From: Nitrospinaceae bacterium
GTDB taxonomy: Bacteria > Nitrospinota > Nitrospinia > Nitrospinales > Nitrospinaceae
DNA: 64,000 bases
NCBI GenBank assembly: GCA_965237905.1
Contig: OZ250172.1
Span: forward strand, 2,080,001-2,144,000
Reading direction: 5' to 3'
Part shown: positions 1-64,000 of the stretch, piece after piece
Numbering within the stretch: the stretch's first letter is position 1
Layout of the letters: the number at the start of each line of letters is the position of its first letter
Program-made: the position numbers and the translations under genes
Notes under the pieces: generated by a model
What the model saw: only the letters and a program-made list of their open reading frames with translations
The model's database searches: none
What the model was told of the DNA's origin: nothing

Positions 1-1052
1 AGCCGGGGGTTGATGGTGACGTCCATGCCGATGGAATCCAGAATGGGCAGGTAATCCGGATCGTTGGTGATGACGACGGCCCGCTTGGCACCGTGCTTCT
101 TGGCCAGCAGAGCCGAGAGGATGTTCATTTCATCATCATTCGACAGGGCGAGATACAGGTCCGCGTCTTTCATATTGATGTCGTTGAACAAATCCGGGTC
201 CGTGCCACTGCCGTGCAGGACAGTGGTGTGTTCCAGAGCATCCGCCGCTTCGTTGGCTGTTTCCAGTGAAGGCTCGATGATGGAGACGTCATCGATAAAC
301 TCATCCAGTTCCCGCGCCAGGTTGATGGCCACCCGGCTGGCTCCCAGGATGATAATTTTCTGGATTTCATCCACCTGCTTGTTGAGCATGGGGAGAACCA
401 GCGGTAGAAAATCATGGTCGACCAGAATGTAAATTTTGTCTCCCCCCAGAATCCGGTTTTCGTATTTTGGAATGATCATTTTGCCTTCGCGTACGATCGC
501 CACCACCAGAAAGGCGTTGAGCTCGCTCACTTCGCGGATTTCTTCGATGGTTTTTCCGGCCAGCGGAGCATCCTCCGGCACATCGAACCCACGGAAAAAA
601 ATCTGGCCGTTGGCAAACTCGGCGACATTGACCGCGCCCGGTGTTTTGATGATCTTGAGGATGGAGTCGATGATGATCTCCGCCGGGTTGATGGCGTGGT
701 CGACAAACAGTTCCTCCGGTTTGAAGACCTGGCTCTCGCTGGTGAGTTCCATACTGCGCAGGCGGGCGAAGGTTTCTTTCATCTCAAACTTATGAGCCAA
801 AAAGCAGATCATCAGGTTGATCTCATCCTTGTCGGTGACGGCGATAACCATTTCCGCATCACGGACGCGTCCTTGGATCAGCGTACTGGGCAAACAACCG
901 TTACCGCGGACGGCGAGCACATCCAGCTTTTCGTTGATCCGTTGGATTTTTTCGGCATCGGCATCGATGATCGAAATATCGTGGCCTTCGTGGGAAAGTT
1001 CCTGAGCCAGGTTGAAGCCCACAATGCCGGCGCCGACAATGAGAATATTCAT
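1..1052 (-). CDS. trkA: Trk potassium uptake system NAD-binding subunit TrkA (3' end runs off the window)
   Basis: Not in the ORF track because it is truncated. Manual reverse translation from ATG at 1052 gives MNILIVGAGIVGFNLAQELSHEGHDISIIDAD, a Rossmann GxGxxG RCK_N start, and a second RCK domain lies near 340-130. Confidence 0.9.
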   Translation of the reverse strand, partial: MNILIVGAGIVGFNLAQELSHEGHDISIIDADAEKIQRINEKLDVLAVRGNGCLPSTLIQGRVRDAEMVIAVTDKDEINLMICFLAHKFEMKETFARLRSMELTSESQVFKPEELFVDHAINPAEIIIDSILKIIKTPGAVNVAEFANGQIFFRGFDVPEDAPLAGKTIEEIREVSELNAFLVVAIVREGKMIIPKYENRILGGDKIYILVDHDFLPLVLPMLNKQVDEIQKIIILGASRVAINLARELDEFIDDVSIIEPSLETANEAADALEHTTVLHGSGTDPDLFNDINMKDADLYLALSNDDEMNILSALLAKKHGAKRAVVITNDPDYLPILDSIGMDVTINPR

Positions 1053-1103
1053 AGGTATGTGGCTGGGCTGGAGGTCGGGACCATAACGATGGAATGACCC
1101 GGT

Positions 1104-1955
1104 TTAGCGGGATTTGTTCAGGTATTTCAGGAAATCGGATTTCTCCGAAAGAATAACAGTGGTGTCGGTTTTCAGGGAATTTTTGTACGCCTCCATCGAC
1201 CGCATGAACGCGTAAAACTCCCGGTCCCGATTGAAGGCATCCGCATAAATCTTAGTGGCGCGGGCGTCGCCGTCACCGCGGATTTCCTGTTCCTTTTTGT
1301 ACGCTTGCGCAATCAAAATGACTTTTTCTTTATCGGTTGTCGCCCGGATTTTGGTGGCTGCTTCCGCACCTTCCGAGCGGTGTTTTTTGGCGTCCCGTTC
1401 ACGCTCGGCACGCATGCGGCCGAATACTTTCTGAGCGTTCGCCTCCGGCAGGTCGGCCCTTTTGATGCGAACGTCCACCACTTCAATGCCATATTGAGCG
1501 GCTTTGACATTGGTTTCTTTGGTGACCTTTGCCGTGATTTCCTCGCGGGTTTTGGTCACCACGTCGATCAAGTCATGGGTGCCCAGTTCCACCCGCAGTT
1601 CCGATTTAATGATATCGTCCAGTCGCGATGCGCCCGCGCGTTCCGTACGCAGGGTCTGGAGGAACAACAGCGGGTCCCGGATGCGCCACATGCTGTAATT
1701 ATCGATCAGCATGGTCTGTTTGTCTCCGGTGATGACATCGGCCGGGGGGGCATCGAGCACCAACAGCATTTTGGTGAAATACTGAACCTCATCAAAAAAC
1801 GGAATCTTGAAATACAATCCCGGTTCGGTGACGGTCTGTTTGTGTTCCTGGAACCGCAGGACAATGGCGTTCTGGGTCATGCTGACGGTAAACATGGATC
1901 CGTAAAGGGCGAGGAGCAGAGCCGCCAGAATAATTAAATTAATAGGTTTCATCAT
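1104..1955 (-). CDS. hflC: FtsH modulator HflC (SPFH domain)
   Basis: N-terminal TM, PGLYFKIPF, VDVRIKRADLP, RMRAERER, FYAFMRSMEAY; directly downstream of hflK. Confidence 0.93.
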   Translation of the reverse strand: MMKPINLIILAALLLALYGSMFTVSMTQNAIVLRFQEHKQTVTEPGLYFKIPFFDEVQYFTKMLLVLDAPPADVITGDKQTMLIDNYSMWRIRDPLLFLQTLRTERAGASRLDDIIKSELRVELGTHDLIDVVTKTREEITAKVTKETNVKAAQYGIEVVDVRIKRADLPEANAQKVFGRMRAERERDAKKHRSEGAEAATKIRATTDKEKVILIAQAYKKEQEIRGDGDARATKIYADAFNRDREFYAFMRSMEAYKNSLKTDTTVILSEKSDFLKYLNKSR

Positions 1956-1971
1956 CGCTTCCTGTGTTTAT

Positions 1972-3063
1972 TTATTTTTTGGAGCCGGAGGATAGCGCTT
2001 CCCCCAGGCCTTGGTTCAGCGGAAGAATGGGAAGCACGCCGCTTTTGTTGCCGGACGTGATCACCTTTTTCATGCCGGGATAAATTTCTTCCATGGTTTC
2101 CAGGTAAATCCGTTTTTTGGTGACTTCCGGCGCCTTTCTGTATTCTTTATACTGAGCCAGGAACCGGTGGGCATCACCCTCAGCCTTGTTGATCACCTCT
2201 TCCCGATAGCCCTCGGCCTTGGCAATGATTTGAGCCGACTTACCGCGGGCTTCCGGAATGATCGAATTACGGTAGCCCTTGGCTTCATTGATCAGACGGT
2301 CTCTGTCTTCCTCGGCGCTTTTCACGTCTTTAAAAGCAAAATCTACCGGTTGCGGCGGACTGACGTCGCTGAGTTGGGTATTTAATATTTCGATTCCCGA
2401 TGCGTATTTGTCGAGAATCGCCTGCATGGATTCTTTCACCTGAATCTGGATTTCCGCTTTGGCGTTGGTTATGGCGTCGTCGATCGGCCGGTTGCCGATG
2501 GTGCCGCGCAGGGCAGTTTCCGCCACGTCGTGTACTGCCTGGCGCTGGTCTTTGATATTGAACAGGTAGTTCTTAGCATCGATGATGTGATACTGCACCA
2601 CCAGATCGATATTGACCAGATTCGTGTCACCGGTCAACATCTGGGATTCACCCGGCACATCTTGTTTCTGATTTCCTTGTTGGCGAAAACCCACTCGGGT
2701 GGCCTTGATCTCCCGGACCCTTGGTGTTGCAACATGTTCGATGGGTGAGGGGAGTTTGAAATGCAATCCTGGCGGGGTGGTCCGCACATATTCTCCGAAT
2801 CGTGTGACGACGCCTTCTTGATCCTGATCCACAGTATAAAAGACGCTCGGCACAATCCAGACGACGAGAAGAATAATGACACCCACCAGAATGGTGGATC
2901 GGTTCAACTGCGGGATTTTGATCGGAGGCATTTCGAACTGGGGACCCTGTCCGCCGCCGCCCGGTCCGCCGCCCCGTCCACCTTTGCCTCGGCCCGGATT
3001 GCGGTCCCGCGGTGGCCCTGGATCCTCAATGTCATCCCAGGACATGTCGTTTTTATCGTTCAT
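1972..3063 (-). CDS. hflK: FtsH modulator HflK (SPFH domain)
   Basis: Gly-rich N-terminus, TM, GVVTRFG..PGLHFKLP, MLTGDTNLV, PEARGKSAQ, APEVTKKRIYLETMEE. Confidence 0.93.
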   Translation of the reverse strand: MNDKNDMSWDDIEDPGPPRDRNPGRGKGGRGGGPGGGGQGPQFEMPPIKIPQLNRSTILVGVIILLVVWIVPSVFYTVDQDQEGVVTRFGEYVRTTPPGLHFKLPSPIEHVATPRVREIKATRVGFRQQGNQKQDVPGESQMLTGDTNLVNIDLVVQYHIIDAKNYLFNIKDQRQAVHDVAETALRGTIGNRPIDDAITNAKAEIQIQVKESMQAILDKYASGIEILNTQLSDVSPPQPVDFAFKDVKSAEEDRDRLINEAKGYRNSIIPEARGKSAQIIAKAEGYREEVINKAEGDAHRFLAQYKEYRKAPEVTKKRIYLETMEEIYPGMKKVITSGNKSGVLPILPLNQGLGEALSSGSKK

Positions 3064-3138
3064 GAATTCATAACCCAGTAAAAGTTGCCAAGAGATGTGT
3101 TCGCCTCCTGGATCAAGCGGCCATAGTTTAACACGCTT

Positions 3139-4005
3139 TTAATGCTTTGAAAGCTTTTCGATTTCACTGACCACCTCCTCGGCTTCCTGTTCGGACAAAC
3201 CCTTGAGCTGGTGAGCGAGAAAATAGGAATGATCGATCAGACATTCGCCATCCAGAAATCCTTCCTCGGAGGCGGTGTCGTAAAGAAATTCGTAGATGGG
3301 GTTTTCCGCTGAAGTGTAAAACAATTCCATATCTTTCTGGTCAACAGTTTTGTTTGACAAAATGGTAACCGCGTCTTCTTCGATATTGAATTGCTTGGCC
3401 ACCTCTGCAATCGCCTCTTTGCGGGATTTTCCTGAATCGATTCCCTTTTGAATGGAATTTTCGATGGTGCGGTTGCGCTTGCGGAAAGTAAAGTGTACGT
3501 AAGGAAGCGGCTGTTCGATCAAAAAATCCAGATCATGGAAATACAACCGGACCCAGTCGTCGAAATCGATTTCCAATGTGTCGGTGATCCCGTACTCCTC
3601 GCTTTTTTCCGGAGCTTCACTGACCAGGCGATTGTAAATCTGGATGAACCGGCTCATGGCATCGTACACCAGGCCAGAGTAAAAGCGGTTGAGGCGATAC
3701 CAGTTGTTGGTGGCGTTGTGAGCGTTCAACAACTTTCTCAACATCAGCATCACCGTATCGGAGTCGGCATAACGGTGGGCAACCGGGAACGCTTGTTCCA
3801 GGTATCCTTTTAATTTATTTTCATCCCCCCGCATATCATTGATGGTTTTCTGCAGGTAGCTTTTGGCATGGTCCAGGGAATGGTAGATCAATTTTTCGTG
3901 GTGGATCTTCCGCTGGTAGTCCATGTACTCCTTGAGTTTGGCGTTTTGGCCTTCCTCGGGATGATTCGGTTCTTTTTGGGTGATGTCTTTGGCAAAAGCG
4001 AGCAT
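3139..4005 (-). CDS. Hypothetical protein (helical, acidic)
   Basis: 288-aa ORF with protein-like composition, co-oriented with hflKC; no recognised motif. Confidence 0.7.
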   Translation of the reverse strand: MLAFAKDITQKEPNHPEEGQNAKLKEYMDYQRKIHHEKLIYHSLDHAKSYLQKTINDMRGDENKLKGYLEQAFPVAHRYADSDTVMLMLRKLLNAHNATNNWYRLNRFYSGLVYDAMSRFIQIYNRLVSEAPEKSEEYGITDTLEIDFDDWVRLYFHDLDFLIEQPLPYVHFTFRKRNRTIENSIQKGIDSGKSRKEAIAEVAKQFNIEEDAVTILSNKTVDQKDMELFYTSAENPIYEFLYDTASEEGFLDGECLIDHSYFLAHQLKGLSEQEAEEVVSEIEKLSKH

Positions 4006-4200
4006 GATTTTCCTGGAAAATTTTGAGAGAGGTCATTGTGTACAAAATAGCGTTTGATTTCAAGATATTTCGTTTTTTCCTATAACGGATAGCACGATCC
4101 CACCTAAACCCTTGTATTTCAAGGGAAATTTTGACAATTTTTGAGTGCTAAAATGCTTCCCAGCGCTTATACTATTAATAAATAAGAAGTAGCGTAATTT

Positions 4201-5427
4201 TTGGAAGGAGAAAATCCGATGTCGCATTCTAGGTTTCTTGGAACACTATTCGCGGTCCTGGCGCTCCTGGGTTTCATGGGGAGTCAAACAGCCCTGGCCG
4301 CGTATCCCACTGCGTCGGAATTTTCCATGAATAAGCAGACCCGCGGGCTTGATGGGTCTTTTCAATTAGCGGTAATGGGGGGTAGCGCGATTCCTCTGGA
4401 TATGTCTCCGGAGAAATTCCCCGAAAAGGTACAACTTGAAAAGCCTGCGGTCGAAAAACCGAAAGCAACCCCCCCTAACCCTAAGAAGGCCTCTAAACCA
4501 AAAGAGAAAAAAGTAAAAAAGGCTAAAGTCAAAAAAGCTCCGGCAAAAAAACCGGTAGAAGAAGAGGGCTTCCTCACCAAAACCTTCAAACAACTGATAG
4601 GGAGCGATGACGCCAAGAAGGACGCCGCCTCCAAGTCCCTACTGCAAAAAACCTCTGGGAAAAAGCCTGAGACTGCGAAGAACGATGAGGGTCTGCTCAC
4701 CAAAACCTTCAAACAACTGATAGGGGACGATGACGACAAGAAGAAAGCCGCCCCTAAGTCCCAACCGCAAAAAACGGCTGCGAAAAAGTCTGAGCCTGAG
4801 AAGAAAGAAGAGGGGTTTCTCACCAAAACTCTGAAAACGCTGGTGGGTGACGATAAGGATAAGAAGAAAGCCGCCCCTAAGTCCCAACCGCAAAAAACGG
4901 CTGCGAAAAAGTCTGAGCCTGAGAAGAAAGAAGAGGGGTTTCTCACCAAAACTCTGAAAACGCTGGTGGGTGACGATAAGGATAAGAAGAAAGAACAGAC
5001 GACCAAAAAAAAGTCCCTGAGTTCTATCAATACTGCTCCGACCGGAAGCACGATCCAAAAGAAAGGGGAGGAGCCATCCAAGACTGCCAAATCGGAAACC
5101 AAAAAAACCCTCAAAGACTCCTTTGAAAAGCTGATCGGGGTGGGGGCCGTTAGTGATGATGGCGGCGATTCTAAATCCGCCAAGACAGACAAACCGGCTG
5201 GAAAAATAAAAACCGCCAAGAAACAGACCAAGGCGAAAAATACGGTTAAGAAAACATCCGCTCCCGCCAAACCCAGAAAACTCACGGCAAAGAAATACGT
5301 AGAAGAAGAGGAAGAGCAGGAAGGACGAGTGAAGCAAAACTACGCGGGTGCTAAAAAAGGTAAAAATGTCCTCAAGGAATCCTTTAAAAACCTGGTTACC
5401 GACAAGAAAAAAGCAGTGCAAGAATAA
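4201..5427 (+). CDS. Secreted Lys-rich low-complexity repeat protein (true start probably ATG 4219)
   Basis: Signal peptide ending ..TALAA; four 41-aa repeats each containing (E/D)EG(F/L)LTKT(F/L)KxL(I/V)G. Confidence 0.75.
   Translation: MEGENPMSHSRFLGTLFAVLALLGFMGSQTALAAYPTASEFSMNKQTRGLDGSFQLAVMGGSAIPLDMSPEKFPEKVQLEKPAVEKPKATPPNPKKASKPKEKKVKKAKVKKAPAKKPVEEEGFLTKTFKQLIGSDDAKKDAASKSLLQKTSGKKPETAKNDEGLLTKTFKQLIGDDDDKKKAAPKSQPQKTAAKKSEPEKKEEGFLTKTLKTLVGDDKDKKKAAPKSQPQKTAAKKSEPEKKEEGFLTKTLKTLVGDDKDKKKEQTTKKKSLSSINTAPTGSTIQKKGEEPSKTAKSETKKTLKDSFEKLIGVGAVSDDGGDSKSAKTDKPAGKIKTAKKQTKAKNTVKKTSAPAKPRKLTAKKYVEEEEEQEGRVKQNYAGAKKGKNVLKESFKNLVTDKKKAVQE
4561..4993 (+). repeat. Intragenic 123-bp tandem repeat, about 3.5 units
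   Basis: Units start at 4561, 4684, 4807 and 4930; 4738-4860 is identical to 4861-4983. Confidence 0.92.
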
Positions 5428-5839
5428 TTTCCATCCTAACGAGAAAGCTCTCCTGGTGAAAGCAATTCCTTTAAAACAAGTGTGGCCGCTCTTCCTGGCA
5501 GTGACCGCATTTTCGCTTATGTTGGCCCAACCCTTATGGGCTGCTGAAGAAACTCCCGTCCCACAAGTACAAAAAGAAGAATCATTTTTTGAGACGATCA
5601 AGCGGAAAGCTCAGGAATGGTTTAGTTGGGACAACAATACCGAAAAGGTCCAAAAGGAAGCTCCCAAGCCAACTGAAGAAAAACCCCAAGAACCTGCCAC
5701 ACAAAAATCGGACGGACGTAAGGCGGTCGATACGTTTAAAAAAGAAATGAACAAAATTTCCGACAACATATCCAAGTCCGTCGAACGCGACAAAAAGAAC
5801 CTGAAGAAAAAACTCGATAAATTGCTCGACAAAAAGTAA
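5348..5839 (+). CDS. Secreted hypothetical protein, Lys/Glu-rich (true start probably GTG ~5456)
   Basis: Signal-peptide-like segment ending QPLWA, then charged amphipathic helices. Confidence 0.65.
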   Translation: MLKKVKMSSRNPLKTWLPTRKKQCKNNFHPNEKALLVKAIPLKQVWPLFLAVTAFSLMLAQPLWAAEETPVPQVQKEESFFETIKRKAQEWFSWDNNTEKVQKEAPKPTEEKPQEPATQKSDGRKAVDTFKKEMNKISDNISKSVERDKKNLKKKLDKLLDKK

Positions 5840-5940
5840 TTTTTTTAAATCCCCGTTTGAGAACTCCAGAAAAACCAAATCGTTCCCTTTAGCATTGCAG
5901 TTGAAAGTTTTCCGTTGGGGAAAGGGGTGCCCGGCATCGT

Positions 5941-6801
5941 TCAGGTGACGGGATATCTAAGGTATTCAACCAGTCCGGCGCAGATGTCGCGGATGAAATC
6001 GATATCCAGCGTCTCCAATGTGTCGGTCGCCTGGTGGTAATGCGGGTTCCGGAAAAACGCGGTATCGGTCAGCATCGCGGCTTTAAAATCCTGTTCCCAA
6101 AACGCGCAGTGATCGCTCAACCGCACTTCCACAAACTGGTCGGCGCGTCCGGGAAGCACCAACGTTTCCACTCCCAGTTCAGGCGTGGTCTGCTTCAAGG
6201 CTTTTGCCAGGCCGAGTGCCAAGGACTGCGACGGTTCGTTGCCCACCACCGCGATGAAGTCTCCCGTATCCGGGTACTGGTCGGCAGGGACGTAAGGCGG
6301 ATAGGTTTGCGAACCGGGTTCGCGGGTGCGATAGCCCAGCATTTCTAGAGAGATCATGCCGGAGATGGGTTCTCCGGACTCTTTGACGCGGGCCGCCATC
6401 TGGCGGCTTCCGATGAAGCCGTATTCCTCCAACGTGAAGGCGGTAAACAGGATCGGGCCCTTCACGGACGTTCCCTCCAAACACCGCGCCACTTCCAGCA
6501 ATGCCGCGACGGCGCTGGCGTTGTCGTCCGCTCCGGGAGTGCCCTGCACCGAATCATAATGCGCCCCGAGGATGAATGTTCCTGCTGAAGGATCCGTTCC
6601 GTCCTTCAATCCGAAAATATTGTGCGATGCCGTTCCCTCAAACGGCACCTCCTCACGCGACACGGCCAGACCCGCCGATTGAAACTGGTGGGCGATGTAG
6701 CCGGCGGCCTGTTCCAGAGGCCCCGGCGTGCTGAACGGGTTGCGTTCCCCCACCAGAGTTTCCAAGTGTCTCAGGACGTTTACGTTATCGGGTTGCGGCA
6801 T
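5941..6801 (-). CDS. M28 family metallopeptidase
   Basis: GAHYDS, PGADDNASAVA, FTLEEYG, SLEMLG, SDH, YHQATDT motifs. Confidence 0.9.
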   Translation of the reverse strand: MPQPDNVNVLRHLETLVGERNPFSTPGPLEQAAGYIAHQFQSAGLAVSREEVPFEGTASHNIFGLKDGTDPSAGTFILGAHYDSVQGTPGADDNASAVAALLEVARCLEGTSVKGPILFTAFTLEEYGFIGSRQMAARVKESGEPISGMISLEMLGYRTREPGSQTYPPYVPADQYPDTGDFIAVVGNEPSQSLALGLAKALKQTTPELGVETLVLPGRADQFVEVRLSDHCAFWEQDFKAAMLTDTAFFRNPHYHQATDTLETLDIDFIRDICAGLVEYLRYPVT

Positions 6802-6900
6802 CAGGGCTCTCTTGTTGGAAATGACGATTTGGACGTTTCACCCTTTAAATGTAGGATAAAAAGGGTTTACAATCAACGGTTATAGGCCTAAGATACCTGC

Positions 6901-7230
6901 ATGGTCAAGGTGGAATGCTATTCAGGTTACAGAGTAAACGAACGGCCGGTGGCTTTTACCATTAACGAGTGTGATTATACGCGTTCGTTCAAGGTCCGGG
7001 AAGTCATCGACCGCTGGTTCGGCGAGACCGCGGACTACTTCAAGGTCATCGCCGACGATGAAAATATTTACCTCCTGAAATACGATGGCCGTCAAGATGC
7101 GTGGGACTTGATTTTTTATCAGGATCCGCGCCGCATCAAAGAAATACAACCTCTGGAACTGGAGGTCAAGCCGTCTTCCAAGTTTTTTCCCGGGGGAGGC
7201 GAGACCCGGCCGTCCTTTCCGATTCATTAA
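6901..7230 (+). CDS. Conserved small hypothetical protein
   Basis: VECYSGYRVNERPVAF...V.EVIDRWFG...YFKV pattern seen in a small conserved family; function unknown. Confidence 0.7.
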   Translation: MVKVECYSGYRVNERPVAFTINECDYTRSFKVREVIDRWFGETADYFKVIADDENIYLLKYDGRQDAWDLIFYQDPRRIKEIQPLELEVKPSSKFFPGGGETRPSFPIH

Positions 7231-7306
7231 ACAGGCAAACGCTCTGGAAATCATGAACCCGCTCCGCAAACCCCGGCTGACGGGTAACGCAAACCACTCG
7301 TAGATC

Positions 7307-7975
7307 ATGAACTTGCCCACCCACACCTCTCAAAAATTCGGCGGCCACCGTCAAAAGATGATCGAGGAGATCATCAACCGTGGCATCAAGGACCTGCGAG
7401 TGATCGAGGCGATGAACCGGGTACCGCGCCATCTGTTTGTGCGCGATTCGTTTCAGCATAAAGCCTATGGCGATCATCCGCTTCCCATCGGCGAAAGCCA
7501 GACCATCTCACAACCTTACGTGGTTGCCGCCATGTCCGGGGCATTGCAGTTGACCGGCGAAGAACGGGTGCTGGAGATCGGTACCGGCTCGGGTTACCAG
7601 ACCGCCATACTCTCCGAGTTGGCGGCGCAGGTGTTCACCATCGAGCGGGTGAAATCGCTCGGCCAGCAGGCGAAGCAATTGCTGGACAAGTTGGGGTATA
7701 CTCACATCAATTACAAAATATTCGACGGCACCTACGGCTGGCAGGAGCTGGGTCCGTACGACGCAGTGCTGGTCACCGCCGCCGGTCCCGAAGTGCCGCA
7801 GGCTCTGATCGAACAGGTGAAAGACGGCGGACGCATTGTCGCCCCCATCGGCGATGACCAGGGCCAGGAACTGAGGGTCTATACCAAGCGCGGCAAACGC
7901 CTCAGTATGAAGCGCATGGGCGACTGCTTTTTCGTCCCGTTGATCGGCAAATACGGCGTGCCGGAAGGGGAATAA
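7307..7975 (+). CDS. pcm: Protein-L-isoaspartate(D-aspartate) O-methyltransferase
   Basis: VPRHLFV, QTISQPYVVA, VLEIGTGSGYQTAIL, GPYDAVLVTAA, FVPLIG. Confidence 0.95.
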   Translation: MNLPTHTSQKFGGHRQKMIEEIINRGIKDLRVIEAMNRVPRHLFVRDSFQHKAYGDHPLPIGESQTISQPYVVAAMSGALQLTGEERVLEIGTGSGYQTAILSELAAQVFTIERVKSLGQQAKQLLDKLGYTHINYKIFDGTYGWQELGPYDAVLVTAAGPEVPQALIEQVKDGGRIVAPIGDDQGQELRVYTKRGKRLSMKRMGDCFFVPLIGKYGVPEGE

Positions 7976-8033
7976 ATCCGAGCGGCCAGGGTCATTGATA
8001 AGAGACAAGAAGTGAATCCAGGAGACGAAGACG

Positions 8034-8579
8034 GTGTTTTCCAGAATCAAAAAAGAAGGTGAGTTTGTATTCGGGCCGGGTATCCGGTCCACCTACGATT
8101 ATGATTACGCATGCCTGTCCGACACGATGAACGACGCCTACTGCTCCCAACTTCACCGCAAGCTGGAGGGTTGGCAGAAACAGCACGGCAAGTTCAACGT
8201 GATCGTGGGGATCGAAACCGAAGGCATCCGCATCGGTTATCGCCTGGCGCAGATGATGAACCTGCCATTTTACATCATGCCGCACAAACGCACCGAGCTT
8301 GAACAGTTGGGCGTCCCTTCCCTGCCTGCCGATACCCATTGGTTGATCGTCGACGACATCGTCACCACCGGCACCCATTTCATGAACGCCGTGGACCAGC
8401 TGGACATAGAAGACAAACCGGAGTCCATCACCTACGCCTGCATGATCAAGCGCAACCCCAACAATCTCGATTTCTCCGCCGTCGCGGGAAGCCGCGACAA
8501 GGAACAGCAATGGGTGCGCACCGAACGCTCCGACCTCATCGACAAACGCCTTGTCGCTCTCTACTCCGAACCGGAGTAA
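8034..8579 (+). CDS. Type I phosphoribosyltransferase-family protein
   Basis: PRPP-binding LIVDDIVTTGT and VGIETEG loop; start codon uncertain. Confidence 0.75.
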   Translation: MFSRIKKEGEFVFGPGIRSTYDYDYACLSDTMNDAYCSQLHRKLEGWQKQHGKFNVIVGIETEGIRIGYRLAQMMNLPFYIMPHKRTELEQLGVPSLPADTHWLIVDDIVTTGTHFMNAVDQLDIEDKPESITYACMIKRNPNNLDFSAVAGSRDKEQQWVRTERSDLIDKRLVALYSEPE

Positions 8580-8739
8580 GCCTCTTTCTTTATAAACCCT
8601 TTAGAATCAAAGCTATTTTAGGGGGTTTCTTTTGCTCCCCGAACGGGGGTAATCTAATGGCAGACAGCAAAGGGATTGGCACCGTTTGCCATAGATTCCT
8701 ATATTATAATGTGAGCCCAACCAATTGGAGGACCGGGTT

Positions 8740-9396
8740 ATGCGATGGATGATCGTGATTCTAGCGTTGTTCCTGTCCGGGTGTATCGTGCATTCCCAAG
8801 GCAGGTATCAAAGGTATCAGGGGCCGCCGTCTCTACAGACCACCACCATGACGCAGGTGGATACCATGGTTGGCGCGCAACAACCGGCGGCCTACAAAGT
8901 GGGCTTTATGCAGGGTTGCGACAGCGGACGCCTTTCCGCAGGCGACAATTCCTTTCTCTTTAAAAAAGACACAAACCGCTTCGATACCGACGACGTGTAT
9001 CAGCAGGGATGGAACGACGGCTTCAACCGGTGCGTCTCTGGCGCTGGAGTAACAGCCAGCAATTATTATCAAGGCAGCTACGGTTACAATTATTATTACC
9101 CCAGTACCTTTAGTGCGGGGTTTTATTATCCCAGTTATTATTATGCCCCCGGTTTCTCCATCTGGTCGGGGTACTACTACCCCCGCAACCGGCACTACGC
9201 CTACAACCGTAATTATTACTACACCCCCTGGTACGGCGGGCACAAACACCGGGGCGGCGGATATAAAGGCTATCGCAGGGGACCTTATATCAGTAAACAC
9301 CGAGGCGGAGGCGGCTCCCATATTGGCAAACGCGGCGGCGGGGGCCATAAAAGCCGAGGCGGGGGCAGTAGAGGCGGTAGCAGCTGGATTCGTTGA
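8740..9396 (+). CDS. Lipoprotein with Tyr-rich and Gly/Arg-rich low-complexity tail
   Basis: GGAGG RBS before ATG 8740; lipobox LSGC; Tyr-rich then RGG-rich C-terminus. Confidence 0.75.
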   Translation: MRWMIVILALFLSGCIVHSQGRYQRYQGPPSLQTTTMTQVDTMVGAQQPAAYKVGFMQGCDSGRLSAGDNSFLFKKDTNRFDTDDVYQQGWNDGFNRCVSGAGVTASNYYQGSYGYNYYYPSTFSAGFYYPSYYYAPGFSIWSGYYYPRNRHYAYNRNYYYTPWYGGHKHRGGGYKGYRRGPYISKHRGGGGSHIGKRGGGGHKSRGGGSRGGSSWIR

Positions 9397-9411
9397 TTAA
9401 TTAATGATTTT

Positions 9412-9446
9412 AAAAAAGGCGTTCCCGTGTGGGAGCGCCTTTTTTT
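9412..9446. terminator. Bidirectional intrinsic terminator
   Basis: AAAAAAGGCGTTCCC-GTGT-GGGAGCGCCTTTTTTT between convergent genes. Confidence 0.85.
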
Positions 9447-9489
9447 ATATTTATCAGGGGTTATTGCTGAGAGTGTTGCCGGATGAACA

Positions 9490-11031
9490 TTATTTTTTGA
9501 GAAGGTAAATCATGTTTCCGGAGCGCTTGTAGTGGCCCGCCCCCGCACCGGCGGGTTCGCCAACACCGAAGTATAAATCCACCCGTCCCAGTCCCTTGAT
9601 GGCTGACCCGGTATCCTGATCCACTACGAACCGCGACACCTTTTGCCATCCGGTGATTTCCAACTCGTCGTTCAATACCGGTTTTTCCACGGTGATGTAT
9701 GCCAGCCCGCCCGCCGGGTACCACGACTTGTCGGTGGCGATGGAACGCCCCGCTACCAGCTCGGCGCCGCCGGATCCGCGCGGTGCACTATCGGACATCT
9801 GGAAAAAGATGTAACGGTTGTTGCGGAACAGATACTTGTCGATGTTCTCCGGATGTTCGCGGAAGTATTGTTTCATCCCCTGCATCGATCCCTGGGCAGG
9901 TTCGATGACGCCGTCCTGGATCATCTGCCTGCCAACACTGTGGTACGGAAAGTGGTTGGAACCCATGTACTGGACCGCCTGCAGAGTGCCGTCCGGAAAC
10001 GCCAGATAACCCGATCCTTGGATGTGCAGAAAATAGCGTTCGAGATCATCCTTGAGCCAGGCCAGCTCCAACTGCTGATCGCTGAGCGCCTGATCGCCGT
10101 CGATGTCTTCCCGCGTCAATAGAGGCCGGTCGCGGACCCGGGTCAAATGATAGCCCGGGTTGAGGTGGGGCGTTTCCCGTTGGCTCAACGCCGCCTGTGT
10201 CTCGGGGTACCACTCCGGTTTCTGATACAGCGGAAAAACAAAGTCCTGCGTTTTTTCCCGCCGTGCCGGAATGATCGGTGTGTAGTAACCGGTAAATACC
10301 ACCGGCCGTCCTGCCCGGGGATAGCCCGCGGTGATCACTTCAAACTGTTCGTTGAGGCGGCGGTTGAACTCCTCTTCGGATATATCCTGTTCCAGCAAAT
10401 CCATGAAGGCGTGTAAACTATTGACCAGTTGCTGGCGGGTCACCTGGCGTGGGCCGATCCGGACGCGCTGGGTCAGATCGGTTTGTTCCATGACGCGCAA
10501 CTGTTTTTGGATCGCTTCCTTGAGGGAGGCCCGGCTCATGTCGTCTACCCACGGTAGGGCGGCTTCTTCAACAGATTCGTCCGGCTTTTCCAGTGTGGGA
10601 GGCGGAAGCGGTTGGGCGATTTCCTGGGAAGAATCATCCGGCTCTGGCGGTGCAGAAGGCCGGATCTGGTAAGGGGACGGGATGAGTTCTTCCGGGGTCC
10701 GCCTCCATTCAGGTGCCGTTTTCAATTCGTCCACCCATTGACGGTTTTTATCGACCGAATAATCGAAGGCATCAGGCAGATCAATAACCGGGTTTCTTTG
10801 AGAGGGTGGGCGATAGGAAGCATGGATGGTCTGGGAACGGGTTTCCTCATTGGCCACAGAAGGGTCCGCAAGTTTTGAAGGTGGAGTCGATGAAGTTCTC
10901 CCTTTGTTGTGGCTGGCCAGTCCCAGTGTGGAGCAGGCCCCCAGCAGAACACAGAGCCCTCCGCATAAAACCCATTGTCCCAGAGCGTAGAATTGTTTGC
11001 GTTGAAAGAATTTGATGGCGTGCATGATCAT
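9490..11031 (-). CDS. mltA: Membrane-bound lytic murein transglycosylase A (MltA + 3D domain), lipoprotein
   Basis: Lipobox LGAC, FTGYYTP, FLHIQGSG, RSIATD, DQDTGSAIKG.GRVDLYFG. Confidence 0.9.
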   Translation of the reverse strand: MIMHAIKFFQRKQFYALGQWVLCGGLCVLLGACSTLGLASHNKGRTSSTPPSKLADPSVANEETRSQTIHASYRPPSQRNPVIDLPDAFDYSVDKNRQWVDELKTAPEWRRTPEELIPSPYQIRPSAPPEPDDSSQEIAQPLPPPTLEKPDESVEEAALPWVDDMSRASLKEAIQKQLRVMEQTDLTQRVRIGPRQVTRQQLVNSLHAFMDLLEQDISEEEFNRRLNEQFEVITAGYPRAGRPVVFTGYYTPIIPARREKTQDFVFPLYQKPEWYPETQAALSQRETPHLNPGYHLTRVRDRPLLTREDIDGDQALSDQQLELAWLKDDLERYFLHIQGSGYLAFPDGTLQAVQYMGSNHFPYHSVGRQMIQDGVIEPAQGSMQGMKQYFREHPENIDKYLFRNNRYIFFQMSDSAPRGSGGAELVAGRSIATDKSWYPAGGLAYITVEKPVLNDELEITGWQKVSRFVVDQDTGSAIKGLGRVDLYFGVGEPAGAGAGHYKRSGNMIYLLKK

Positions 11032-11474
11032 TAAAAAAGTTCGGCCAAGCCTTCGTTAGCGAGGGCGTCGGCGCGTTCATTTTCCGGATGCCCGTTATGT
11101 CCCCGCACCCAGATCCATTTAATTTTATGATGTTCGCTCAGTCGCAATAACTCCTGCCACTGGTCCTTGTTCTTGACCGGTTGTTTGGAGGCGGTGACCC
11201 AGTTTTTGCGAACCCAGCCGTTGATCCATTCCGTCATCCCTTTGACCAGGTATTGCGAGTCGGTGGTCAGTTCCACTTCACTGGGTTTGTCCAGCTGTTG
11301 CAGGGCGACGATGGCGGCGGTCATTTCCATGATGTTGTTGGTGGTTTCTCTCTCGCCGCCTTTAAGCTCACGGGTCTTCCCGTTCCGGACGATAATACAA
11401 CCGTACCCCCCGGGGCCAGGATTGCCTTTACAGGCACCATCGGTATAAATCTTAACTTTTTCCATAAGGGGCAA
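11031..11474 (-). CDS. rnhA: Ribonuclease HI
   Basis: [46 protein letters not shown]. Confidence 0.97.
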
Positions 11475-11559
11475 AGGTTGCTGAAAATAATGTAATTGAT
11501 TGATTTTAAAAACATAACGAAGAATTTAATATAACATACTCTCGGCTGGAAATTAAGAT

Positions 11560-11578
11560 GAGTGAAAAATTTTCACTC
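11560..11578. promoter_or_regulatory. Perfect palindrome, candidate operator
   Basis: GAGTGAAAA-A-TTTTCACTC in the rnhA/oxidoreductase divergent region. Confidence 0.35.
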
Positions 11579-12014
11579 TGAAAGGGGTCGTTGAATACCA
11601 TCGGAGGCCAGCACAATGTTATACTGCTTGAGGCATTTTTTAATGAAAGGAAGGTGCCGTTTTAACCATTTGAGAGGCGAGAAATCGATCGGTTGGGTAC
11701 CGGAAGGGCTTCCTATGGAAAGGTGAATATTTGCCCTTCCCGATGCATGGTCAGGTGCAGGAATGATGCTGTCAATGGGTTGCTCTAGAAGCCGAAAAAG
11801 GCAAAAAAATAAATTTTTCGGGTTCCCAGGACCATTAACGCTTTGTTTTCAAAAGTATTTTTTGGTATTTGCCGATGGGTAGAGTTGAGGCCTCAATTTT
11901 TCAGGTTTACAGTGAAAGCTGGCTCTGGAGAGAAATGGGGAGTACGTCCAGTATTTAGTTGGAACTGGCGGAAAAGTAAGTACAATCAACAATAATTAAT
12001 TGAATGGAAAAGGT

Positions 12015-12044
12015 TTGACAAGGCCCCAGAGAGTGTTTTATAGT
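12015..12044 (+). promoter_or_regulatory. Sigma70-type promoter of the oxidoreductase operon
   Basis: TTGACA-N18-TATAGT about 60 bp upstream of ATG 12104. Confidence 0.6.
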
Positions 12045-12103
12045 TGTGCCTCGCAAATGGAATCCAAAGAAAATTAAACCTTTAAAATAAAAGGATTAGA
12101 GGG

Positions 12104-12739
12104 ATGGAACAGTATCAAGTAGTGCCTGGGCCGGAGGCTTTTTTGCCGCCTTCCGCAGCCAGCATGGGAATTGTACTGCCGGATCCGGGTGAAGCCCATG
12201 TCGAGGGCCGGATTGTTGATGAAGAAGAAGCTTATGAGCATGCTGCGCGAAAACTTTTAGGCGCCAAAGTGCCGACCCTTTTTCCTGGACCGCTGGTCTT
12301 GTGGAAATGGAACGAAAAGGCCGCCAAAAAAGCCCAGGCTATTCGTGAATTGTCTGAAGCTCTTCCTGCCCGGTTAATCCCAATGGCGGATTATCGTCCC
12401 AAGTATCCGAAGATCGATGCGGAAGTAGAGATCAATCCGAACCATCCCAACCTGACCATCTGGCATAACAAGATTGACGTGTGTATTTTTGTCGGCGTGC
12501 ATTGCCATCAGGCGAACCTGGCCTTGAAAATCATACGGGGGGGAACCGATTGTTACACGATCGCCATGTGCGCCCAGGCCGGTCATGAGGATGCCTGTTT
12601 GTCGTTTCGCGATATCTCCCTGGAAAAAATTCACAAGTTCACGGCCACCGTGGAAAGATTGAAAAAGGAAGGTGTTGAAAGCCAGGCCGAACCGTTCAAA
12701 CAGTTCAAAATGACCCGCGCCGGTAGGATAGAAGGGTAA
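12104..12739 (+). CDS. Five-subunit 2-oxoacid:ferredoxin oxidoreductase, delta subunit (ForD/PorD-like)
   Basis: PGPEAFLPP, YRPKYPKID.EVEINPNHPNLTIWHNKID...GVHCH; first gene of a D-A-B-G-E cluster. Confidence 0.85.
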   Translation: MEQYQVVPGPEAFLPPSAASMGIVLPDPGEAHVEGRIVDEEEAYEHAARKLLGAKVPTLFPGPLVLWKWNEKAAKKAQAIRELSEALPARLIPMADYRPKYPKIDAEVEINPNHPNLTIWHNKIDVCIFVGVHCHQANLALKIIRGGTDCYTIAMCAQAGHEDACLSFRDISLEKIHKFTATVERLKKEGVESQAEPFKQFKMTRAGRIEG

Positions 12740-12848
12740 AGCAGGCGCCCCGTACTCCATACGGGTTCATTATATTCGATCAAGTTTTTACTTTTTTTAT
12801 ATAAACCGAAGTTACTTAAAATTGACTCAAGTATGAGGGAGTACTTTT

Positions 12849-14099
12849 ATGAATAAAAAGGTGGAGCCTCAGGATAGAAGAATACTGCTTTCCGAGACTG
12901 TGGAGTTGGGTGAGAAAACCGAAAAAGGCCAGACCGTTACAGACCCGAATGTTCTGTTCAACGAAATGGAGCGAGAGGCGAGCTTTCTGACCGGTTCTGA
13001 GGTCATTCGTGCCGCCATCAAGCGGGCCAATTTGGATGTCTCCGTAGCCTATCCGATCACCCCGCAGAGTGAAGCGGCGGCGTTGATTGGTGAATTGTAT
13101 GCCGAAGGCTATGTTCGTGAATATTTCCGTGGCGAGAACGAATTTGCCGTTATGGGTGAATGTGCCGGTGCCGCTTTCGGTGGAGCACGGGTGTTCACCA
13201 CCACTGCCGGACCGGGAACCCTGCGCGCCATGGAGAACTTTCCCATGTGGGCCGGGTCTCGTTTACCGATTCAAGTCTGCGTAACCTGCCGGGGCATCAA
13301 CTCTCCCCTGAGTATTCAGCCGGACACCTTGGAAATGTACTATCTGCTGGAAACGGGGATGCTGGTTTGGCACGCGGAAACTGCACAGGATCTGTATGAC
13401 TGGATTCTCGGCGGATTCATGGTCTCCGAACAGCCGGACGTGCATCTGCCGCTGGCGTTGTGTTGTGACGGGTTCTTTGTGACCCACACCAAAGACACGG
13501 TTATGTTGCAATCCGACGAGTATTGTATACCGCGTTACGACCCGTACCGCTCGCCGGTACCGTGCATGGATATGGAATGTCCTCCCTTCCGCATGATGCG
13601 CGATCCTTTCATTATGAAATCCAATTACATCAGTTATGCGACGCATGCGTCCTGGCAGCAGGAAATCCATGCGGCGGTCGAACGGTCGCGCAAGCACACT
13701 TTACCGATCATGAACGGTTCCCTGATCGAAACGGAGAATCTGGACCGGGATATTCTGATTGTTGCTTCGGGTACAGCGGTCTCTCAGGGACGCGAAGCGA
13801 TTCGCCTTCTGGAAGAGGAAGAAGGCATTAAAGTGGGTCTGGTGAAAATCAAATCCATTCGTCCTTTCCCGACAGAGGAAGTACGGGAAGCGACTGCCAA
13901 TGCCAAGACGATCTTCATTCCGGAGTTCAACATCAAGGGTTGGTTAGCACGTGAAGTCAAATCGATCCTGCCGAACAATGAGCGCGTGATTGCCGGACCG
14001 CATGTTGCGGGTGGTATGACTTTGCCTTCGGAAGTAATCGTCGACGAAATCAAAAAAGTGCTGGGTGTTGGCGGAACGACAATGAAGGCCCGCGGTTAG
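12849..14099 (+). CDS. 2-oxoacid:ferredoxin oxidoreductase alpha subunit (ForA/PorA)
   Basis: YPITPQSE, ENEFAVM, TTTAGPG, IRPFP motifs. Confidence 0.92.
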   Translation: MNKKVEPQDRRILLSETVELGEKTEKGQTVTDPNVLFNEMEREASFLTGSEVIRAAIKRANLDVSVAYPITPQSEAAALIGELYAEGYVREYFRGENEFAVMGECAGAAFGGARVFTTTAGPGTLRAMENFPMWAGSRLPIQVCVTCRGINSPLSIQPDTLEMYYLLETGMLVWHAETAQDLYDWILGGFMVSEQPDVHLPLALCCDGFFVTHTKDTVMLQSDEYCIPRYDPYRSPVPCMDMECPPFRMMRDPFIMKSNYISYATHASWQQEIHAAVERSRKHTLPIMNGSLIETENLDRDILIVASGTAVSQGREAIRLLEEEEGIKVGLVKIKSIRPFPTEEVREATANAKTIFIPEFNIKGWLAREVKSILPNNERVIAGPHVAGGMTLPSEVIVDEIKKVLGVGGTTMKARG

Positions 14100-14176
14100 T
14101 TTGGTCGCAAGATCTCTTTTAGATGATTTTAATTAAGTATTTGAAAATATAAAAATCTTTCGAGAGGAAGTTATAT

Positions 14177-15079
14177 ATGAGCAAGGAAAAAATACAACTC
14201 AGCGAAAGTCTGGCGGACATCATGCCTTCGGAGTATCAGGAGATGGTGGCCACGGCAACTTTCGGTAATGAGGACCGGAGCTGGAAAGATATCGGAACCT
14301 CCAAGGAATTGATCGAACAGCATTCACTGTGCGCCGGCTGTCCGGAGTCGATTGCGTTCCGGTTTATCCTGGCCAGTATTCCTGCGCCGGAAGATTCCGT
14401 ATTTGTCGGATCCACCGGCTGTACCAGTCTCGTATTCCCGCATGTGGGCGTGCAGAATATTCACTCCCTGTTTGGAAACCAGAACGCTATTGCGTCCGGC
14501 CTTCAACGGGCTTTGAAACTCCGTTTCCCGGATGTTTACAAAGACGTGATCGTGCTGGCGGGTGACGGTGCTACCGTGGACATTGGTCTCGATATGACCA
14601 TGCAGTCTTGGTTCCGTCAGGAAAAATTCACCACCATTTGTTTTGACAACGAGCTGTATGCCAACACCGGCGGCCAGGAAAGCGGATTGATGCAGAAAGG
14701 GTTCGTTGCCAAAATGGCTCCCACCGGCAAAAAGTTCGAAAAAGTCCGTTTGCCGGAAATCGCTTTTGAATCAGGCTGTCACTATGTCGCCTGTTTGACG
14801 GTGAGCAAGCCCAACCGTGTGGAACAAGTCATCCGCAACGCTATTTATGTATCGCGGGAATTCGGTCCGACGTATGTTCAGCTGTACACGCCCTGTATTC
14901 TGGAAATCGGAAAACAGAGTATGGAAGGTCTGGACGAAATGAAGGATTCCGAAGCCATTGGTGGACGGTTTGTTATGAAGGAATTTATGACGGACGAAGT
15001 CCGGGAGTTCTTGAAGGAAAAAAATGCCGAGCAGAAAGCCCGGGAAAAAGCGGCTAAAGCGGCTGCCGTCACGGCCTAA
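14177..15079 (+). CDS. 2-oxoacid:ferredoxin oxidoreductase beta subunit, TPP-binding (ForB/PorB)
   Basis: LCAGC, STGC, AGDGA...DNELYANTGGQES, YTPC. Confidence 0.92.
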   Translation: MSKEKIQLSESLADIMPSEYQEMVATATFGNEDRSWKDIGTSKELIEQHSLCAGCPESIAFRFILASIPAPEDSVFVGSTGCTSLVFPHVGVQNIHSLFGNQNAIASGLQRALKLRFPDVYKDVIVLAGDGATVDIGLDMTMQSWFRQEKFTTICFDNELYANTGGQESGLMQKGFVAKMAPTGKKFEKVRLPEIAFESGCHYVACLTVSKPNRVEQVIRNAIYVSREFGPTYVQLYTPCILEIGKQSMEGLDEMKDSEAIGGRFVMKEFMTDEVREFLKEKNAEQKAREKAAKAAAVTA

Positions 15080-15100
15080 TCCATAGAGGAGATTGTTGAA

Positions 15101-15808
15101 ATGTCTGAACCAGTAATGAAACGGATGAATATCCGCATCTCCGGTCTGGGTGGCCAGGGGGCGGTTACGGCGGCTCACCTGTTGGCCATGGCGGCCAACA
15201 AGATGGGCAAATATTCCATTTCCAATCCATTTTTTGGAGCGGAAAAACGGATGGCTCCTGCTGAAAGTTATGCACGCATCGGCCCGGAAAAAATTTATGA
15301 CCGGGGCGAGCTCGTTTATCCTGAAGTGATCATGATTTTTCATCCGCAGGTCATCACCATGCAGAAGAGCTATACGGCTCCGTTCTATTCCGGTATTAAA
15401 CCGGGAGGGCTAATCATTATTAATACCGACCAGGATCTTCTGGGTGATGAGGACCACAAGCGTTTGGCGGATAAAAATGTGGTGGTTTATAATTTTGATG
15501 CGACCACCTTGGCGCTGGAAATCGGTAAGACTGAATTGTCCACCAATATGGCGATGATCGGTGCTTGCGCCGGCATGACCCATGTGGTTGACCTGCCCGC
15601 TCTGGAGGCCGCTGTACAGGACCGGTTTGGTAAGCGATATGTCGCATCCGGCGGTACCGCCACTCTCGATGAAGCGATTAAAAAGAAGTATGCGAAAAAA
15701 GAGCAGTTGCTTGAGGCAAATAACAATACGATTAAAAAAGCCTTTGAGATGAGCGAAGAGTGGGGCAAAACATCGTCCTATGCTCCCGCTGTCTATGAAA
15801 CAGCTTAA
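15101..15808 (+). CDS. 2-oxoacid:ferredoxin oxidoreductase gamma subunit (ForG/PorG)
   Basis: IRISGLGGQGAVTA, FGAEKR, NMAMIGA. Confidence 0.92.
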   Translation: MSEPVMKRMNIRISGLGGQGAVTAAHLLAMAANKMGKYSISNPFFGAEKRMAPAESYARIGPEKIYDRGELVYPEVIMIFHPQVITMQKSYTAPFYSGIKPGGLIIINTDQDLLGDEDHKRLADKNVVVYNFDATTLALEIGKTELSTNMAMIGACAGMTHVVDLPALEAAVQDRFGKRYVASGGTATLDEAIKKKYAKKEQLLEANNNTIKKAFEMSEEWGKTSSYAPAVYETA

Positions 15809-15854
15809 AGGTCGACGGTAGACTTTAATTTAAAACAAGAAGGAGCTATTCAGA

Positions 15855-16136
15855 GTGTACAACGTAGCGTACGTCCATGACGATAAGTGTATTGCCGAAA
15901 AAGGTTGTCGGCTCTGTATTATGTACTGCCCCGAGGCGGATACCATTATGCTGAACACCGAAACCATGAAAGCGGAAGTAGTGATTCCCCGCTGTAAAGG
16001 GTGCGATCTCTGTAAGGTGGTCTGTAGTACTCACAATGCCATTTCCATGCATCCGGTTAACCAGGTCACGGGTGAGATCATTATGGGTGCCAAGGAAGGC
16101 GAAACTGCCGGACTGGGTCAGGCGTATTCAGGATAA
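15855..16136 (+). CDS. Ferredoxin-like epsilon subunit (ForE/PorE)
   Basis: CIAEKGCRLCIMYCP and CKGCDLCKVVC [4Fe-4S] motifs; AAGGAG RBS, GTG start. Confidence 0.88.
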   Translation: MYNVAYVHDDKCIAEKGCRLCIMYCPEADTIMLNTETMKAEVVIPRCKGCDLCKVVCSTHNAISMHPVNQVTGEIIMGAKEGETAGLGQAYSG

Positions 16137-16154
16137 GCTCCTTCATGAAATCTC

Positions 16155-16191
16155 TAACCCATGGCTTATACGCCATGGGTTATTTTTTTTT
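16155..16191 (+). terminator. Intrinsic terminator ending the oxidoreductase operon
   Basis: 11-bp stem TAACCCATGGC/GCCATGGGTTA followed by a T run. Confidence 0.88.
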
Positions 16192-16255
16192 CACCTGAAA
16201 CGGGTAAACCGGAAAAGTGTTATCCGAGTTTTCCAGGACTTATAGGATAGGGAGT

Positions 16256-17017
16256 ATGGTCGATACCTTTGCCAAAGAAGTAGATTGTGTCTTATGTCAG
16301 GAACGTTTCAGTCCCGTTATTGAACCGCAAGAAGACAAAGCGTTCTACGATATCCATTGCACCTCCTGTGTCAAATGGGTCCGGATCGGGAAGTCCGACC
16401 CTGTGCGAATGACACTCCGGCGCCTCCTGAAGCTGGAAGGTGAGCCCCTGGCTTTAGCGGTTCAGAACTACCTCGCCGCGTGCCCCTGCGGCAACGAGTT
16501 CAGTCACGATGCCGGCAAACGATGCCCGGCTTGTATCCATAAAATCAAAAAAGAAATCCATCCCAATCATGCTGCTACTGCCAGCGAGTTCCACTGCATT
16601 TGGAATATTGGAAAACTCAAAGAAATCGAAGGCAAAATTTTTGAGGCTATTCTCGACCGGTTGGATTCGGAGGAAGAAAACCTCAATCAGCTGATCGCGC
16701 GGTATGAGAGCGGGGAAATCGGTCCCGGCCCCTACATGGGAGGTGTGGAAAATATTCAAGCCCGTGAAGCGACCGAGGTGGCCTTTGTCAAGACTTGGGG
16801 TATGCTCGCCGGACCCGAAATGGCTTTCCGCGCCGCAGAGGAACACGGGCTGGCGATTCACTACGGGTCACGCATTCTGGTGAGTATCGCGGCTGGACTG
16901 GAGATGGGATACGGCACCTCTATCCTGATCACCCTGTCAAATGAAGAAAAAAATATGGACGGCCCGGCAAAAAAGGAAATTCAAATCTTTCTCAAGAAAA
17001 TTGCAGGCGGGTTTTAA
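16256..17017 (+). CDS. Hypothetical protein with four Cys pairs (probable metal binding)
   Basis: CVLC, CTSC, CPCG, CPAC; GGGAG RBS before ATG 16256 (the track starts at 16217). Confidence 0.7.
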   Translation: MVDTFAKEVDCVLCQERFSPVIEPQEDKAFYDIHCTSCVKWVRIGKSDPVRMTLRRLLKLEGEPLALAVQNYLAACPCGNEFSHDAGKRCPACIHKIKKEIHPNHAATASEFHCIWNIGKLKEIEGKIFEAILDRLDSEEENLNQLIARYESGEIGPGPYMGGVENIQAREATEVAFVKTWGMLAGPEMAFRAAEEHGLAIHYGSRILVSIAAGLEMGYGTSILITLSNEEKNMDGPAKKEIQIFLKKIAGGF

Positions 17018-17100
17018 GGTTTCTGCAACTTTTTCTGGAACTTTTTGTGATTAGGAGTATCTTAATCATGAACGTCATAGTTCTCTCCCTGTTTAGCTCC

Positions 17101-17128
17101 ACGCCCCGGAAACGGGGCGTTTTTTTTG
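17101..17128 (+). terminator. Intrinsic terminator
   Basis: ACGCCCCG-GAAA-CGGGGCGT followed by T run. Confidence 0.8.
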
Positions 17129-17135
17129 CCCCGCG

Positions 17136-20100
17136 CTATTTCTCTTTGTTATCGCTAACCTGGATTCGTATTTCTGCCCTGTTCGCCCGGATTTCAGGAA
17201 TGTACATGGCGTGTCCCAGAACCGGGAGCGCGTGGAACCGGCCCGGCGTTTCAGCGCGCAGGGTGTACCGAATCTGCCAGACCCCCTGCGGCAGTTTATC
17301 GATGAATAGCGCCACTTTACGGTCGCGCAATTCCTGGTACACCCACCGGTTCCGCCCCGTGTAATCCGAGTTGGGAGTGGGAGGCACCGGGATGGGAATA
17401 GACCTCATGCTTCTCGTTGGCGAGGATTTTCCGCCCGGGAGAGTAGAATTCTGCGAATCTCGTAAAGTCCGTTTCACGGCCGACTGTTTCAATTCCTGCG
17501 CGTAGAGTGTTTCGCCGCTTTTGATCTGTACCGCCTCCAGCCCTGCCGGTTTCAAATCTTCAAAGATCAGATATTCGTAATGGTTTTTGGCCTCAATTGT
17601 AAGAACCGTTTCGATGCGCTCGCCGCTCGTTACCGTCTCCCCGTCATTGAGCGGCACCTTGTCGTAAATGTAGCCTTTGAGCAGGGTCGGACGCCCCACC
17701 AGTTTGTAATACTGCCGCCGGACGAAAACTTCATTACCCGCCGCGTTGATGGGTTCCTCCAGGCTGAAAAATTCAGCATTCGCGGCAAAGTACAACGGAC
17801 CCTCCCCGCTTTTCCGGATCAGGCGGATGGTATTGACGCCGTCTTTGATCCGCTTGGAGTCGATCTCAAACCGGCTGGGCGCGCGTAGCACGTCCTTCAC
17901 TTTCTGCGTGGTGACGGTCTTGCCGTTGACCTGTAATTCGTATTCGATGCCGCCTTTCAGCTCGCCACTGGTTTTGAGGTATTGGTTCATCGCCAGCACC
18001 ACAATGGCGGTGTCACGCGTGTTGCTCCAGTTGGCGCCACGCCGGTTCTTGATGAGCCAGTTCATGACCGGTTCCACCAGCTTGTTTTTGGGATCGATGG
18101 TGAGCAGGGCGCGCAAGGCAAACGCTGTCGCTTCCACTCCGCCATTCGACCACCGGTAAAAGATACCGTCCTCTCCCCAATGTGCCGTCGCCATCACCCC
18201 TTGTTGGGATTTTTTCAAGCCGCGCTGGATGATGGAGGTGTCCGGCGTTTTATCGACAATGACTCCGTTCTCCAGATTCTCGATCAGCGTTTTGGCCCGT
18301 CTCTTATCTCCATAATGATGCGCCGCCAGGGCCAGCAGGGAGCGGGTATAGGCGTTGAGGCGGCTTTTATGTTTCCACAGGTTACCGAACGCCTTGCTCT
18401 GGAACTTGTCAACGCGTTTGAGTCTGGCGGTGGAGTGATACACCGAAAGTGCGTGGAGTACCCACGCCTGCAGATCGTGTTGCTCCTCCGCTTCCACCAG
18501 CTCCTTGTTGAGAAACCGGTAGGCGCGTTTGAGAACGTTGCGGTCGACTCCAATCCCCGATTGCCGAGCCAGGCTCAGTCCCCATAGTACATACGCGGAC
18601 ATGAAATGATCGCTCTCGCCTTTCTTCCACCAGCCCCAGCCGCCGTCGCTGTGTTGAAAATCATACAGGCGGTCAAGACCGCTCCGGGTCATGGCATCCA
18701 GCTCGGCAATGTTCTTTTTGCCTTTGGGATGGGTTTTGCCGCTGTGCTGGGTTTCGATGCCGCCGAACACCTTGTCCCGGATAGAGCCGGGCTTGAGTCC
18801 CTGATCCATCAGCGTTTTGGTCACGATCACCGCCGGTAGGAACCGGCTGAGCGTCTGCTCGGTACACCCGTAGGGATAATCGATCAGATAGGGCAGGGCG
18901 TCGAGCATCGTCACTGCCAGGCTGGGTGTGACCTGAACGCTGACCCGGGTCGAATCCTTTTTGCGTTCTTTCGGAATGTTGAGTTTGACAGTCACATCAC
19001 TCCCGCGCATTTTACCGGAGGCGGCGAGGAATTTTTCGATGCCGTGTTCATGGATGATAAAACTCTTCTCCATGGCGTCGCCCTGTTTGGACGATTTCGC
19101 TGAAACGCGGATTTTGGCGTGACCCGCTTGCGCAACGGATACCAGCCAATCCACTCGCCGCTCGCCATGCGCTGGAACCTTGGTCGGGCCGATCTTCCCC
19201 TTTACAGACTTGCCGGAGCGGTCGAGGTGACCGAGGACATTCAATCCCTGCGCGTTCAGGGAAGGACGGACGATCATTTCATTATCGGTATTGTTGTTGA
19301 TGATGGCGGACAGGGTCAGGTGATCCCCCACCACGAAGAAACGCGGTGCCTGCAGACGGACGATCAACGGGTTCTGCGTGCGGACCTTGGCGGTGTCGAT
19401 GCCGAACTGGTTGGTCCTGGAGACCGCCCTCGCGGTGGCGCGCCACTGGGTCAAGGAATCGGCGAACTGGATCTTGACCGTGGCTTTGCCGTCCTTCCCG
19501 GTTTTGATACTCGGTTTCCATAGAATGGTACTGCGGAAATCCGATCGCACCTGCACGGCCGGTTCCTCCTGCCCCGGAGCTGGAGATTGTCTCCCGCCTT
19601 CGCGTTTGGAATATCCTTCTTTGTTGTCGGCAAAGGATTCTTCGGCCCGTACTTCCGAAGAGGCCATGGGTGCGTTGGCACTCAGGGATTTTTTAGCGCG
19701 AGCGCTATATAGGTAATTTCCTCTCGAGCTATCCATAGCTCCACCTAAATCACCTTTACCTCCCGAGAAGCCCCCTCCCAGGACGCCATCTTTTCTCTTT
19801 TCAAGTTTTGCCAGGCGCTTCATTTGGAATGAGCTTTGTAGGCGAATGCGCTGGGCACGCTTTTGGCCGTAGAAGAATTGCCGCGGGTCCGGGGCCAGCT
19901 CCTTCTGGATGTAATAGACCGCTTCATCGACCAGTCCTACCGCCACCTCGGTGGATACAGGTTTGCCTTTGTGATTGCGTGCGGTGACGGTCAAAGTACC
20001 TTCCTCGCGCGGCTGGTATTGGTCGCGGTCGAGCTTCACCGAAACGTTGAGGAAATTTTTAATCGGCGGGACTATCACCTGCTTGCGGTCGCTGAAAATT

Positions 20101-23100
20101 TGGTGGTCGCTCACCATCACCCCGTTCAGAAAAACGTTGGGAACGTGTTTCTCCTCAATATCCAATTGAATCAGTTTCACCGTACCCGTCAGGTGCACCA
20201 GTTGATAACTGTACAGATCGTCCGCCTCCACGCTGAACAGGACATAGCGGTCGTTCGTCGGCGCAACGATCATCACCGGTGCTTTTTGCCCGGCGCGGAA
20301 GGTGTCCTTGTCGACGATGATCTCGAGGCCGCCGTGGCGGTATCCCAGTTCCGTCGTGGCGTTGTCGGCGACCCAGACGGTGGTTTCGCCTTTAACGGGC
20401 AGGGATTTCTTGTCCGTTTGGGAGGTCCAGGCGATGCGGTAATACCCCTGGTTGGCCGCCGTAAAGGTCAACGCCGCTTCGCCCTGGGCATCGGTTTTCA
20501 CGGTCCGTGTCAGGATGTCATCGTGCTGGTATCCCCTGAACTTGAGTTTCCAGCCGGGACCGCCGGGTTGTGTCGGCGGTGGGGGAAAGATGGCTTTATC
20601 CCGGCGCAATCGCTCGAGTGCTTTGCCCTGCACTTCCCTGCCATTGGGATCGAGCCAGATTTCGTACCAGACGTCGCGTGTGACGTGCACGGTGCCTTTC
20701 GTCTCAACCGGCTGGCTGTTGGCATCCAGCGCCTTGATGTTGACTTGCACCTTGTCCTGCGGACGGTACAGGTTGTGTTCGTTGTTGAGGTAGACGTAAT
20801 AGGGCTGGCGCGTCACCTGTACGGTTCCCCGGGAGATGACTTCGCGGCGTGACAGGTCGGTCACCCGCGCCTCAATGGTGTACTGCAAATCCTGATTCTG
20901 CCGCTGGCTCTGGAAGGTGAGATGGGCGTTGCCCTCCGCATCGGTTTTGATCACTTCACGTTTGATCTGCTGGCCCTGACCCCAATAGCGTTGGGAGCGG
21001 GAGAACATATCCTGGTAATACCAGGGAAACTTCGGCTGGGGATGCCAGCTATGATAAAACGGCCTTTGATAAACGACGACCTCGACATTAGCATTGGCCA
21101 CCGGACCGCCGAAATAATACTCGGCGTTGATGTCGACTTCCACCATATCGCCCAGCTGAAAGGTTTTCTTTTTGCCGTTCTCCTCCGGGGTCTGAACCGA
21201 TACTTTGAACTCCGGCAGTTTGTATTCTTCCAGCCGAAACAAGACCGCGTTGCCGATATGTTTTTTCCGTCCTTTCGTCCAGAAGGTGACGCGATATTCG
21301 CCCAATGGAGTTTTTTCTGAAAGCTTGAGAGCATCCCACGCGCTACCAAATTCGTTGAGCTTCAGTTTGCCTTTCTTGAGCTTGGAACCGCGCGGATCGG
21401 TGATTTCATATTCCAGCGTTGCATTGGAGGGCGTTTTATATACTGAGCCGTTGTAGGTGCGGGCGGTCAGTTTCCATTGTGGGGTCTCGTTGGGGCGATA
21501 GGCGGGCCGGTCGGTGGTCACATAAAGTTTCCAGGAAGCCTTCTGATGATAATATCTCTGGTTGTATCCGCTGACGAACGCCTGCTGGTCTTTGAGAGCC
21601 GCGCCCACAAACAATTCGGAATTGTTACGCTCGCCTTCCAGATTGAACACCGCGAGGCCGTCTTTGTTTGTTTTAGCCGTTTGATCGTCCCACACCCATT
21701 TGCGTCCGCTGTAGTGCCGCTCGTGCAGATGGATCCGGGCGTTGGCCAAAGGCGCTCCGTTCCGGGAATCGGCGAAATAAACCAACGCTCGTTTGCCGGA
21801 GGTTTTGAGGACCAGCGCCGACTCGGTGACCAGAACGATCTCCCGCGTTTTCTCGCCACCCCCGGTGGCCTCCAGGAGGTAGGCTCCCAGCGGCAGTTTC
21901 TTGTCGAGCTCCAAAACTTTCGACCCGGGATGATATTCTTTTTTGTTCTCGAGATCTTCGTGCCAGGATTTCACTTTTTTGACTTTGAACAGATTGATTC
22001 CGTACAGCCACGAGCTGACATTTTTTTTGTTGGGGAAATCGACATCCTTCGAAAGGTTTATCTTGTATAAAGACAAACGCACCTTGTCGATATTGCGCCA
22101 GTTCAGGTTGACCCGGATCAGTGAATCGGGCAGAAAGAAGCTGGAAGCGTTCAAATTGAGCGTGGCTTTGATAATATTTTTGACGTTGTTTCTGGCGCTG
22201 TCGTAGTGCCGGGTCTCGCCTTTTTTGAAATCGTTGAGGATGCGCCGAAAATACTTCAGGGCCTTCTTGTAGTTCTGTTCCCGGCGTTGTTGTCCGTTGG
22301 CCATAATGATGATTTCACCGGAGCCGGACAGCCATTCGGCGTAATAGTAAAGCGCGTCGTCGTACCATTCGCTGGACTTCCCCGATCCAATCACGGCTTC
22401 AAAAGATTCCGGAACGCGTTGCTGTTGATAGAGGTTGCCCTGACGCCTCAGGGCCATGGCGATCAGGTAATGGGCGTGGACACGGTCGGATTTCGTTTTT
22501 GCGATTTTAAGCGCGTTCTCTAAAAAATTAACGGGAATATAGTTTCCGTAGTACCCGTAATAAAAATAGCGTTCCCGGTTGGGCGGGGTAGCGGCGTTCC
22601 ATATGAGTTTGAGGTACCGTTGGCGGGCCAGGTCGATATCCGCCGCGCCACCCCACCAGTCCAGCGCTTTCTGGTAATGCGCCCACGCGGCGCTCCAGTT
22701 GCGGGAATTGCGCGGAAACCACCACGAGTCGCCCAAGGATTCCTGAATCTCCACCCAGAGGCGGTCCTGTTGCTCGGTTCGCACTTGATCGCGGATCATT
22801 TTCTGGAGTTTCCCCCGGGCCTGCTCCAGTTTGGAGCGGTCGGGATTGTTCGTGCCTGCCTGCGACCGCCACAGCGTATCCGCGACCCGGAAATCGACCC
22901 ATCGCTTGTCCGGTGGTGACAGATCGAGTTTCTGCGCCTTCAAGAACACTTCGTGAGCTTTGGCAAACGATCCTTTTTGGAAATACGACTCCCCCTGATT
23001 TTTGAGGAAACCATAGGCCCCTTCCTTGACCGTAGCCGCCGGAGCGTCGGACAATCCTGCTACCGATAGAAATAGGGAAATGAATATTAATTTGAGAAGA

Positions 23101-23132
23101 GCGGGTTTTCGGGAAGTCATAAGAATCTCCAA
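17136..23132 (-). CDS. Bacterial alpha-2-macroglobulin family protein with thioester motif
   Basis: 1998 aa; signal peptide, TDRPAYRP MG2 start, VRSDFRSTILW, YPYGCTEQT, FQHSDGGWGWW, RAETPGRFHALP. Confidence 0.93.
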   Translation of the reverse strand: MEILMTSRKPALLKLIFISLFLSVAGLSDAPAATVKEGAYGFLKNQGESYFQKGSFAKAHEVFLKAQKLDLSPPDKRWVDFRVADTLWRSQAGTNNPDRSKLEQARGKLQKMIRDQVRTEQQDRLWVEIQESLGDSWWFPRNSRNWSAAWAHYQKALDWWGGAADIDLARQRYLKLIWNAATPPNRERYFYYGYYGNYIPVNFLENALKIAKTKSDRVHAHYLIAMALRRQGNLYQQQRVPESFEAVIGSGKSSEWYDDALYYYAEWLSGSGEIIIMANGQQRREQNYKKALKYFRRILNDFKKGETRHYDSARNNVKNIIKATLNLNASSFFLPDSLIRVNLNWRNIDKVRLSLYKINLSKDVDFPNKKNVSSWLYGINLFKVKKVKSWHEDLENKKEYHPGSKVLELDKKLPLGAYLLEATGGGEKTREIVLVTESALVLKTSGKRALVYFADSRNGAPLANARIHLHERHYSGRKWVWDDQTAKTNKDGLAVFNLEGERNNSELFVGAALKDQQAFVSGYNQRYYHQKASWKLYVTTDRPAYRPNETPQWKLTARTYNGSVYKTPSNATLEYEITDPRGSKLKKGKLKLNEFGSAWDALKLSEKTPLGEYRVTFWTKGRKKHIGNAVLFRLEEYKLPEFKVSVQTPEENGKKKTFQLGDMVEVDINAEYYFGGPVANANVEVVVYQRPFYHSWHPQPKFPWYYQDMFSRSQRYWGQGQQIKREVIKTDAEGNAHLTFQSQRQNQDLQYTIEARVTDLSRREVISRGTVQVTRQPYYVYLNNEHNLYRPQDKVQVNIKALDANSQPVETKGTVHVTRDVWYEIWLDPNGREVQGKALERLRRDKAIFPPPPTQPGGPGWKLKFRGYQHDDILTRTVKTDAQGEAALTFTAANQGYYRIAWTSQTDKKSLPVKGETTVWVADNATTELGYRHGGLEIIVDKDTFRAGQKAPVMIVAPTNDRYVLFSVEADDLYSYQLVHLTGTVKLIQLDIEEKHVPNVFLNGVMVSDHQIFSDRKQVIVPPIKNFLNVSVKLDRDQYQPREEGTLTVTARNHKGKPVSTEVAVGLVDEAVYYIQKELAPDPRQFFYGQKRAQRIRLQSSFQMKRLAKLEKRKDGVLGGGFSGGKGDLGGAMDSSRGNYLYSARAKKSLSANAPMASSEVRAEESFADNKEGYSKREGGRQSPAPGQEEPAVQVRSDFRSTILWKPSIKTGKDGKATVKIQFADSLTQWRATARAVSRTNQFGIDTAKVRTQNPLIVRLQAPRFFVVGDHLTLSAIINNNTDNEMIVRPSLNAQGLNVLGHLDRSGKSVKGKIGPTKVPAHGERRVDWLVSVAQAGHAKIRVSAKSSKQGDAMEKSFIIHEHGIEKFLAASGKMRGSDVTVKLNIPKERKKDSTRVSVQVTPSLAVTMLDALPYLIDYPYGCTEQTLSRFLPAVIVTKTLMDQGLKPGSIRDKVFGGIETQHSGKTHPKGKKNIAELDAMTRSGLDRLYDFQHSDGGWGWWKKGESDHFMSAYVLWGLSLARQSGIGVDRNVLKRAYRFLNKELVEAEEQHDLQAWVLHALSVYHSTARLKRVDKFQSKAFGNLWKHKSRLNAYTRSLLALAAHHYGDKRRAKTLIENLENGVIVDKTPDTSIIQRGLKKSQQGVMATAHWGEDGIFYRWSNGGVEATAFALRALLTIDPKNKLVEPVMNWLIKNRRGANWSNTRDTAIVVLAMNQYLKTSGELKGGIEYELQVNGKTVTTQKVKDVLRAPSRFEIDSKRIKDGVNTIRLIRKSGEGPLYFAANAEFFSLEEPINAAGNEVFVRRQYYKLVGRPTLLKGYIYDKVPLNDGETVTSGERIETVLTIEAKNHYEYLIFEDLKPAGLEAVQIKSGETLYAQELKQSAVKRTLRDSQNSTLPGGKSSPTRSMRSIPIPVPPTPNSDYTGRNRWVYQELRDRKVALFIDKLPQGVWQIRYTLRAETPGRFHALPVLGHAMYIPEIRANRAEIRIQVSDNKEK

Positions 23133-23157
23133 TAAATCCGGTTACCGGTAAGTCCGG

Positions 23158-24036
23158 TTAACGGACAAAAGGGTTGACCGTGGATTCCACGGATGCCAGA
23201 TACGAACCTCCAAATAAGTTGAGATGATTGAGCAAGTGGTAGAGGTTGTATATTTGTTTTCTCTCCTCGTAACCGGGATTTTTGGGAAACGCTTCCCGGT
23301 AGGCGTCATAGAATGATTGGGGAAGGCGGCCAAACAGTTCCGTCATGGCCAGGTCGGTTTCGCGCAGGCCGAAGTGCACCGCCGGGTCCACCAGACAGGG
23401 GCGTCCCGCGCTGTCGGCGAAGGTGTTGCCCGACCACAAATCGCCGTGGACCAGCGCCGGTTGTTCGCCGGACAGATCGAGCCGTTGATCCAATTGATCG
23501 CAGAGTCGATCAATTTTTTTATCGGTAGCCACCGGGAGCAATCCCTTTTCCCGCGCCAGTTTCTGCTGGAAGCCCAGCCGGTGTTCGCGAAAAAATTCCA
23601 GGCCGTCCGTTGCCGGCGTATTGATTTGCTCGGTGGAGCCGATGAAGTTGTCGTGATCCAGTCCGTAGTGATCCTGCGTGGTGCGGTGCATGGACGCGAG
23701 GGCTTGTCCGAAGTGTTCGTAATAACCGTTGCCGGGGTTTCCTGCTTCGATGTATTCGATGACGAGAAATTGCGGATTCGGATCGTCGGGCAGGGCGACC
23801 ACTTTGGGAATGCGCGGACCGTTTTTCGCCTCGCGTAGCAGGTTCAATCCCCGCGCTTCTTTTTCAAACATGCCGTGGGGCGGGTGATCGTTATGCTTCA
23901 GAAAAACCGTCTCACCGTTGGAGAGGGTCAGGGCCAGCGTCTGGTTGATGCATCCCCCGCCGATGGACCGGCGGGACTCAATACGTACGGGTTGGGCGTA
24001 TACGGTTTCCAGCAGGTCTCGGACTTGGTTGTTCAT
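23158..24036 (-). CDS. Fructosamine kinase family protein
   Basis: IGGGCIN, DNFIG, PALVHGDLWSGN, DPAVHFGLRETDLAM, YNLYHLLNHLNLFG. Confidence 0.92.
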   Translation of the reverse strand: MNNQVRDLLETVYAQPVRIESRRSIGGGCINQTLALTLSNGETVFLKHNDHPPHGMFEKEARGLNLLREAKNGPRIPKVVALPDDPNPQFLVIEYIEAGNPGNGYYEHFGQALASMHRTTQDHYGLDHDNFIGSTEQINTPATDGLEFFREHRLGFQQKLAREKGLLPVATDKKIDRLCDQLDQRLDLSGEQPALVHGDLWSGNTFADSAGRPCLVDPAVHFGLRETDLAMTELFGRLPQSFYDAYREAFPKNPGYEERKQIYNLYHLLNHLNLFGGSYLASVESTVNPFVR

Positions 24037-24039
24037 GGA

Positions 24040-24531
24040 TTATTCCATTTGCGATCGGACGTATTCAAGAATCGGAGGGCAGGTCCGGTGCACGATTTGA
24101 AACACGTGTTCGAATCCGTCATCCCCTCCGTAATAAGGATCGGGTACATCCAGGTCGCCGTCGGCCTCCGGGTCAAAGGACCGGAACAATCGGATTTTTT
24201 TCGCGGCCATTTCCGGAGAACACAGGTATTCCATCGCTTCCAGATTCGACTGGTCCATGGCGAGAATGAGATCGAACCGGCGGATGTCCCCCGCCTGAAT
24301 CTGCTGGGCACGCGAGGTCAGTTGGACCCCTTTTTTACGGGCGGTGGCCTGCATACGGGCATCCGGCGAGGCACCGACGTGCCAGTTCCCGGTTCCCGCG
24401 GAATAGATAACTATTTGATTTTCAAGGCATTTTTCGTTTATTAAAGCCTGAAACACGCCCTCCGCCAAAGGTGAGCGGCAGATGTTTCCCAGGCAGACGA
24501 AGCAGATTTGAAAGGGTTTTGGAGCGGTCAT
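24040..24531 (-). CDS. Low-molecular-weight protein-tyrosine phosphatase
   Basis: VCLGNICRSP P-loop, SAGT, DVPDPYYG. Confidence 0.95.
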   Translation of the reverse strand: MTAPKPFQICFVCLGNICRSPLAEGVFQALINEKCLENQIVIYSAGTGNWHVGASPDARMQATARKKGVQLTSRAQQIQAGDIRRFDLILAMDQSNLEAMEYLCSPEMAAKKIRLFRSFDPEADGDLDVPDPYYGGDDGFEHVFQIVHRTCPPILEYVRSQME

Positions 24532-24711
24532 AGTATAAATTGATTTAGGAACGATTTCCGTTTAAGATTGCCCCTGCGTATTTGCTCAGGGTGGCCGGGA
24601 CCGGGTTTGCGTCGCCGGAATCGCTCTGGGTTTCACTTATTCTATGATACCGTCCTGCCCACTATCAACCTGCAATTTTGGGCTAAAATTCACCAAAAAA
24701 GAGACTGACCG

Positions 24712-26004
24712 TTGATCGAACGTTATACACTTCCCGAAATGGCGGCCATCTGGTCGCCGCAAAACAAGTTCCGCATCTGGCTGGATATTGAAGTCGCGGC
24801 CTGTGAAGCTCTGGCGAAGCGCAAGGAGATCCCCCAGTCGGCGGTGAACACTATCAAGAAGAAGGCCGGGTTCAATATCAAACGCATCGACGTCATCGAG
24901 AAAGAAGTGAAGCATGACGTGATCGCTTTTCTGACTTCGGTGGCGGAGCATGTGGGGGATGCCGCGCGGTACATGCATTTGGGGATGACGTCTTCCGATG
25001 TTCTGGATACCGCGCTGGCGGTGCAGTTGCAGGAAGCGGCGGACTTGATCCTGGACCAGTTGAAAAAATTCCGCGCGGTGTTGAAGAAGCAGGCCAAGCG
25101 GTACCAGAATACGCCGACCGTCGGGCGCTCGCACGGCATTCATGCCGAGCCGACCAGCTTCGGCCTGAAACTGGCTAACTGGTACGAAGAGGTGGGGCGC
25201 AACATTGAGCGGATGGAACAGGCGCGAAAGAGCATCAGCGTCGGGCAAATCTCCGGCGCGGTCGGGGTGTTCGCCAGTATCGATCCTGCGGTCGAAGCCT
25301 ATGTGTGTAAAAAACTGAAACTGAAACCCGCGCCGGTGTCCAGCCAGATCATTCAGCGGGATCGACACGCGGAGTATTTCACCACGCTGGCGATCATAGC
25401 GGGCACACTGGACAAATTCGCCGTGGAAATTCGTCACCTGCAACGCACGGAAGTTTTGGAAGCGGAGGAATTTTTCTCGAAAGGCCAGAAGGGGTCGTCG
25501 GCCATGCCGCACAAGCGCAATCCGGTGGTCTCAGAGCAGATGTCCGGTCTGGCGCGGCTGGTGCGGGGCAACGCTTTGGCGGCCATGGAGAACATGCCGC
25601 TGTGGCACGAGCGCGACATCAGCCATTCGTCGGTCGAGCGGGTGATCGGACCGGACAGCACCATCCTCGTCCATTACATGCTGACCAAGATGACGCGGCT
25701 GGTCGATCAGTTACTGGTCTATCCCAAAAATATGAAAAAGAATCTGGAACAGACCGGCGGCCTGATCTTTTCCGAGCATGTGCTGCTGGCGTTGACGCGT
25801 AAAGGCGTGGTGCGGGATCAGGCGTACCGCATGGTGCAACGCAACGCCATGCAGGTGTGGGAGCAGGGCGGGGATTTTCCGGCGTTGCTGAAACAGGACC
25901 AGGACATCAAACAGCATTTGAGCGACAAAGAAATCGACAAAGCGTTCGACATGAAAAACCATCTTAAAAACGTAAACAAAATCTTTAACCGGGTATTTAA
26001 ATAA
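24712..26004 (+). CDS. purB: Adenylosuccinate lyase
   Basis: MIERY start, HDVIAF, HLGMTSSD, GRSHGIHAEP, GSSAMPHKRNP. Confidence 0.97.
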   Translation: MIERYTLPEMAAIWSPQNKFRIWLDIEVAACEALAKRKEIPQSAVNTIKKKAGFNIKRIDVIEKEVKHDVIAFLTSVAEHVGDAARYMHLGMTSSDVLDTALAVQLQEAADLILDQLKKFRAVLKKQAKRYQNTPTVGRSHGIHAEPTSFGLKLANWYEEVGRNIERMEQARKSISVGQISGAVGVFASIDPAVEAYVCKKLKLKPAPVSSQIIQRDRHAEYFTTLAIIAGTLDKFAVEIRHLQRTEVLEAEEFFSKGQKGSSAMPHKRNPVVSEQMSGLARLVRGNALAAMENMPLWHERDISHSSVERVIGPDSTILVHYMLTKMTRLVDQLLVYPKNMKKNLEQTGGLIFSEHVLLALTRKGVVRDQAYRMVQRNAMQVWEQGGDFPALLKQDQDIKQHLSDKEIDKAFDMKNHLKNVNKIFNRVFK

Positions 26005-26729
26005 TGACTAAAGAAACCATGAAACGACAGGAACAGCTTTACGAAGGCAAAGCGAAGATCATCTATGCCACCGATGACCCGAATCTGGTGATCCAGTACT
26101 TCAAGGACGACGCCTCGGCGTTCAACGGCATCAAGAAGGGCACCATCGTGGACAAGGGCGTCATCAACAACCATGTCTCCACCACGATATTCAAATATCT
26201 GGAAGAGAAGGGTGTGCGTACCCACATGGTGGAGGAACTGAACGACCGCGAAATGCTGGTGAAGCGGCTGGAGATCATCCCGGTAGAAGTGGTGTTGCGC
26301 AACGTGGTGGCAGGAAGCCTGGCCAAGCGCATGGGCCTGGCGGAAGGCACGGCGATGAAGGCGCCGATCCTGGAGTTTTATTACAAGGACGACGATCTGG
26401 GCGATCCGATGATCAACGAGTACCACATTAAAGAATTCGGCCTCGCTACGGCAGAGGAAATTGAAATCCTGAGAAAACAGGGCTTCCTGATCAACGAGCT
26501 GTTGTTCGAGTTTTTCAAGCAGAGGAGCATCCGGCTGGTGGATTTCAAGCTGGAGTTCGGCCGTCACAAGGGCGAAGTGCTGTTGGGCGACGAGATCAGT
26601 CCGGACGGGTGCCGGTTCTGGCATTGGGAAACCGGTGAGAAGATGGACAAGGATCGCTTCCGGTTCAATCTGGGACAAGTGGAGGAGAAATACCAGGAAG
26701 TCTACCACCTCATCTGCGGTGATGCCTAA
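26004..26729 (+). CDS. purC: SAICAR synthetase
   Basis: LYEGKAK, IPVEVVLRN, LVDFKLEFG, DEISPD.CRFW, DKDRFR. Confidence 0.97.
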   Translation: MTKETMKRQEQLYEGKAKIIYATDDPNLVIQYFKDDASAFNGIKKGTIVDKGVINNHVSTTIFKYLEEKGVRTHMVEELNDREMLVKRLEIIPVEVVLRNVVAGSLAKRMGLAEGTAMKAPILEFYYKDDDLGDPMINEYHIKEFGLATAEEIEILRKQGFLINELLFEFFKQRSIRLVDFKLEFGRHKGEVLLGDEISPDGCRFWHWETGEKMDKDRFRFNLGQVEEKYQEVYHLICGDA

Positions 26730-26774
26730 GTTCCATCAACAATTCCCCAGTTTTATAATTCCTTGCAGGCGACT

Positions 26775-27446
26775 TTAATGAGTGGTGGCCCAGGGAAGCT
26801 GTTGGATCAGTGCCTCGAGCCTGGGACCTGCTTCGATTTGGCACGACTTTGGGTATGTGAAACGGTACTTCAGAAACCACTTCAAATCGTAAATAAAAAG
26901 TCGCAGTTCCGAGATATTGCCAGCCTCTCGATAGGAAAACGAGTTACCGTTCAGGATCGTGCCTTGAGCCGGGGTGGTGACAGAACCTACGACCTCCGAT
27001 TGCATTGAAGTATGAACTTGTTTAGTTACGGTTTTCGTTCGATCAAACTCATCGTTGAGCCACCCTTGGCTGACTGATGTGACTACGTCTCTTGGTGCTC
27101 CAATAAAGCTCATTCGGGGAGTTGGGTATACGTAAAAGGTCGCGATTATTTTACAGTTAGACCAATGATCGTTGTAGTTGAAGCCCACATCCAAGCCGGC
27201 TATGTCGAAAATCATGGCAGACGATCTCTGAAAGTTACCGTACACCTCGGAAAAATTCAAACCTGACGCTTCATGAAGGAGAGGCCCAGGGCGATTGAAG
27301 TTGATCGGCTGAGCGAGCGGTTGGGTGTCCGAATTGTGGTTGAGTTGATAGGTGTTTGGGCAACCAGATAGGAGAAGCGCACCTCCAAAAATCAGAAATA
27401 CTCTAAGGTGCTTAAGACAACCGTAAAGATTTTTACAAGTTTTCAT
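26775..27446 (-). CDS. Hypothetical lipoprotein
   Basis: Lipobox LSGC; visibly more AT-rich than neighbouring purBC. Confidence 0.65.
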   Translation of the reverse strand: MKTCKNLYGCLKHLRVFLIFGGALLLSGCPNTYQLNHNSDTQPLAQPINFNRPGPLLHEASGLNFSEVYGNFQRSSAMIFDIAGLDVGFNYNDHWSNCKIIATFYVYPTPRMSFIGAPRDVVTSVSQGWLNDEFDRTKTVTKQVHTSMQSEVVGSVTTPAQGTILNGNSFSYREAGNISELRLFIYDLKWFLKYRFTYPKSCQIEAGPRLEALIQQLPWATTH

Positions 27447-27475
27447 AACCCCCCCTCAGTGTCTATTTTATCGAG

Positions 27476-27657
27476 GTCACCCTTCGACAAGCTCAGGATG
27501 ACATAAAGGAGGGATCCCCCCGGCCCCCTTTACAAGGGGGAGCGAAATCAAAAACCACCCCTCACTTTAATCCGTCATCCTGTGGGTGCTCCCCATGCGG
27601 GGAGAGGATTTTTGATTTCCTCCGGGCGTGGCCCGGTTGGGTCCAGCGTCACGCTGG
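27476..27657. repeat. Mosaic REP-like intergenic repeat cluster
   Basis: Modules GTCACCCTTCGACAAGCTCAGGATGACA, ATCCCCCCGGCCCCCTTTACAAGGGGGAG, ACCACCCCTCAC...CTCCCCATGCGGGGAGAGG and CCAGCGTCACGCTGG; each recurs elsewhere in the window. Confidence 0.8.
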
Positions 27658-27927
27658 CTACAATTCCTTGCAGGTCACTTTGGTGGGTTGCATCATACCG
27701 CATTCCATGGATTCGGTCCGCCCATTCGCGGCGCCGGCGCAGGCAGTGCTGACGCCGTTTTGGATCATGTCGTTCTTATCCATTCCCTCGACATCCTGGC
27801 AAACTTCGATCCCGTTATAGGTGATGCACACGTTGCATTGGTGTGTACTGCCGGTCCAGATCAGCGAAATGGACAGGTAACCGATTACTCCCAGAAAGAC
27901 GATAGTCAGGACCGTGCCTTTTTTCAC
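27658..27927 (-). CDS. Small membrane-anchored protein with six Cys
   Basis: N-terminal TM then CNVC..C..C..C..C; AGGAGG RBS; start overlaps the orn stop. Confidence 0.75.
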   Translation of the reverse strand: MKKGTVLTIVFLGVIGYLSISLIWTGSTHQCNVCITYNGIEVCQDVEGMDKNDMIQNGVSTACAGAANGRTESMECGMMQPTKVTCKEL

Positions 27928-28520
27928 GATTCCTCCTGAGTCCCGGGATTCATTTCGGAGACTAATGAAGTGGGTTCGATGAAGAAATGATCCCGGTAAA
28001 AAATCAACTCTTCGATGGATTCCTGGATATCGATCAACGCTTTGTGTTCGTCGCTTTTTTTAGGAAGTTTGCGTCCACTGGGATACCAGCGCCGGATCAC
28101 CTCTTTGATGGAGGTGACGTCGACGTTCCGGTAATGCAGGTATTCACTCATCTTCGGCATGTATTTGTATAGAAACCGCCGGTCTTGCCCGACCGAGTTG
28201 CCGCACAAAGGCGCCGCTTTGTAGGGAACGTATTTTTTGATGAAATCGAGAGTGGCTTTCTCCGCTTCTTCGACGGTTATTTTGGAATCCTTGACTTTCT
28301 GAACCAGGCCCGAGGCGCTGTGAGTCCGCTGGTTCCATTCATCCATCCGGCTCAGGATTTCATCGTCCTGATGAATGACCAGGGAGGGTCCCTCTTCAAT
28401 GATATTCAAATGGCTGTCGGTAATGATGGTGGCAATTTCAATAATCACCTCGATATCCGGTTCCAGTCCGGTCATTTCGAGGTCCATCCATACCATGTTG
28501 TAGGAGTTCTGTTGACTCAT
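27924..28520 (-). CDS. orn: Oligoribonuclease
   Basis: VWMDLEMTGL, IIEIATIITD, PLCGNSV.QDRRFL, HYRNVDVTSIKE, HKALIDI.ESI.EL. Confidence 0.95.
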   Translation of the reverse strand: MSQQNSYNMVWMDLEMTGLEPDIEVIIEIATIITDSHLNIIEEGPSLVIHQDDEILSRMDEWNQRTHSASGLVQKVKDSKITVEEAEKATLDFIKKYVPYKAAPLCGNSVGQDRRFLYKYMPKMSEYLHYRNVDVTSIKEVIRRWYPSGRKLPKKSDEHKALIDIQESIEELIFYRDHFFIEPTSLVSEMNPGTQEES

Positions 28521-28571
28521 GTATTGTCCAATCTAGGGTCTCGCTCCGTTTATGGAGAATGGGCGACCCGG

Positions 28572-29486
28572 TTATTGCATCAGCGAAACCATGACCGCTT
28601 TCTGCAGGTGAAGTCTGTTTTCCGCTTGATCGAAGACGATAGACGCCGGACCGTCGATGACCGACGCGCTGACTTCCTCGCCGCGGTGCGCGGGCAGGCA
28701 ATGCATGAACACGGCTGACGGCTCGGCTGCTCGCATCATTTGTTCGTTAACGGTATAGCCGGACAAATCGTTCAGCCGTTTCTGTTGTTCTTTTTCCTGT
28801 CCCATACTGGTCCACACGTCGGTATACACGATATCCGCTCCGGCTACGCCTTCCTGAACATTTTCCGTTAAAACGACGTTCAGGTTTTTCGATTCGGCTT
28901 CTTCCCGGCTCATATCGAGCGCTTCCTTGGTGATCGTGTATCCCTTGGGACTCACCAGCGAAATGTGCAGGCCGAATTTGACGCAAGCGAACAAGAGGGA
29001 AACGGCGACGTTGTTGCTGTCTCCCGCATACGCCAGTTTGAGGCCTTCGAGTTTGCCGAATTTTTCCCGGATCGTCATCATATCCGCCAACGCCTGACAG
29101 GGATGATTGAAATCCGTGAGGCCATTGATGACGGGTACCGAAGAGTACTTGGCGAGGTCCAAGACATCGCTGTGGGAAAAGGTACGGATCATAATGCCAT
29201 CCAGAAACCGGGAGAGCACCTTGCCGGTATCGCTGATGGTTTCGCCCCGCGCCAACTGCATATCCTCCGGACCTAGGAACAAACCCATTCCGCCCAGTTG
29301 AAAAATGCCGACTTGGAAGGAAATCCGGGTGCGGGTGGACTTTTTATTGAAGATCATGCCCAGGGTTTTTCCCTTGAGCGCGCGATCGAACTCCTGCGGG
29401 GATTGTTTGATCCGGTCCGCCAGATCCAGCATGCCCGTCAACTCCGCCGAGGAAAAATCCGTTAATGCGATAAAATCTTTTTTCAT
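28572..29486 (-). CDS. argF: Ornithine carbamoyltransferase
   Basis: STRTR, HPCQ, YTDVWTSMG, HCLPAHRG, QAENR. Confidence 0.96.
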   Translation of the reverse strand: MKKDFIALTDFSSAELTGMLDLADRIKQSPQEFDRALKGKTLGMIFNKKSTRTRISFQVGIFQLGGMGLFLGPEDMQLARGETISDTGKVLSRFLDGIMIRTFSHSDVLDLAKYSSVPVINGLTDFNHPCQALADMMTIREKFGKLEGLKLAYAGDSNNVAVSLLFACVKFGLHISLVSPKGYTITKEALDMSREEAESKNLNVVLTENVQEGVAGADIVYTDVWTSMGQEKEQQKRLNDLSGYTVNEQMMRAAEPSAVFMHCLPAHRGEEVSASVIDGPASIVFDQAENRLHLQKAVMVSLMQ

Positions 29487-29608
29487 AGGTAAATTTGGGC
29501 CAAGAGGCCCGCCGAGGGATCGCTAAAAAAAGTTATTTTACACGATATAACCGTTCAGGACCATCCGTGAGAAGGAAAAACCAAGGAAATTTAGGGGTTT
29601 GCCAGCCT

Positions 29609-30427
29609 TCAGGTAAGGGCCAGGGTGAGGCATTTGTTGGCGCCGCCCGCTTTCAGGAATTCGGAGACGGGTTGGATGATGGGTGTGTATCCTTTTTTTT
29701 CAAGTAGTTGTAGGAGCTCCGGACCGGCTTGATTCAGGAATAGGACCCGATCGACCAGCACTGCGTTGCATGCAAAATGGATGGCGTCTTCTTCAGAAAC
29801 GATGATCCGGTTTTTCGGCCGGACATGGGCTTCGATGGTTTTCAGGGATGCCGCGTCGAAAGCGGCGGGATAATACATGACCTGATCGTCCAGCAGAGGA
29901 CAGAAGCAGGTGTCGAGATGATAGAAACTGGGATGGATCAGGTGCAGGGACACCACTTCCAAGTCCAATTGTTCGGCCAGAAATTGATGGGTTTCCCGGT
30001 CGGTGCGGAAGCCGTAACCGGCCCACAATAGTTTCCGGCCGGGTTGTAACAGGGCGTCGCCCGCGCCCTCAAAAAACAGGTTTTTGGGAAGACCGGTGAT
30101 GCGGGCGGAGCGGGTTTCAAACCATTCCCGGAAGAGCGGTTCCTCCCGACGGCGCTCCTCATGCTTGAACCGGCTGGGAATGAAATGGCCGTCGATCATC
30201 AATCCGGCGTTAGCGGTAAACACCAGGTCGGGAACGTGTGTTTGCGGATCGATCAAATGGATTTCGGCCTGGTGCCCGAGGGCGTGGTAAAACTCGGTCC
30301 ATTGCCGCATGGCGACGGCGGAATCGACCTGGCCGATCTGGCCTTCCATCCAAGGGTTGATCGCGTAGCGGACCCCAAAATATTCCGGAGCGCACATTAA
30401 AACACTAGGCTTCATATCGAACTCCAA
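29609..30427 (-). CDS. Amidinotransferase-superfamily enzyme resembling the ArgZ N-terminal arginine dihydrolase domain
   Basis: LMCAP..F.V.Y.INPWM, PDLVFTANAG, FEGAGDAL, GYGFR, FYHLDTCFCPL, SEFLKAGGANKCLTL. Confidence 0.85.
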   Translation of the reverse strand: MEFDMKPSVLMCAPEYFGVRYAINPWMEGQIGQVDSAVAMRQWTEFYHALGHQAEIHLIDPQTHVPDLVFTANAGLMIDGHFIPSRFKHEERRREEPLFREWFETRSARITGLPKNLFFEGAGDALLQPGRKLLWAGYGFRTDRETHQFLAEQLDLEVVSLHLIHPSFYHLDTCFCPLLDDQVMYYPAAFDAASLKTIEAHVRPKNRIIVSEEDAIHFACNAVLVDRVLFLNQAGPELLQLLEKKGYTPIIQPVSEFLKAGGANKCLTLALT

Positions 30428-30681
30428 ACAATGATCTTTTATATTAGATGAGAGATAAGGAGATTTGGTTTCGCTTGGATGGCAGGAATCGATTAGATAG
30501 AAAGTGACCCTGGGAAATGAAAAGGTAAGTTTAACAAAACGAACCGGGCAAGGCCTGGAACTAGTTTCGCTGGGGCGTCAGGCACAGGCCAGCATAACGC
30601 TGGTCCGAAATTCTGAATTGCGCTTAGGAGTTTTCGCTTGCCGTTACCGGTTAGCCAGCTCCCCCTCCGGGTAGGAGGGCG

Positions 30682-31341
30682 TTACAGGTTCAACTCTTTT
30701 TCGAAGACGGTGAAAACGGAGGACTCGTAGGTTTCACGCACTTTTTTGAGATTGTTGGTCCGCCACAGGTTGGAAAAATCCGGAGGGTACATCGCGAAGC
30801 CTTTGATCTGGCCGATCATGATTCGGACATGCTGGTACCAGCCAATGTTCTTTTGTGACTTGAACAGCTTTCGTACCTTGTGCAGTACCTGGACGGCCTC
30901 ATCCGGCTTCTGATCGCCAAACAGGCAGATTCCGTAGCCGACAAAGGCCAGCCCCTCGTCGGGCCTCATCGTCGTTGCTTTCAGATACGCCTGAGCCGCT
31001 CCGGCATACTGATGCGTGGTGCTCAGCATGTTGCCAAGGTTAAACTGGACGTCGTAATGATCGGGATGCGAGGCGGCCAAGGCCTTCGCGGATTTCAGCG
31101 CCTCACCGACATTGCCTGTCCTGGAGTAAGCGATGATTATTTTGATTTGCGCGTAAACGTGGAGTTTCTTTTCGGGCCGGGTTTGCAGGAACTTTTTCCA
31201 TTCCGGAATCGACTCGGCTATGAAACCCTGCCGGTCCAGCTTCAGGGCCTCCTGCAGGGGGGCATTCCCGGCAAGCAGGGTGTGCGGTCCGAGTCCGAGA
31301 ACCCAAAGCCCAACAATGATATGGATCACCAGTTTACGCAT
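30682..31341 (-). CDS. Secreted tetratricopeptide-repeat protein
   Basis: Signal peptide; TPR-like FNLGNML...AAQAYLKA...PDEG.AFVGYG. Confidence 0.75.
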   Translation of the reverse strand: MRKLVIHIIVGLWVLGLGPHTLLAGNAPLQEALKLDRQGFIAESIPEWKKFLQTRPEKKLHVYAQIKIIIAYSRTGNVGEALKSAKALAASHPDHYDVQFNLGNMLSTTHQYAGAAQAYLKATTMRPDEGLAFVGYGICLFGDQKPDEAVQVLHKVRKLFKSQKNIGWYQHVRIMIGQIKGFAMYPPDFSNLWRTNNLKKVRETYESSVFTVFEKELNL

Positions 31342-31355
31342 GGGTTCTTTCCAGT

Positions 31356-34079
31356 TCAGGCCACTTCCGCCGATTGTCCCGGGAACACGGGTTCGGAACG
31401 GATGAGGGGCTTCAGCGCTTTCTCAAGCTGTTTTTTAAATTTAGTTTCCTGTTTGATGATTTGATGGACGTCCTCCGGCCTCAAATAAAATACGTTCGAG
31501 GAGGTTCCATAATTGGAATGCAGAACCGCGCGCTGGATTTCCATGTTGAGCTCGGAGAAGACCTTGGTTTCCATCATGATCGTTCCCATAATATCATGCG
31601 TTTCCACTTTGACGGCTCGGCCGATAATGGAAACCTTGAGTTTGATGTCTTTGAATTTTTCCATTTCCAATTCCGTGGTGAGGGACCGGCCCTTGTAAAG
31701 GGTCGACAAGGGCATGCCGCCGACGAAAATCTGGCGCAGGTCTTCATTGATCTGCTTTTGCAGGTAGAAGAAATTGGAAAACTCGATGGGATTCCCCGCG
31801 ATGTCGCCGATCTTGAACACATCGAATACATTGTCGTCCAGAGTATGGATGTTCGCTTCCATAATGCTGAGATGGTTGAAAGCCAGCACCGTGGCGATTT
31901 TATACAGCAGGCCGGACTGGTCTTTGCAACAGACCACCAGTTCCGAAAGTTGTTCTGCTTTAAAAAATATCTCAGATGCAAACTGCTCCTGCGATTTCCG
32001 GAACTCGCTGTAAATCTGCAGTTGCGAATTCATGTCGCGCGGCAGGCGGATCATTTTGAAAAACTCCCTTTTAATCGGGATGGACACGCCTTGCTGCTTT
32101 TTGTGGTGCAGGGTGTTCTGGTAGAAATATTTGAGCTGGGCGATCTGGCTTTGTGACATTTTCATTTTAGTGCCGGCCCGGTCGGCATAGGTGAGCAGGA
32201 TCAGCATTTTGAACCGTTCGACATCCTTGTGCACCAGGTCCCAGACCATATCAAAAGTTTCGTCTTCGTCCGGGTCCAACAGCATGAGGTCGTACATCAT
32301 CAAGTGCCGTTCCACCAGAAAGGCGATATCGCTGATCATCCGTTTGTTTTTTTCGTAGCCCAACGCGCTCAGAATACGGGGCACTTCCCGCGCTCCGACC
32401 AACTCCTCGTTTTCTCCCTCGGATTTAAGCCCCTTGCCGATGTCATGCAGAAGAACCGCCATCTTCATGGTGGTCTTGTCTCTAAGGGAATGATACAGCT
32501 CGACCAGAAAGGGATCGGCTTCCGGGTCGGTTTCGAATTTGTTGAGTTCATCAAGCGCCGCCAGGATATGGATATCCGTCGGAAACATGTGGACATAAAT
32601 GTCCTGCAACAACCCCGTGAGGTTTTTGAATTCCGGAATGAAGAAGGATTCCAGCAGGCCGAATTCGTGGAGGTAACGAACGGCCTTGGCAAAATATTTA
32701 CTCCGGATCATGCTCCGGAAGTATTCCTCGGCTTTTCCCGGTTCCGATCCGTTTTGAAAGATAGGAGTCAACTGGCTGATATTCGCTTCGATGGAGCGGA
32801 TGACGGGATACGCAATAAAATAATTTTTCCGCGCTACCAGGACGAACAGGTGGAATATTTCAATCGGAGAGCTCCATTGAAAATTTTCGTGTCCCTCGGC
32901 AAAGATGATCTGGTTCTCGGAGTTCAGGACAAAATTCTCGGACAGCTTTTTGATTTTGCCATCCGTCGCGAAGGTGACGGTTTCCCAGAACAGATTGCGG
33001 CAATTTCGTTTCATCGGCAGTACCGCGTTGAAAAAGTATTCCTGAAAAAACTCATTCACCTTTTTTTTGAATCCCATCGATTCGGCCATCTTGTCTCTGA
33101 CTTCGAATCGCATGACATCTTTTTGGGACCCTTTCTGCAAGCAATGGAGAAACATGCGCATGCGTGACAGAAAATTGAGAGCGTTTTGCATGTTCTTGAA
33201 TGCCGGGGTGCTCAATTTCTGTTTGGCATGCAGTTCCGAGAGCAGTTCGAACTGGTTGATTTGTTCAAACGATTCGCGAATGCGGACCAGGCTGGTCGCC
33301 CAGTACAGACGCCGTAATTCTTCCTTGATATTAGGTTCCTGTTGGAACACCGTGTTCTGGATTTCAAAATAGGTTTTGTGCTTGAAGCATTCTTTGAGTA
33401 TTTCTTCATTATGAATCAAGCTGGCAGTTTTGATGGAACTTTTGAATTCGTTGTATACCACCAGATTTCCCACCACGAACCGGTGTTCCAGCAGGGAATG
33501 GAAAGAGGGCAGAAGGATCTCATTGAGGGCTTGGTCCTCCGTATCGATTTCAGAAAATCCGGCACTGCTGGAGGTCGGAAAGATATTCTGATAGACAAAC
33601 AGGTATTCGAAATAATGGATGACCTGGCGTCCGATTTCTTTTTCGGCTTCGGATGCGCCCGACCGCAGGACCATTTGGAGATCGACATCCGAGCTGAAGT
33701 ACATCTCTTCCCGGCCGTAACCTCCGCGAGCGACAATGGCGATGGGAACGTCGTTTTCCTTCAGAGGAGTTTCGCGGTTGCGGTTGAACAGGCCTAACGC
33801 TGTCCGGTAACTGGCAATCAACACCGCGTCCACCAGTGCCGTTCGTTTTAAAAGTAAAAGGTGGCTGTTGTCCGAATGTTCCAGCTCCTTCTTTTGCTGT
33901 GCTGTTTCCTTCTCGACCCAGGGTGTAATTTTCTTTTTAAATTCGAGATAAAACGTTTGCAGTCTATCGTCGTCAAAGGAAGAAAAGGTTTCAAGTTGGG
34001 TCAGCGGGTCGAGGGCGGACTGAATCTGACGGAGATACTTCTGCGCCTGCGTCCGGTTGGATTGGTATAAGTCTGTCAT
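31356..34079 (-). CDS. glnD: GlnD-like PII uridylyltransferase/uridylyl-removing enzyme (divergent)
   Basis: NTase AIVARGGYGREEMYFSSDVDL, HD domain LLHDIGKG and LTYAD, ACT domain KDQSGLLYKIATVLA...NIHT; 907 aa. Confidence 0.75.
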   Translation of the reverse strand: MTDLYQSNRTQAQKYLRQIQSALDPLTQLETFSSFDDDRLQTFYLEFKKKITPWVEKETAQQKKELEHSDNSHLLLLKRTALVDAVLIASYRTALGLFNRNRETPLKENDVPIAIVARGGYGREEMYFSSDVDLQMVLRSGASEAEKEIGRQVIHYFEYLFVYQNIFPTSSSAGFSEIDTEDQALNEILLPSFHSLLEHRFVVGNLVVYNEFKSSIKTASLIHNEEILKECFKHKTYFEIQNTVFQQEPNIKEELRRLYWATSLVRIRESFEQINQFELLSELHAKQKLSTPAFKNMQNALNFLSRMRMFLHCLQKGSQKDVMRFEVRDKMAESMGFKKKVNEFFQEYFFNAVLPMKRNCRNLFWETVTFATDGKIKKLSENFVLNSENQIIFAEGHENFQWSSPIEIFHLFVLVARKNYFIAYPVIRSIEANISQLTPIFQNGSEPGKAEEYFRSMIRSKYFAKAVRYLHEFGLLESFFIPEFKNLTGLLQDIYVHMFPTDIHILAALDELNKFETDPEADPFLVELYHSLRDKTTMKMAVLLHDIGKGLKSEGENEELVGAREVPRILSALGYEKNKRMISDIAFLVERHLMMYDLMLLDPDEDETFDMVWDLVHKDVERFKMLILLTYADRAGTKMKMSQSQIAQLKYFYQNTLHHKKQQGVSIPIKREFFKMIRLPRDMNSQLQIYSEFRKSQEQFASEIFFKAEQLSELVVCCKDQSGLLYKIATVLAFNHLSIMEANIHTLDDNVFDVFKIGDIAGNPIEFSNFFYLQKQINEDLRQIFVGGMPLSTLYKGRSLTTELEMEKFKDIKLKVSIIGRAVKVETHDIMGTIMMETKVFSELNMEIQRAVLHSNYGTSSNVFYLRPEDVHQIIKQETKFKKQLEKALKPLIRSEPVFPGQSAEVA

Positions 34080-34306
34080 AGCACGTTGTGACTCACGGTT
34101 GTGCCTCTTGCAAAAGAGAGTTTATTCGCTTGGAGTTACAGCCTAACAATTAAAAGAATATATCAAATGATGAGGGTTTTCAACACCACACCACTAAAGA
34201 GGAAGCTTGCGACGAATCAGGAAGTGAACTGGGCAGTGCGGCTGGCGGAATGACTTGCGAGACCTTAGCATAACCCGGCCATCTAAGTTTAAGTCGACCT
34301 CAAACA

Positions 34307-34432
34307 CCCCTCTATCCTCATGGGGAGCACCCACAGGGTGACAGGCAGGGTGAGGGGTGGTCTGTTTCATGCCCTTGAAATTGTTTGGTTGTGAAAGCCC
34401 CCTCACCTTAATCCTCTCCCCCTGGGGTGAGG
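34307..34432. repeat. Two oppositely oriented REP-like modules
   Basis: 34307-34361 is a reverse-complement match to 27554-27610; 34398-34432 is CCCCCTCACCTTAATCCTCTCCCCCTGGGGTGAGG. Confidence 0.8.
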
Positions 34433-34491
34433 AAATATCAAGCACGTTATCCTGGCGTTTGAACCGGAGACTTATGCAAAGCTCTGGTGGT

Positions 34492-35511
34492 TTACAAGGT
34501 GCGGTTCATTAATTTGATGAACGGACGGATGTTGTCCATCAGGTGGGCGAATTTGACGGGTTTCAGCGATTGCGGGCCGTCGGAGTAGGCGTTGATGGGG
34601 TCCGGATGGACTTCGATCATCAGTCCGTCGGCGCCCGCGGCAATGGCGGCGCGGGCCATCGGTTCCACCAGGTCCCAGTGTCCGGTACCGTGGCTGGGAT
34701 CGATGACGATCGGCAAATGGGTTTCCTTTTTCAGCACCGGGATACAGCTGAGGTCCAGTGTGTTGCGGGTGGCGGTCTCAAAGGTGCGGATGCCCCGTTC
34801 GCAAAGAATCACATCCTTGTTGCCCTCGGAGAGAATATACTCCGCCGACATGAGAAATTCCTTGATGGTGGTCATCATGCCGCGTTTGAGGAGAATGGGT
34901 TTGGGTATGTTGCCCAATTCCTTGAGCAGGGAAAAGTTTTGCACGTTGCGCGCGCCTACCTGCAGGACATCGGCGTAGCGGGCCACCAGCTCCGCTTCCC
35001 GCGGGTTCATCACTTCGGTGACGATAGGCAGTCCCGTCAAATCCTTCGCCTCTTTCAGCAGTTTGAGGCCGTCTTCCTCCAGCCCCTGGAAACTGTAGGG
35101 CGAGGTCCGGGGTTTGAACGCGCCGCCCCGCAACATGTTGGCGCCGGATTTCTTGACCGCTTCCGCAGTGGTACACAACTGTTCACGGCTTTCCACCGAG
35201 CAGGGTCCTGCCATGATAGCGATTTGTGGCCCACCGACGATTACCCCGCCGCAATTCACCTCGGAGTTGGCGGATTTGATTTCGCGTCCCGCCAGTTTGT
35301 ACGGTTTTAAAATGGGGATGACCGATTCCACGCCGGGCATGGATTCCAGCACCTCCATCAGGTGGTCCTTGCCATGATCCTCACCAACGGCGCCGATCAC
35401 CTGGCGTTCCACACCGACGATTTCGTGGGGGGTGTAATCCAGCTCGATGATTTTGTCTTTGACTGCCTGTTTCTGCTCTTCGGTGGCGTCGGGCCCGATA
35501 ACGATGATCAT
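34492..35511 (-). CDS. aroF: DAHP synthase, type I-beta with N-terminal regulatory domain
   Basis: [54 protein letters not shown]. Confidence 0.95.
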
Positions 35512-35575
35512 GTTACAAACCTCAGGTTTCTATAAACTTGCATTGAAGTTATCACGCAGAATCGAACAAAGTCAA

Positions 35576-35706
35576 CCAGCGTGACGCTGGACCCAATAGG
35601 CCCCTCTTTACAAGAGGGGCTCAAAATCCTGTTCATCCTGCCATCCCGTTATCCTGTCTAAGGTTTGTAAAATCAGCTCCGGCGCTTCGCCGGTCCTCTG
35701 TGGTAA
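35576..35706. repeat. Mosaic REP-like intergenic repeat cluster
   Basis: CCAGCGTGACGCTGGACCCAA, GCCCCTCTTTACAAGAGGGGC, AATCCTGTTCATCC...CCCGTTATCCTGTCT. Confidence 0.75.
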
Positions 35707-35847
35707 ATCCGTCCTTATCTATCGCTGGTTTCCGGCTATTTTCAGGGCTTTCGCGGGCCGGGGATTATTGTTTTGACAGGCCGAGCCAAACTATGATAAT
35801 TAAAAGCCCCCGGTACCTTTTCCCGGCCCACCTTTTGCGGAGGAATC

Positions 35848-36957
35848 ATGGAAATCAAGATCGGCAGAGACGACTTTCTGAACGGTATGCACAAGGTTCA
35901 GGGGATCGTTGAGAGTAAAGGAGCCATGCCCATCCTCGCGCATGTCCTGATCAGTACCGAGAAGGATGGCATCGTCATGCAGGCGACCGATCTGGAAATA
36001 GGCATCAAAGGTTTCTATCCCGCCAAAGTGATTTCCAAGGGTTCCATCACCGTCAACGCGCGCAAATTGTTCGACATTCTGCGGGCGTTACCCGATTTGG
36101 AAGTTCACCTGACCCGTGAGGAAAACGACTGGGTGTCTCTGAAATGCGGCAAATCCAAATTCCGGCTTCCCGGTTTGCCCGCCGCAGATTTTCCCAAACT
36201 GCCGGAGTACAGTGAAACCGCCCTCATGGAGTTCAGCGGACCGAAGCTGAAGGAAATGATCCGCAAAACCTATTTTGCCATTTCCCCCGACGAGAGTCGG
36301 CAAGCGCTCAACGGCCTATTGCTGGAACAGGACAAGGATCATGTCAATCTGGTGGGTACCGACGGGCATCGTTTATCGTACATCCGGCGGCCGCTGTTAA
36401 AGTCCAACGCCAAGAGCGACGAGACCAGTTTCCTCCTGCCCAAGAAAGTGCTGACCGAACTTTTGAAGCTGATGGAAAACGACGAGGGCGCCACCTACGC
36501 GTTCTCAGTGAAAGACAATCAACTGGCTTTTATTCACGATCGCGAGGTCATTGTTTCGCGGAAAATCGACGGTAAATTCCCCAATTACCAGCAGGTCATT
36601 CCGACCGACAACAATTTGAAGGTGGCTGTCAACACCCAGGCATTGGTCCAGGCCTTGACACGGGTGGCTCTGCTGGCTGATGAAAAGTCCAAAATGGTTC
36701 GTTTTGAAATTAAGGAAGGCTCGCTGACGCTGGTGTCCGATCACACCGAGTTGGGAGGTGCCCAGGAGGAGGTGGAGATTTCCTATAAAGGGGAAGAGGT
36801 ACGCATTGGCCTCAACGCCAAATACATTCTCGATGTGTTGAGCGTGGTCGAGGAGGATGAGGTCATCCTCAACCTCAAGGACCAGAACTATTCCTGCCTG
36901 TTGACCACCGGCAAGGACAAGGATTACCAGAGTATCGTAATGCCGATGCGGTTATAG
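35848..36957 (+). CDS. dnaN: DNA polymerase III beta sliding clamp
   Basis: PILAHVLI, ATDLEI, GTDGHRL, DGKFPNYQQVIP, terminal VMPMRL; GGAGG RBS. Confidence 0.96.
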   Translation: MEIKIGRDDFLNGMHKVQGIVESKGAMPILAHVLISTEKDGIVMQATDLEIGIKGFYPAKVISKGSITVNARKLFDILRALPDLEVHLTREENDWVSLKCGKSKFRLPGLPAADFPKLPEYSETALMEFSGPKLKEMIRKTYFAISPDESRQALNGLLLEQDKDHVNLVGTDGHRLSYIRRPLLKSNAKSDETSFLLPKKVLTELLKLMENDEGATYAFSVKDNQLAFIHDREVIVSRKIDGKFPNYQQVIPTDNNLKVAVNTQALVQALTRVALLADEKSKMVRFEIKEGSLTLVSDHTELGGAQEEVEISYKGEEVRIGLNAKYILDVLSVVEEDEVILNLKDQNYSCLLTTGKDKDYQSIVMPMRL

Positions 36958-38043
36958 ATCGAAGAACTGATCCAGCTTTTTGTCACTGCGCGGCATTTTA
37001 CCTGTCACTCCCTCCCAGATTTCCTTCGTTTCCATACACAGATAAACATTTACATCACCGAAACGGTCTTTCACCATCCGGCGCAGGGTTTCAAATGCCC
37101 GATTGCGGAGCGGCCTGAGGTACCGGAATTTGCCGTCCTCGCCCGGTAATTGTTCCTGGGTGAATAATTGGGTGCCCTCATGGCGTTCCTTAATGACCTT
37201 TTTCAGGTTGGGACGGTAACGGAATCCGCCGATGCTGATCCACTCGATCTGTTCCGGCCGCACGTTTTGGAACATCAGGTCGATCAGGTCGGCATAGGCT
37301 GTTTCCCAGCCGGGAAAGAGGATGACAGGATCGAAATGAAATCCGATGCGGTAGCCCTTGTCCGCACACAACCGGGCGGCGTTCAGCCGTTGTGCGGTGC
37401 CGGGAGTGCCTTTTTCTTCGCGTTCGGCGATTTCCGGTGGGTTGATGGACCAGGAGATGATGATATTGGACGCATCGTTCTGCTCCAGCAGGTTTTCAAC
37501 ACGGTCGGATTTGGTTTTCAACTCCAGAACGGCGTTGCTCCTCTGGTTGAAAAAGGGAATCAGCGTTTCCGAATAGGGGAGGAAATCGTCGAGCGCGAGG
37601 CTATCGGTCAATTCCCCCGTACCCACCCGGAAGGTGTGGTTAGGCTGGGTCGAGAACACTTCATCCAACTCTCCCAGTAGGTCTTCCAGGTTGACGAAGG
37701 CGGTCAGGAGCGGATTGTTCTGCAGGAAGTCCTGGAGGAAACAATACGAGCAATCGTAAACGCAGTTTTTGATAAGATTGACCACATAATAATTGCAACA
37801 CACCATGCCGGGGCTGATACCGGGGCATTTTCTGAGAAACGATCCTTTGAACCGCGAAAGCAAAAGACGCTTTTTCCCCGCGCCGAAAACATCGACCGAG
37901 GATTGCTGCAGTTCATCCATCACCTCCGGCAAGTCCGGCTGGTGGCGGGTGGGCACGTCCGGGAAGTTTTCCAGCACCCGGCGGGTCAAATCATAGTCAC
38001 CCGCGCCCTCCTCGATATAGATGATTTCCGGCTGATAAGTCAT
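36952..38043 (-). CDS. Spore-photoproduct-lyase-like radical SAM protein
   Basis: CVYDCSYC cluster motif, GELTDSL, LELKTKS, GFHFDPVI, YLCME. Confidence 0.8.
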   Translation of the reverse strand: MTYQPEIIYIEEGAGDYDLTRRVLENFPDVPTRHQPDLPEVMDELQQSSVDVFGAGKKRLLLSRFKGSFLRKCPGISPGMVCCNYYVVNLIKNCVYDCSYCFLQDFLQNNPLLTAFVNLEDLLGELDEVFSTQPNHTFRVGTGELTDSLALDDFLPYSETLIPFFNQRSNAVLELKTKSDRVENLLEQNDASNIIISWSINPPEIAEREEKGTPGTAQRLNAARLCADKGYRIGFHFDPVILFPGWETAYADLIDLMFQNVRPEQIEWISIGGFRYRPNLKKVIKERHEGTQLFTQEQLPGEDGKFRYLRPLRNRAFETLRRMVKDRFGDVNVYLCMETKEIWEGVTGKMPRSDKKLDQFFDL

Positions 38044-38229
38044 ACCTATTTGAAAAAATTGAGGTTATTTGGATCAAGCCTATTGTCAAAGCCTGGCGGT
38101 TCTGCAATAATATACAGGCTTTTAAGGGGTCTGGAAACCATTTACCGACCCGGCTCTCCAAGGCCCAATGAAGAGAGCATCCGCCGCCGCACCACCGGAC
38201 GGGTGAAAACTCCAACCTTCAAATTCTGG

Positions 38230-39375
38230 ATGGATCGCTTAGCCTGCATGCATCGTCCTACGGTTCTCGACAAACAAAACTGGCCGGATAAAAAACCGCG
38301 CCGCAAAAGCCGCATGGGGATGGGCTTGTTCTTACTGCTCATGATCTTCAATGCCGCTTTTATCGCCTTTAGTGTTTCCTCCAGCCAGACCGAGGCCAAC
38401 AACAGTCTGAGTGCTCCTGAGCCGGACGAAGGGCCGACGTTTGTCCCTTTACAGTCCGCCAGGAAAGTTGACGGCGCCCGCGGTTCGGTTGCGGCTTCCA
38501 ATGTTTCTTTCCTACCGTCCGGTGATAAGTTTAAATTGACGGGCGGATACCTGGAGGGAAAAGAGGTGCGAACTCTGCGTCTGACGGTTCAAAGTTCCCT
38601 GACCTTTTCCGTGTGCCGCATCGTTGCAGAGGACCAATGCCGGGCGTTGGCCGCCCGCATCGCCCGCAAGCTATCCTGGTTTCTGGACGTGAACAAGGAT
38701 ATCCGCAAGGGAGACAAGGTGGCTTTGATTTATGAAAACCTGCCCGATGAGTTGGGTCTGAAAATATGGAAAATGGAATATTACAGCGGGTATCTCAAGA
38801 AAAAACTGGGAATGAATTTTTTCAAAACCCCTGAGATGAATTATGGAAGCTATTTCGACCGCCAAGGAAAAGAGATGATTTCCCGCCTGGATTCCCAAAC
38901 CACACCCATCCGCAATTATTCTGAGATTACCGCTCTGCCGGGAGAAATGCGCCACGGACATTTAAGCGGGCATGCTGGAACCGATTTCAAGGCGGAGGTG
39001 GGGACCCTCATCTTTGCAAGTTTTCCAGGTCGGGTGACGCGCACGAACTGGAACACCCGGAAGAACGGGTACTGTATCGAAGTCGACCACCCGGACAAAG
39101 GCGTCAAAACCCTGTACCTGCATTTGGACAAGGTGTTGGTGCGCCCCGGCCAGTGGGTAGGGCAGGGCATCAAAATCGGGCATTCCGGCAATACTGGTCG
39201 GAGTTATGCCCCTCACCTGCATTATGAGATCAAGAGCCGGGATCGAAAGAAAACGGTTTATAATCCCTTCATCTTCAAATATCATAAGAAATATAGCCGA
39301 ACGATATCCAATCAACATCGCAAGGATTTTGAAAAGGCAATCCGCCTTTACGACTCGCTTCTGCAAGCCGGTTAA
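38230..39375 (+). CDS. M23 family metallopeptidase (start uncertain; the track start overlaps the divergent gene)
   Basis: TM anchor, HAGTDF, YLHL, GHSGNTGRS.APHLHYEI. Confidence 0.88.
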   Translation: MDRLACMHRPTVLDKQNWPDKKPRRKSRMGMGLFLLLMIFNAAFIAFSVSSSQTEANNSLSAPEPDEGPTFVPLQSARKVDGARGSVAASNVSFLPSGDKFKLTGGYLEGKEVRTLRLTVQSSLTFSVCRIVAEDQCRALAARIARKLSWFLDVNKDIRKGDKVALIYENLPDELGLKIWKMEYYSGYLKKKLGMNFFKTPEMNYGSYFDRQGKEMISRLDSQTTPIRNYSEITALPGEMRHGHLSGHAGTDFKAEVGTLIFASFPGRVTRTNWNTRKNGYCIEVDHPDKGVKTLYLHLDKVLVRPGQWVGQGIKIGHSGNTGRSYAPHLHYEIKSRDRKKTVYNPFIFKYHKKYSRTISNQHRKDFEKAIRLYDSLLQAG

Positions 39376-39477
39376 ATCCGATTCCGGATACATGGCAGAT
39401 GCCGGGCGGGCGTGGGAAATCCTTCTGACAGGGAAAGTGCGCTTTATTTCATGTGGTGGCCAAAAAAAGACAGGTTC

Positions 39478-40173
39478 ATGAAGAAGCCTTTATTCAAAAG
39501 GTGGTGGTTTAAATGGAGCCTCCGGTTCGCCCTGTTGTTTTTGGCAATCACTATCCTGCCGGTACTGTTGTATACCGTGGTCGACCCACCGACCACTCCC
39601 CTGATGTGGATTCGCTGGATGGAGAGCGACTCCGGAAAACATTATCCCCTGTTCACCAAAGGTTGGCGCCCGCTGAATGAAATTTCCCCCCGCCTGGTGC
39701 GTGCGGTGATTTCGTCCGAGGATCAGAAATTTTTCATGCACAATGGTTTCGATTGGGAAGCGGCGGTCAACGCCTTAGAGGTAAATCTAACAACGAAACG
39801 AAAAATCGGCGCCAGCACCATATCCATGCAGACGGCGCGTAACGTCTTTTTATGGCAGAAACGCAATTGGCTTCGGAAAGGGCTGGAAGCTTACTTTACC
39901 TTTCTTATCGAAGCGTTCTGGAGCAAACAACGCATTCTGGAAGTGTATCTGAATGTGATTGAGTGGGGCGACGGTGTGTTTGGTTGTGAGAGCTCCTCAC
40001 AAAAATATTTTCAGCATTCCGCGCGGTGGATTACCAAGGAAGATGCGGCGTGGATGGCCGCCATTCTGCCCAATCCCAGAGCCTGGTCCAAAGTCGGATA
40101 CCAACGCTGGATTGAAAAGCGTCAGGGCCAGATCCTCCTGAGCATGAGAAAAGTGAAGCTACCTGCCATCTAA
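39478..40173 (+). CDS. mtgA: Monofunctional peptidoglycan transglycosylase
   Basis: SSEDQKF..HNGFD, GASTISMQTARNVFLW, RKGLE, RILEVYLNVIEWG. Confidence 0.93.
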   Translation: MKKPLFKRWWFKWSLRFALLFLAITILPVLLYTVVDPPTTPLMWIRWMESDSGKHYPLFTKGWRPLNEISPRLVRAVISSEDQKFFMHNGFDWEAAVNALEVNLTTKRKIGASTISMQTARNVFLWQKRNWLRKGLEAYFTFLIEAFWSKQRILEVYLNVIEWGDGVFGCESSSQKYFQHSARWITKEDAAWMAAILPNPRAWSKVGYQRWIEKRQGQILLSMRKVKLPAI

Positions 40174-40200
40174 TGGCGAAGTGTTGAGGGGGGGGAGCCA

Positions 40201-41403
40201 TTGAATCCGGGCCACATCAAAATCAAAGTATCCAAGAGTCTTCAGAACAAAATCCGCAAAGGGTTTCCCTGGGTCTACTACTATCAGTTGAACAACCGGA
40301 AAATTTCCGGGAAGGCCGGTGATTTGGGAGTGGTTTACGATTCCGGCAACCGCTTTCTGGCGGTCGGATTGTTCGATCCCTTTTCAGACATTCGTTTGAG
40401 AATTCTGCAAACCCGAAATCCCCGAGAGATCGACGAAACCTTTTTTCGGGAACGGTTGCAACAGGCCATCGAATTGCGGAGTCCTATGAATTCACAGAAA
40501 ACCACTGCGTACCGGATAGTCAATGGCGAAAGCGATGGATTTCCCGGAATGGTGGTGGACCGTTACACCGACACCCTGGTGGTCAAAGTCTATACCTCCG
40601 CCTGGTTTCCTTATCTGAAGATGCTGGTGGGTCTCCTGGAGGAAATGACAGGAGTGGGGCGGATCCTGTTACAATTGAGCCGTCATGTACAACGCGTCAG
40701 CGAAAACGGTTACCAGAACAACCAGGTGTTGTTGGGTCCCGATCTGGAGGGGCCGGTGCGGTTCCGGGAAAACGGTTTGTCATTTGAAGCGGATTTGTTG
40801 CACGGTCAAAAAACGGGGTTCTTCCTTGATCAGAGAGAAAATCGGCAGAAGGTACGCGAGTGGGCGGAAGGGCGGTCGGTGTTGAATGTGTTCAGCTATA
40901 CCGGAGCTTTTTCCGTTTACGCGTTAGCGGGAGGCGCGCGGTCCGTTTTGGAAATCGACATCAATGCCCAGGCTCAAGCGGCGGCGTTGAAAAATTGGGA
41001 ACTGAATTTCGGTTCCGATGGAAATCAAAAGGATCGGTTGCGCCAAGTCAAAGGGGATGCGTTTGAGCAATTGGCTTCGTTGAACCGGCAGGGAGAGCAG
41101 TTTGATCTGGTGATTCTGGATCCGCCGGCTTTTGCCAGTCGCAAACAAAACAAGCCAAATGCCCTGCAGGCGTATCTGCGGCTTGCCAAAGCCGGGACGC
41201 AGTGTACCCGGGAAGGCGGTCTCCTATTGGCGGCTTCCTGCTCTTCACAGGTGCGGGCGGACGAATTTTACCGGGCGGTGGATCTGGGAATCCGGGCGAC
41301 TGGGAGGTCCTATCAAATAATACTGAAAACAGGACATCCTCTGGACCATCCGGTGACCTTCAAAGAGGGGGCCTACCTGAAAGCCATTTATTGTCAATTT
41401 TAG
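40201..41403 (+). CDS. RlmI-like class I SAM-dependent rRNA methyltransferase
   Basis: PUA-like N-terminus, GESDGFPG..VDRY, GQKTGFFLDQRENR, LNVFSYTGAFS, ILDPPAFA. Confidence 0.88.
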   Translation: MNPGHIKIKVSKSLQNKIRKGFPWVYYYQLNNRKISGKAGDLGVVYDSGNRFLAVGLFDPFSDIRLRILQTRNPREIDETFFRERLQQAIELRSPMNSQKTTAYRIVNGESDGFPGMVVDRYTDTLVVKVYTSAWFPYLKMLVGLLEEMTGVGRILLQLSRHVQRVSENGYQNNQVLLGPDLEGPVRFRENGLSFEADLLHGQKTGFFLDQRENRQKVREWAEGRSVLNVFSYTGAFSVYALAGGARSVLEIDINAQAQAAALKNWELNFGSDGNQKDRLRQVKGDAFEQLASLNRQGEQFDLVILDPPAFASRKQNKPNALQAYLRLAKAGTQCTREGGLLLAASCSSQVRADEFYRAVDLGIRATGRSYQIILKTGHPLDHPVTFKEGAYLKAIYCQF

Positions 41404-41568
41404 GGGTTTGGGGTACTTGCTAGTCGAGAAGGGGTTTTGAGAAGGGTATTCTGGGTTTCTTCTGGGAAGAGGGTATTGTGGGCGCTGAAACCAGTACCAT
41501 TAAATCCCAATGTTACTACTGAATATAGTGAACAAAAGTTCGAACCGAGAAAAATTCCGCTAATTAAT

Positions 41569-41739
41569 CTACGCTGATTTTTTCTTGGCTTTCCTTCTAC
41601 GTTTTGGTGCTTTTTTCTTTGCTGCTTTCCTTTTAGCTTTACGTTTTGGTGCTTTTTTCTTGGTTGCTTTTTTTGCTGCTTTACGTTTTGGTGCTTTTCT
41701 TTTTGCTTTACGTTTTGGTGCTTTCTTCTTGGTTGCCAT
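41569..41739 (-). CDS. 56-aa histone-H1/protamine-like basic protein (below the ORF-track cutoff)
   Basis: Manual translation MATKKKAPKRKAKRKAPKRKAAKKATKKKAPKRKAKRKAAKKKAPKRRRKAKKKSA*; AAGGAG RBS 6 nt upstream. Confidence 0.85.
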   Translation of the reverse strand: MATKKKAPKRKAKRKAPKRKAAKKATKKKAPKRKAKRKAAKKKAPKRRRKAKKKSA

Positions 41740-41798
41740 CAAGAACTCCTTTCGTTGAAAATATTTGGTAAAGTTTCAGCGCCCAAATATTTAAAGTT

Positions 41799-41826
41799 AT
41801 TTTATTCTATACACCACTAATGTCAA
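41799..41826 (-). promoter_or_regulatory. Near-consensus sigma70 promoter of the histone-like gene
   Basis: TTGACA (41826-41821)-N16-TAAAAT (41804-41799) on the minus strand. Confidence 0.7.
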
Positions 41827-42024
41827 GAGCATATTGATTCAAAAAGGGTTTCGGCGATTCGATGCCGGTTCGGATGATTTGTGTTCCACCTGTGCATTTG
41901 TTAAGCTGAAAAACGAAGACGGCGGGAAACCCTTGCCAATACTGGTTAATCACGGGGATCGAAAATTTTTTTAAGAAAAATTGTTATCAGATTTTGCTTG
42001 ATTGGGGATTTTCTCCGGCCAAAA

Positions 42025-42074
42025 TTTTTTTTCATTTTTTTTCATTTTTTTTTCATTTTTTTTTCATTTTTTTT
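42025..42074. repeat. Five phased T-tracts (T8-CA-T8-CA-T9-CA-T9-CA-T8)
   Basis: Read directly; repeat period 10-11 bp. Confidence 0.9.
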
Positions 42075-42084
42075 GAAATATTTT

Positions 42085-42879
42085 ATGAAATTTCCTCTTA
42101 AAACCCATTCGATTGACGGTTTTTCATATTTCCCCCGTCTCGTTCATGCCTTCAGTCCGAGAAGTTTCGAGAGGGAGAAAGGGGTCCGTGAGGAATTATT
42201 GCTGGGTCGAAAGACTGATCCAAGATCCTCTCCACAGCATCGTCAGTGGTTACTTGAAAATTTAAACATCGACTCAAAAGAACTTTTTTTTGTGAAGCAG
42301 GTTCATGGCGATCGGGTTTTTGTTTTGGATGATCCTCAAAAGTCAGCCGATCAAGTGGAGCAGGAAGAGGCAGATGGCTTGATCACTCACCTGACTGATA
42401 AGCCGATAGCGGTGCTGACCGCCGATTGCGTTCCAGTCATTCTGTATGACCCTGAAAAGCATGTTACCGGGGTGATCCATGCCGGACGGAAGGGCACCCA
42501 AATGAGCATTGTTTCAAAAACTATATCAATGTTATCCAAGATTTACGGGTCCCGCCCCGAAGATGTGGTGATGGCTCTGGGGCCGGCGATTGGGGGCTGC
42601 TGTTACGAGGTGGAGGATTCCTGTATCGTACCGTTCCGGGAAAATTATCGGGGATGGGAAGACTTTGTGACCTCTAATTCTCAAAGCCGTTTCATGTTGG
42701 ATCTCCTGAAAGCCAACGCAATGGATGGTGTGGGGGCGGGAATCCTAAAAGAAAATATCCATCGATCGGGTGAGTGCACCGCCTGCAACAACGACCGATG
42801 GTTTTCTTACCGTAAGGAAGGGACGACTGGCAGGATCGTCAGTCTGGCGATGCTCCGTGAGGAACCCGCCCAGGTTTGA
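42085..42879 (+). CDS. pgeF: Peptidoglycan editing factor / purine nucleoside phosphorylase, YfiH-PgeF family
   Basis: QVHG, ADGLIT, LTADCVP, IHAG, GPAIGGCCYEV, CTAC...FSYR. Confidence 0.9.
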   Translation: MKFPLKTHSIDGFSYFPRLVHAFSPRSFEREKGVREELLLGRKTDPRSSPQHRQWLLENLNIDSKELFFVKQVHGDRVFVLDDPQKSADQVEQEEADGLITHLTDKPIAVLTADCVPVILYDPEKHVTGVIHAGRKGTQMSIVSKTISMLSKIYGSRPEDVVMALGPAIGGCCYEVEDSCIVPFRENYRGWEDFVTSNSQSRFMLDLLKANAMDGVGAGILKENIHRSGECTACNNDRWFSYRKEGTTGRIVSLAMLREEPAQV

Positions 42880-42900
42880 GAGGCAGGGGGTCTGCCGTTT

Positions 42901-43266
42901 TTAGCTGTCGGTCTTGGTGAGAATGGCGTCCACCCGTTTTTCGAAATCTTCTCCAATGGGTTTCACCATGAAATCCGCACCCCCCTCGGCAATGAACTGT
43001 TTGATCAATTCAGAATTGGAATAGGCGGTAATCATGGCACAGGGGATTTCAGGTTTCACTTCTCTCATACGCTCGAAGGTCTGCATCCCGTTCATGTTTT
43101 TCATCATGAAATCCATGAGGACAAGGTCCACCGGGTTCGATTGCAACATTTCGATTCCCGAATTGCCGTTCACGGCTTCAAGGACCGAATGCCCCGCCTT
43201 GGCAAGGCGCCGATTCAAGGTTTTTCGGGTTAACTCATGGTCTTCAACGATCAATATGGTGCTCAT
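42901..43266 (-). CDS. Single-domain response regulator (receiver)
   Basis: ILIVEDH, DLVLMD, MNG, ITA, FMVKP. Confidence 0.92.
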   Translation of the reverse strand: MSTILIVEDHELTRKTLNRRLAKAGHSVLEAVNGNSGIEMLQSNPVDLVLMDFMMKNMNGMQTFERMREVKPEIPCAMITAYSNSELIKQFIAEGGADFMVKPIGEDFEKRVDAILTKTDS

Positions 43267-45802
43267 TCTTGGCTCCTGATTGTGGTTCTAAGGGTATTGA
43301 GAAAGTGAAAAGGCTTCCTTGTCCAAGGGTGCTTTGGACGGAAATCTGTCCACCATGCATTTCCACCAGTTTTTTGGCGATGGCCAGTCCCAGACCGGTG
43401 CCGGATGCGGCCCGTGTCGGAGATTCGTCCACCTGACGAAACAAATCAAAGATCACCGTGATGTCATCCTGGGATAAACCCACGCCAGTGTCCTGAATAC
43501 TGAATACCGCCTGAGAATCCTCTCCGGCGACCTTGATTTTGATACGGCCCTGATCAGTAAATTTAACAGCATTGCTGAGCAGATTGAATATAATTTGTTT
43601 GATCCGAATTTTATCAGCACATATTTCAATATTGTCCATTTCCAGCACGATGGGAAGTCCCTTTTGCTTGGCGATAATTTGGTAACCGGAAACCACGTCC
43701 TCCACCAGATTTTTGACGGAGAACCATTCCGGATACAACTCCATTTTATTGGCCTCGATTTTGGAAAAATCGAGAAGATCGTCGATCAAGGACAATAGAT
43801 GCTTGCCGGAATTTTCGATATCCAGGGCAATGGATGCGATTTCGTTCTGTTCCGGGAGTTCGTGTCCCTGAGTTAAAAGCGGTGTGTTGCCCAGCATGAC
43901 GGTCAGCGGGGTACGCAGTTCGTGAGAAATGACGCTTAAAAAATCTGATTTCAAACGGTTGGATTCCTCGGCTTTTTTCGCCGCCAGCTTCAGGTTCAGC
44001 TCCACTTTTTTCTGCTCGGTGATATCGGTGCCAAATCCGATTGTCTCCACCAATTGCCCGCTTTCGTTGAACCGGTGAATATTGCTCCAGGCGACCACCC
44101 GGGTTTCGCCGGAACGGGTGAACAACTCCAGTTCCACATTTCGGGCGGGGCCTTTGGATTTGAGCTGGCGTAACTGTTCGACCTGTTTGTCGGATTTTTC
44201 CGGAAACAGCGTGCTCCACCAGTTTTTCCCGATCAGTTCGTCGGAAGAGTAACCGGTGGTTTTTTCCACTGCCGGGTTGGTGAAACGGGTGATTCCATCT
44301 GGAGACAACCCCACTACTAAAGCGGGAGTGCGTTCGATGACGCGGGCGGTATAATCCCTTTCGTTTCGTAACGCTTCCTCAAAACGTTTGCGCTGGGTAA
44401 TGTCCCGCACCATGCCCAGGTATAAAGTGGGACGGGGGCTTTGATCGGAGCGGGGGGTTCGCCGCCGCTCGGGCATTTGGATTTCGCTGATGGAGAGGTC
44501 GATGGGAAACAACGTTCCATTTTTATGCTCTCCGGTCATTTCGGTGATTTTCCCGATCAGGTTGCGTTGACTGGTCAGGAAGTTGCCCTTGCGCAGGTCG
44601 CCTTCCCGGCACAAATTCGGAATCAATAATAGGATGTTTTTGCTGACGGCCGTCTTGGATTGATAACCGAAGATAGACTCCGCCGCCGGGTTGACAGACG
44701 TGATGGCCCCGAATCTATCAAACGTGATAATCCCTTCCAGGGCGTTGACCAAAATGGACCGGATTTGTTCTTCGCTGTATTGCAGGGCGTCGAAGTTCCG
44801 GGCCCGGTCGATGCCCAGGGATATTTCGTCCGCCGCCTTGGACAGGCCATATTGCATCGTTTTGGTCAGAGGATTGCGGGAAAATAACTCAAAAGCTCCC
44901 AGCAATTGCTGGTTGATGACCAATGGGTGGGCATAATAAGAACATACCCCGGCCTTTTGCATCCATTTTTTCTCATTGGCCAAGGCAGGGTCCTCGCTGG
45001 GGGTGTGAGTGACATAGGGTTTTCGTTTTTGCGCGAGCTCTCCTATGATTCCTTTTCCCAGGGAAACGGGATCTACCGGGAGGTTCGTCAAATCCTTACT
45101 GCCGGCGCAAGCGTGAACTTCCAACATTTCATCATGGGGATAGAAAATCCAGATCCGGACCAGTGCGGCATCGAAAAAATTTTTAAAGGATTCCACACAT
45201 TGATCCAAAACCTCATGTAAAGAGGTACTCCCTGCCAACGCCGCACCAATTTCAGCACCGAATTCTCCCAGGAACATCCGCTCGGCCAAAGCCGCCTCGG
45301 CTTTCCTGCGTTCGGTAATGTTTTCGCCAACGCCTAAAATCCCGATCACTTTTCCCGCTTCATCAAACCGGGGAGACAAAGTCAACTGAACCCAAAGTTT
45401 TTGCCCATCCTTGGTGAATTCCTCCACCTCGCAGGTCATTCCCTTTTTTTCCTTGAGAATGTGCTGATGCACCTCCTGGATAGTTTTGCGGCTGTCTCCG
45501 CCCTCGGGATAAAGCTTGAGTATTTTTTCCTTACCGACCATTTCCTCGGCGGTATAACCCAGCATATTTTCAGCGCCCTTGTTCCAGAAAATAATGTTGC
45601 CCTCAAAATCCGTCCCAAGGATGGAAACGGCGGAAGGACTCTCTAATATATTTTGGAGTGCGGCTTTTTTCTGGCATAATTCCTCTTCTTTCAGCTTCCA
45701 GTCCACCGCTTCCAATTTCCACTGGGAAAGCTCACGGCGGAGAGCCTCAATTTCTTCAAGCAGTTCGCCCTTATTCTTGCTTTGGAGTTTGGTATCAATC
45801 AT
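43244..45802 (-). CDS. Cytoplasmic PAS-GAF-PAS-PAS sensor histidine kinase
   Basis: PAS motifs (WNKGAENMLGY, VNPAAESIFGY), H box SHELRTPL, NLLSNAVKFT, DTGVG, GTGLGL. Confidence 0.93.
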   Translation of the reverse strand: MIDTKLQSKNKGELLEEIEALRRELSQWKLEAVDWKLKEEELCQKKAALQNILESPSAVSILGTDFEGNIIFWNKGAENMLGYTAEEMVGKEKILKLYPEGGDSRKTIQEVHQHILKEKKGMTCEVEEFTKDGQKLWVQLTLSPRFDEAGKVIGILGVGENITERRKAEAALAERMFLGEFGAEIGAALAGSTSLHEVLDQCVESFKNFFDAALVRIWIFYPHDEMLEVHACAGSKDLTNLPVDPVSLGKGIIGELAQKRKPYVTHTPSEDPALANEKKWMQKAGVCSYYAHPLVINQQLLGAFELFSRNPLTKTMQYGLSKAADEISLGIDRARNFDALQYSEEQIRSILVNALEGIITFDRFGAITSVNPAAESIFGYQSKTAVSKNILLLIPNLCREGDLRKGNFLTSQRNLIGKITEMTGEHKNGTLFPIDLSISEIQMPERRRTPRSDQSPRPTLYLGMVRDITQRKRFEEALRNERDYTARVIERTPALVVGLSPDGITRFTNPAVEKTTGYSSDELIGKNWWSTLFPEKSDKQVEQLRQLKSKGPARNVELELFTRSGETRVVAWSNIHRFNESGQLVETIGFGTDITEQKKVELNLKLAAKKAEESNRLKSDFLSVISHELRTPLTVMLGNTPLLTQGHELPEQNEIASIALDIENSGKHLLSLIDDLLDFSKIEANKMELYPEWFSVKNLVEDVVSGYQIIAKQKGLPIVLEMDNIEICADKIRIKQIIFNLLSNAVKFTDQGRIKIKVAGEDSQAVFSIQDTGVGLSQDDITVIFDLFRQVDESPTRAASGTGLGLAIAKKLVEMHGGQISVQSTLGQGSLFTFSIPLEPQSGAKNEHHIDR

Positions 45803-46029
45803 TATTTTATTAATAATGTAGGCATTGAATAATCAATTGGGTTGGGAAGATTTGCTTCAAATACTATAGTATTCTAAAGTATACGCAAATCAAAATCTAA
45901 ATGGGATGGGATAAACCCTTTAAAAATAATGTATTATGGACTAGAGAGATTTTTTGAAGTACCCAAAACGGGGTATTTTCAACTTTTTAAACCAATTTTA
46001 TTGCCCCATAGGGATGACACAGGATCAGG

Positions 46030-47835
46030 ATGACTGGGAAAAAAGATATTAATCCGATTCCACCTTTGGAAAAGTTTCCGTTTCCGCTGGAGTGGATCAA
46101 ATCCAACCCACAAAAGGTGGAGGAAGCGTTGTCCCGGATGTCGATACCGGAGCAGGTGCGGTGTGTTCAATCACTGCGGGGCAAGGACCAGATGGACCTG
46201 TTGACATTGTCCAGCCAGGCGGTGCCGGTGGCGCGCCTGCTTCCCGAAGAAGATATTTATTTTATGGTTAAGGAAGTGGGCGAGGAGGATGCCCTGCCGG
46301 TATTGGCGATCATTTCCGAAAAGCAGGTACAGTATCTGTTTGATATGGAATGGTGGCGGGGCGACAAGTTTCTGCCGCAAAAAGCCATGGATTGGTTGCT
46401 GTGGATGGAGAAGGCCAACGACCGGCAACTGCTTCACTGGCTTCTGACCGAGGACTTCGATCAAAAGGTGATGGTTCTGCAATCCCTCATCAAGGTCTTC
46501 AAGAAGGATGAAATGACCGATCAGTACGAAGGTGTCGAAAGTTTGGAACATTTCACCCTTGATGGGGTGTTCGACATATTTTTGAAAGTGCCCGACGCCG
46601 CTCCCCTGCTTAAAAACCTGTTCAAGCTTCTTTACAGCGAAGACCAGAAAGTGTTTTATGCGCTGATGGAGGCGGTGATCTGGTACCCCATCACTCCTAC
46701 GGTGGAAACGGCCTACCGCTGGCAGCGTTCCCGTGTCGAAGAAAAGGGGATCGTCCCTTATGAAGATGCGATTGGGGTGTACAGCCTGCTGGATGTGGAT
46801 GCCCTGAAGCTGGACGCGCCTTCGCATGAAGTGTTTGTCGACCCGGAGTCGCCTTATGCGGTGGCTCCGGTGCATCCTCTGACGGATACCAATCCCTCGA
46901 CCTTTTTCGGGCAGTGTCTGGCCATGATGAAGAATCATGAACGGGTGAACGCCATCTGCTGGGAGCTGATGTATCTCGCCAACAAGGTGATGGTGGCCGA
47001 CCAGCAGGAATTCGGCAACCTGGATTCCCACCACGAGACCATGCGCAAGGTGCTGGGCTATATCAATATCGGGTTGGAATTGGGAGCGGGCGGCGATATC
47101 GCCAAAGGGGAGTCGCTGTTGAATCAGACTTGGATACAGCCGCTGTTCCAGGTGGGTTACGCGGGGATCATGCGCCTCAAGTGGGAGGGCGAAAAGCTGG
47201 TCAAGGAACACGGTCTTCTGCTGGAATATTTACTCACGCCGGGCTACATGGATCATCTGGCCGCTTCCATGGCACGGTTTCCCAAAATCGGGGTTATGCA
47301 GGCAGAAGAGACGGAGGAAGTTGAAACCAACATTCAGTGGAGAAATCTGGAGTCCCTGCAGGACATTCAAGTTCTCGAAAACTTTTTGAACCTGGACCGG
47401 TTTTATGTCCGGTTCGCCCGGCAAAGTCTGGATTTGTCGCTGGAAAAGATCCAACAATTCCTGGAAGAAGCCCGTTTCCCGGCCAACAAGGAGGATTTGG
47501 ATGTGAAGGTCCTGACGCTCACCGCGCTGGCGCGGTTCACTCTGTTTAAGAAGATCGAATGCCAGCCTCTGTTGCCTGAGGGAGCCCGGTCGTTTTTACA
47601 GGCGATTTTTCATGTGGGGATTTACCAGGACGAATCGAAAGTCGTCAATGACGATATTTTGCAGGCGTTCCGGAAGCGCCTGTTTGAAACCTCCCTCGCC
47701 TGGATTCCGGAGGACAAAGAGCGGCTCGACCACTTGTTGCAGGAATGTGTTCATACGCTTCAAACCCAGTTTGGCCGGTTGGACTCTTCCAGGAAAATCG
47801 AGTGGCAGTTTACCCGGGGTTTGCTCCTGAAATAG
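46030..47835 (+). CDS. Conserved hypothetical protein (DUF6178-like)
   Basis: 601-aa ORF with QYLFDMEWW, AYRWQRSR.EEKG, LANKVMVAD, GYINIGLE, LFQVGY; family call from memory. Confidence 0.65.
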   Translation: MTGKKDINPIPPLEKFPFPLEWIKSNPQKVEEALSRMSIPEQVRCVQSLRGKDQMDLLTLSSQAVPVARLLPEEDIYFMVKEVGEEDALPVLAIISEKQVQYLFDMEWWRGDKFLPQKAMDWLLWMEKANDRQLLHWLLTEDFDQKVMVLQSLIKVFKKDEMTDQYEGVESLEHFTLDGVFDIFLKVPDAAPLLKNLFKLLYSEDQKVFYALMEAVIWYPITPTVETAYRWQRSRVEEKGIVPYEDAIGVYSLLDVDALKLDAPSHEVFVDPESPYAVAPVHPLTDTNPSTFFGQCLAMMKNHERVNAICWELMYLANKVMVADQQEFGNLDSHHETMRKVLGYINIGLELGAGGDIAKGESLLNQTWIQPLFQVGYAGIMRLKWEGEKLVKEHGLLLEYLLTPGYMDHLAASMARFPKIGVMQAEETEEVETNIQWRNLESLQDIQVLENFLNLDRFYVRFARQSLDLSLEKIQQFLEEARFPANKEDLDVKVLTLTALARFTLFKKIECQPLLPEGARSFLQAIFHVGIYQDESKVVNDDILQAFRKRLFETSLAWIPEDKERLDHLLQECVHTLQTQFGRLDSSRKIEWQFTRGLLLK

Positions 47836-47986
47836 AAAGAGTTTTCCGATTGTTGACGGTGTCCCGGCCAGAGTTCTGCCGTACTGTAAATTTTTATTTT
47901 CATATCAATTCAAAAGGGTGATATAGTCTCACTCCGCCCAAGCACGACATCCTTTTTAAGCAATTTAAACTTGTATTGAGGTAAGC

Positions 47987-48169
47987 ATGGCAGAGAGCCC
48001 TGAAACCAGAGAAGATCCCAACAAGACCCCGGAGACTGCAGGCGGAGAACCCGGTATCCTGGAAAACTACGGGTCTTTTCCCGTTTGGCTGTTGCGGTTG
48101 ATTCAACTGATTACTCCCAGCTGTCTGGTCAGCAAAACCCCACCCAAAAAGAAAGACTATCGGATCTAA
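47987..48169 (+). CDS. Small hypothetical protein upstream of purH
   Basis: GAGGT RBS before ATG; fills the gap and ends 9 bp before purH. Confidence 0.45.
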   Translation: MAESPETREDPNKTPETAGGEPGILENYGSFPVWLLRLIQLITPSCLVSKTPPKKKDYRI

Positions 48170-48178
48170 GATCATCCC

Positions 48179-49735
48179 ATGAGGCCAATCAAACGGGCAC
48201 TCGTCAGTGTGTCCGACAAAACCGATATCGCCGAATTTGCCAAACAGCTCCATCAGCGAGGCGTAGAAATCCTGTCCACCGGCGGCACGGCGGAGCTGAT
48301 GAAGAAAAACGGCGTGCCGGTAACGCTCATCTCTGACTACACAGGTTTCCCTGAAATGATGGACGGGCGCATCAAAACCCTCCATCCGAAAGTGCACGGC
48401 GGCATTCTCGGACGGCGCGACGTGCCGGCCCACATGGAAGCCATGAAGCAACACGCCATCCAACCCATCGACATGGTGGTGATCAACCTGTATCCCTTCG
48501 AGGCCACCATCGCCAAGGCAGGGTGTACGCTGGCGGACGCCATCGAAAATATCGACATCGGCGGACCCGCCATGGTGCGGTCGGCCTCCAAAAATTATAA
48601 CGATGTCGCCATTGTGGTGAACCCTGCGGATTATGAACGGGTCCTGAAGGAAATGGACGAGAACAACGGAGCGGTGACTCTGGAAACCCGCCAGCGTCTC
48701 AGCCGCGATGCGTTTACCATGACTGCCCGCTACGATTCGATGATTTCCGGATATCTGTCCGGCCAGATCGGAGAGGCTTCAAAATTTCCGCCCGGTTATC
48801 AAACCGGACTGCTCAAGGTGCAGGATTTGCGTTATGGGGAGAACCCACACCAGGCGGCGGCCCTCTACAAAGAAGCGCAACCGTTGAAAACAGACGCTGT
48901 GCAGGCTGAGCAGTTGCAGGGTAAAGAACTCTCCTTCAATAATTATATCGATATGAATGCCGCCTGGGAGTGTGCCCTCGAATTTGAAGAATCCACCGCC
49001 GTCATCATCAAACACACCAACCCCTGCGGCACCGCCAGCGGCAAAGAGCAAACGGCAGTATTCATCCAGGCGCGTGAGACCGATCCGGTTTCCGCGTTCG
49101 GCGGCGTGTTGGGATTCAACCGGGCTGTCACCCTGACCACCGCTGAAGAAATCGTGAAGAATTTTGTTGAGGTGATCATCGCGCCCGGTTACGAACCGGC
49201 GGCGTTGGAGTTGTTCGCCAAAAAGAAGAACGTGCGCGTTATGCAGATGTCCACCATCGAGGGTGTGACGGAGCGGAGCCGGATGGATATGAAACGCATC
49301 GGCGGCGGCCTTCTGCTTCAGGATGCGGACGAGTTGACCCTGGACCCGGAAAAACTCAAAGTCGTCAGCAAAGTTCAGCCGGACGACGCCACGCTGGAAG
49401 AACTCAAATTCGCCTGGAAGGTGGCCAAGCACGTCAAATCCAACGCCATTGTGTATGCGCGAGGCACCGAGACGGTGGGCATCGGCGCCGGGCAGATGAG
49501 CCGGGTCGATTCGGCACGGCTGGCTATCGAGAAAGCCAATAAGGAAGTGAAGGGATGCGTGATGGCCTCCGACGCGTTCTTCCCGTTCCGCGATTCGATT
49601 GATGCTGCCGCCGAACGGGGAATCCGCGCCATCATCCAACCCGGTGGTTCCATCCGCGACGAGGAGGTCATTCAGGCGGCGGATGAGCACAAGATCGCCA
49701 TGGTGTTCACCGGCATTCGCCACTTCAAGCACTGA
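48179..49735 (+). CDS. purH: Bifunctional AICAR transformylase/IMP cyclohydrolase
   Basis: [60 protein letters not shown]. Confidence 0.97.
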
Positions 49736-49897
49736 TTCCCCAGGAACCTCTGCAATTCCCCTTCCCTGCCATCAACTTTTTCAGCCATTGATCCGACAAT
49801 AATAAAGAACGCGGCGTCTCGCACCAGATGTGTTTTGACGGTTCGAATGGTACACTGATTACAATCTCATTGAATCATCAAGGAACTCCTACGGCTC

Positions 49898-50686
49898 ATG
49901 GAACGTTGGCTCACTCTATTGCACAGACTCGGAAAGGTGGTGCCACAGGCGCTGACCGTTCTTTTGGTGCTTGCTGTGGCCGCGGCCGCTGTATATGAAT
50001 GGCAAAAACCGGTCCTGCATCAATTACGGGATAAGGACCTTTACCGTTACGAGCAGATGGTTGACGCAGCGTCACGCCTGCATTGGATCAATGCCTGGAA
50101 TCAGTACGCTGCGTTGCAGGAAATCAGCCTTGCCGAGTTGCACCGGGAGCGGTACCAGCGCTGGAAACAACAGTGGGCAACCAGCGGGGAATTCCGGCAA
50201 AGCATGTTGCGTCAAAAAGCGGAAGCCCGGGAACACATTAAAAAGTCGCAGGCCAGGAAATACGATGATCAGAAGCAGGAGTTGGAACAATACCGCCGAA
50301 AACAGGACTCTGCTCTACTGCGCGTGCATTGGGAGCAAGCGACGCCCTGGCAGAAGTCGTTGATCCTCCGCGACCGGTGCGTCCGCTATTTGAATCAGGA
50401 ATTGGAAGACTACCGCCAGCGCCGCCACGTCAAAGGGTCCCTGCACGGCGCCGCCCGCTTGGCGCAATCGCGCATCGCGAATGTCAGTCCCGGAAGTTTA
50501 TGCCGGGAAATGGTATCCCTCAGTCATGACACACCCTCCGTTCACCGTGCTTTGGGCAAACTGAAAAAGGGGATGAACTATTATTATTTTGTCCGCTTGT
50601 TGGAGGATATCGGCATTTCCGATTCCGAGTTGTTCACCGTGACGGAAAAACTGGAAGGCATGACGCGCGACTTCAACGGATTTTAA
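49898..50686 (+). CDS. Hypothetical membrane-anchored protein
   Basis: N-terminal TM, charged helical body; no recognised motif. Confidence 0.65.
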   Translation: MERWLTLLHRLGKVVPQALTVLLVLAVAAAAVYEWQKPVLHQLRDKDLYRYEQMVDAASRLHWINAWNQYAALQEISLAELHRERYQRWKQQWATSGEFRQSMLRQKAEAREHIKKSQARKYDDQKQELEQYRRKQDSALLRVHWEQATPWQKSLILRDRCVRYLNQELEDYRQRRHVKGSLHGAARLAQSRIANVSPGSLCREMVSLSHDTPSVHRALGKLKKGMNYYYFVRLLEDIGISDSELFTVTEKLEGMTRDFNGF

Positions 50687-50696
50687 TCCGGGATTT

Positions 50697-51158
50697 TCAG
50701 GAGTTGTCGGTGTTTTGCTTTTCGGGCTGTTCGGTGGGTCCGCCTGTGATGGCGGTCATCAATTGTTTGATCTCGTTGTTGGTTTTGATCTCCGGCAGTT
50801 CGCCCTCGCCGGTTTCTGCGTAGGTCACCAGTTTCCGCAAGGGACGGATGACCAGATTATAAGTGTAAATCCCGCCGATAATTGAAAACAGGCCTCCCAG
50901 AATCGCAATCCACGTTGCTTCATTGCTCAGCCGGTTGGTGGTCATGGATAATCGTTCCTTGATCACATTGATTTCGTCTGCCGTCATCGAGGCCGGTTGC
51001 ATTTGATGGATCACCCGGTCGATCTGCCCCATTTGGATAGACAGGTAAAATGCCATGTATCCGAGAATGGAAACAACTACCAGGTACCCGGTCATGAGCA
51101 GGTTGATAATGCTTTTGCGTTCTCCCGGGAGCTCGTCTCTGAAAATTCCTGTCTTCAT
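50697..51158 (-). CDS. Two-TM membrane protein with HAMP-like C-terminus
   Basis: Two TMs, then VIRPLRKL...NEIKQLMTAI; start taken at ATG 51158. Confidence 0.65.
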   Translation of the reverse strand: MKTGIFRDELPGERKSIINLLMTGYLVVVSILGYMAFYLSIQMGQIDRVIHQMQPASMTADEINVIKERLSMTTNRLSNEATWIAILGGLFSIIGGIYTYNLVIRPLRKLVTYAETGEGELPEIKTNNEIKQLMTAITGGPTEQPEKQNTDNS

Positions 51159-51346
51159 TGCAAGGGTTCCTATTTCAATTTGAGTGTGGCCCCAAACTAC
51201 CGTCAAACCAGCGATGAGGTCAATATCTTTTTACCGGCGACCAGCGTGACGCTGGGCCCAGTTTGACATAGATGGAAGAGTTCGATGTGCGCCCAATGAT
51301 TTTTTCTGGCCGTTAACCGTCAGCAAATCTCCCCCTCGGTAGAGGG

Positions 51347-52258
51347 TCAGCCCTTCGCTCCTCCTGCTAGGGAGCGGCGGAGGCGGCCCCAGTTGAACGC
51401 CGATCCGGGGTCGTACTTTTTTTTGACGCCCTCGCCAGTTCCTCCCTGGACATGGGCATGCCCGAGAATTCCTTTGAAGGTGGAAAAATTTTTGATTTTG
51501 CCGAGAGGAGTGCGCTGTTTTTCTTTATCAAAGGGCACTTTGAGGGATATGTTCGGTAGCAGTTGGTTGATCCCGAGGCATAAACGGATGAGGGCCTGAT
51601 ACTGTTCTTCGGTGAAATCCCACATGCGTACCGTTCGTCCGTTGATCTGGCGACTGAAGTAACCGCGTTCGCCGTAGGCACGTGAAGCGAAGGCTTTGAA
51701 GTCCGGCGTCCGCAATTTTTTTTGATACTTTTCCGGAATATCGAACCGCCAGCGTCCGTTCACCTTGCGGTAGAGGTCTTTTGGGGCATGATACAGGTCC
51801 GATTCTTCGGCCAGGGCTTGCCAGGAGAGGTTGGCAATTTCGATGTGCACGGCGCGTTCGTTGCCTTGCCGGTCGTCTGCCGGGGCGGTATTGGTTTTCC
51901 AGTACAGGTCGCAGGTCTGGTAAATGGTACCGTCGAGGTCCAGATAAAAATGGCTGCCTTTGAACGTGCTGTCCTGCAAAATTTGGTGGCAGTGATGGGA
52001 GCTGTAACAGACATCATAATGCAGGACGAACTGGTGAACGGATTGTTGGAGTTCCTCGTAAGCCGTTTCCAGATCATTGATTTCGTATTTGGAATACTCG
52101 CGTGTGGGCGCGCCGTTCAGTTGCGGATCGTGTTGCGAACAGTGGCGCCGTCCTCTTGGGTGAGGACAGGTGTAACTCTTGGAGTGGTGCCACAGTACCA
52201 CCGGCGTTTCGATATCCACGGTGTACCCGCACGCCACAATATTCTGGTTGGTTGTCAT
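51347..52258 (-). CDS. N-acetylmuramoyl-L-alanine amidase (Amidase_2-like)
   Basis: FVLHYD, SHFYLDLDGTIYQ, IEIAN, FTEEQY.AL..L, GILGHAHV...KYDPG. Confidence 0.8.
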   Translation of the reverse strand: MTTNQNIVACGYTVDIETPVVLWHHSKSYTCPHPRGRRHCSQHDPQLNGAPTREYSKYEINDLETAYEELQQSVHQFVLHYDVCYSSHHCHQILQDSTFKGSHFYLDLDGTIYQTCDLYWKTNTAPADDRQGNERAVHIEIANLSWQALAEESDLYHAPKDLYRKVNGRWRFDIPEKYQKKLRTPDFKAFASRAYGERGYFSRQINGRTVRMWDFTEEQYQALIRLCLGINQLLPNISLKVPFDKEKQRTPLGKIKNFSTFKGILGHAHVQGGTGEGVKKKYDPGSAFNWGRLRRSLAGGAKG

Positions 52259-52304
52259 AGAAAGTAGGCAAGGAAAGGTGAGTGGGGGAGGACCGTCATC
52301 CAGC

Positions 52305-53192
52305 TCATGAGTCCGATTTTGGGTCATCCGCCGGCCGGCCCCAGTGCAGTTTTCGGCGGAGTGTCTGGTAATAGTTTTTGCCCTTGGCCTGGATCAGGCT
52401 GACCGGTGTCGGCCCCTGTTTGACCTCCAGCACGTCATCGCGGGACATGGGATACCCGGTTTGTCCATCCAAAGTCACCTGCACTTCCTCCTCAGTTTCA
52501 GTGGCGAGCTGCACCTGCAGGGTAGACTGACTGGGAATCACGATAGGCCGGTTGGTCAGCGTAAATGGACAAATGGGACTCAGCACCAGCGCATTCATAC
52601 TGGGGTGGATGATCGGTCCCCCGGCGGAAAGCGAATACGCGGTCGATCCCGTGGGCGTGGCAATGATCAATCCATCGGCGCGGTACGAAGTCATGTATTG
52701 GCTGTTGACGTGTACCTCGAGGTTGACGATGCGAGCGGCGTTTTTGTTGATCACCACGTCGTTCAGGGCGAAATCGTTGTGGACGATTTGTCCGTTCCGT
52801 TTGAGGAACACATTCAACAGCATGCGCTGCTCGATGACGGATTCCCCCTTCAACACCTGTTCGAGGGTGTTGTACATATCGGGCAGGGCCACCTCCGTCA
52901 GGAAGCCCAGGCTTCCCAGGTTGATAGCGAGGATAGGGACGTCGAACGGATGCGTCAGCCTCGCCACACTCAGCAGGGTGCCATCTCCCCCCAGCACGAT
53001 GATCAGGTCAGCTTTGGAAGGGATTTCTTCTTTTTTGAGGCCGGGGGTTTCATCAATGATCCCGGCAGTTTCCTGCGCCATCAGGATGTCGTAATTCCTC
53101 TCCTTCAGCCACGAGGTGAGCTCCAGAAGAACTTTCCGGCTGATGTCGGGTTTTTGTTTACTGAAAATGCCGATCTTTTTGATGGTATCCAC
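52305..53192 (-). CDS. nadK: NAD kinase
   Basis: LGGDGT, NLGSLGFL, ALNDVV, DGLIIATPTGSTAYSLSAGGP. Confidence 0.96.
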   Translation of the reverse strand: MDTIKKIGIFSKQKPDISRKVLLELTSWLKERNYDILMAQETAGIIDETPGLKKEEIPSKADLIIVLGGDGTLLSVARLTHPFDVPILAINLGSLGFLTEVALPDMYNTLEQVLKGESVIEQRMLLNVFLKRNGQIVHNDFALNDVVINKNAARIVNLEVHVNSQYMTSYRADGLIIATPTGSTAYSLSAGGPIIHPSMNALVLSPICPFTLTNRPIVIPSQSTLQVQLATETEEEVQVTLDGQTGYPMSRDDVLEVKQGPTPVSLIQAKGKNYYQTLRRKLHWGRPADDPKSDS

Positions 53193-53320
53193 GGTCGCAT
53201 CCCGGGTGGTTGCAGGTTCAGTTGTCCTATAGGAATAATAAAGAAAAAGAACGGTGGTGCCAAGGGCAAGTTGAATGCAGGGGGTTTTAAGAGGAGATCA
53301 AATTACGGAGGAGCGGAGGG

Positions 53321-53809
53321 CTAGAGATTACCGAAGTCCTGCGGTTTGATGTTGTCCAGCCATCTTTTCCACTGATCCTTGTCCTCCGTATTGGCCTTGG
53401 AGGTGTCGGGGAGATCCAGGCTTTTGGCCGCCTCGATAACGGTTTCATTGACATAAATCGGGGCTTTGGCGCGCAGGGCCAGGGCAATGGCGTCGCTGGG
53501 TCGGGAATCGATTTTCAGAGTACTCCCGCCGGACATCATGGAAATAACAGCGTAAAAGGTGTTGTCCTTCAGTTCGCTGACCAGAATATGATTGATTTTC
53601 CCTTTCATGTCGGAAATGACGTTTCTCATCAAATCATGGGTCATGGGACGGGGGGTGGCAATTTTCTCGATTTCCAGAGCGATGGCGTTGGCCTCAAAAA
53701 AACCGACCCAGATCGGCAATGCCCGGTTACCTTCCAAATCCTTCAGAATGATAATGGGCATATTGGTCAGGGGGTCCAGCGTTAGACCTTCCACTTTCAT
53801 TTCAACCAT
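53321..53809 (-). CDS. Bifunctional nuclease family protein (DUF151)
   Basis: LPIWVG..EANAI, PRPMTHDL, DSRPSDAIALALR. Confidence 0.92.
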   Translation of the reverse strand: MVEMKVEGLTLDPLTNMPIIILKDLEGNRALPIWVGFFEANAIALEIEKIATPRPMTHDLMRNVISDMKGKINHILVSELKDNTFYAVISMMSGGSTLKIDSRPSDAIALALRAKAPIYVNETVIEAAKSLDLPDTSKANTEDKDQWKRWLDNIKPQDFGNL

Positions 53810-53975
53810 GAATCGTTCCTTTGCCAGATTTAGGAATTTTGGGGTGACCCGGACCCAGAATCATACGGGAAACCTGTTGGGTTTTCTATAGTTAAGCAAT
53901 AAATAAAATGTTTGTCAATGTCGCAATTCAAAGCCTTTTTGAGGGAATTCATGGAGGTTTTTAGCGGGTCCGATT

Positions 53976-54215
53976 TCAACGGCTTTGGATGTGGTTTTTT
54001 ACGAAGTCCCGAAGCTTTATCTGTACCGGTTCGGGGATTTCAACGGGGGTGAGGGTTTTTCTGCAAAGGTCCGAGGTTTGGCGGTAAGTTTCCAGAAAGG
54101 AGACGCAGGGAGGGCAGTCTTTAAAGTGATCTTCCAGAGAGGCTGCTATGTCCGGATTCAAGGTTCCTTCAAAATAATCACACAACAGATCTATACATTC
54201 TTTGCAACAAATCAT
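53976..54215 (-). CDS. Zinc-binding anti-sigma factor (zf-HC2/ZAS)
   Basis: HFKDCPPC (HxxxCxxC); start overlaps the sigma gene stop; no TM. Confidence 0.88.
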   Translation of the reverse strand: MICCKECIDLLCDYFEGTLNPDIAASLEDHFKDCPPCVSFLETYRQTSDLCRKTLTPVEIPEPVQIKLRDFVKNHIQSR

Positions 54216-54832
54216 TTCTTTGAGCTCCGGGTTTGATATTCATCAAAATAGTTGGACAGCTTTTTCCGGAGAAAAAGACGTGCCCGATGCAATCGGGATT
54301 TGACCGCGGGAATGGTCAAATCCAGAATATCCCCCACTTTTTCTGTTGATAATCCCTCAACATCTCTCAACATAAAAACGACCTTTTCTTTCTCCGGGAG
54401 CAGTTCAACGGCTTTTTCAATCACTCCCTTGGTCTCGTTTGAAAACAGCAACGAATCTGTACTTTTCGACCAATCGGAAACTTTTTCGTTTTGGAATCCG
54501 GCATGGTTGAAATTGGGCAAGCTTTCGTCCAATGATACGTACTGCTCCTTTTTCTTATTCCTCAGCTTCATGTAGGTCGCGTTCAGAGTGATGCGATACA
54601 CCCAGCTGGAGAAAGCCGACTTCCCCTGAAACGTGTCGATTTTTCGATAAATCGTCAGAAGCACTTCCTGGGTCACATCTTGCGTATCCATCTGGTTGCG
54701 CGTCATGTTGAACGACAGGGCATAAATTTTCCGCTGGTAGAGTTCGAAAATTTTGTCGAACGCTTCCATGTGCCCGGCCTTCATATCCCGGACGAGCATC
54801 TCATCCTGCGCTTTTTCTTCCTGAGTCGGCAT
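54212..54832 (-). CDS. ECF-type RNA polymerase sigma factor
   Basis: DVTQEV, FSSWVYRITLN, LRDVEGLS, AVKSRLHRAR. Confidence 0.93.
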   Translation of the reverse strand: MPTQEEKAQDEMLVRDMKAGHMEAFDKIFELYQRKIYALSFNMTRNQMDTQDVTQEVLLTIYRKIDTFQGKSAFSSWVYRITLNATYMKLRNKKKEQYVSLDESLPNFNHAGFQNEKVSDWSKSTDSLLFSNETKGVIEKAVELLPEKEKVVFMLRDVEGLSTEKVGDILDLTIPAVKSRLHRARLFLRKKLSNYFDEYQTRSSKK

Positions 54833-55256
54833 TGGTGCGTCAGATCCCTTTGAATGGTGTTCTGCGTCCAGTGCCTGGCCGACCCGCTGAAATAATTAGG
54901 GTTTAAAATCGATCAGTTTTTAGATGCTCTGGAAGCAGAAACGGTTCTGATTTTCAGAATTTTCAAGCCTCGGAAGCCTTGAACAATATTATGGGAAAAC
55001 CATTATGAATTCTAGCATCCCAACCGGGAGAGTACAAATGGGGCGCTCTCAAGGGTAAGTTGAGATTCAGAATTAATGCTTTAAATATAATAAGTTATGG
55101 AAATAGCCTTTGCGTGGGGATGAGTTGTACGATGCCCATGGAATGTTGAGTCCCGGTTTTCTGCACCCGGTGGCTCCCTCGGAAAACGGCTGAAAGGTTT
55201 GTGCTATAATTCCGACTCTTTTGTGATGGAACGTTGGCAACCTTAATAACTAATAA

Positions 55257-56033
55257 ATGATGATCAAGTCTTGTTGGGCCTTTATTTTGGTTTTGGCGCT
55301 GATTCCGCTGGATTCGGAAAGGGCATTCGCCCAACTTTTTTCTTCCGAAATCAAGGGCAGTACGGGGTCATGGACTCTGTCCCCTGCCGATGAAATTCAG
55401 GTGGCACAGGCATTGCCGGAATCAGGGGATCCGGTGGCTGAACACAGTACTTCATTTCCCAATTTTGAAAGCCGCTTTGCCAAGAAACAATATGAATTTG
55501 GTTTCAGTCTGGGGTACGGGTTTACCGTCAACATTCCTCCTGTCGATGCCGCTTCCGACGAGCGGACGCGGATTCGATTCGCTCACTTTTCCCCCAACTT
55601 CAAATACAATCTGACCGGGCTTGTAGGGAAATCCGTCTACCGGGGCGCCTTGTATTGGGTGATCGAGGTCCAATTGGCGGCTACCGTAGAAGATCCCACG
55701 AGAAATGGCCGGGTGGCGGATGACGCTCCCAATTTTCTGTTTGGTCTGGTGCCTGCGCAATTGGAATACAAATTCCTCAATCCCAACCGATCCTGGGCGC
55801 CTTTTCTGTTTGCCGGGATCGGAGGGTCCTGGGGTGAATGGTTTCAGGAAACCAGGGAAATCTCCACCGCGTTCGAATTTACTTTGCAGGGAGGCGCAGG
55901 GATCGAATATTTCTTTGACAACGGAACCTCCCTGAATTTCAATTACCGCCTCTGGCACTTGTCCAACTCCAACGTCAAGAGTCCTAACATCGGCCTCAAC
56001 GCCCACGTGTTCAGCCTGGGTTTCAGTTTTTAG
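55257..56033 (+). CDS. Outer-membrane acyloxyacyl hydrolase / PagL-like lipid A deacylase
   Basis: Signal peptide, beta-barrel pattern, YRLWHLSN...PNIGLN, terminal Phe. Confidence 0.78.
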   Translation: MMIKSCWAFILVLALIPLDSERAFAQLFSSEIKGSTGSWTLSPADEIQVAQALPESGDPVAEHSTSFPNFESRFAKKQYEFGFSLGYGFTVNIPPVDAASDERTRIRFAHFSPNFKYNLTGLVGKSVYRGALYWVIEVQLAATVEDPTRNGRVADDAPNFLFGLVPAQLEYKFLNPNRSWAPFLFAGIGGSWGEWFQETREISTAFEFTLQGGAGIEYFFDNGTSLNFNYRLWHLSNSNVKSPNIGLNAHVFSLGFSF

Positions 56034-56135
56034 TTTGCGCGGTATCTGCGATCGCAGGCAAAAATTTTCTGCCTCCTTCATCCGACCTGTTATACTGTTT
56101 TTTACAATGCTTTCCATAAAACTCCATTCGGGCGT

Positions 56136-58901
56136 TTGATTATTTTTCGTACTTTTATGAGCTCAACTGTTCCACCAAAAAAGCCAACCCCATCTTCCAA
56201 ACCCGGCCCACTGGACAGGGTATTTAACGCCTTTGAGACCCTGGCGTATTACCATCCGTGGTGGGTCCTATCGGTTTCCCTGATTCTGGCGGCTCTCAGT
56301 TTATGGTTTACGGCCACGCACCTCCAGTTCAACACTCTCCGGGAGGATCTGATCTCCAGGGACATAAAGTTCGATGTGGTGTACCAGCAATACCGGGAGC
56401 GCTTCAAGGATTTTGACGGCATGATTGTCGTCGTCGAAGGTGAACAACCCGACGCCATGAAACAATTTGCCGATCAATTGGTGGAGCGGTTACAAAGCCA
56501 GTCTGAGATATCTTCCGAGATTTATTACAAAGTCGATACGGGTTATTTCAATGATAAGTCCCTGTTGTTCCTGGAGCCGGACGCCCTGGAGCAGTTGGAA
56601 GACAAGCTGAGATCACACCAGGACTTTCTGGAGCAGGTGAATGCCTCCCCCGGACTCAACACGCTTCTCACAAGTCTCAACCGCGAAATCAGCGCCGGGG
56701 TGGTCGATACTCTGCTCACCGATTTGCTCGGCACGGAGGATGAGGAAGAAGAGAAGGGCGGTGCCGCAGACCTCGGTTTGCTGATCTCCCTGCTTGGGCA
56801 AATGACCCGGCATGTGGAGGGCGATACCGGGTACCGCTCGCCTTGGGGGACCTTCCTGGCGGAACAGAACCATCCCTTGCGGGAAGAGGGGTATCTGGTG
56901 TCCGATGACGAGAGCTTGCTGTTCATTCTGCTTAATCCGCAGGAGACCGAAGGCGACTTCGCCGGGTCCAAAAATGCGATCGAGGGCATTCGGGCGATCG
57001 TCAGAGACCTGGCGCCTGGTTTTCCTAAAGTCAAAGTGGGGATGACAGGGGGCGAAGTGATCTCGTCGGATGAAATGTTCACCACCCATTCCGATGTTAA
57101 AAACGCCTCGAAGTATGCCCTGACCGGCGTGGCCCTGCTGTTCATTATTTTTTACCGGCGCGTCACCGAACCGCTTCTCGCGGTGTTCACTTTGCTGGTT
57201 TCCATTGCCTGGGCGATGGGGTACACGACCCTGGCCGTCGGCCATCTCAATATCATTTCCGTTGTATTCACCACCATCCTGATCGGACTGGGCATCGATT
57301 TTGGAATCCACATTCTTTGCCGTTACCGGGAGGAGCGGCGCATGGGAAACGAGGCCTACCTGGCCATGCGCAACACCCTGCAACAAACCGGGCGCGGCAA
57401 TCTGGCCGGGGCCGTTACCACCGCCATCGCGTTCGGGGCCATGGTGTTTACCGACTTTGTGGGAATCGTCGAGCTGGGGATTATCGCCGCCGGAGGCATC
57501 GTGCTGTGTCTGCTCGGCATGGTGCTGTTGCTACCCGCCTTGATCAGCATAGAGGAACGCTGGCGGAAACCGGTGTACACTCTGCCGGAACGGGTTGAAA
57601 AACGTGACGCATTGTTCGAGAAAATGTACTCGCATTATTACCTCATCATCTTCGTGTCGCTGGGTCTCCTGATTGGTTGCGGTTACGTTTCCAAGGATTT
57701 GTATTTCGACTACAACCTGCTCAACATGCAGGCCAAGGGGACCGAGGCGGTGCAGTATGAAATGAAGATTATCGAAAATGCCAAGCGTGCTTCCTGGAAC
57801 GCCGCTCTGGTGGCGGACAATATTGAGGACGCGAAGGCAAAGTACCGGGTTCTCAAAGACATGCCCTCCGTTGGTAAAGTGGAAAGCCTGTTGACGGCGA
57901 TACCGGAAAACCAGGAAGCTCGCATCCGGAAAGTGACAACGCTCGCTCCTCTCATCGATCCTTTCCAAGTGGAACCGGAAGACGAGCCGTTTTCCCTGCG
58001 GGCCATCCAGGCCACGATGAAAAAAGTCCGGTTCAAGCTTCGTAAAAAGGAAAAGGAGGGCACGCAGGATGATGTGTATGAAGCTTCCCGCCAGGCGAGG
58101 CAGTTGGATGAAGCTCTTCAGAACACCGATCCCGAAACCGCCGCGACTCGCTTGAAGGAATTTTCGCGAACCCTGTTTGCCGATTACCGGAAAAAGATCG
58201 CCGACCTCAAACGTTCCGTCCATCCCACTCCCGTCAAAGTGGAAGAACTGCCGCAGGACCTGAGAGACCGGTTCGTCAGCACCGACGGCAAGTATCTGCT
58301 GTTGGTGTATCCCCGCATCAACATCTGGGAACGGGAGGAGATGGAAAAGTTCCTGTACGAAATGCGGCGGATCGATCCCAATGTCACCGGCAGCGCGGTC
58401 CATATGTTTGAGTCGACCCGCTTGATGATCGACGGTTACATTCAAGCCGGTTTTTACGCGTTAGCGGCTATTGCCCTGTACCTGATACTGACGCTCCGCA
58501 ATGTCATGACGACCGCGCTGGTCCTGCTTCCCACACTGGCGGGCGCTATTTTGACGCTGGGGCTCATGCGCCTGACCGACGTCCAGTTCAACCTCGCCAA
58601 TCTGGTGATTCTACCCCTGATCATTGGCATCGGAGTGGTCGATGGTGTGCACATCCTGCATCGGTATCGTGAAGAGCCGGAGTGTGGGAAGAACGTCATA
58701 TCGAAAAGTACCGGCCAGGCGGTGATTCTGACTTCGTTGACCACCATGATCGGATTCGGAAGCCTGATGGTGGCGGACCATCAAGGAGTGTACAGCGTCG
58801 GCCTGGTTCTCGCTCTGGGGGTGGGCAGTTGTATGATCACCTCCATCACCCTGCTTCCCGCACTCATGAAACTCTGTTCGGCAAGAGGTTGGAAGATATA
58901 A
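56136..58901 (+). CDS. MMPL/RND transporter, HpnN (hopanoid transporter)-like
   Basis: Two RND halves with IGLGIDFGIH and IGIGVVDGVH; LTSLTTMIGFGSL; true start possibly ATG 56157. Confidence 0.85.
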   Translation: MIIFRTFMSSTVPPKKPTPSSKPGPLDRVFNAFETLAYYHPWWVLSVSLILAALSLWFTATHLQFNTLREDLISRDIKFDVVYQQYRERFKDFDGMIVVVEGEQPDAMKQFADQLVERLQSQSEISSEIYYKVDTGYFNDKSLLFLEPDALEQLEDKLRSHQDFLEQVNASPGLNTLLTSLNREISAGVVDTLLTDLLGTEDEEEEKGGAADLGLLISLLGQMTRHVEGDTGYRSPWGTFLAEQNHPLREEGYLVSDDESLLFILLNPQETEGDFAGSKNAIEGIRAIVRDLAPGFPKVKVGMTGGEVISSDEMFTTHSDVKNASKYALTGVALLFIIFYRRVTEPLLAVFTLLVSIAWAMGYTTLAVGHLNIISVVFTTILIGLGIDFGIHILCRYREERRMGNEAYLAMRNTLQQTGRGNLAGAVTTAIAFGAMVFTDFVGIVELGIIAAGGIVLCLLGMVLLLPALISIEERWRKPVYTLPERVEKRDALFEKMYSHYYLIIFVSLGLLIGCGYVSKDLYFDYNLLNMQAKGTEAVQYEMKIIENAKRASWNAALVADNIEDAKAKYRVLKDMPSVGKVESLLTAIPENQEARIRKVTTLAPLIDPFQVEPEDEPFSLRAIQATMKKVRFKLRKKEKEGTQDDVYEASRQARQLDEALQNTDPETAATRLKEFSRTLFADYRKKIADLKRSVHPTPVKVEELPQDLRDRFVSTDGKYLLLVYPRINIWEREEMEKFLYEMRRIDPNVTGSAVHMFESTRLMIDGYIQAGFYALAAIALYLILTLRNVMTTALVLLPTLAGAILTLGLMRLTDVQFNLANLVILPLIIGIGVVDGVHILHRYREEPECGKNVISKSTGQAVILTSLTTMIGFGSLMVADHQGVYSVGLVLALGVGSCMITSITLLPALMKLCSARGWKI

Positions 58902-59020
58902 CCGGCGTAGCGCCGGGGCAAATTTTGCTGGGGCGTTAGTGAGTGATGGTAACTTTAACCTCGCATTCCATAGCTTTTAAAAAATACCTGCGGAGGTACT
59001 CCGCCTCCTCGCTAGAGGAG

Positions 59021-61078
59021 TTATCGTGGGCTGGCGGCGATGTTGCCGCCGTCGACGGTGAACACGCTTCCGGTGGTTTTCTCGGATACCGCCAGGTGTA
59101 GAAATGCCTTCGCCACGTCGATGTCCAGCACTTCCCGCCCCAACAGGTTCTGCCGAAAATATTCTTCCGGTTCCAGGCCGCGCGCTTTGGAACGTTCGGC
59201 GATGAAGCTGTCGGTGAACATGCTGGTACGGATGCGGTCGGCGTTGATGGCGTTGGAGCGAATACCTTCCTTGCCGTAGTCCAGCGCGTATTGTTTGGTG
59301 AGCGCGATCACGGCCGCTTTCGGCAGGGCATAAGGACCGAAACCCTTGCCGGGATTGAAGGCGGCTTTCGATGCGTTGAACAGGAGGATGCCGCCGGTTT
59401 TCTGTTTCAGGAAAATATGAACCGCCTGCGCCGCGACTGTCTGGTGCGCGAAAAAATTGAGATCGAAACTGCCCCGCAGGGTTGCGCTGTCGACGTCTCC
59501 GATACGGCCTTGCAAGGCATTGCCCGCGTTGGAGATGAGAATGTCCACCCCGCCGTAGGTTTGTACGGCGTCGTCGAACGAGGCCGCCACTGCGTCTTCA
59601 TCCGTTAAATCCACCGCCCGCCAGGTGACGCCTGCCTTGCTCTCTTTTTGTAAAGCGGTACCGGCTTCCTCCAGGGCTTCGCCGTTCAGGTCCACCAGAA
59701 CCACATTGGCGCCTTGTTGCGCGAACAGGTGCGCCGTGGCGCGGCCGATGCCCGATGCCGCTCCAGTAATGTACGCGACCTGACCCTGCAGGAGCGGCGG
59801 CTGGGCTTTCCCCATTTTGGCCTGCTCCAGTGACCAGTATTCCATATCGAACAGATCGGCGTCGCTCAGCGGCTGGTAGGTGCCGATGTCGAACGCGCTT
59901 TGAATGATTTCGATGGTGTGTTCGTAGAGGTCGGCGGCAATTTTTGTTTCCTTCACGGTTTTGCCCATCGTCACCAGCCCCAGACCCGCCACCAGAATGA
60001 CGCGCGGCAGAGGGTCCAGCTCTTTCAGGTCGACGTCCTTCTTCGCCTGGTTGGTGACGAAGTATTTGTGATAGGCCTTCTCGTAGCGTGCCAACGCTTC
60101 CTCCAGTTCGGAGCGCAGGCGTTCCGGGTCGTCCAGATGTTTCGGGTTCAGCAGGAGGGGTTTCTGTTTGGTGCGGATGACGTGGTCGGGCGTAGCGGTG
60201 CCGATCTGCGACCATTTTTTGCACTCTTTGCTGGAGGCGAACTCGCGCGCCGGCCCGCTTTTGCGGTGGTGCACTACCCATGAGCTACCGGATTGCTCCC
60301 GGTACAGGCCGCGCAGGACCGGGGCGAGGGCTTTTAAAATTTCAGGGTCGTTGGTTGACCCGGAATCGTTGGCAGGGGTCAGCGGCTGGCGCGGTTGATT
60401 CTGGATAAAGGTTTCCGCCTGGGTGACCGCTTTGATGTGGGCGTTATAACTCTCTTGCGCCGTTTCGCCGAAGGTGAACAGGCCGTGGTTGATCAATACC
60501 AGTCCCACAACCTGCGGGTTTTCCTCGTACGCTTCCGCCGCGGCTTTGGCCAGATCGAATCCCGGCATGATGTACGGCACCACGCCCAGCTCGTCGCCGT
60601 AGATTTCCTTGCAGATTTTTTCGGCGTTGGGCTGGTTGGCGATCACCAGAATGACATCGGCATGCGAATGGTCGACGAACTTGTGCGGCAGAAAAGCGTG
60701 CAGCAATGTTTCCACCGAAGGATTGGGCGATGACGCGTCCAACAGGTGCGTGCGCTGGTCGTTGACCATGGCTTCGTCGGACAGCGAGGGAAGGGTTCGC
60801 AACTGCTTCAGGTAATCGAGTTGGACCCCCGGCAGGCCGGGCGGCTCCAGCGTGTCCAGGTCCCAGCCACTGCCCTTGACGTACAGGACTTCGACTTCCT
60901 CGCCCAGCCGGTTTTTGGTGCGCGATTTCACCGAGGTGTTGCCGCCGCCGTGCAGAACTAGTGCCGACTCGACCCCGATCAGACGGGAAGTGTAGACCCG
61001 GAGGGCCACATCCTCTGAAACATCGGAATAATACTTGATGGCTTTGTTGGCTTCCTTGTCGTCCCAGCGATTCTCCAT
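59021..61078 (-). CDS. Bifunctional class II aldolase / short-chain dehydrogenase (RhaD-like)
   Basis: LVLHGGGNTS.K, PSVETLLH, HSHAD, NHGL, TPDH, EYW.LEQAK, TGAASGIG, YALPK. Confidence 0.9.
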   Translation of the reverse strand: MENRWDDKEANKAIKYYSDVSEDVALRVYTSRLIGVESALVLHGGGNTSVKSRTKNRLGEEVEVLYVKGSGWDLDTLEPPGLPGVQLDYLKQLRTLPSLSDEAMVNDQRTHLLDASSPNPSVETLLHAFLPHKFVDHSHADVILVIANQPNAEKICKEIYGDELGVVPYIMPGFDLAKAAAEAYEENPQVVGLVLINHGLFTFGETAQESYNAHIKAVTQAETFIQNQPRQPLTPANDSGSTNDPEILKALAPVLRGLYREQSGSSWVVHHRKSGPAREFASSKECKKWSQIGTATPDHVIRTKQKPLLLNPKHLDDPERLRSELEEALARYEKAYHKYFVTNQAKKDVDLKELDPLPRVILVAGLGLVTMGKTVKETKIAADLYEHTIEIIQSAFDIGTYQPLSDADLFDMEYWSLEQAKMGKAQPPLLQGQVAYITGAASGIGRATAHLFAQQGANVVLVDLNGEALEEAGTALQKESKAGVTWRAVDLTDEDAVAASFDDAVQTYGGVDILISNAGNALQGRIGDVDSATLRGSFDLNFFAHQTVAAQAVHIFLKQKTGGILLFNASKAAFNPGKGFGPYALPKAAVIALTKQYALDYGKEGIRSNAINADRIRTSMFTDSFIAERSKARGLEPEEYFRQNLLGREVLDIDVAKAFLHLAVSEKTTGSVFTVDGGNIAASPR

Positions 61079-61125
61079 TTAATGAAAATAACAAATCCAC
61101 GCAGGAGAATAAAGAAGATTAAATG

Positions 61126-61310
61126 CTCCCCCTTGTAAAGGGGCTGGGGGGATTTGGTACCACAGAGGGCACAGAGCCCACAGAGAAAACCTTAAGCAGA
61201 CAGGATAACGGGATGAACAGGATTCCAAACATCTCCTCTCCCCTCATGGGGAGAGGATTAAGATGAGGGGTGGAGTCCATGTTTTGTAGTTGCTCGATTC
61301 ATCGAGCGTT
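61126..61310. repeat. Mosaic REP-like intergenic repeat cluster (five modules)
   Basis: CTCCCCCTTGTAAAGGGGCTGGGGGGATTT, (CACAGAG)x3, GACAGGATAACGGGATGAACAGGATT, CTCCTCTCCCCTCATGGGGAGAGGATTAAGATGAGGGG, GCTCGATTCATCGAGC. Confidence 0.8.
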
Positions 61311-61484
61311 ATTGAAACCTTCTATGAATGGGCCGCTTATATTAAAGAGAGTCACTCTTCGGTGGAAAACCTGTTGTCAGCCCCGCTTTCGGGCATTAAC
61401 CTGATAGGGTAGAGAGTTGATAATCAGGGCACGGCTCCGGTCTGATGGGGTGCTTCTATTGAATAATCTTTATAGGAGAAAATC

Positions 61485-61703
61485 ATGCGGAAATTAATTT
61501 CCATCATTTTCATTTTGGCACTGAGCGGTTTGGCAGGCTGTACGACAGGAGCTGAACGAGCCGCTGAAGCGGATGCTGATTTTAAAGAGGAACGGTTGAA
61601 AATTTTGAAGAAGTACCAGGACTGTGTCGATGAACACCAGGGCGATACAAAAAAGCTTCAATCCTGTGAGCATTATTTGAAAGCCATTGATGCAATGAAG
61701 TGA
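61485..61703 (+). CDS. Small lipoprotein
   Basis: AGGAG RBS, lipobox LAGC, two further Cys. Confidence 0.75.
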   Translation: MRKLISIIFILALSGLAGCTTGAERAAEADADFKEERLKILKKYQDCVDEHQGDTKKLQSCEHYLKAIDAMK

Positions 61704-61787
61704 AACGGCCATTCTTGCCTGAATTGACAATACCTGATCGGGAGTTATACTTTAAGTATTCAACCCGGATCATGAGGAAGCGAACGG

Positions 61788-62573
61788 ATGATACCCTCCA
61801 CCCATCGATTTGTCGGGCCGACTTTAGTTGGATGTGCTGCGTTGTTGATCATCGGGCTGGCGTTTCCCCAAGCCTCAGGCGCGGCCATTTACAAATGGAA
61901 GGACGATAACGGGAAACTCCATTTCACGGACCAGCCTTCCAAAATCCCGCTGAAATACCGAAAAGAACACGGCAAGCCTGTTTACAAAACTCTCCCATCA
62001 GAAACCCAGGACTCCCCGGCTGGCTCGGCCTCTATCGAAGGTGAGGGGTCGGACAAATTTTACGCGTTTAATAACCTGGGTCAGCGAATGCCCATCATCG
62101 TCAGGGACAACACCGTACTATTTGCGTTGGCCACCTGGTGCCCCTATTCGAAAAAGCTGGTCCGGTTTCTGAACAACCCGAGTATTGCGAGAGAAATGAA
62201 ACATCTCGAGCTCATTTTCATTTTCGAAGACGAGTGGCCGCATATCAAGCAGGGAATTGATGAATCCGTCGGAAAGGGTGGCCTCACCCAAAAGCAAGCC
62301 GATGAGCAACTCCAGTATTACAAGAAAAAGGCTGAGGGAAAAATCGTATACAACCCTGCCTTCATAAAGAATTTGCCGGGCAAGCATTACTTCGCTACCT
62401 CCGGCGCCACGAAGTTGCAAAAGATTTTCCCGAAAAAAATCCCCCGGGTTTATTCTTCCTCGCAGAAGGATTTCGATCAAGGTGTTAAGAAATGGCTCGG
62501 AATCCAATTTGACGACCGGAAGGGCACGCGGGATTATTTAAGGGATGAATACGGAAAATACACCGAGAACTAG
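61788..62573 (+). CDS. Secreted DUF4124-domain protein with thioredoxin-like WCPYS motif
   Basis: IYKWKDDNGKLHFTDQP; LATWCPYSKK. Confidence 0.75.
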   Translation: MIPSTHRFVGPTLVGCAALLIIGLAFPQASGAAIYKWKDDNGKLHFTDQPSKIPLKYRKEHGKPVYKTLPSETQDSPAGSASIEGEGSDKFYAFNNLGQRMPIIVRDNTVLFALATWCPYSKKLVRFLNNPSIAREMKHLELIFIFEDEWPHIKQGIDESVGKGGLTQKQADEQLQYYKKKAEGKIVYNPAFIKNLPGKHYFATSGATKLQKIFPKKIPRVYSSSQKDFDQGVKKWLGIQFDDRKGTRDYLRDEYGKYTEN

Positions 62574-62609
62574 AAGTGACACTTCCCTGGGCGGAATAAG
62601 CATCACGCG

Positions 62610-62821
62610 CCTCCGTACCTCCCCTGAAAAAGCCGTACCCAAATCCCTCCAGCCCTCTTCGTAAAGGGGGAGGTATTAATGTCACCCTTTCCTTCGGTAA
62701 GTTCAGGACAGGCTAATCGGCTCCGGGCCTTGCCCGTTCCCCTTCTTGATAAGGAGGGGGGAATATTAAAGTTCGCCCCGTCCATAATCAGACCTCGCGG
62801 AGCGGCCGGGCGTCACGCTGG
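62610..62821. repeat. Mosaic REP-like intergenic repeat cluster
   Basis: AAATCCCTCCAGCCCTCTTCGTAAAGGGGGAG, GTCACCC...CTTCGGTAAGTTCAGGACAGGC, CCCCTTCTTGATAAGGAGGGG, GCGTCACGCTGG. Confidence 0.7.
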
Positions 62822-62953
62822 AATTGGGCGGGGTTCTATGATATGTTGAGCGTGAATGGCAACCCTAGCGTTTTATCCGGGCCGTGGCGGTACTATGGCC
62901 CTTCCGAAGCCCGCTCCGGGCCGGTTTTCTCGTCACCTTGATGCCTCAGGCGC

Positions 62954-63202
62954 ATGCTCGCTAAAATTCACGTTACCTTAAAAAACGGGGTACTCGACTC
63001 CCAGGGCAAGGCGGTGCATCACGCCCTCAACGATCTCGGTTACTCCGAGGTACAGGACGTGCACCTGGGCAAGTACATGGAGATTGCGCTGAAAGGCATT
63101 TCCGAAAAGGAAGCGCAGACCCGCGTCACGGAAATGTGCGAGAAACTGCTGGCCAATACCGTGATCGAATCCTACCGTTTCACGCTGGAGCCCGCGGAAT
63201 GA
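62954..63202 (+). CDS. purS: FGAM synthase subunit PurS
   Basis: VTLKNGVLDSQG, GKYME, MCEKLLANTVIE. Confidence 0.95.
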   Translation: MLAKIHVTLKNGVLDSQGKAVHHALNDLGYSEVQDVHLGKYMEIALKGISEKEAQTRVTEMCEKLLANTVIESYRFTLEPAE

Positions 63203-63224
63203 CCGTTCGCCCCAGGAGGCAACC

Positions 63225-63923
63225 ATGAAGTGCGGTATCGTCGTTTTCCCCGGTTCCAACTGCGACCATGATTGCTACCACATCCTCAAGCATGTTCTCC
63301 AGCTGGAGACCGACTGGATCTGGCACAAGGACGAAGCCCTGAGTTCCTTCGACTTCATTGTTCTTCCCGGCGGATTTTCCTACGGCGACTACCTGCGCCC
63401 CGGCGCCATCGCCCGCTTCTCGCCCATCATGAAATCGGTGATCGATTACGCCAACCAGGGCGGCCGCGTGCTGGGCATCTGCAACGGTTTCCAGATTCTG
63501 GTGGAATCTGGCCTGCTCCCCGGCGTGCTGATGGATAACGCAGGCCAACGCTTCATTTGCAAAAACCTAACTATCCGCGTGGACAACAACGAGACGCCGT
63601 TCACTTCCGAATACACGCCCGGCAGCGTGTTGAAAATACCAATCAATCACGGCCAGGGCCGCTATTTTACCGATGACGATACGTTGAAACGCCTGCAGGA
63701 CAACGATCAGGTCCTATTCCGTTATTGCGATGCGGAAGGCGGCATACCGGACGAAGCCAATCCCAACGGCTCGCTGGATCATATCGCCGGAGTGGCCAAC
63801 GCAACTAAAAACGTGATGGGCATGATGCCGCATCCCGAACGCTGTGCCGATCCCCTGTGGCCGGAAGTGGACGGCCAATTGATATTCAAATCCCTCATCG
63901 AATCGAGTTTGGCGCATTCATGA
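63225..63923 (+). CDS. purQ: FGAM synthase glutaminase subunit PurQ
   Basis: FPGSNCD, PGGFSYGDYLR, GICNGFQIL, NPNGS, GMMPHPER. Confidence 0.97.
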   Translation: MKCGIVVFPGSNCDHDCYHILKHVLQLETDWIWHKDEALSSFDFIVLPGGFSYGDYLRPGAIARFSPIMKSVIDYANQGGRVLGICNGFQILVESGLLPGVLMDNAGQRFICKNLTIRVDNNETPFTSEYTPGSVLKIPINHGQGRYFTDDDTLKRLQDNDQVLFRYCDAEGGIPDEANPNGSLDHIAGVANATKNVMGMMPHPERCADPLWPEVDGQLIFKSLIESSLAHS

Positions 63924-64000
63924 CCGCTTCCACTCCCATTCCGATCACGCCGGACATCGTGGCCGAGCACGGCCTGTCTCCGGAAGAGTACGCCCGCATT
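63920..64000 (+). CDS. purL: FGAM synthase subunit PurL (5' fragment)
   Basis: ATGA overlap with the purQ stop; MTASTPIPITPDIVAEHGLSPEEYARI. Confidence 0.85.
   Translation, partial: MTASTPIPITPDIVAEHGLSPEEYARI

Follow-up and report, generated by a model that had tools for sequence, protein, structure and literature searches.

We found that the short mRNA of a histone-like gene in the Nitrospinales carries two complementary arms, one in its leader and one behind its stop codon, and that the predicted long-range helix between them is, as judged from its covariation, selected as RNA. A second locus, unlinked to the first, appears to encode a small RNA complementary to the start of the same gene. 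We hold it to be probable that a stable, end-clamped mRNA is silenced by this dedicated antisense RNA, and the helix likely protects the ends of the message, by analogy with hbs and fst. The locus lies in the 64,000-nt stretch of a Nitrospinaceae genome (G000) that was analysed, referred to here as the window, and its features are listed in Table 1.

Table 1. Features of the histone-like locus and of the small-RNA gene (window positions unless stated otherwise)
Feature	Position	Strand	Basis or remark
Histone-like ORF, 56 aa, Lys/Ala/Arg-rich	41569..41739	-	ORF call
Sigma-70-type promoter match, TTGACA-16-TAAAAT	41799..41826	-	11/12 consensus positions
Leader hairpin, 10 bp, 14-nt loop	41759..41792	-	Arms 41759-41768 and 41783-41792
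5' arm of long-range helix	41766..41785	-	13-nt core 41773-41785 and lineage-specific extension 41766-41770
3' arm of long-range helix	41479..41499	-	Core 41479-41491 and extension 41495-41499
Antisense target site	41724..41754	-	SD 41746-41752, AUG 41737-41739, codons 2-5
C-rich tail behind 3' arm	41404..41478	-	Without intrinsic terminator; candidate Rho loading stretch
Convergent neighbour, PUA and SAM methyltransferase	40201..41403	+	Domain search; context only
Divergent neighbour, PF02578 family	42088..42879	+	Domain search; context only
Small-RNA gene, ~130 nt	G000:C1:272968-273098	-	Outside the window; L031 about 4969-5099

The encoded protein is histone-H1-like, with 26 K, 8 R, 14 A and no acidic residue, and hydrophilic throughout (GRAVY −2.1; best 15-residue window −1.7). 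It matched no Pfam or NCBIfam family; a longer homolog matched PF07382 (HC2) below the cut-off of that profile, and homologs ranged from 32 to 116 aa. Of the 21 genomes of the family, 19 carry the locus. A word of 16 nt surrounding the start codon occurs in G000 and in 92 of the 101 further genomes of the order, mostly as two copies, and in none of 18 genomes from other orders of the class; the reversed 16-mer, used as a control, gave no matches. A protein query found no match in five outgroup genomes, in a search run without a positive control, and the PF07382 profile matched in the control G077 and in none of four outgroups. When the sequence collection was scanned (55 of 64 parts covered), 113 of the 118 loci recovered were titled Nitrospina, Nitrospinaceae, Nitrospinales, Nitrospinota or similar. 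Four of the remaining five bear the same motifs, and one is an unrelated Burkholderiaceae gene. This last gene (L249:313-624) has a Lys/Ala-rich N-terminus fused to what we take to be a SWIB-type domain, and shares the start sequence of the histone-like gene, but its genome lacks the second (antisense) site and the record was rejected.

The loci compared below were drawn from 61 of the 93 positive genomes. The gene was held by 58 of them, and in 5 of these 58 loci the contig ends before the 3' arm, so that 53 loci extend far enough. The repeat-rich ORF is frameshifted in L012 (G006) and L160 (G100) and very short in L063 (G028); leader, helix and small RNA are intact in all three genomes, and the ORF defects may be assembly errors in repeats. 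Extra copies of the 16-nt start word with one mismatch were seen at G032:C4:54782, G032:C12:3327, G033:C49:28543, G035:C59:1407 and G036:C19:52284; such copies in genus f3g9 are possible lineage-specific further targets.

Gene order around the locus is well conserved. All 53 loci have a promoter-like match ahead of the 5' arm, and from the match in the window an mRNA start near 41792 is plausible. On the upstream side the PF02578 neighbour, presumably PgeF/YfiH-like, is adjacent in 58 of 58 loci; four 10-11-nt T-rich direct repeats lie ahead of it at 42025-42084. On the downstream side the methyltransferase, which we take to be RlmI-like, is adjacent in 47 of 58 loci and missing from five f3g9 loci. 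Four of these five reach the 3' arm and all four retain it, indicating that the helix, which persists beside a different downstream neighbour, is not part of the methyltransferase gene. The 3' arm begins 77 nt beyond the stop codon, close to the ~80 nt given by an earlier, sequence-only reading of the window. A promoter and terminator scan found no terminator-like site behind it. Over the 53 loci, the 100 nt that follow the arm hold 1595 C versus 764 G, and rho is encoded in G000; the C-rich tail is thus a possible Rho loading stretch.

The sequence-only reading had described a perfect 10-bp hairpin at the 5' end of the message, an exact 13-bp inverted repeat joining leader and downstream flank, and a TACCA/TGGTA extension of that match by 5 nt. 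All three proved accurate, hairpin arms and repeat each being 100% complementary. It had also suggested folding the minus strand of 41440-41792 with RNAfold, and the long-range helix appeared in both the MFE and the centroid structure (z −2.7; 2 of 100 shuffles equally good). The genome contains 56 exact inverted repeats of at least 13 bp whose arms lie 100-700 nt apart, roughly one in every 64 kb, and the 13-bp repeat by itself is not beyond chance. It is raised above chance because it is conserved and covaries in relatives.

Compensatory changes in homologous loci, another check proposed in that reading, were indeed found. The 3' arm was present in 53 of the 53 loci that reach it, the rest of the 3' UTR diverging, and pairing between the two arms was kept in all 53 of these Nitrospinales loci, with nine core columns paired in every one. 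Paired double changes occurred in five columns and in at least five lineages, counted by genus label rather than on a tree. They comprise G-C to A-U in G043, G045, G047 and G049; C-G to U-A in G053, G072 and G075, and in a different column in G089; A-U to U-A in G030 and G031; and C-G to A-U in G033. On the mRNA strand, columns 0-11 hold 18 G-U cells and no A-C cell. Since the 3' arms had been located with a degenerate motif and the best-pairing match retained, 36 of the 53 loci were aligned with plain MAFFT and counted again. In this alignment 96.8% of the cells were paired, a level reached in 0 of 500 shuffles, and slid registers gave 33-45%.

The pairing extends beyond the core. With the core removed, leaders still paired better with their own trailers than with foreign ones (−11.0 vs −7.3 kcal/mol in 20 genera, each represented by one genome; reached in 0 of 50,000 permutations), although the genera are related and permutation p-values therefore overstate independence. 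Lineage-specific extensions bring the helix to a total of 14-37 bp, with an uninterrupted stretch of ~11-14 bp in most genera. Four loci (L106, L109, L116 and L121; f4g13, g15 and g17) carry a purine-rich insertion in the leader mirrored by a pyrimidine-rich stretch in the 3' UTR, and the clamp is 34-37 bp in the three genomes of these genera that were measured. These patterns argue that the helix is selected as RNA, although the core itself is much more invariant than pairing by itself requires.

RNA sequencing runs were available to us as assembled contigs only, covering at most 0.20 of the query words, and because such contigs cannot show ends, strand or level we treat them as weak hints. 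Three of the four RNA runs examined closely match a relative's small-RNA locus. In two runs, contigs joined to letters that we take to be sequencing adapters begin inside the mRNA 5' arm, and a further run has one contig that stops at the base of the 3' arm. Contigs of X1 and X3 run on past that arm, so the 3' end is not fixed there. At the small-RNA locus, adapter-joined contigs from two study codes share one starting point within the 5' arm; coverage in X8 was scant and X5 gave one flat contig, uninformative either way, and we draw nothing from a gap over the small-RNA promoter in X1. As for decay enzymes, G000 encodes RNase Y, two RNase E/G proteins and RNase III, and no RNase J was found over the cut-off.

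These observations bear on the idea that the arm motif, common to the closing helices of both RNAs, is cut by an enzyme such as RNase III and times maturation or decay instead of protecting the message. The total duplex length and the presence of RNase III would suit such a processing stem, and three of the four adapter-joined contig starts (one of them in the mRNA, the other two in the small RNA) can be read, weakly, as lying after an invariant CU. However, the fourth start is elsewhere, one contig ends behind an intact 3' arm, and the uninterrupted part of the helix is short in most genera. In addition, cDNA ends often stall in stable stems, which counts against reading the contig starts as cuts. 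We therefore regard processing as rather unlikely, and favour a protective role for the helix.

We then compared the folds of complete and 3'-truncated mRNAs in the 49 sequences free of assembly gaps (4 of the 53 were dropped). The helix had a probability above 0.9 in 48 of 49 full mRNAs. The leader hairpin exceeded 0.5 in 43 of 49 truncated mRNAs versus 0 of 49 full ones, and was weak or absent in 6 of the 49 genomes; its stem sequence varies by lineage with pairing retained. The suggestion that the 3' UTR could invade the leader hairpin thus agrees with prediction, the two folds being mutually exclusive and both kept across the order. SD and AUG lie outside both folds, and their accessibility was about the same in the two forms (median 0.47 vs 0.48). 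The tail showed no conserved anti-SD: p against shuffles was below 0.05 in 5 of 53 loci (median p 0.33), with tail-SD pseudoknots assessed as isolated duplexes only.

These results weigh on a further proposal of the sequence-only reading, that the pairing is a long-range switch of the kind found in hok and aapA toxin mRNAs. The full-length mRNA would then be inert, 3' trimming would activate it, and the small RNA would act as the antitoxin. The architecture of transient 5' hairpin, long-range pairing and antisense RNA fits, and the metastable hairpin of hok itself leaves the SD unmasked, as described in excerpts of PMC6733600. A CU-rich tail could also pair with the SD as a pseudoknot invisible to the folds used (14 of 53 tails reach −8 kcal/mol), and the Chlamydia analogue HctA suppresses growth of E. 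coli, according to excerpts of PMC4355289. Against this, the start region is no less accessible in the full-length form, tail-SD pairing is no better than in shuffles, and the small RNA is predicted to bind both mRNA forms equally. Furthermore, the protein has no hydrophobic segment, and the two loci are unlinked, each being syntenic across the order. We conclude that such a switch is unlikely. The broader expectation, that a potentially toxic polycation is held in check, survives in part: the gene does appear to be under restraint at the RNA level, likely through the unlinked antisense RNA and not through a switch in cis.

This antisense RNA was recognized as the second copy of the 16-mer, 1.85 Mb from the histone-like gene in G000 and 51-87 kb from it in G036 and G032. 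This locus comes with a promoter-like sequence of its own and with both a closing stem and a U tail; a simple promoter and terminator scan left the site unscored, and the case for a gene here thus rests on conservation. The second site was found in 59 of the 61 genomes. In one it is cut by a contig end, and in the other (G034, 65% complete) the small RNA was not found and the site is not a small RNA. That site (L099) is a second gene start with the same 16-mer and no small-RNA features. The resulting set comprised 58 sequences from 57 genomes. Two copies are present in G015 (L034, L051) and in G046 (L333, L334), reflecting either duplication or a mixed assembly. Across 53 sequences the closing stem was 98.9% paired, with double changes in 7 of its 12 pairs. 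With a covariance model, 84 of the order's 102 genomes gave strong matches (E <1e-8), and none of 18 genomes from outside it did; a weak match in G026 (E 0.005) was discarded when inspection found the arms absent. The neighbours of the small-RNA locus are fixed in 53 of 58 and 55 of 58 cases and differ from those of the mRNA gene.

Complementarity to the histone-like start is extensive. In G000 the two RNAs are predicted to form a 9+21-bp duplex with one mismatch (−50.4 kcal/mol), which is the best among 21,732 candidate starts, the next reaching −38.4. In 55 RNA pairs, 1296 of the 1320 cells at mRNA positions −12 to +12 were paired; G-U accounts for 107 cells and A-C for none, and the few changes within the otherwise invariant duplex core all yield G-U, one of them opposite the U of the AUG. 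Codons 2-4 of the ORF are frozen as GCA (58/58), ACC (55/58) and AAG (58/58); later in the ORF the same codons make up 44%, 27% and 35%, though the amino acids are the same. Own pairs of small RNA and mRNA were stronger than foreign ones on average (p 0.0003), individually in only 12 of 19 genera. The small-RNA loop that faces the start codon was unpaired in 17 of 17 genera, and predicted net binding was −17 to −26 kcal/mol in these 17 genera, the same with or without the clamp. Full-length cofolding had hinted that clamp and small RNA exclude each other, but this arose because only nested folds are allowed there, and computed accessibility did not differ. No match to the Hfq profiles PF17209 or PF01423 was found in G000 (96% complete, one genome). 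Complementarity over the SD suggests repression, and taken together with coverage of the start and the parallel with IhtA and hctA, the small RNA likely represses translation of the histone-like protein.

The first 17 nt of an RpoS/RpoD-like sigma-factor gene on the minus strand (G000:C1:2466584-2467483; L280:2082-2984) are also complementary to the small RNA. This complement is confined to G000 among the 50 of 84 orthologous loci that were examined, where the next runs reach 11 nt, and a conserved second target was therefore rejected. The gene could be a species-specific side target.

Immediately after the anti-SD the small RNA has its 3' arm, which is able to pair with the 5' arm of the mRNA. 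A bound small RNA might thus displace the mRNA 3' arm, so that the clamp opens and decay follows. Cofolding with truncated mRNA did give this swapped pairing in 9 of 17 genera, the full-length cofold being uninformative since the true complex is a pseudoknot for the cofolding program. However, there was no sign of co-adaptation (own −14.0 vs foreign −14.3 kcal/mol, p 0.9), and the G-C to A-U change in g14 is not mirrored in the small RNA. A strand swap thus seems quite improbable to us.

Finally, the sequence-only reading had raised paired protein-binding sites or the ends of an invertible segment, and near-invariant inverted sites of 9-13 bp do flank the ORF and double changes would likewise keep two DNA sites identical, but we judge such a feature of the present-day DNA very improbable given G-U without A-C cells on the mRNA strand, interrupted and lineage-specific extensions, an orientation to the promoter shared by all 53 loci, so that the segment was not seen inverted, and no strand-switch joints in the four RNA runs.

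The evidence above fits a model in which a clamped message is kept silent by its antisense RNA. As seen in the sequence, promoter match, leader hairpin, ORF and 3' arm stand in a fixed order throughout the Nitrospinales. The hairpin is predicted to form first and to display the core in its loop, which the newly made 3' arm would then invade; the resulting helix would close the mRNA and leave the openness of SD and AUG about unchanged. By analogy with hbs and fst RNA I, pairing of the 5' end would limit the entry of endonucleases, and 3' exonucleases would halt at the helix, a substitute for the missing terminator. The second syntenic locus, again with promoter match, closing stem and U tail in the sequence, would supply an RNA that pairs with mRNA positions −12 to +12. 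Its UUGC loop would seed at the start codon and the duplex would spread over the SD without Hfq, so that ribosome loading is blocked and a pool of stable mRNA stays silent until the small RNA drops.

The similarity of the two RNAs also bears on their origin. In 48 of 58 small RNAs, at least 7 of 10 nt of the 5' arm agree with the mRNA 5' arm (2.3% in shuffles), and the distance from TTGAC to the arm is 41-44 nt in 49 of 53 mRNAs and 41-47 nt in 57 of 58 small RNAs. In addition, reading the clamped gene on its reverse strand and leaving out most of the ORF gives the order of elements in the small RNA: arm, anti-codons, anti-AUG, anti-SD, arm. Because the helix arms are inverted repeats in the DNA, a duplicate of the gene inverted between its arms would keep promoter and arms and give the observed order in one step. 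The small RNA may thus descend from its own target gene, as an inverted copy that has shrunk. We find this origin quite possible while stopping short of calling it probable, since a shared recognition motif would explain the arms equally well. If true, a regulator acting in trans, folded from the outset, arose from an mRNA end clamp at the root of the Nitrospinales, and one helix-recognising factor may still handle the two RNAs. It would also offer a concrete route from a target gene to a trans-acting small RNA.

Rfam searches gave chance matches only for both RNAs. In the open-access literature, outside supplements (where a motif table could hold these RNAs), we found no regulatory RNA for Nitrospinales; open-access texts likewise held nothing on this system under H1-like proteins with small RNAs or under small RNAs arising by inverted duplication. 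In the sea, the Nitrospinales rank among the major nitrite oxidisers. The whole order keeps these two core genes, mostly in single copy, which points to a tightly controlled, strongly basic protein, possibly one that compacts the nucleoid in dormancy or starvation. The system is small (a 320-nt mRNA and a 130-nt RNA) and could be tested in E. coli.

Several known systems share part of this design, and our comparisons draw on excerpts of the papers cited. Type I toxins are typically small hydrophobic peptides, and the antitoxin gene typically overlaps or adjoins that of the toxin. As in hok/Sok and aapA/IsoA, a transient 5' hairpin is replaced by 5'-3' pairing and there is an antisense RNA in the 60-200-nt range; unlike in those systems, there is no conserved anti-SD and no predicted inert primary transcript, the loci are unlinked and the protein is hydrophilic. 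The excerpted parts of PMC6733600 and PMC8594479 name sequestration of the SD among the main hallmarks of type I toxin mRNAs. Here the SD is not predicted to be sequestered by an anti-SD in cis, which places the gene outside the hok/aapA type I class as those excerpts define it. A further system is RNA I (fst) of Enterococcus par(pAD1), where, in the excerpts of PMC7472228, an mRNA silenced by antisense RNA is stabilised by an upstream helix that hides its 5' end. An intramolecular 5'-end helix, predicted here, on an mRNA with a matching antisense RNA is common to both. By contrast, those excerpts place the fst SD in sequestration in cis, its product is a peptide toxin and both RNAs come from one plasmid locus.

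The antisense arm of the system most resembles IhtA of Chlamydia, a trans-encoded, Hfq-independent RNA whose loop covers the hctA AUG; ~7 nt are needed and the SD is unused, and the RNA folds into three stem-loops with a terminator hairpin (PMC4355289, in excerpt). In both cases a trans-encoded RNA presents an exposed loop complementary to a histone-like start, here with frozen first codons. Unlike IhtA, the Nitrospinales RNA pairs over ~25 nt including the SD and is closed by a 5'-3' stem, and the excerpts of PMC4355289 mention no 5'-3' clamp on hctA. We rejected membership of the IhtA family, compared by fold and Rfam: there was no relevant Rfam match at E up to 5, the fold differs and the protein has no Pfam (Hc1) family.

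The clamp in turn resembles that of B. subtilis hbs. This gene encodes the nucleoid protein HBsu. A 14-bp pairing between the UTRs of its short and highly expressed mRNA restricts cleavage by RNase Y and leaves the SD unmasked, according to the excerpted text of PMC5737220. The likeness extends to a ~14-bp UTR-UTR pairing outside the SD in a short mRNA, and RNase Y is encoded here too. As far as those excerpts describe hbs, the Nitrospinales gene differs in encoding an H1-like Lys/Ala repeat protein; in having its 5' arm within ~10 nt of the predicted 5' end, where it competes with a conserved hairpin; and in lacking an intrinsic terminator, in a genome with no RNase J over the cut-off, and having a dedicated antisense RNA. 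Collectively, these comparisons suggest that the locus joins two mechanisms known separately, end pairing of the hbs type and antisense control of the IhtA type.
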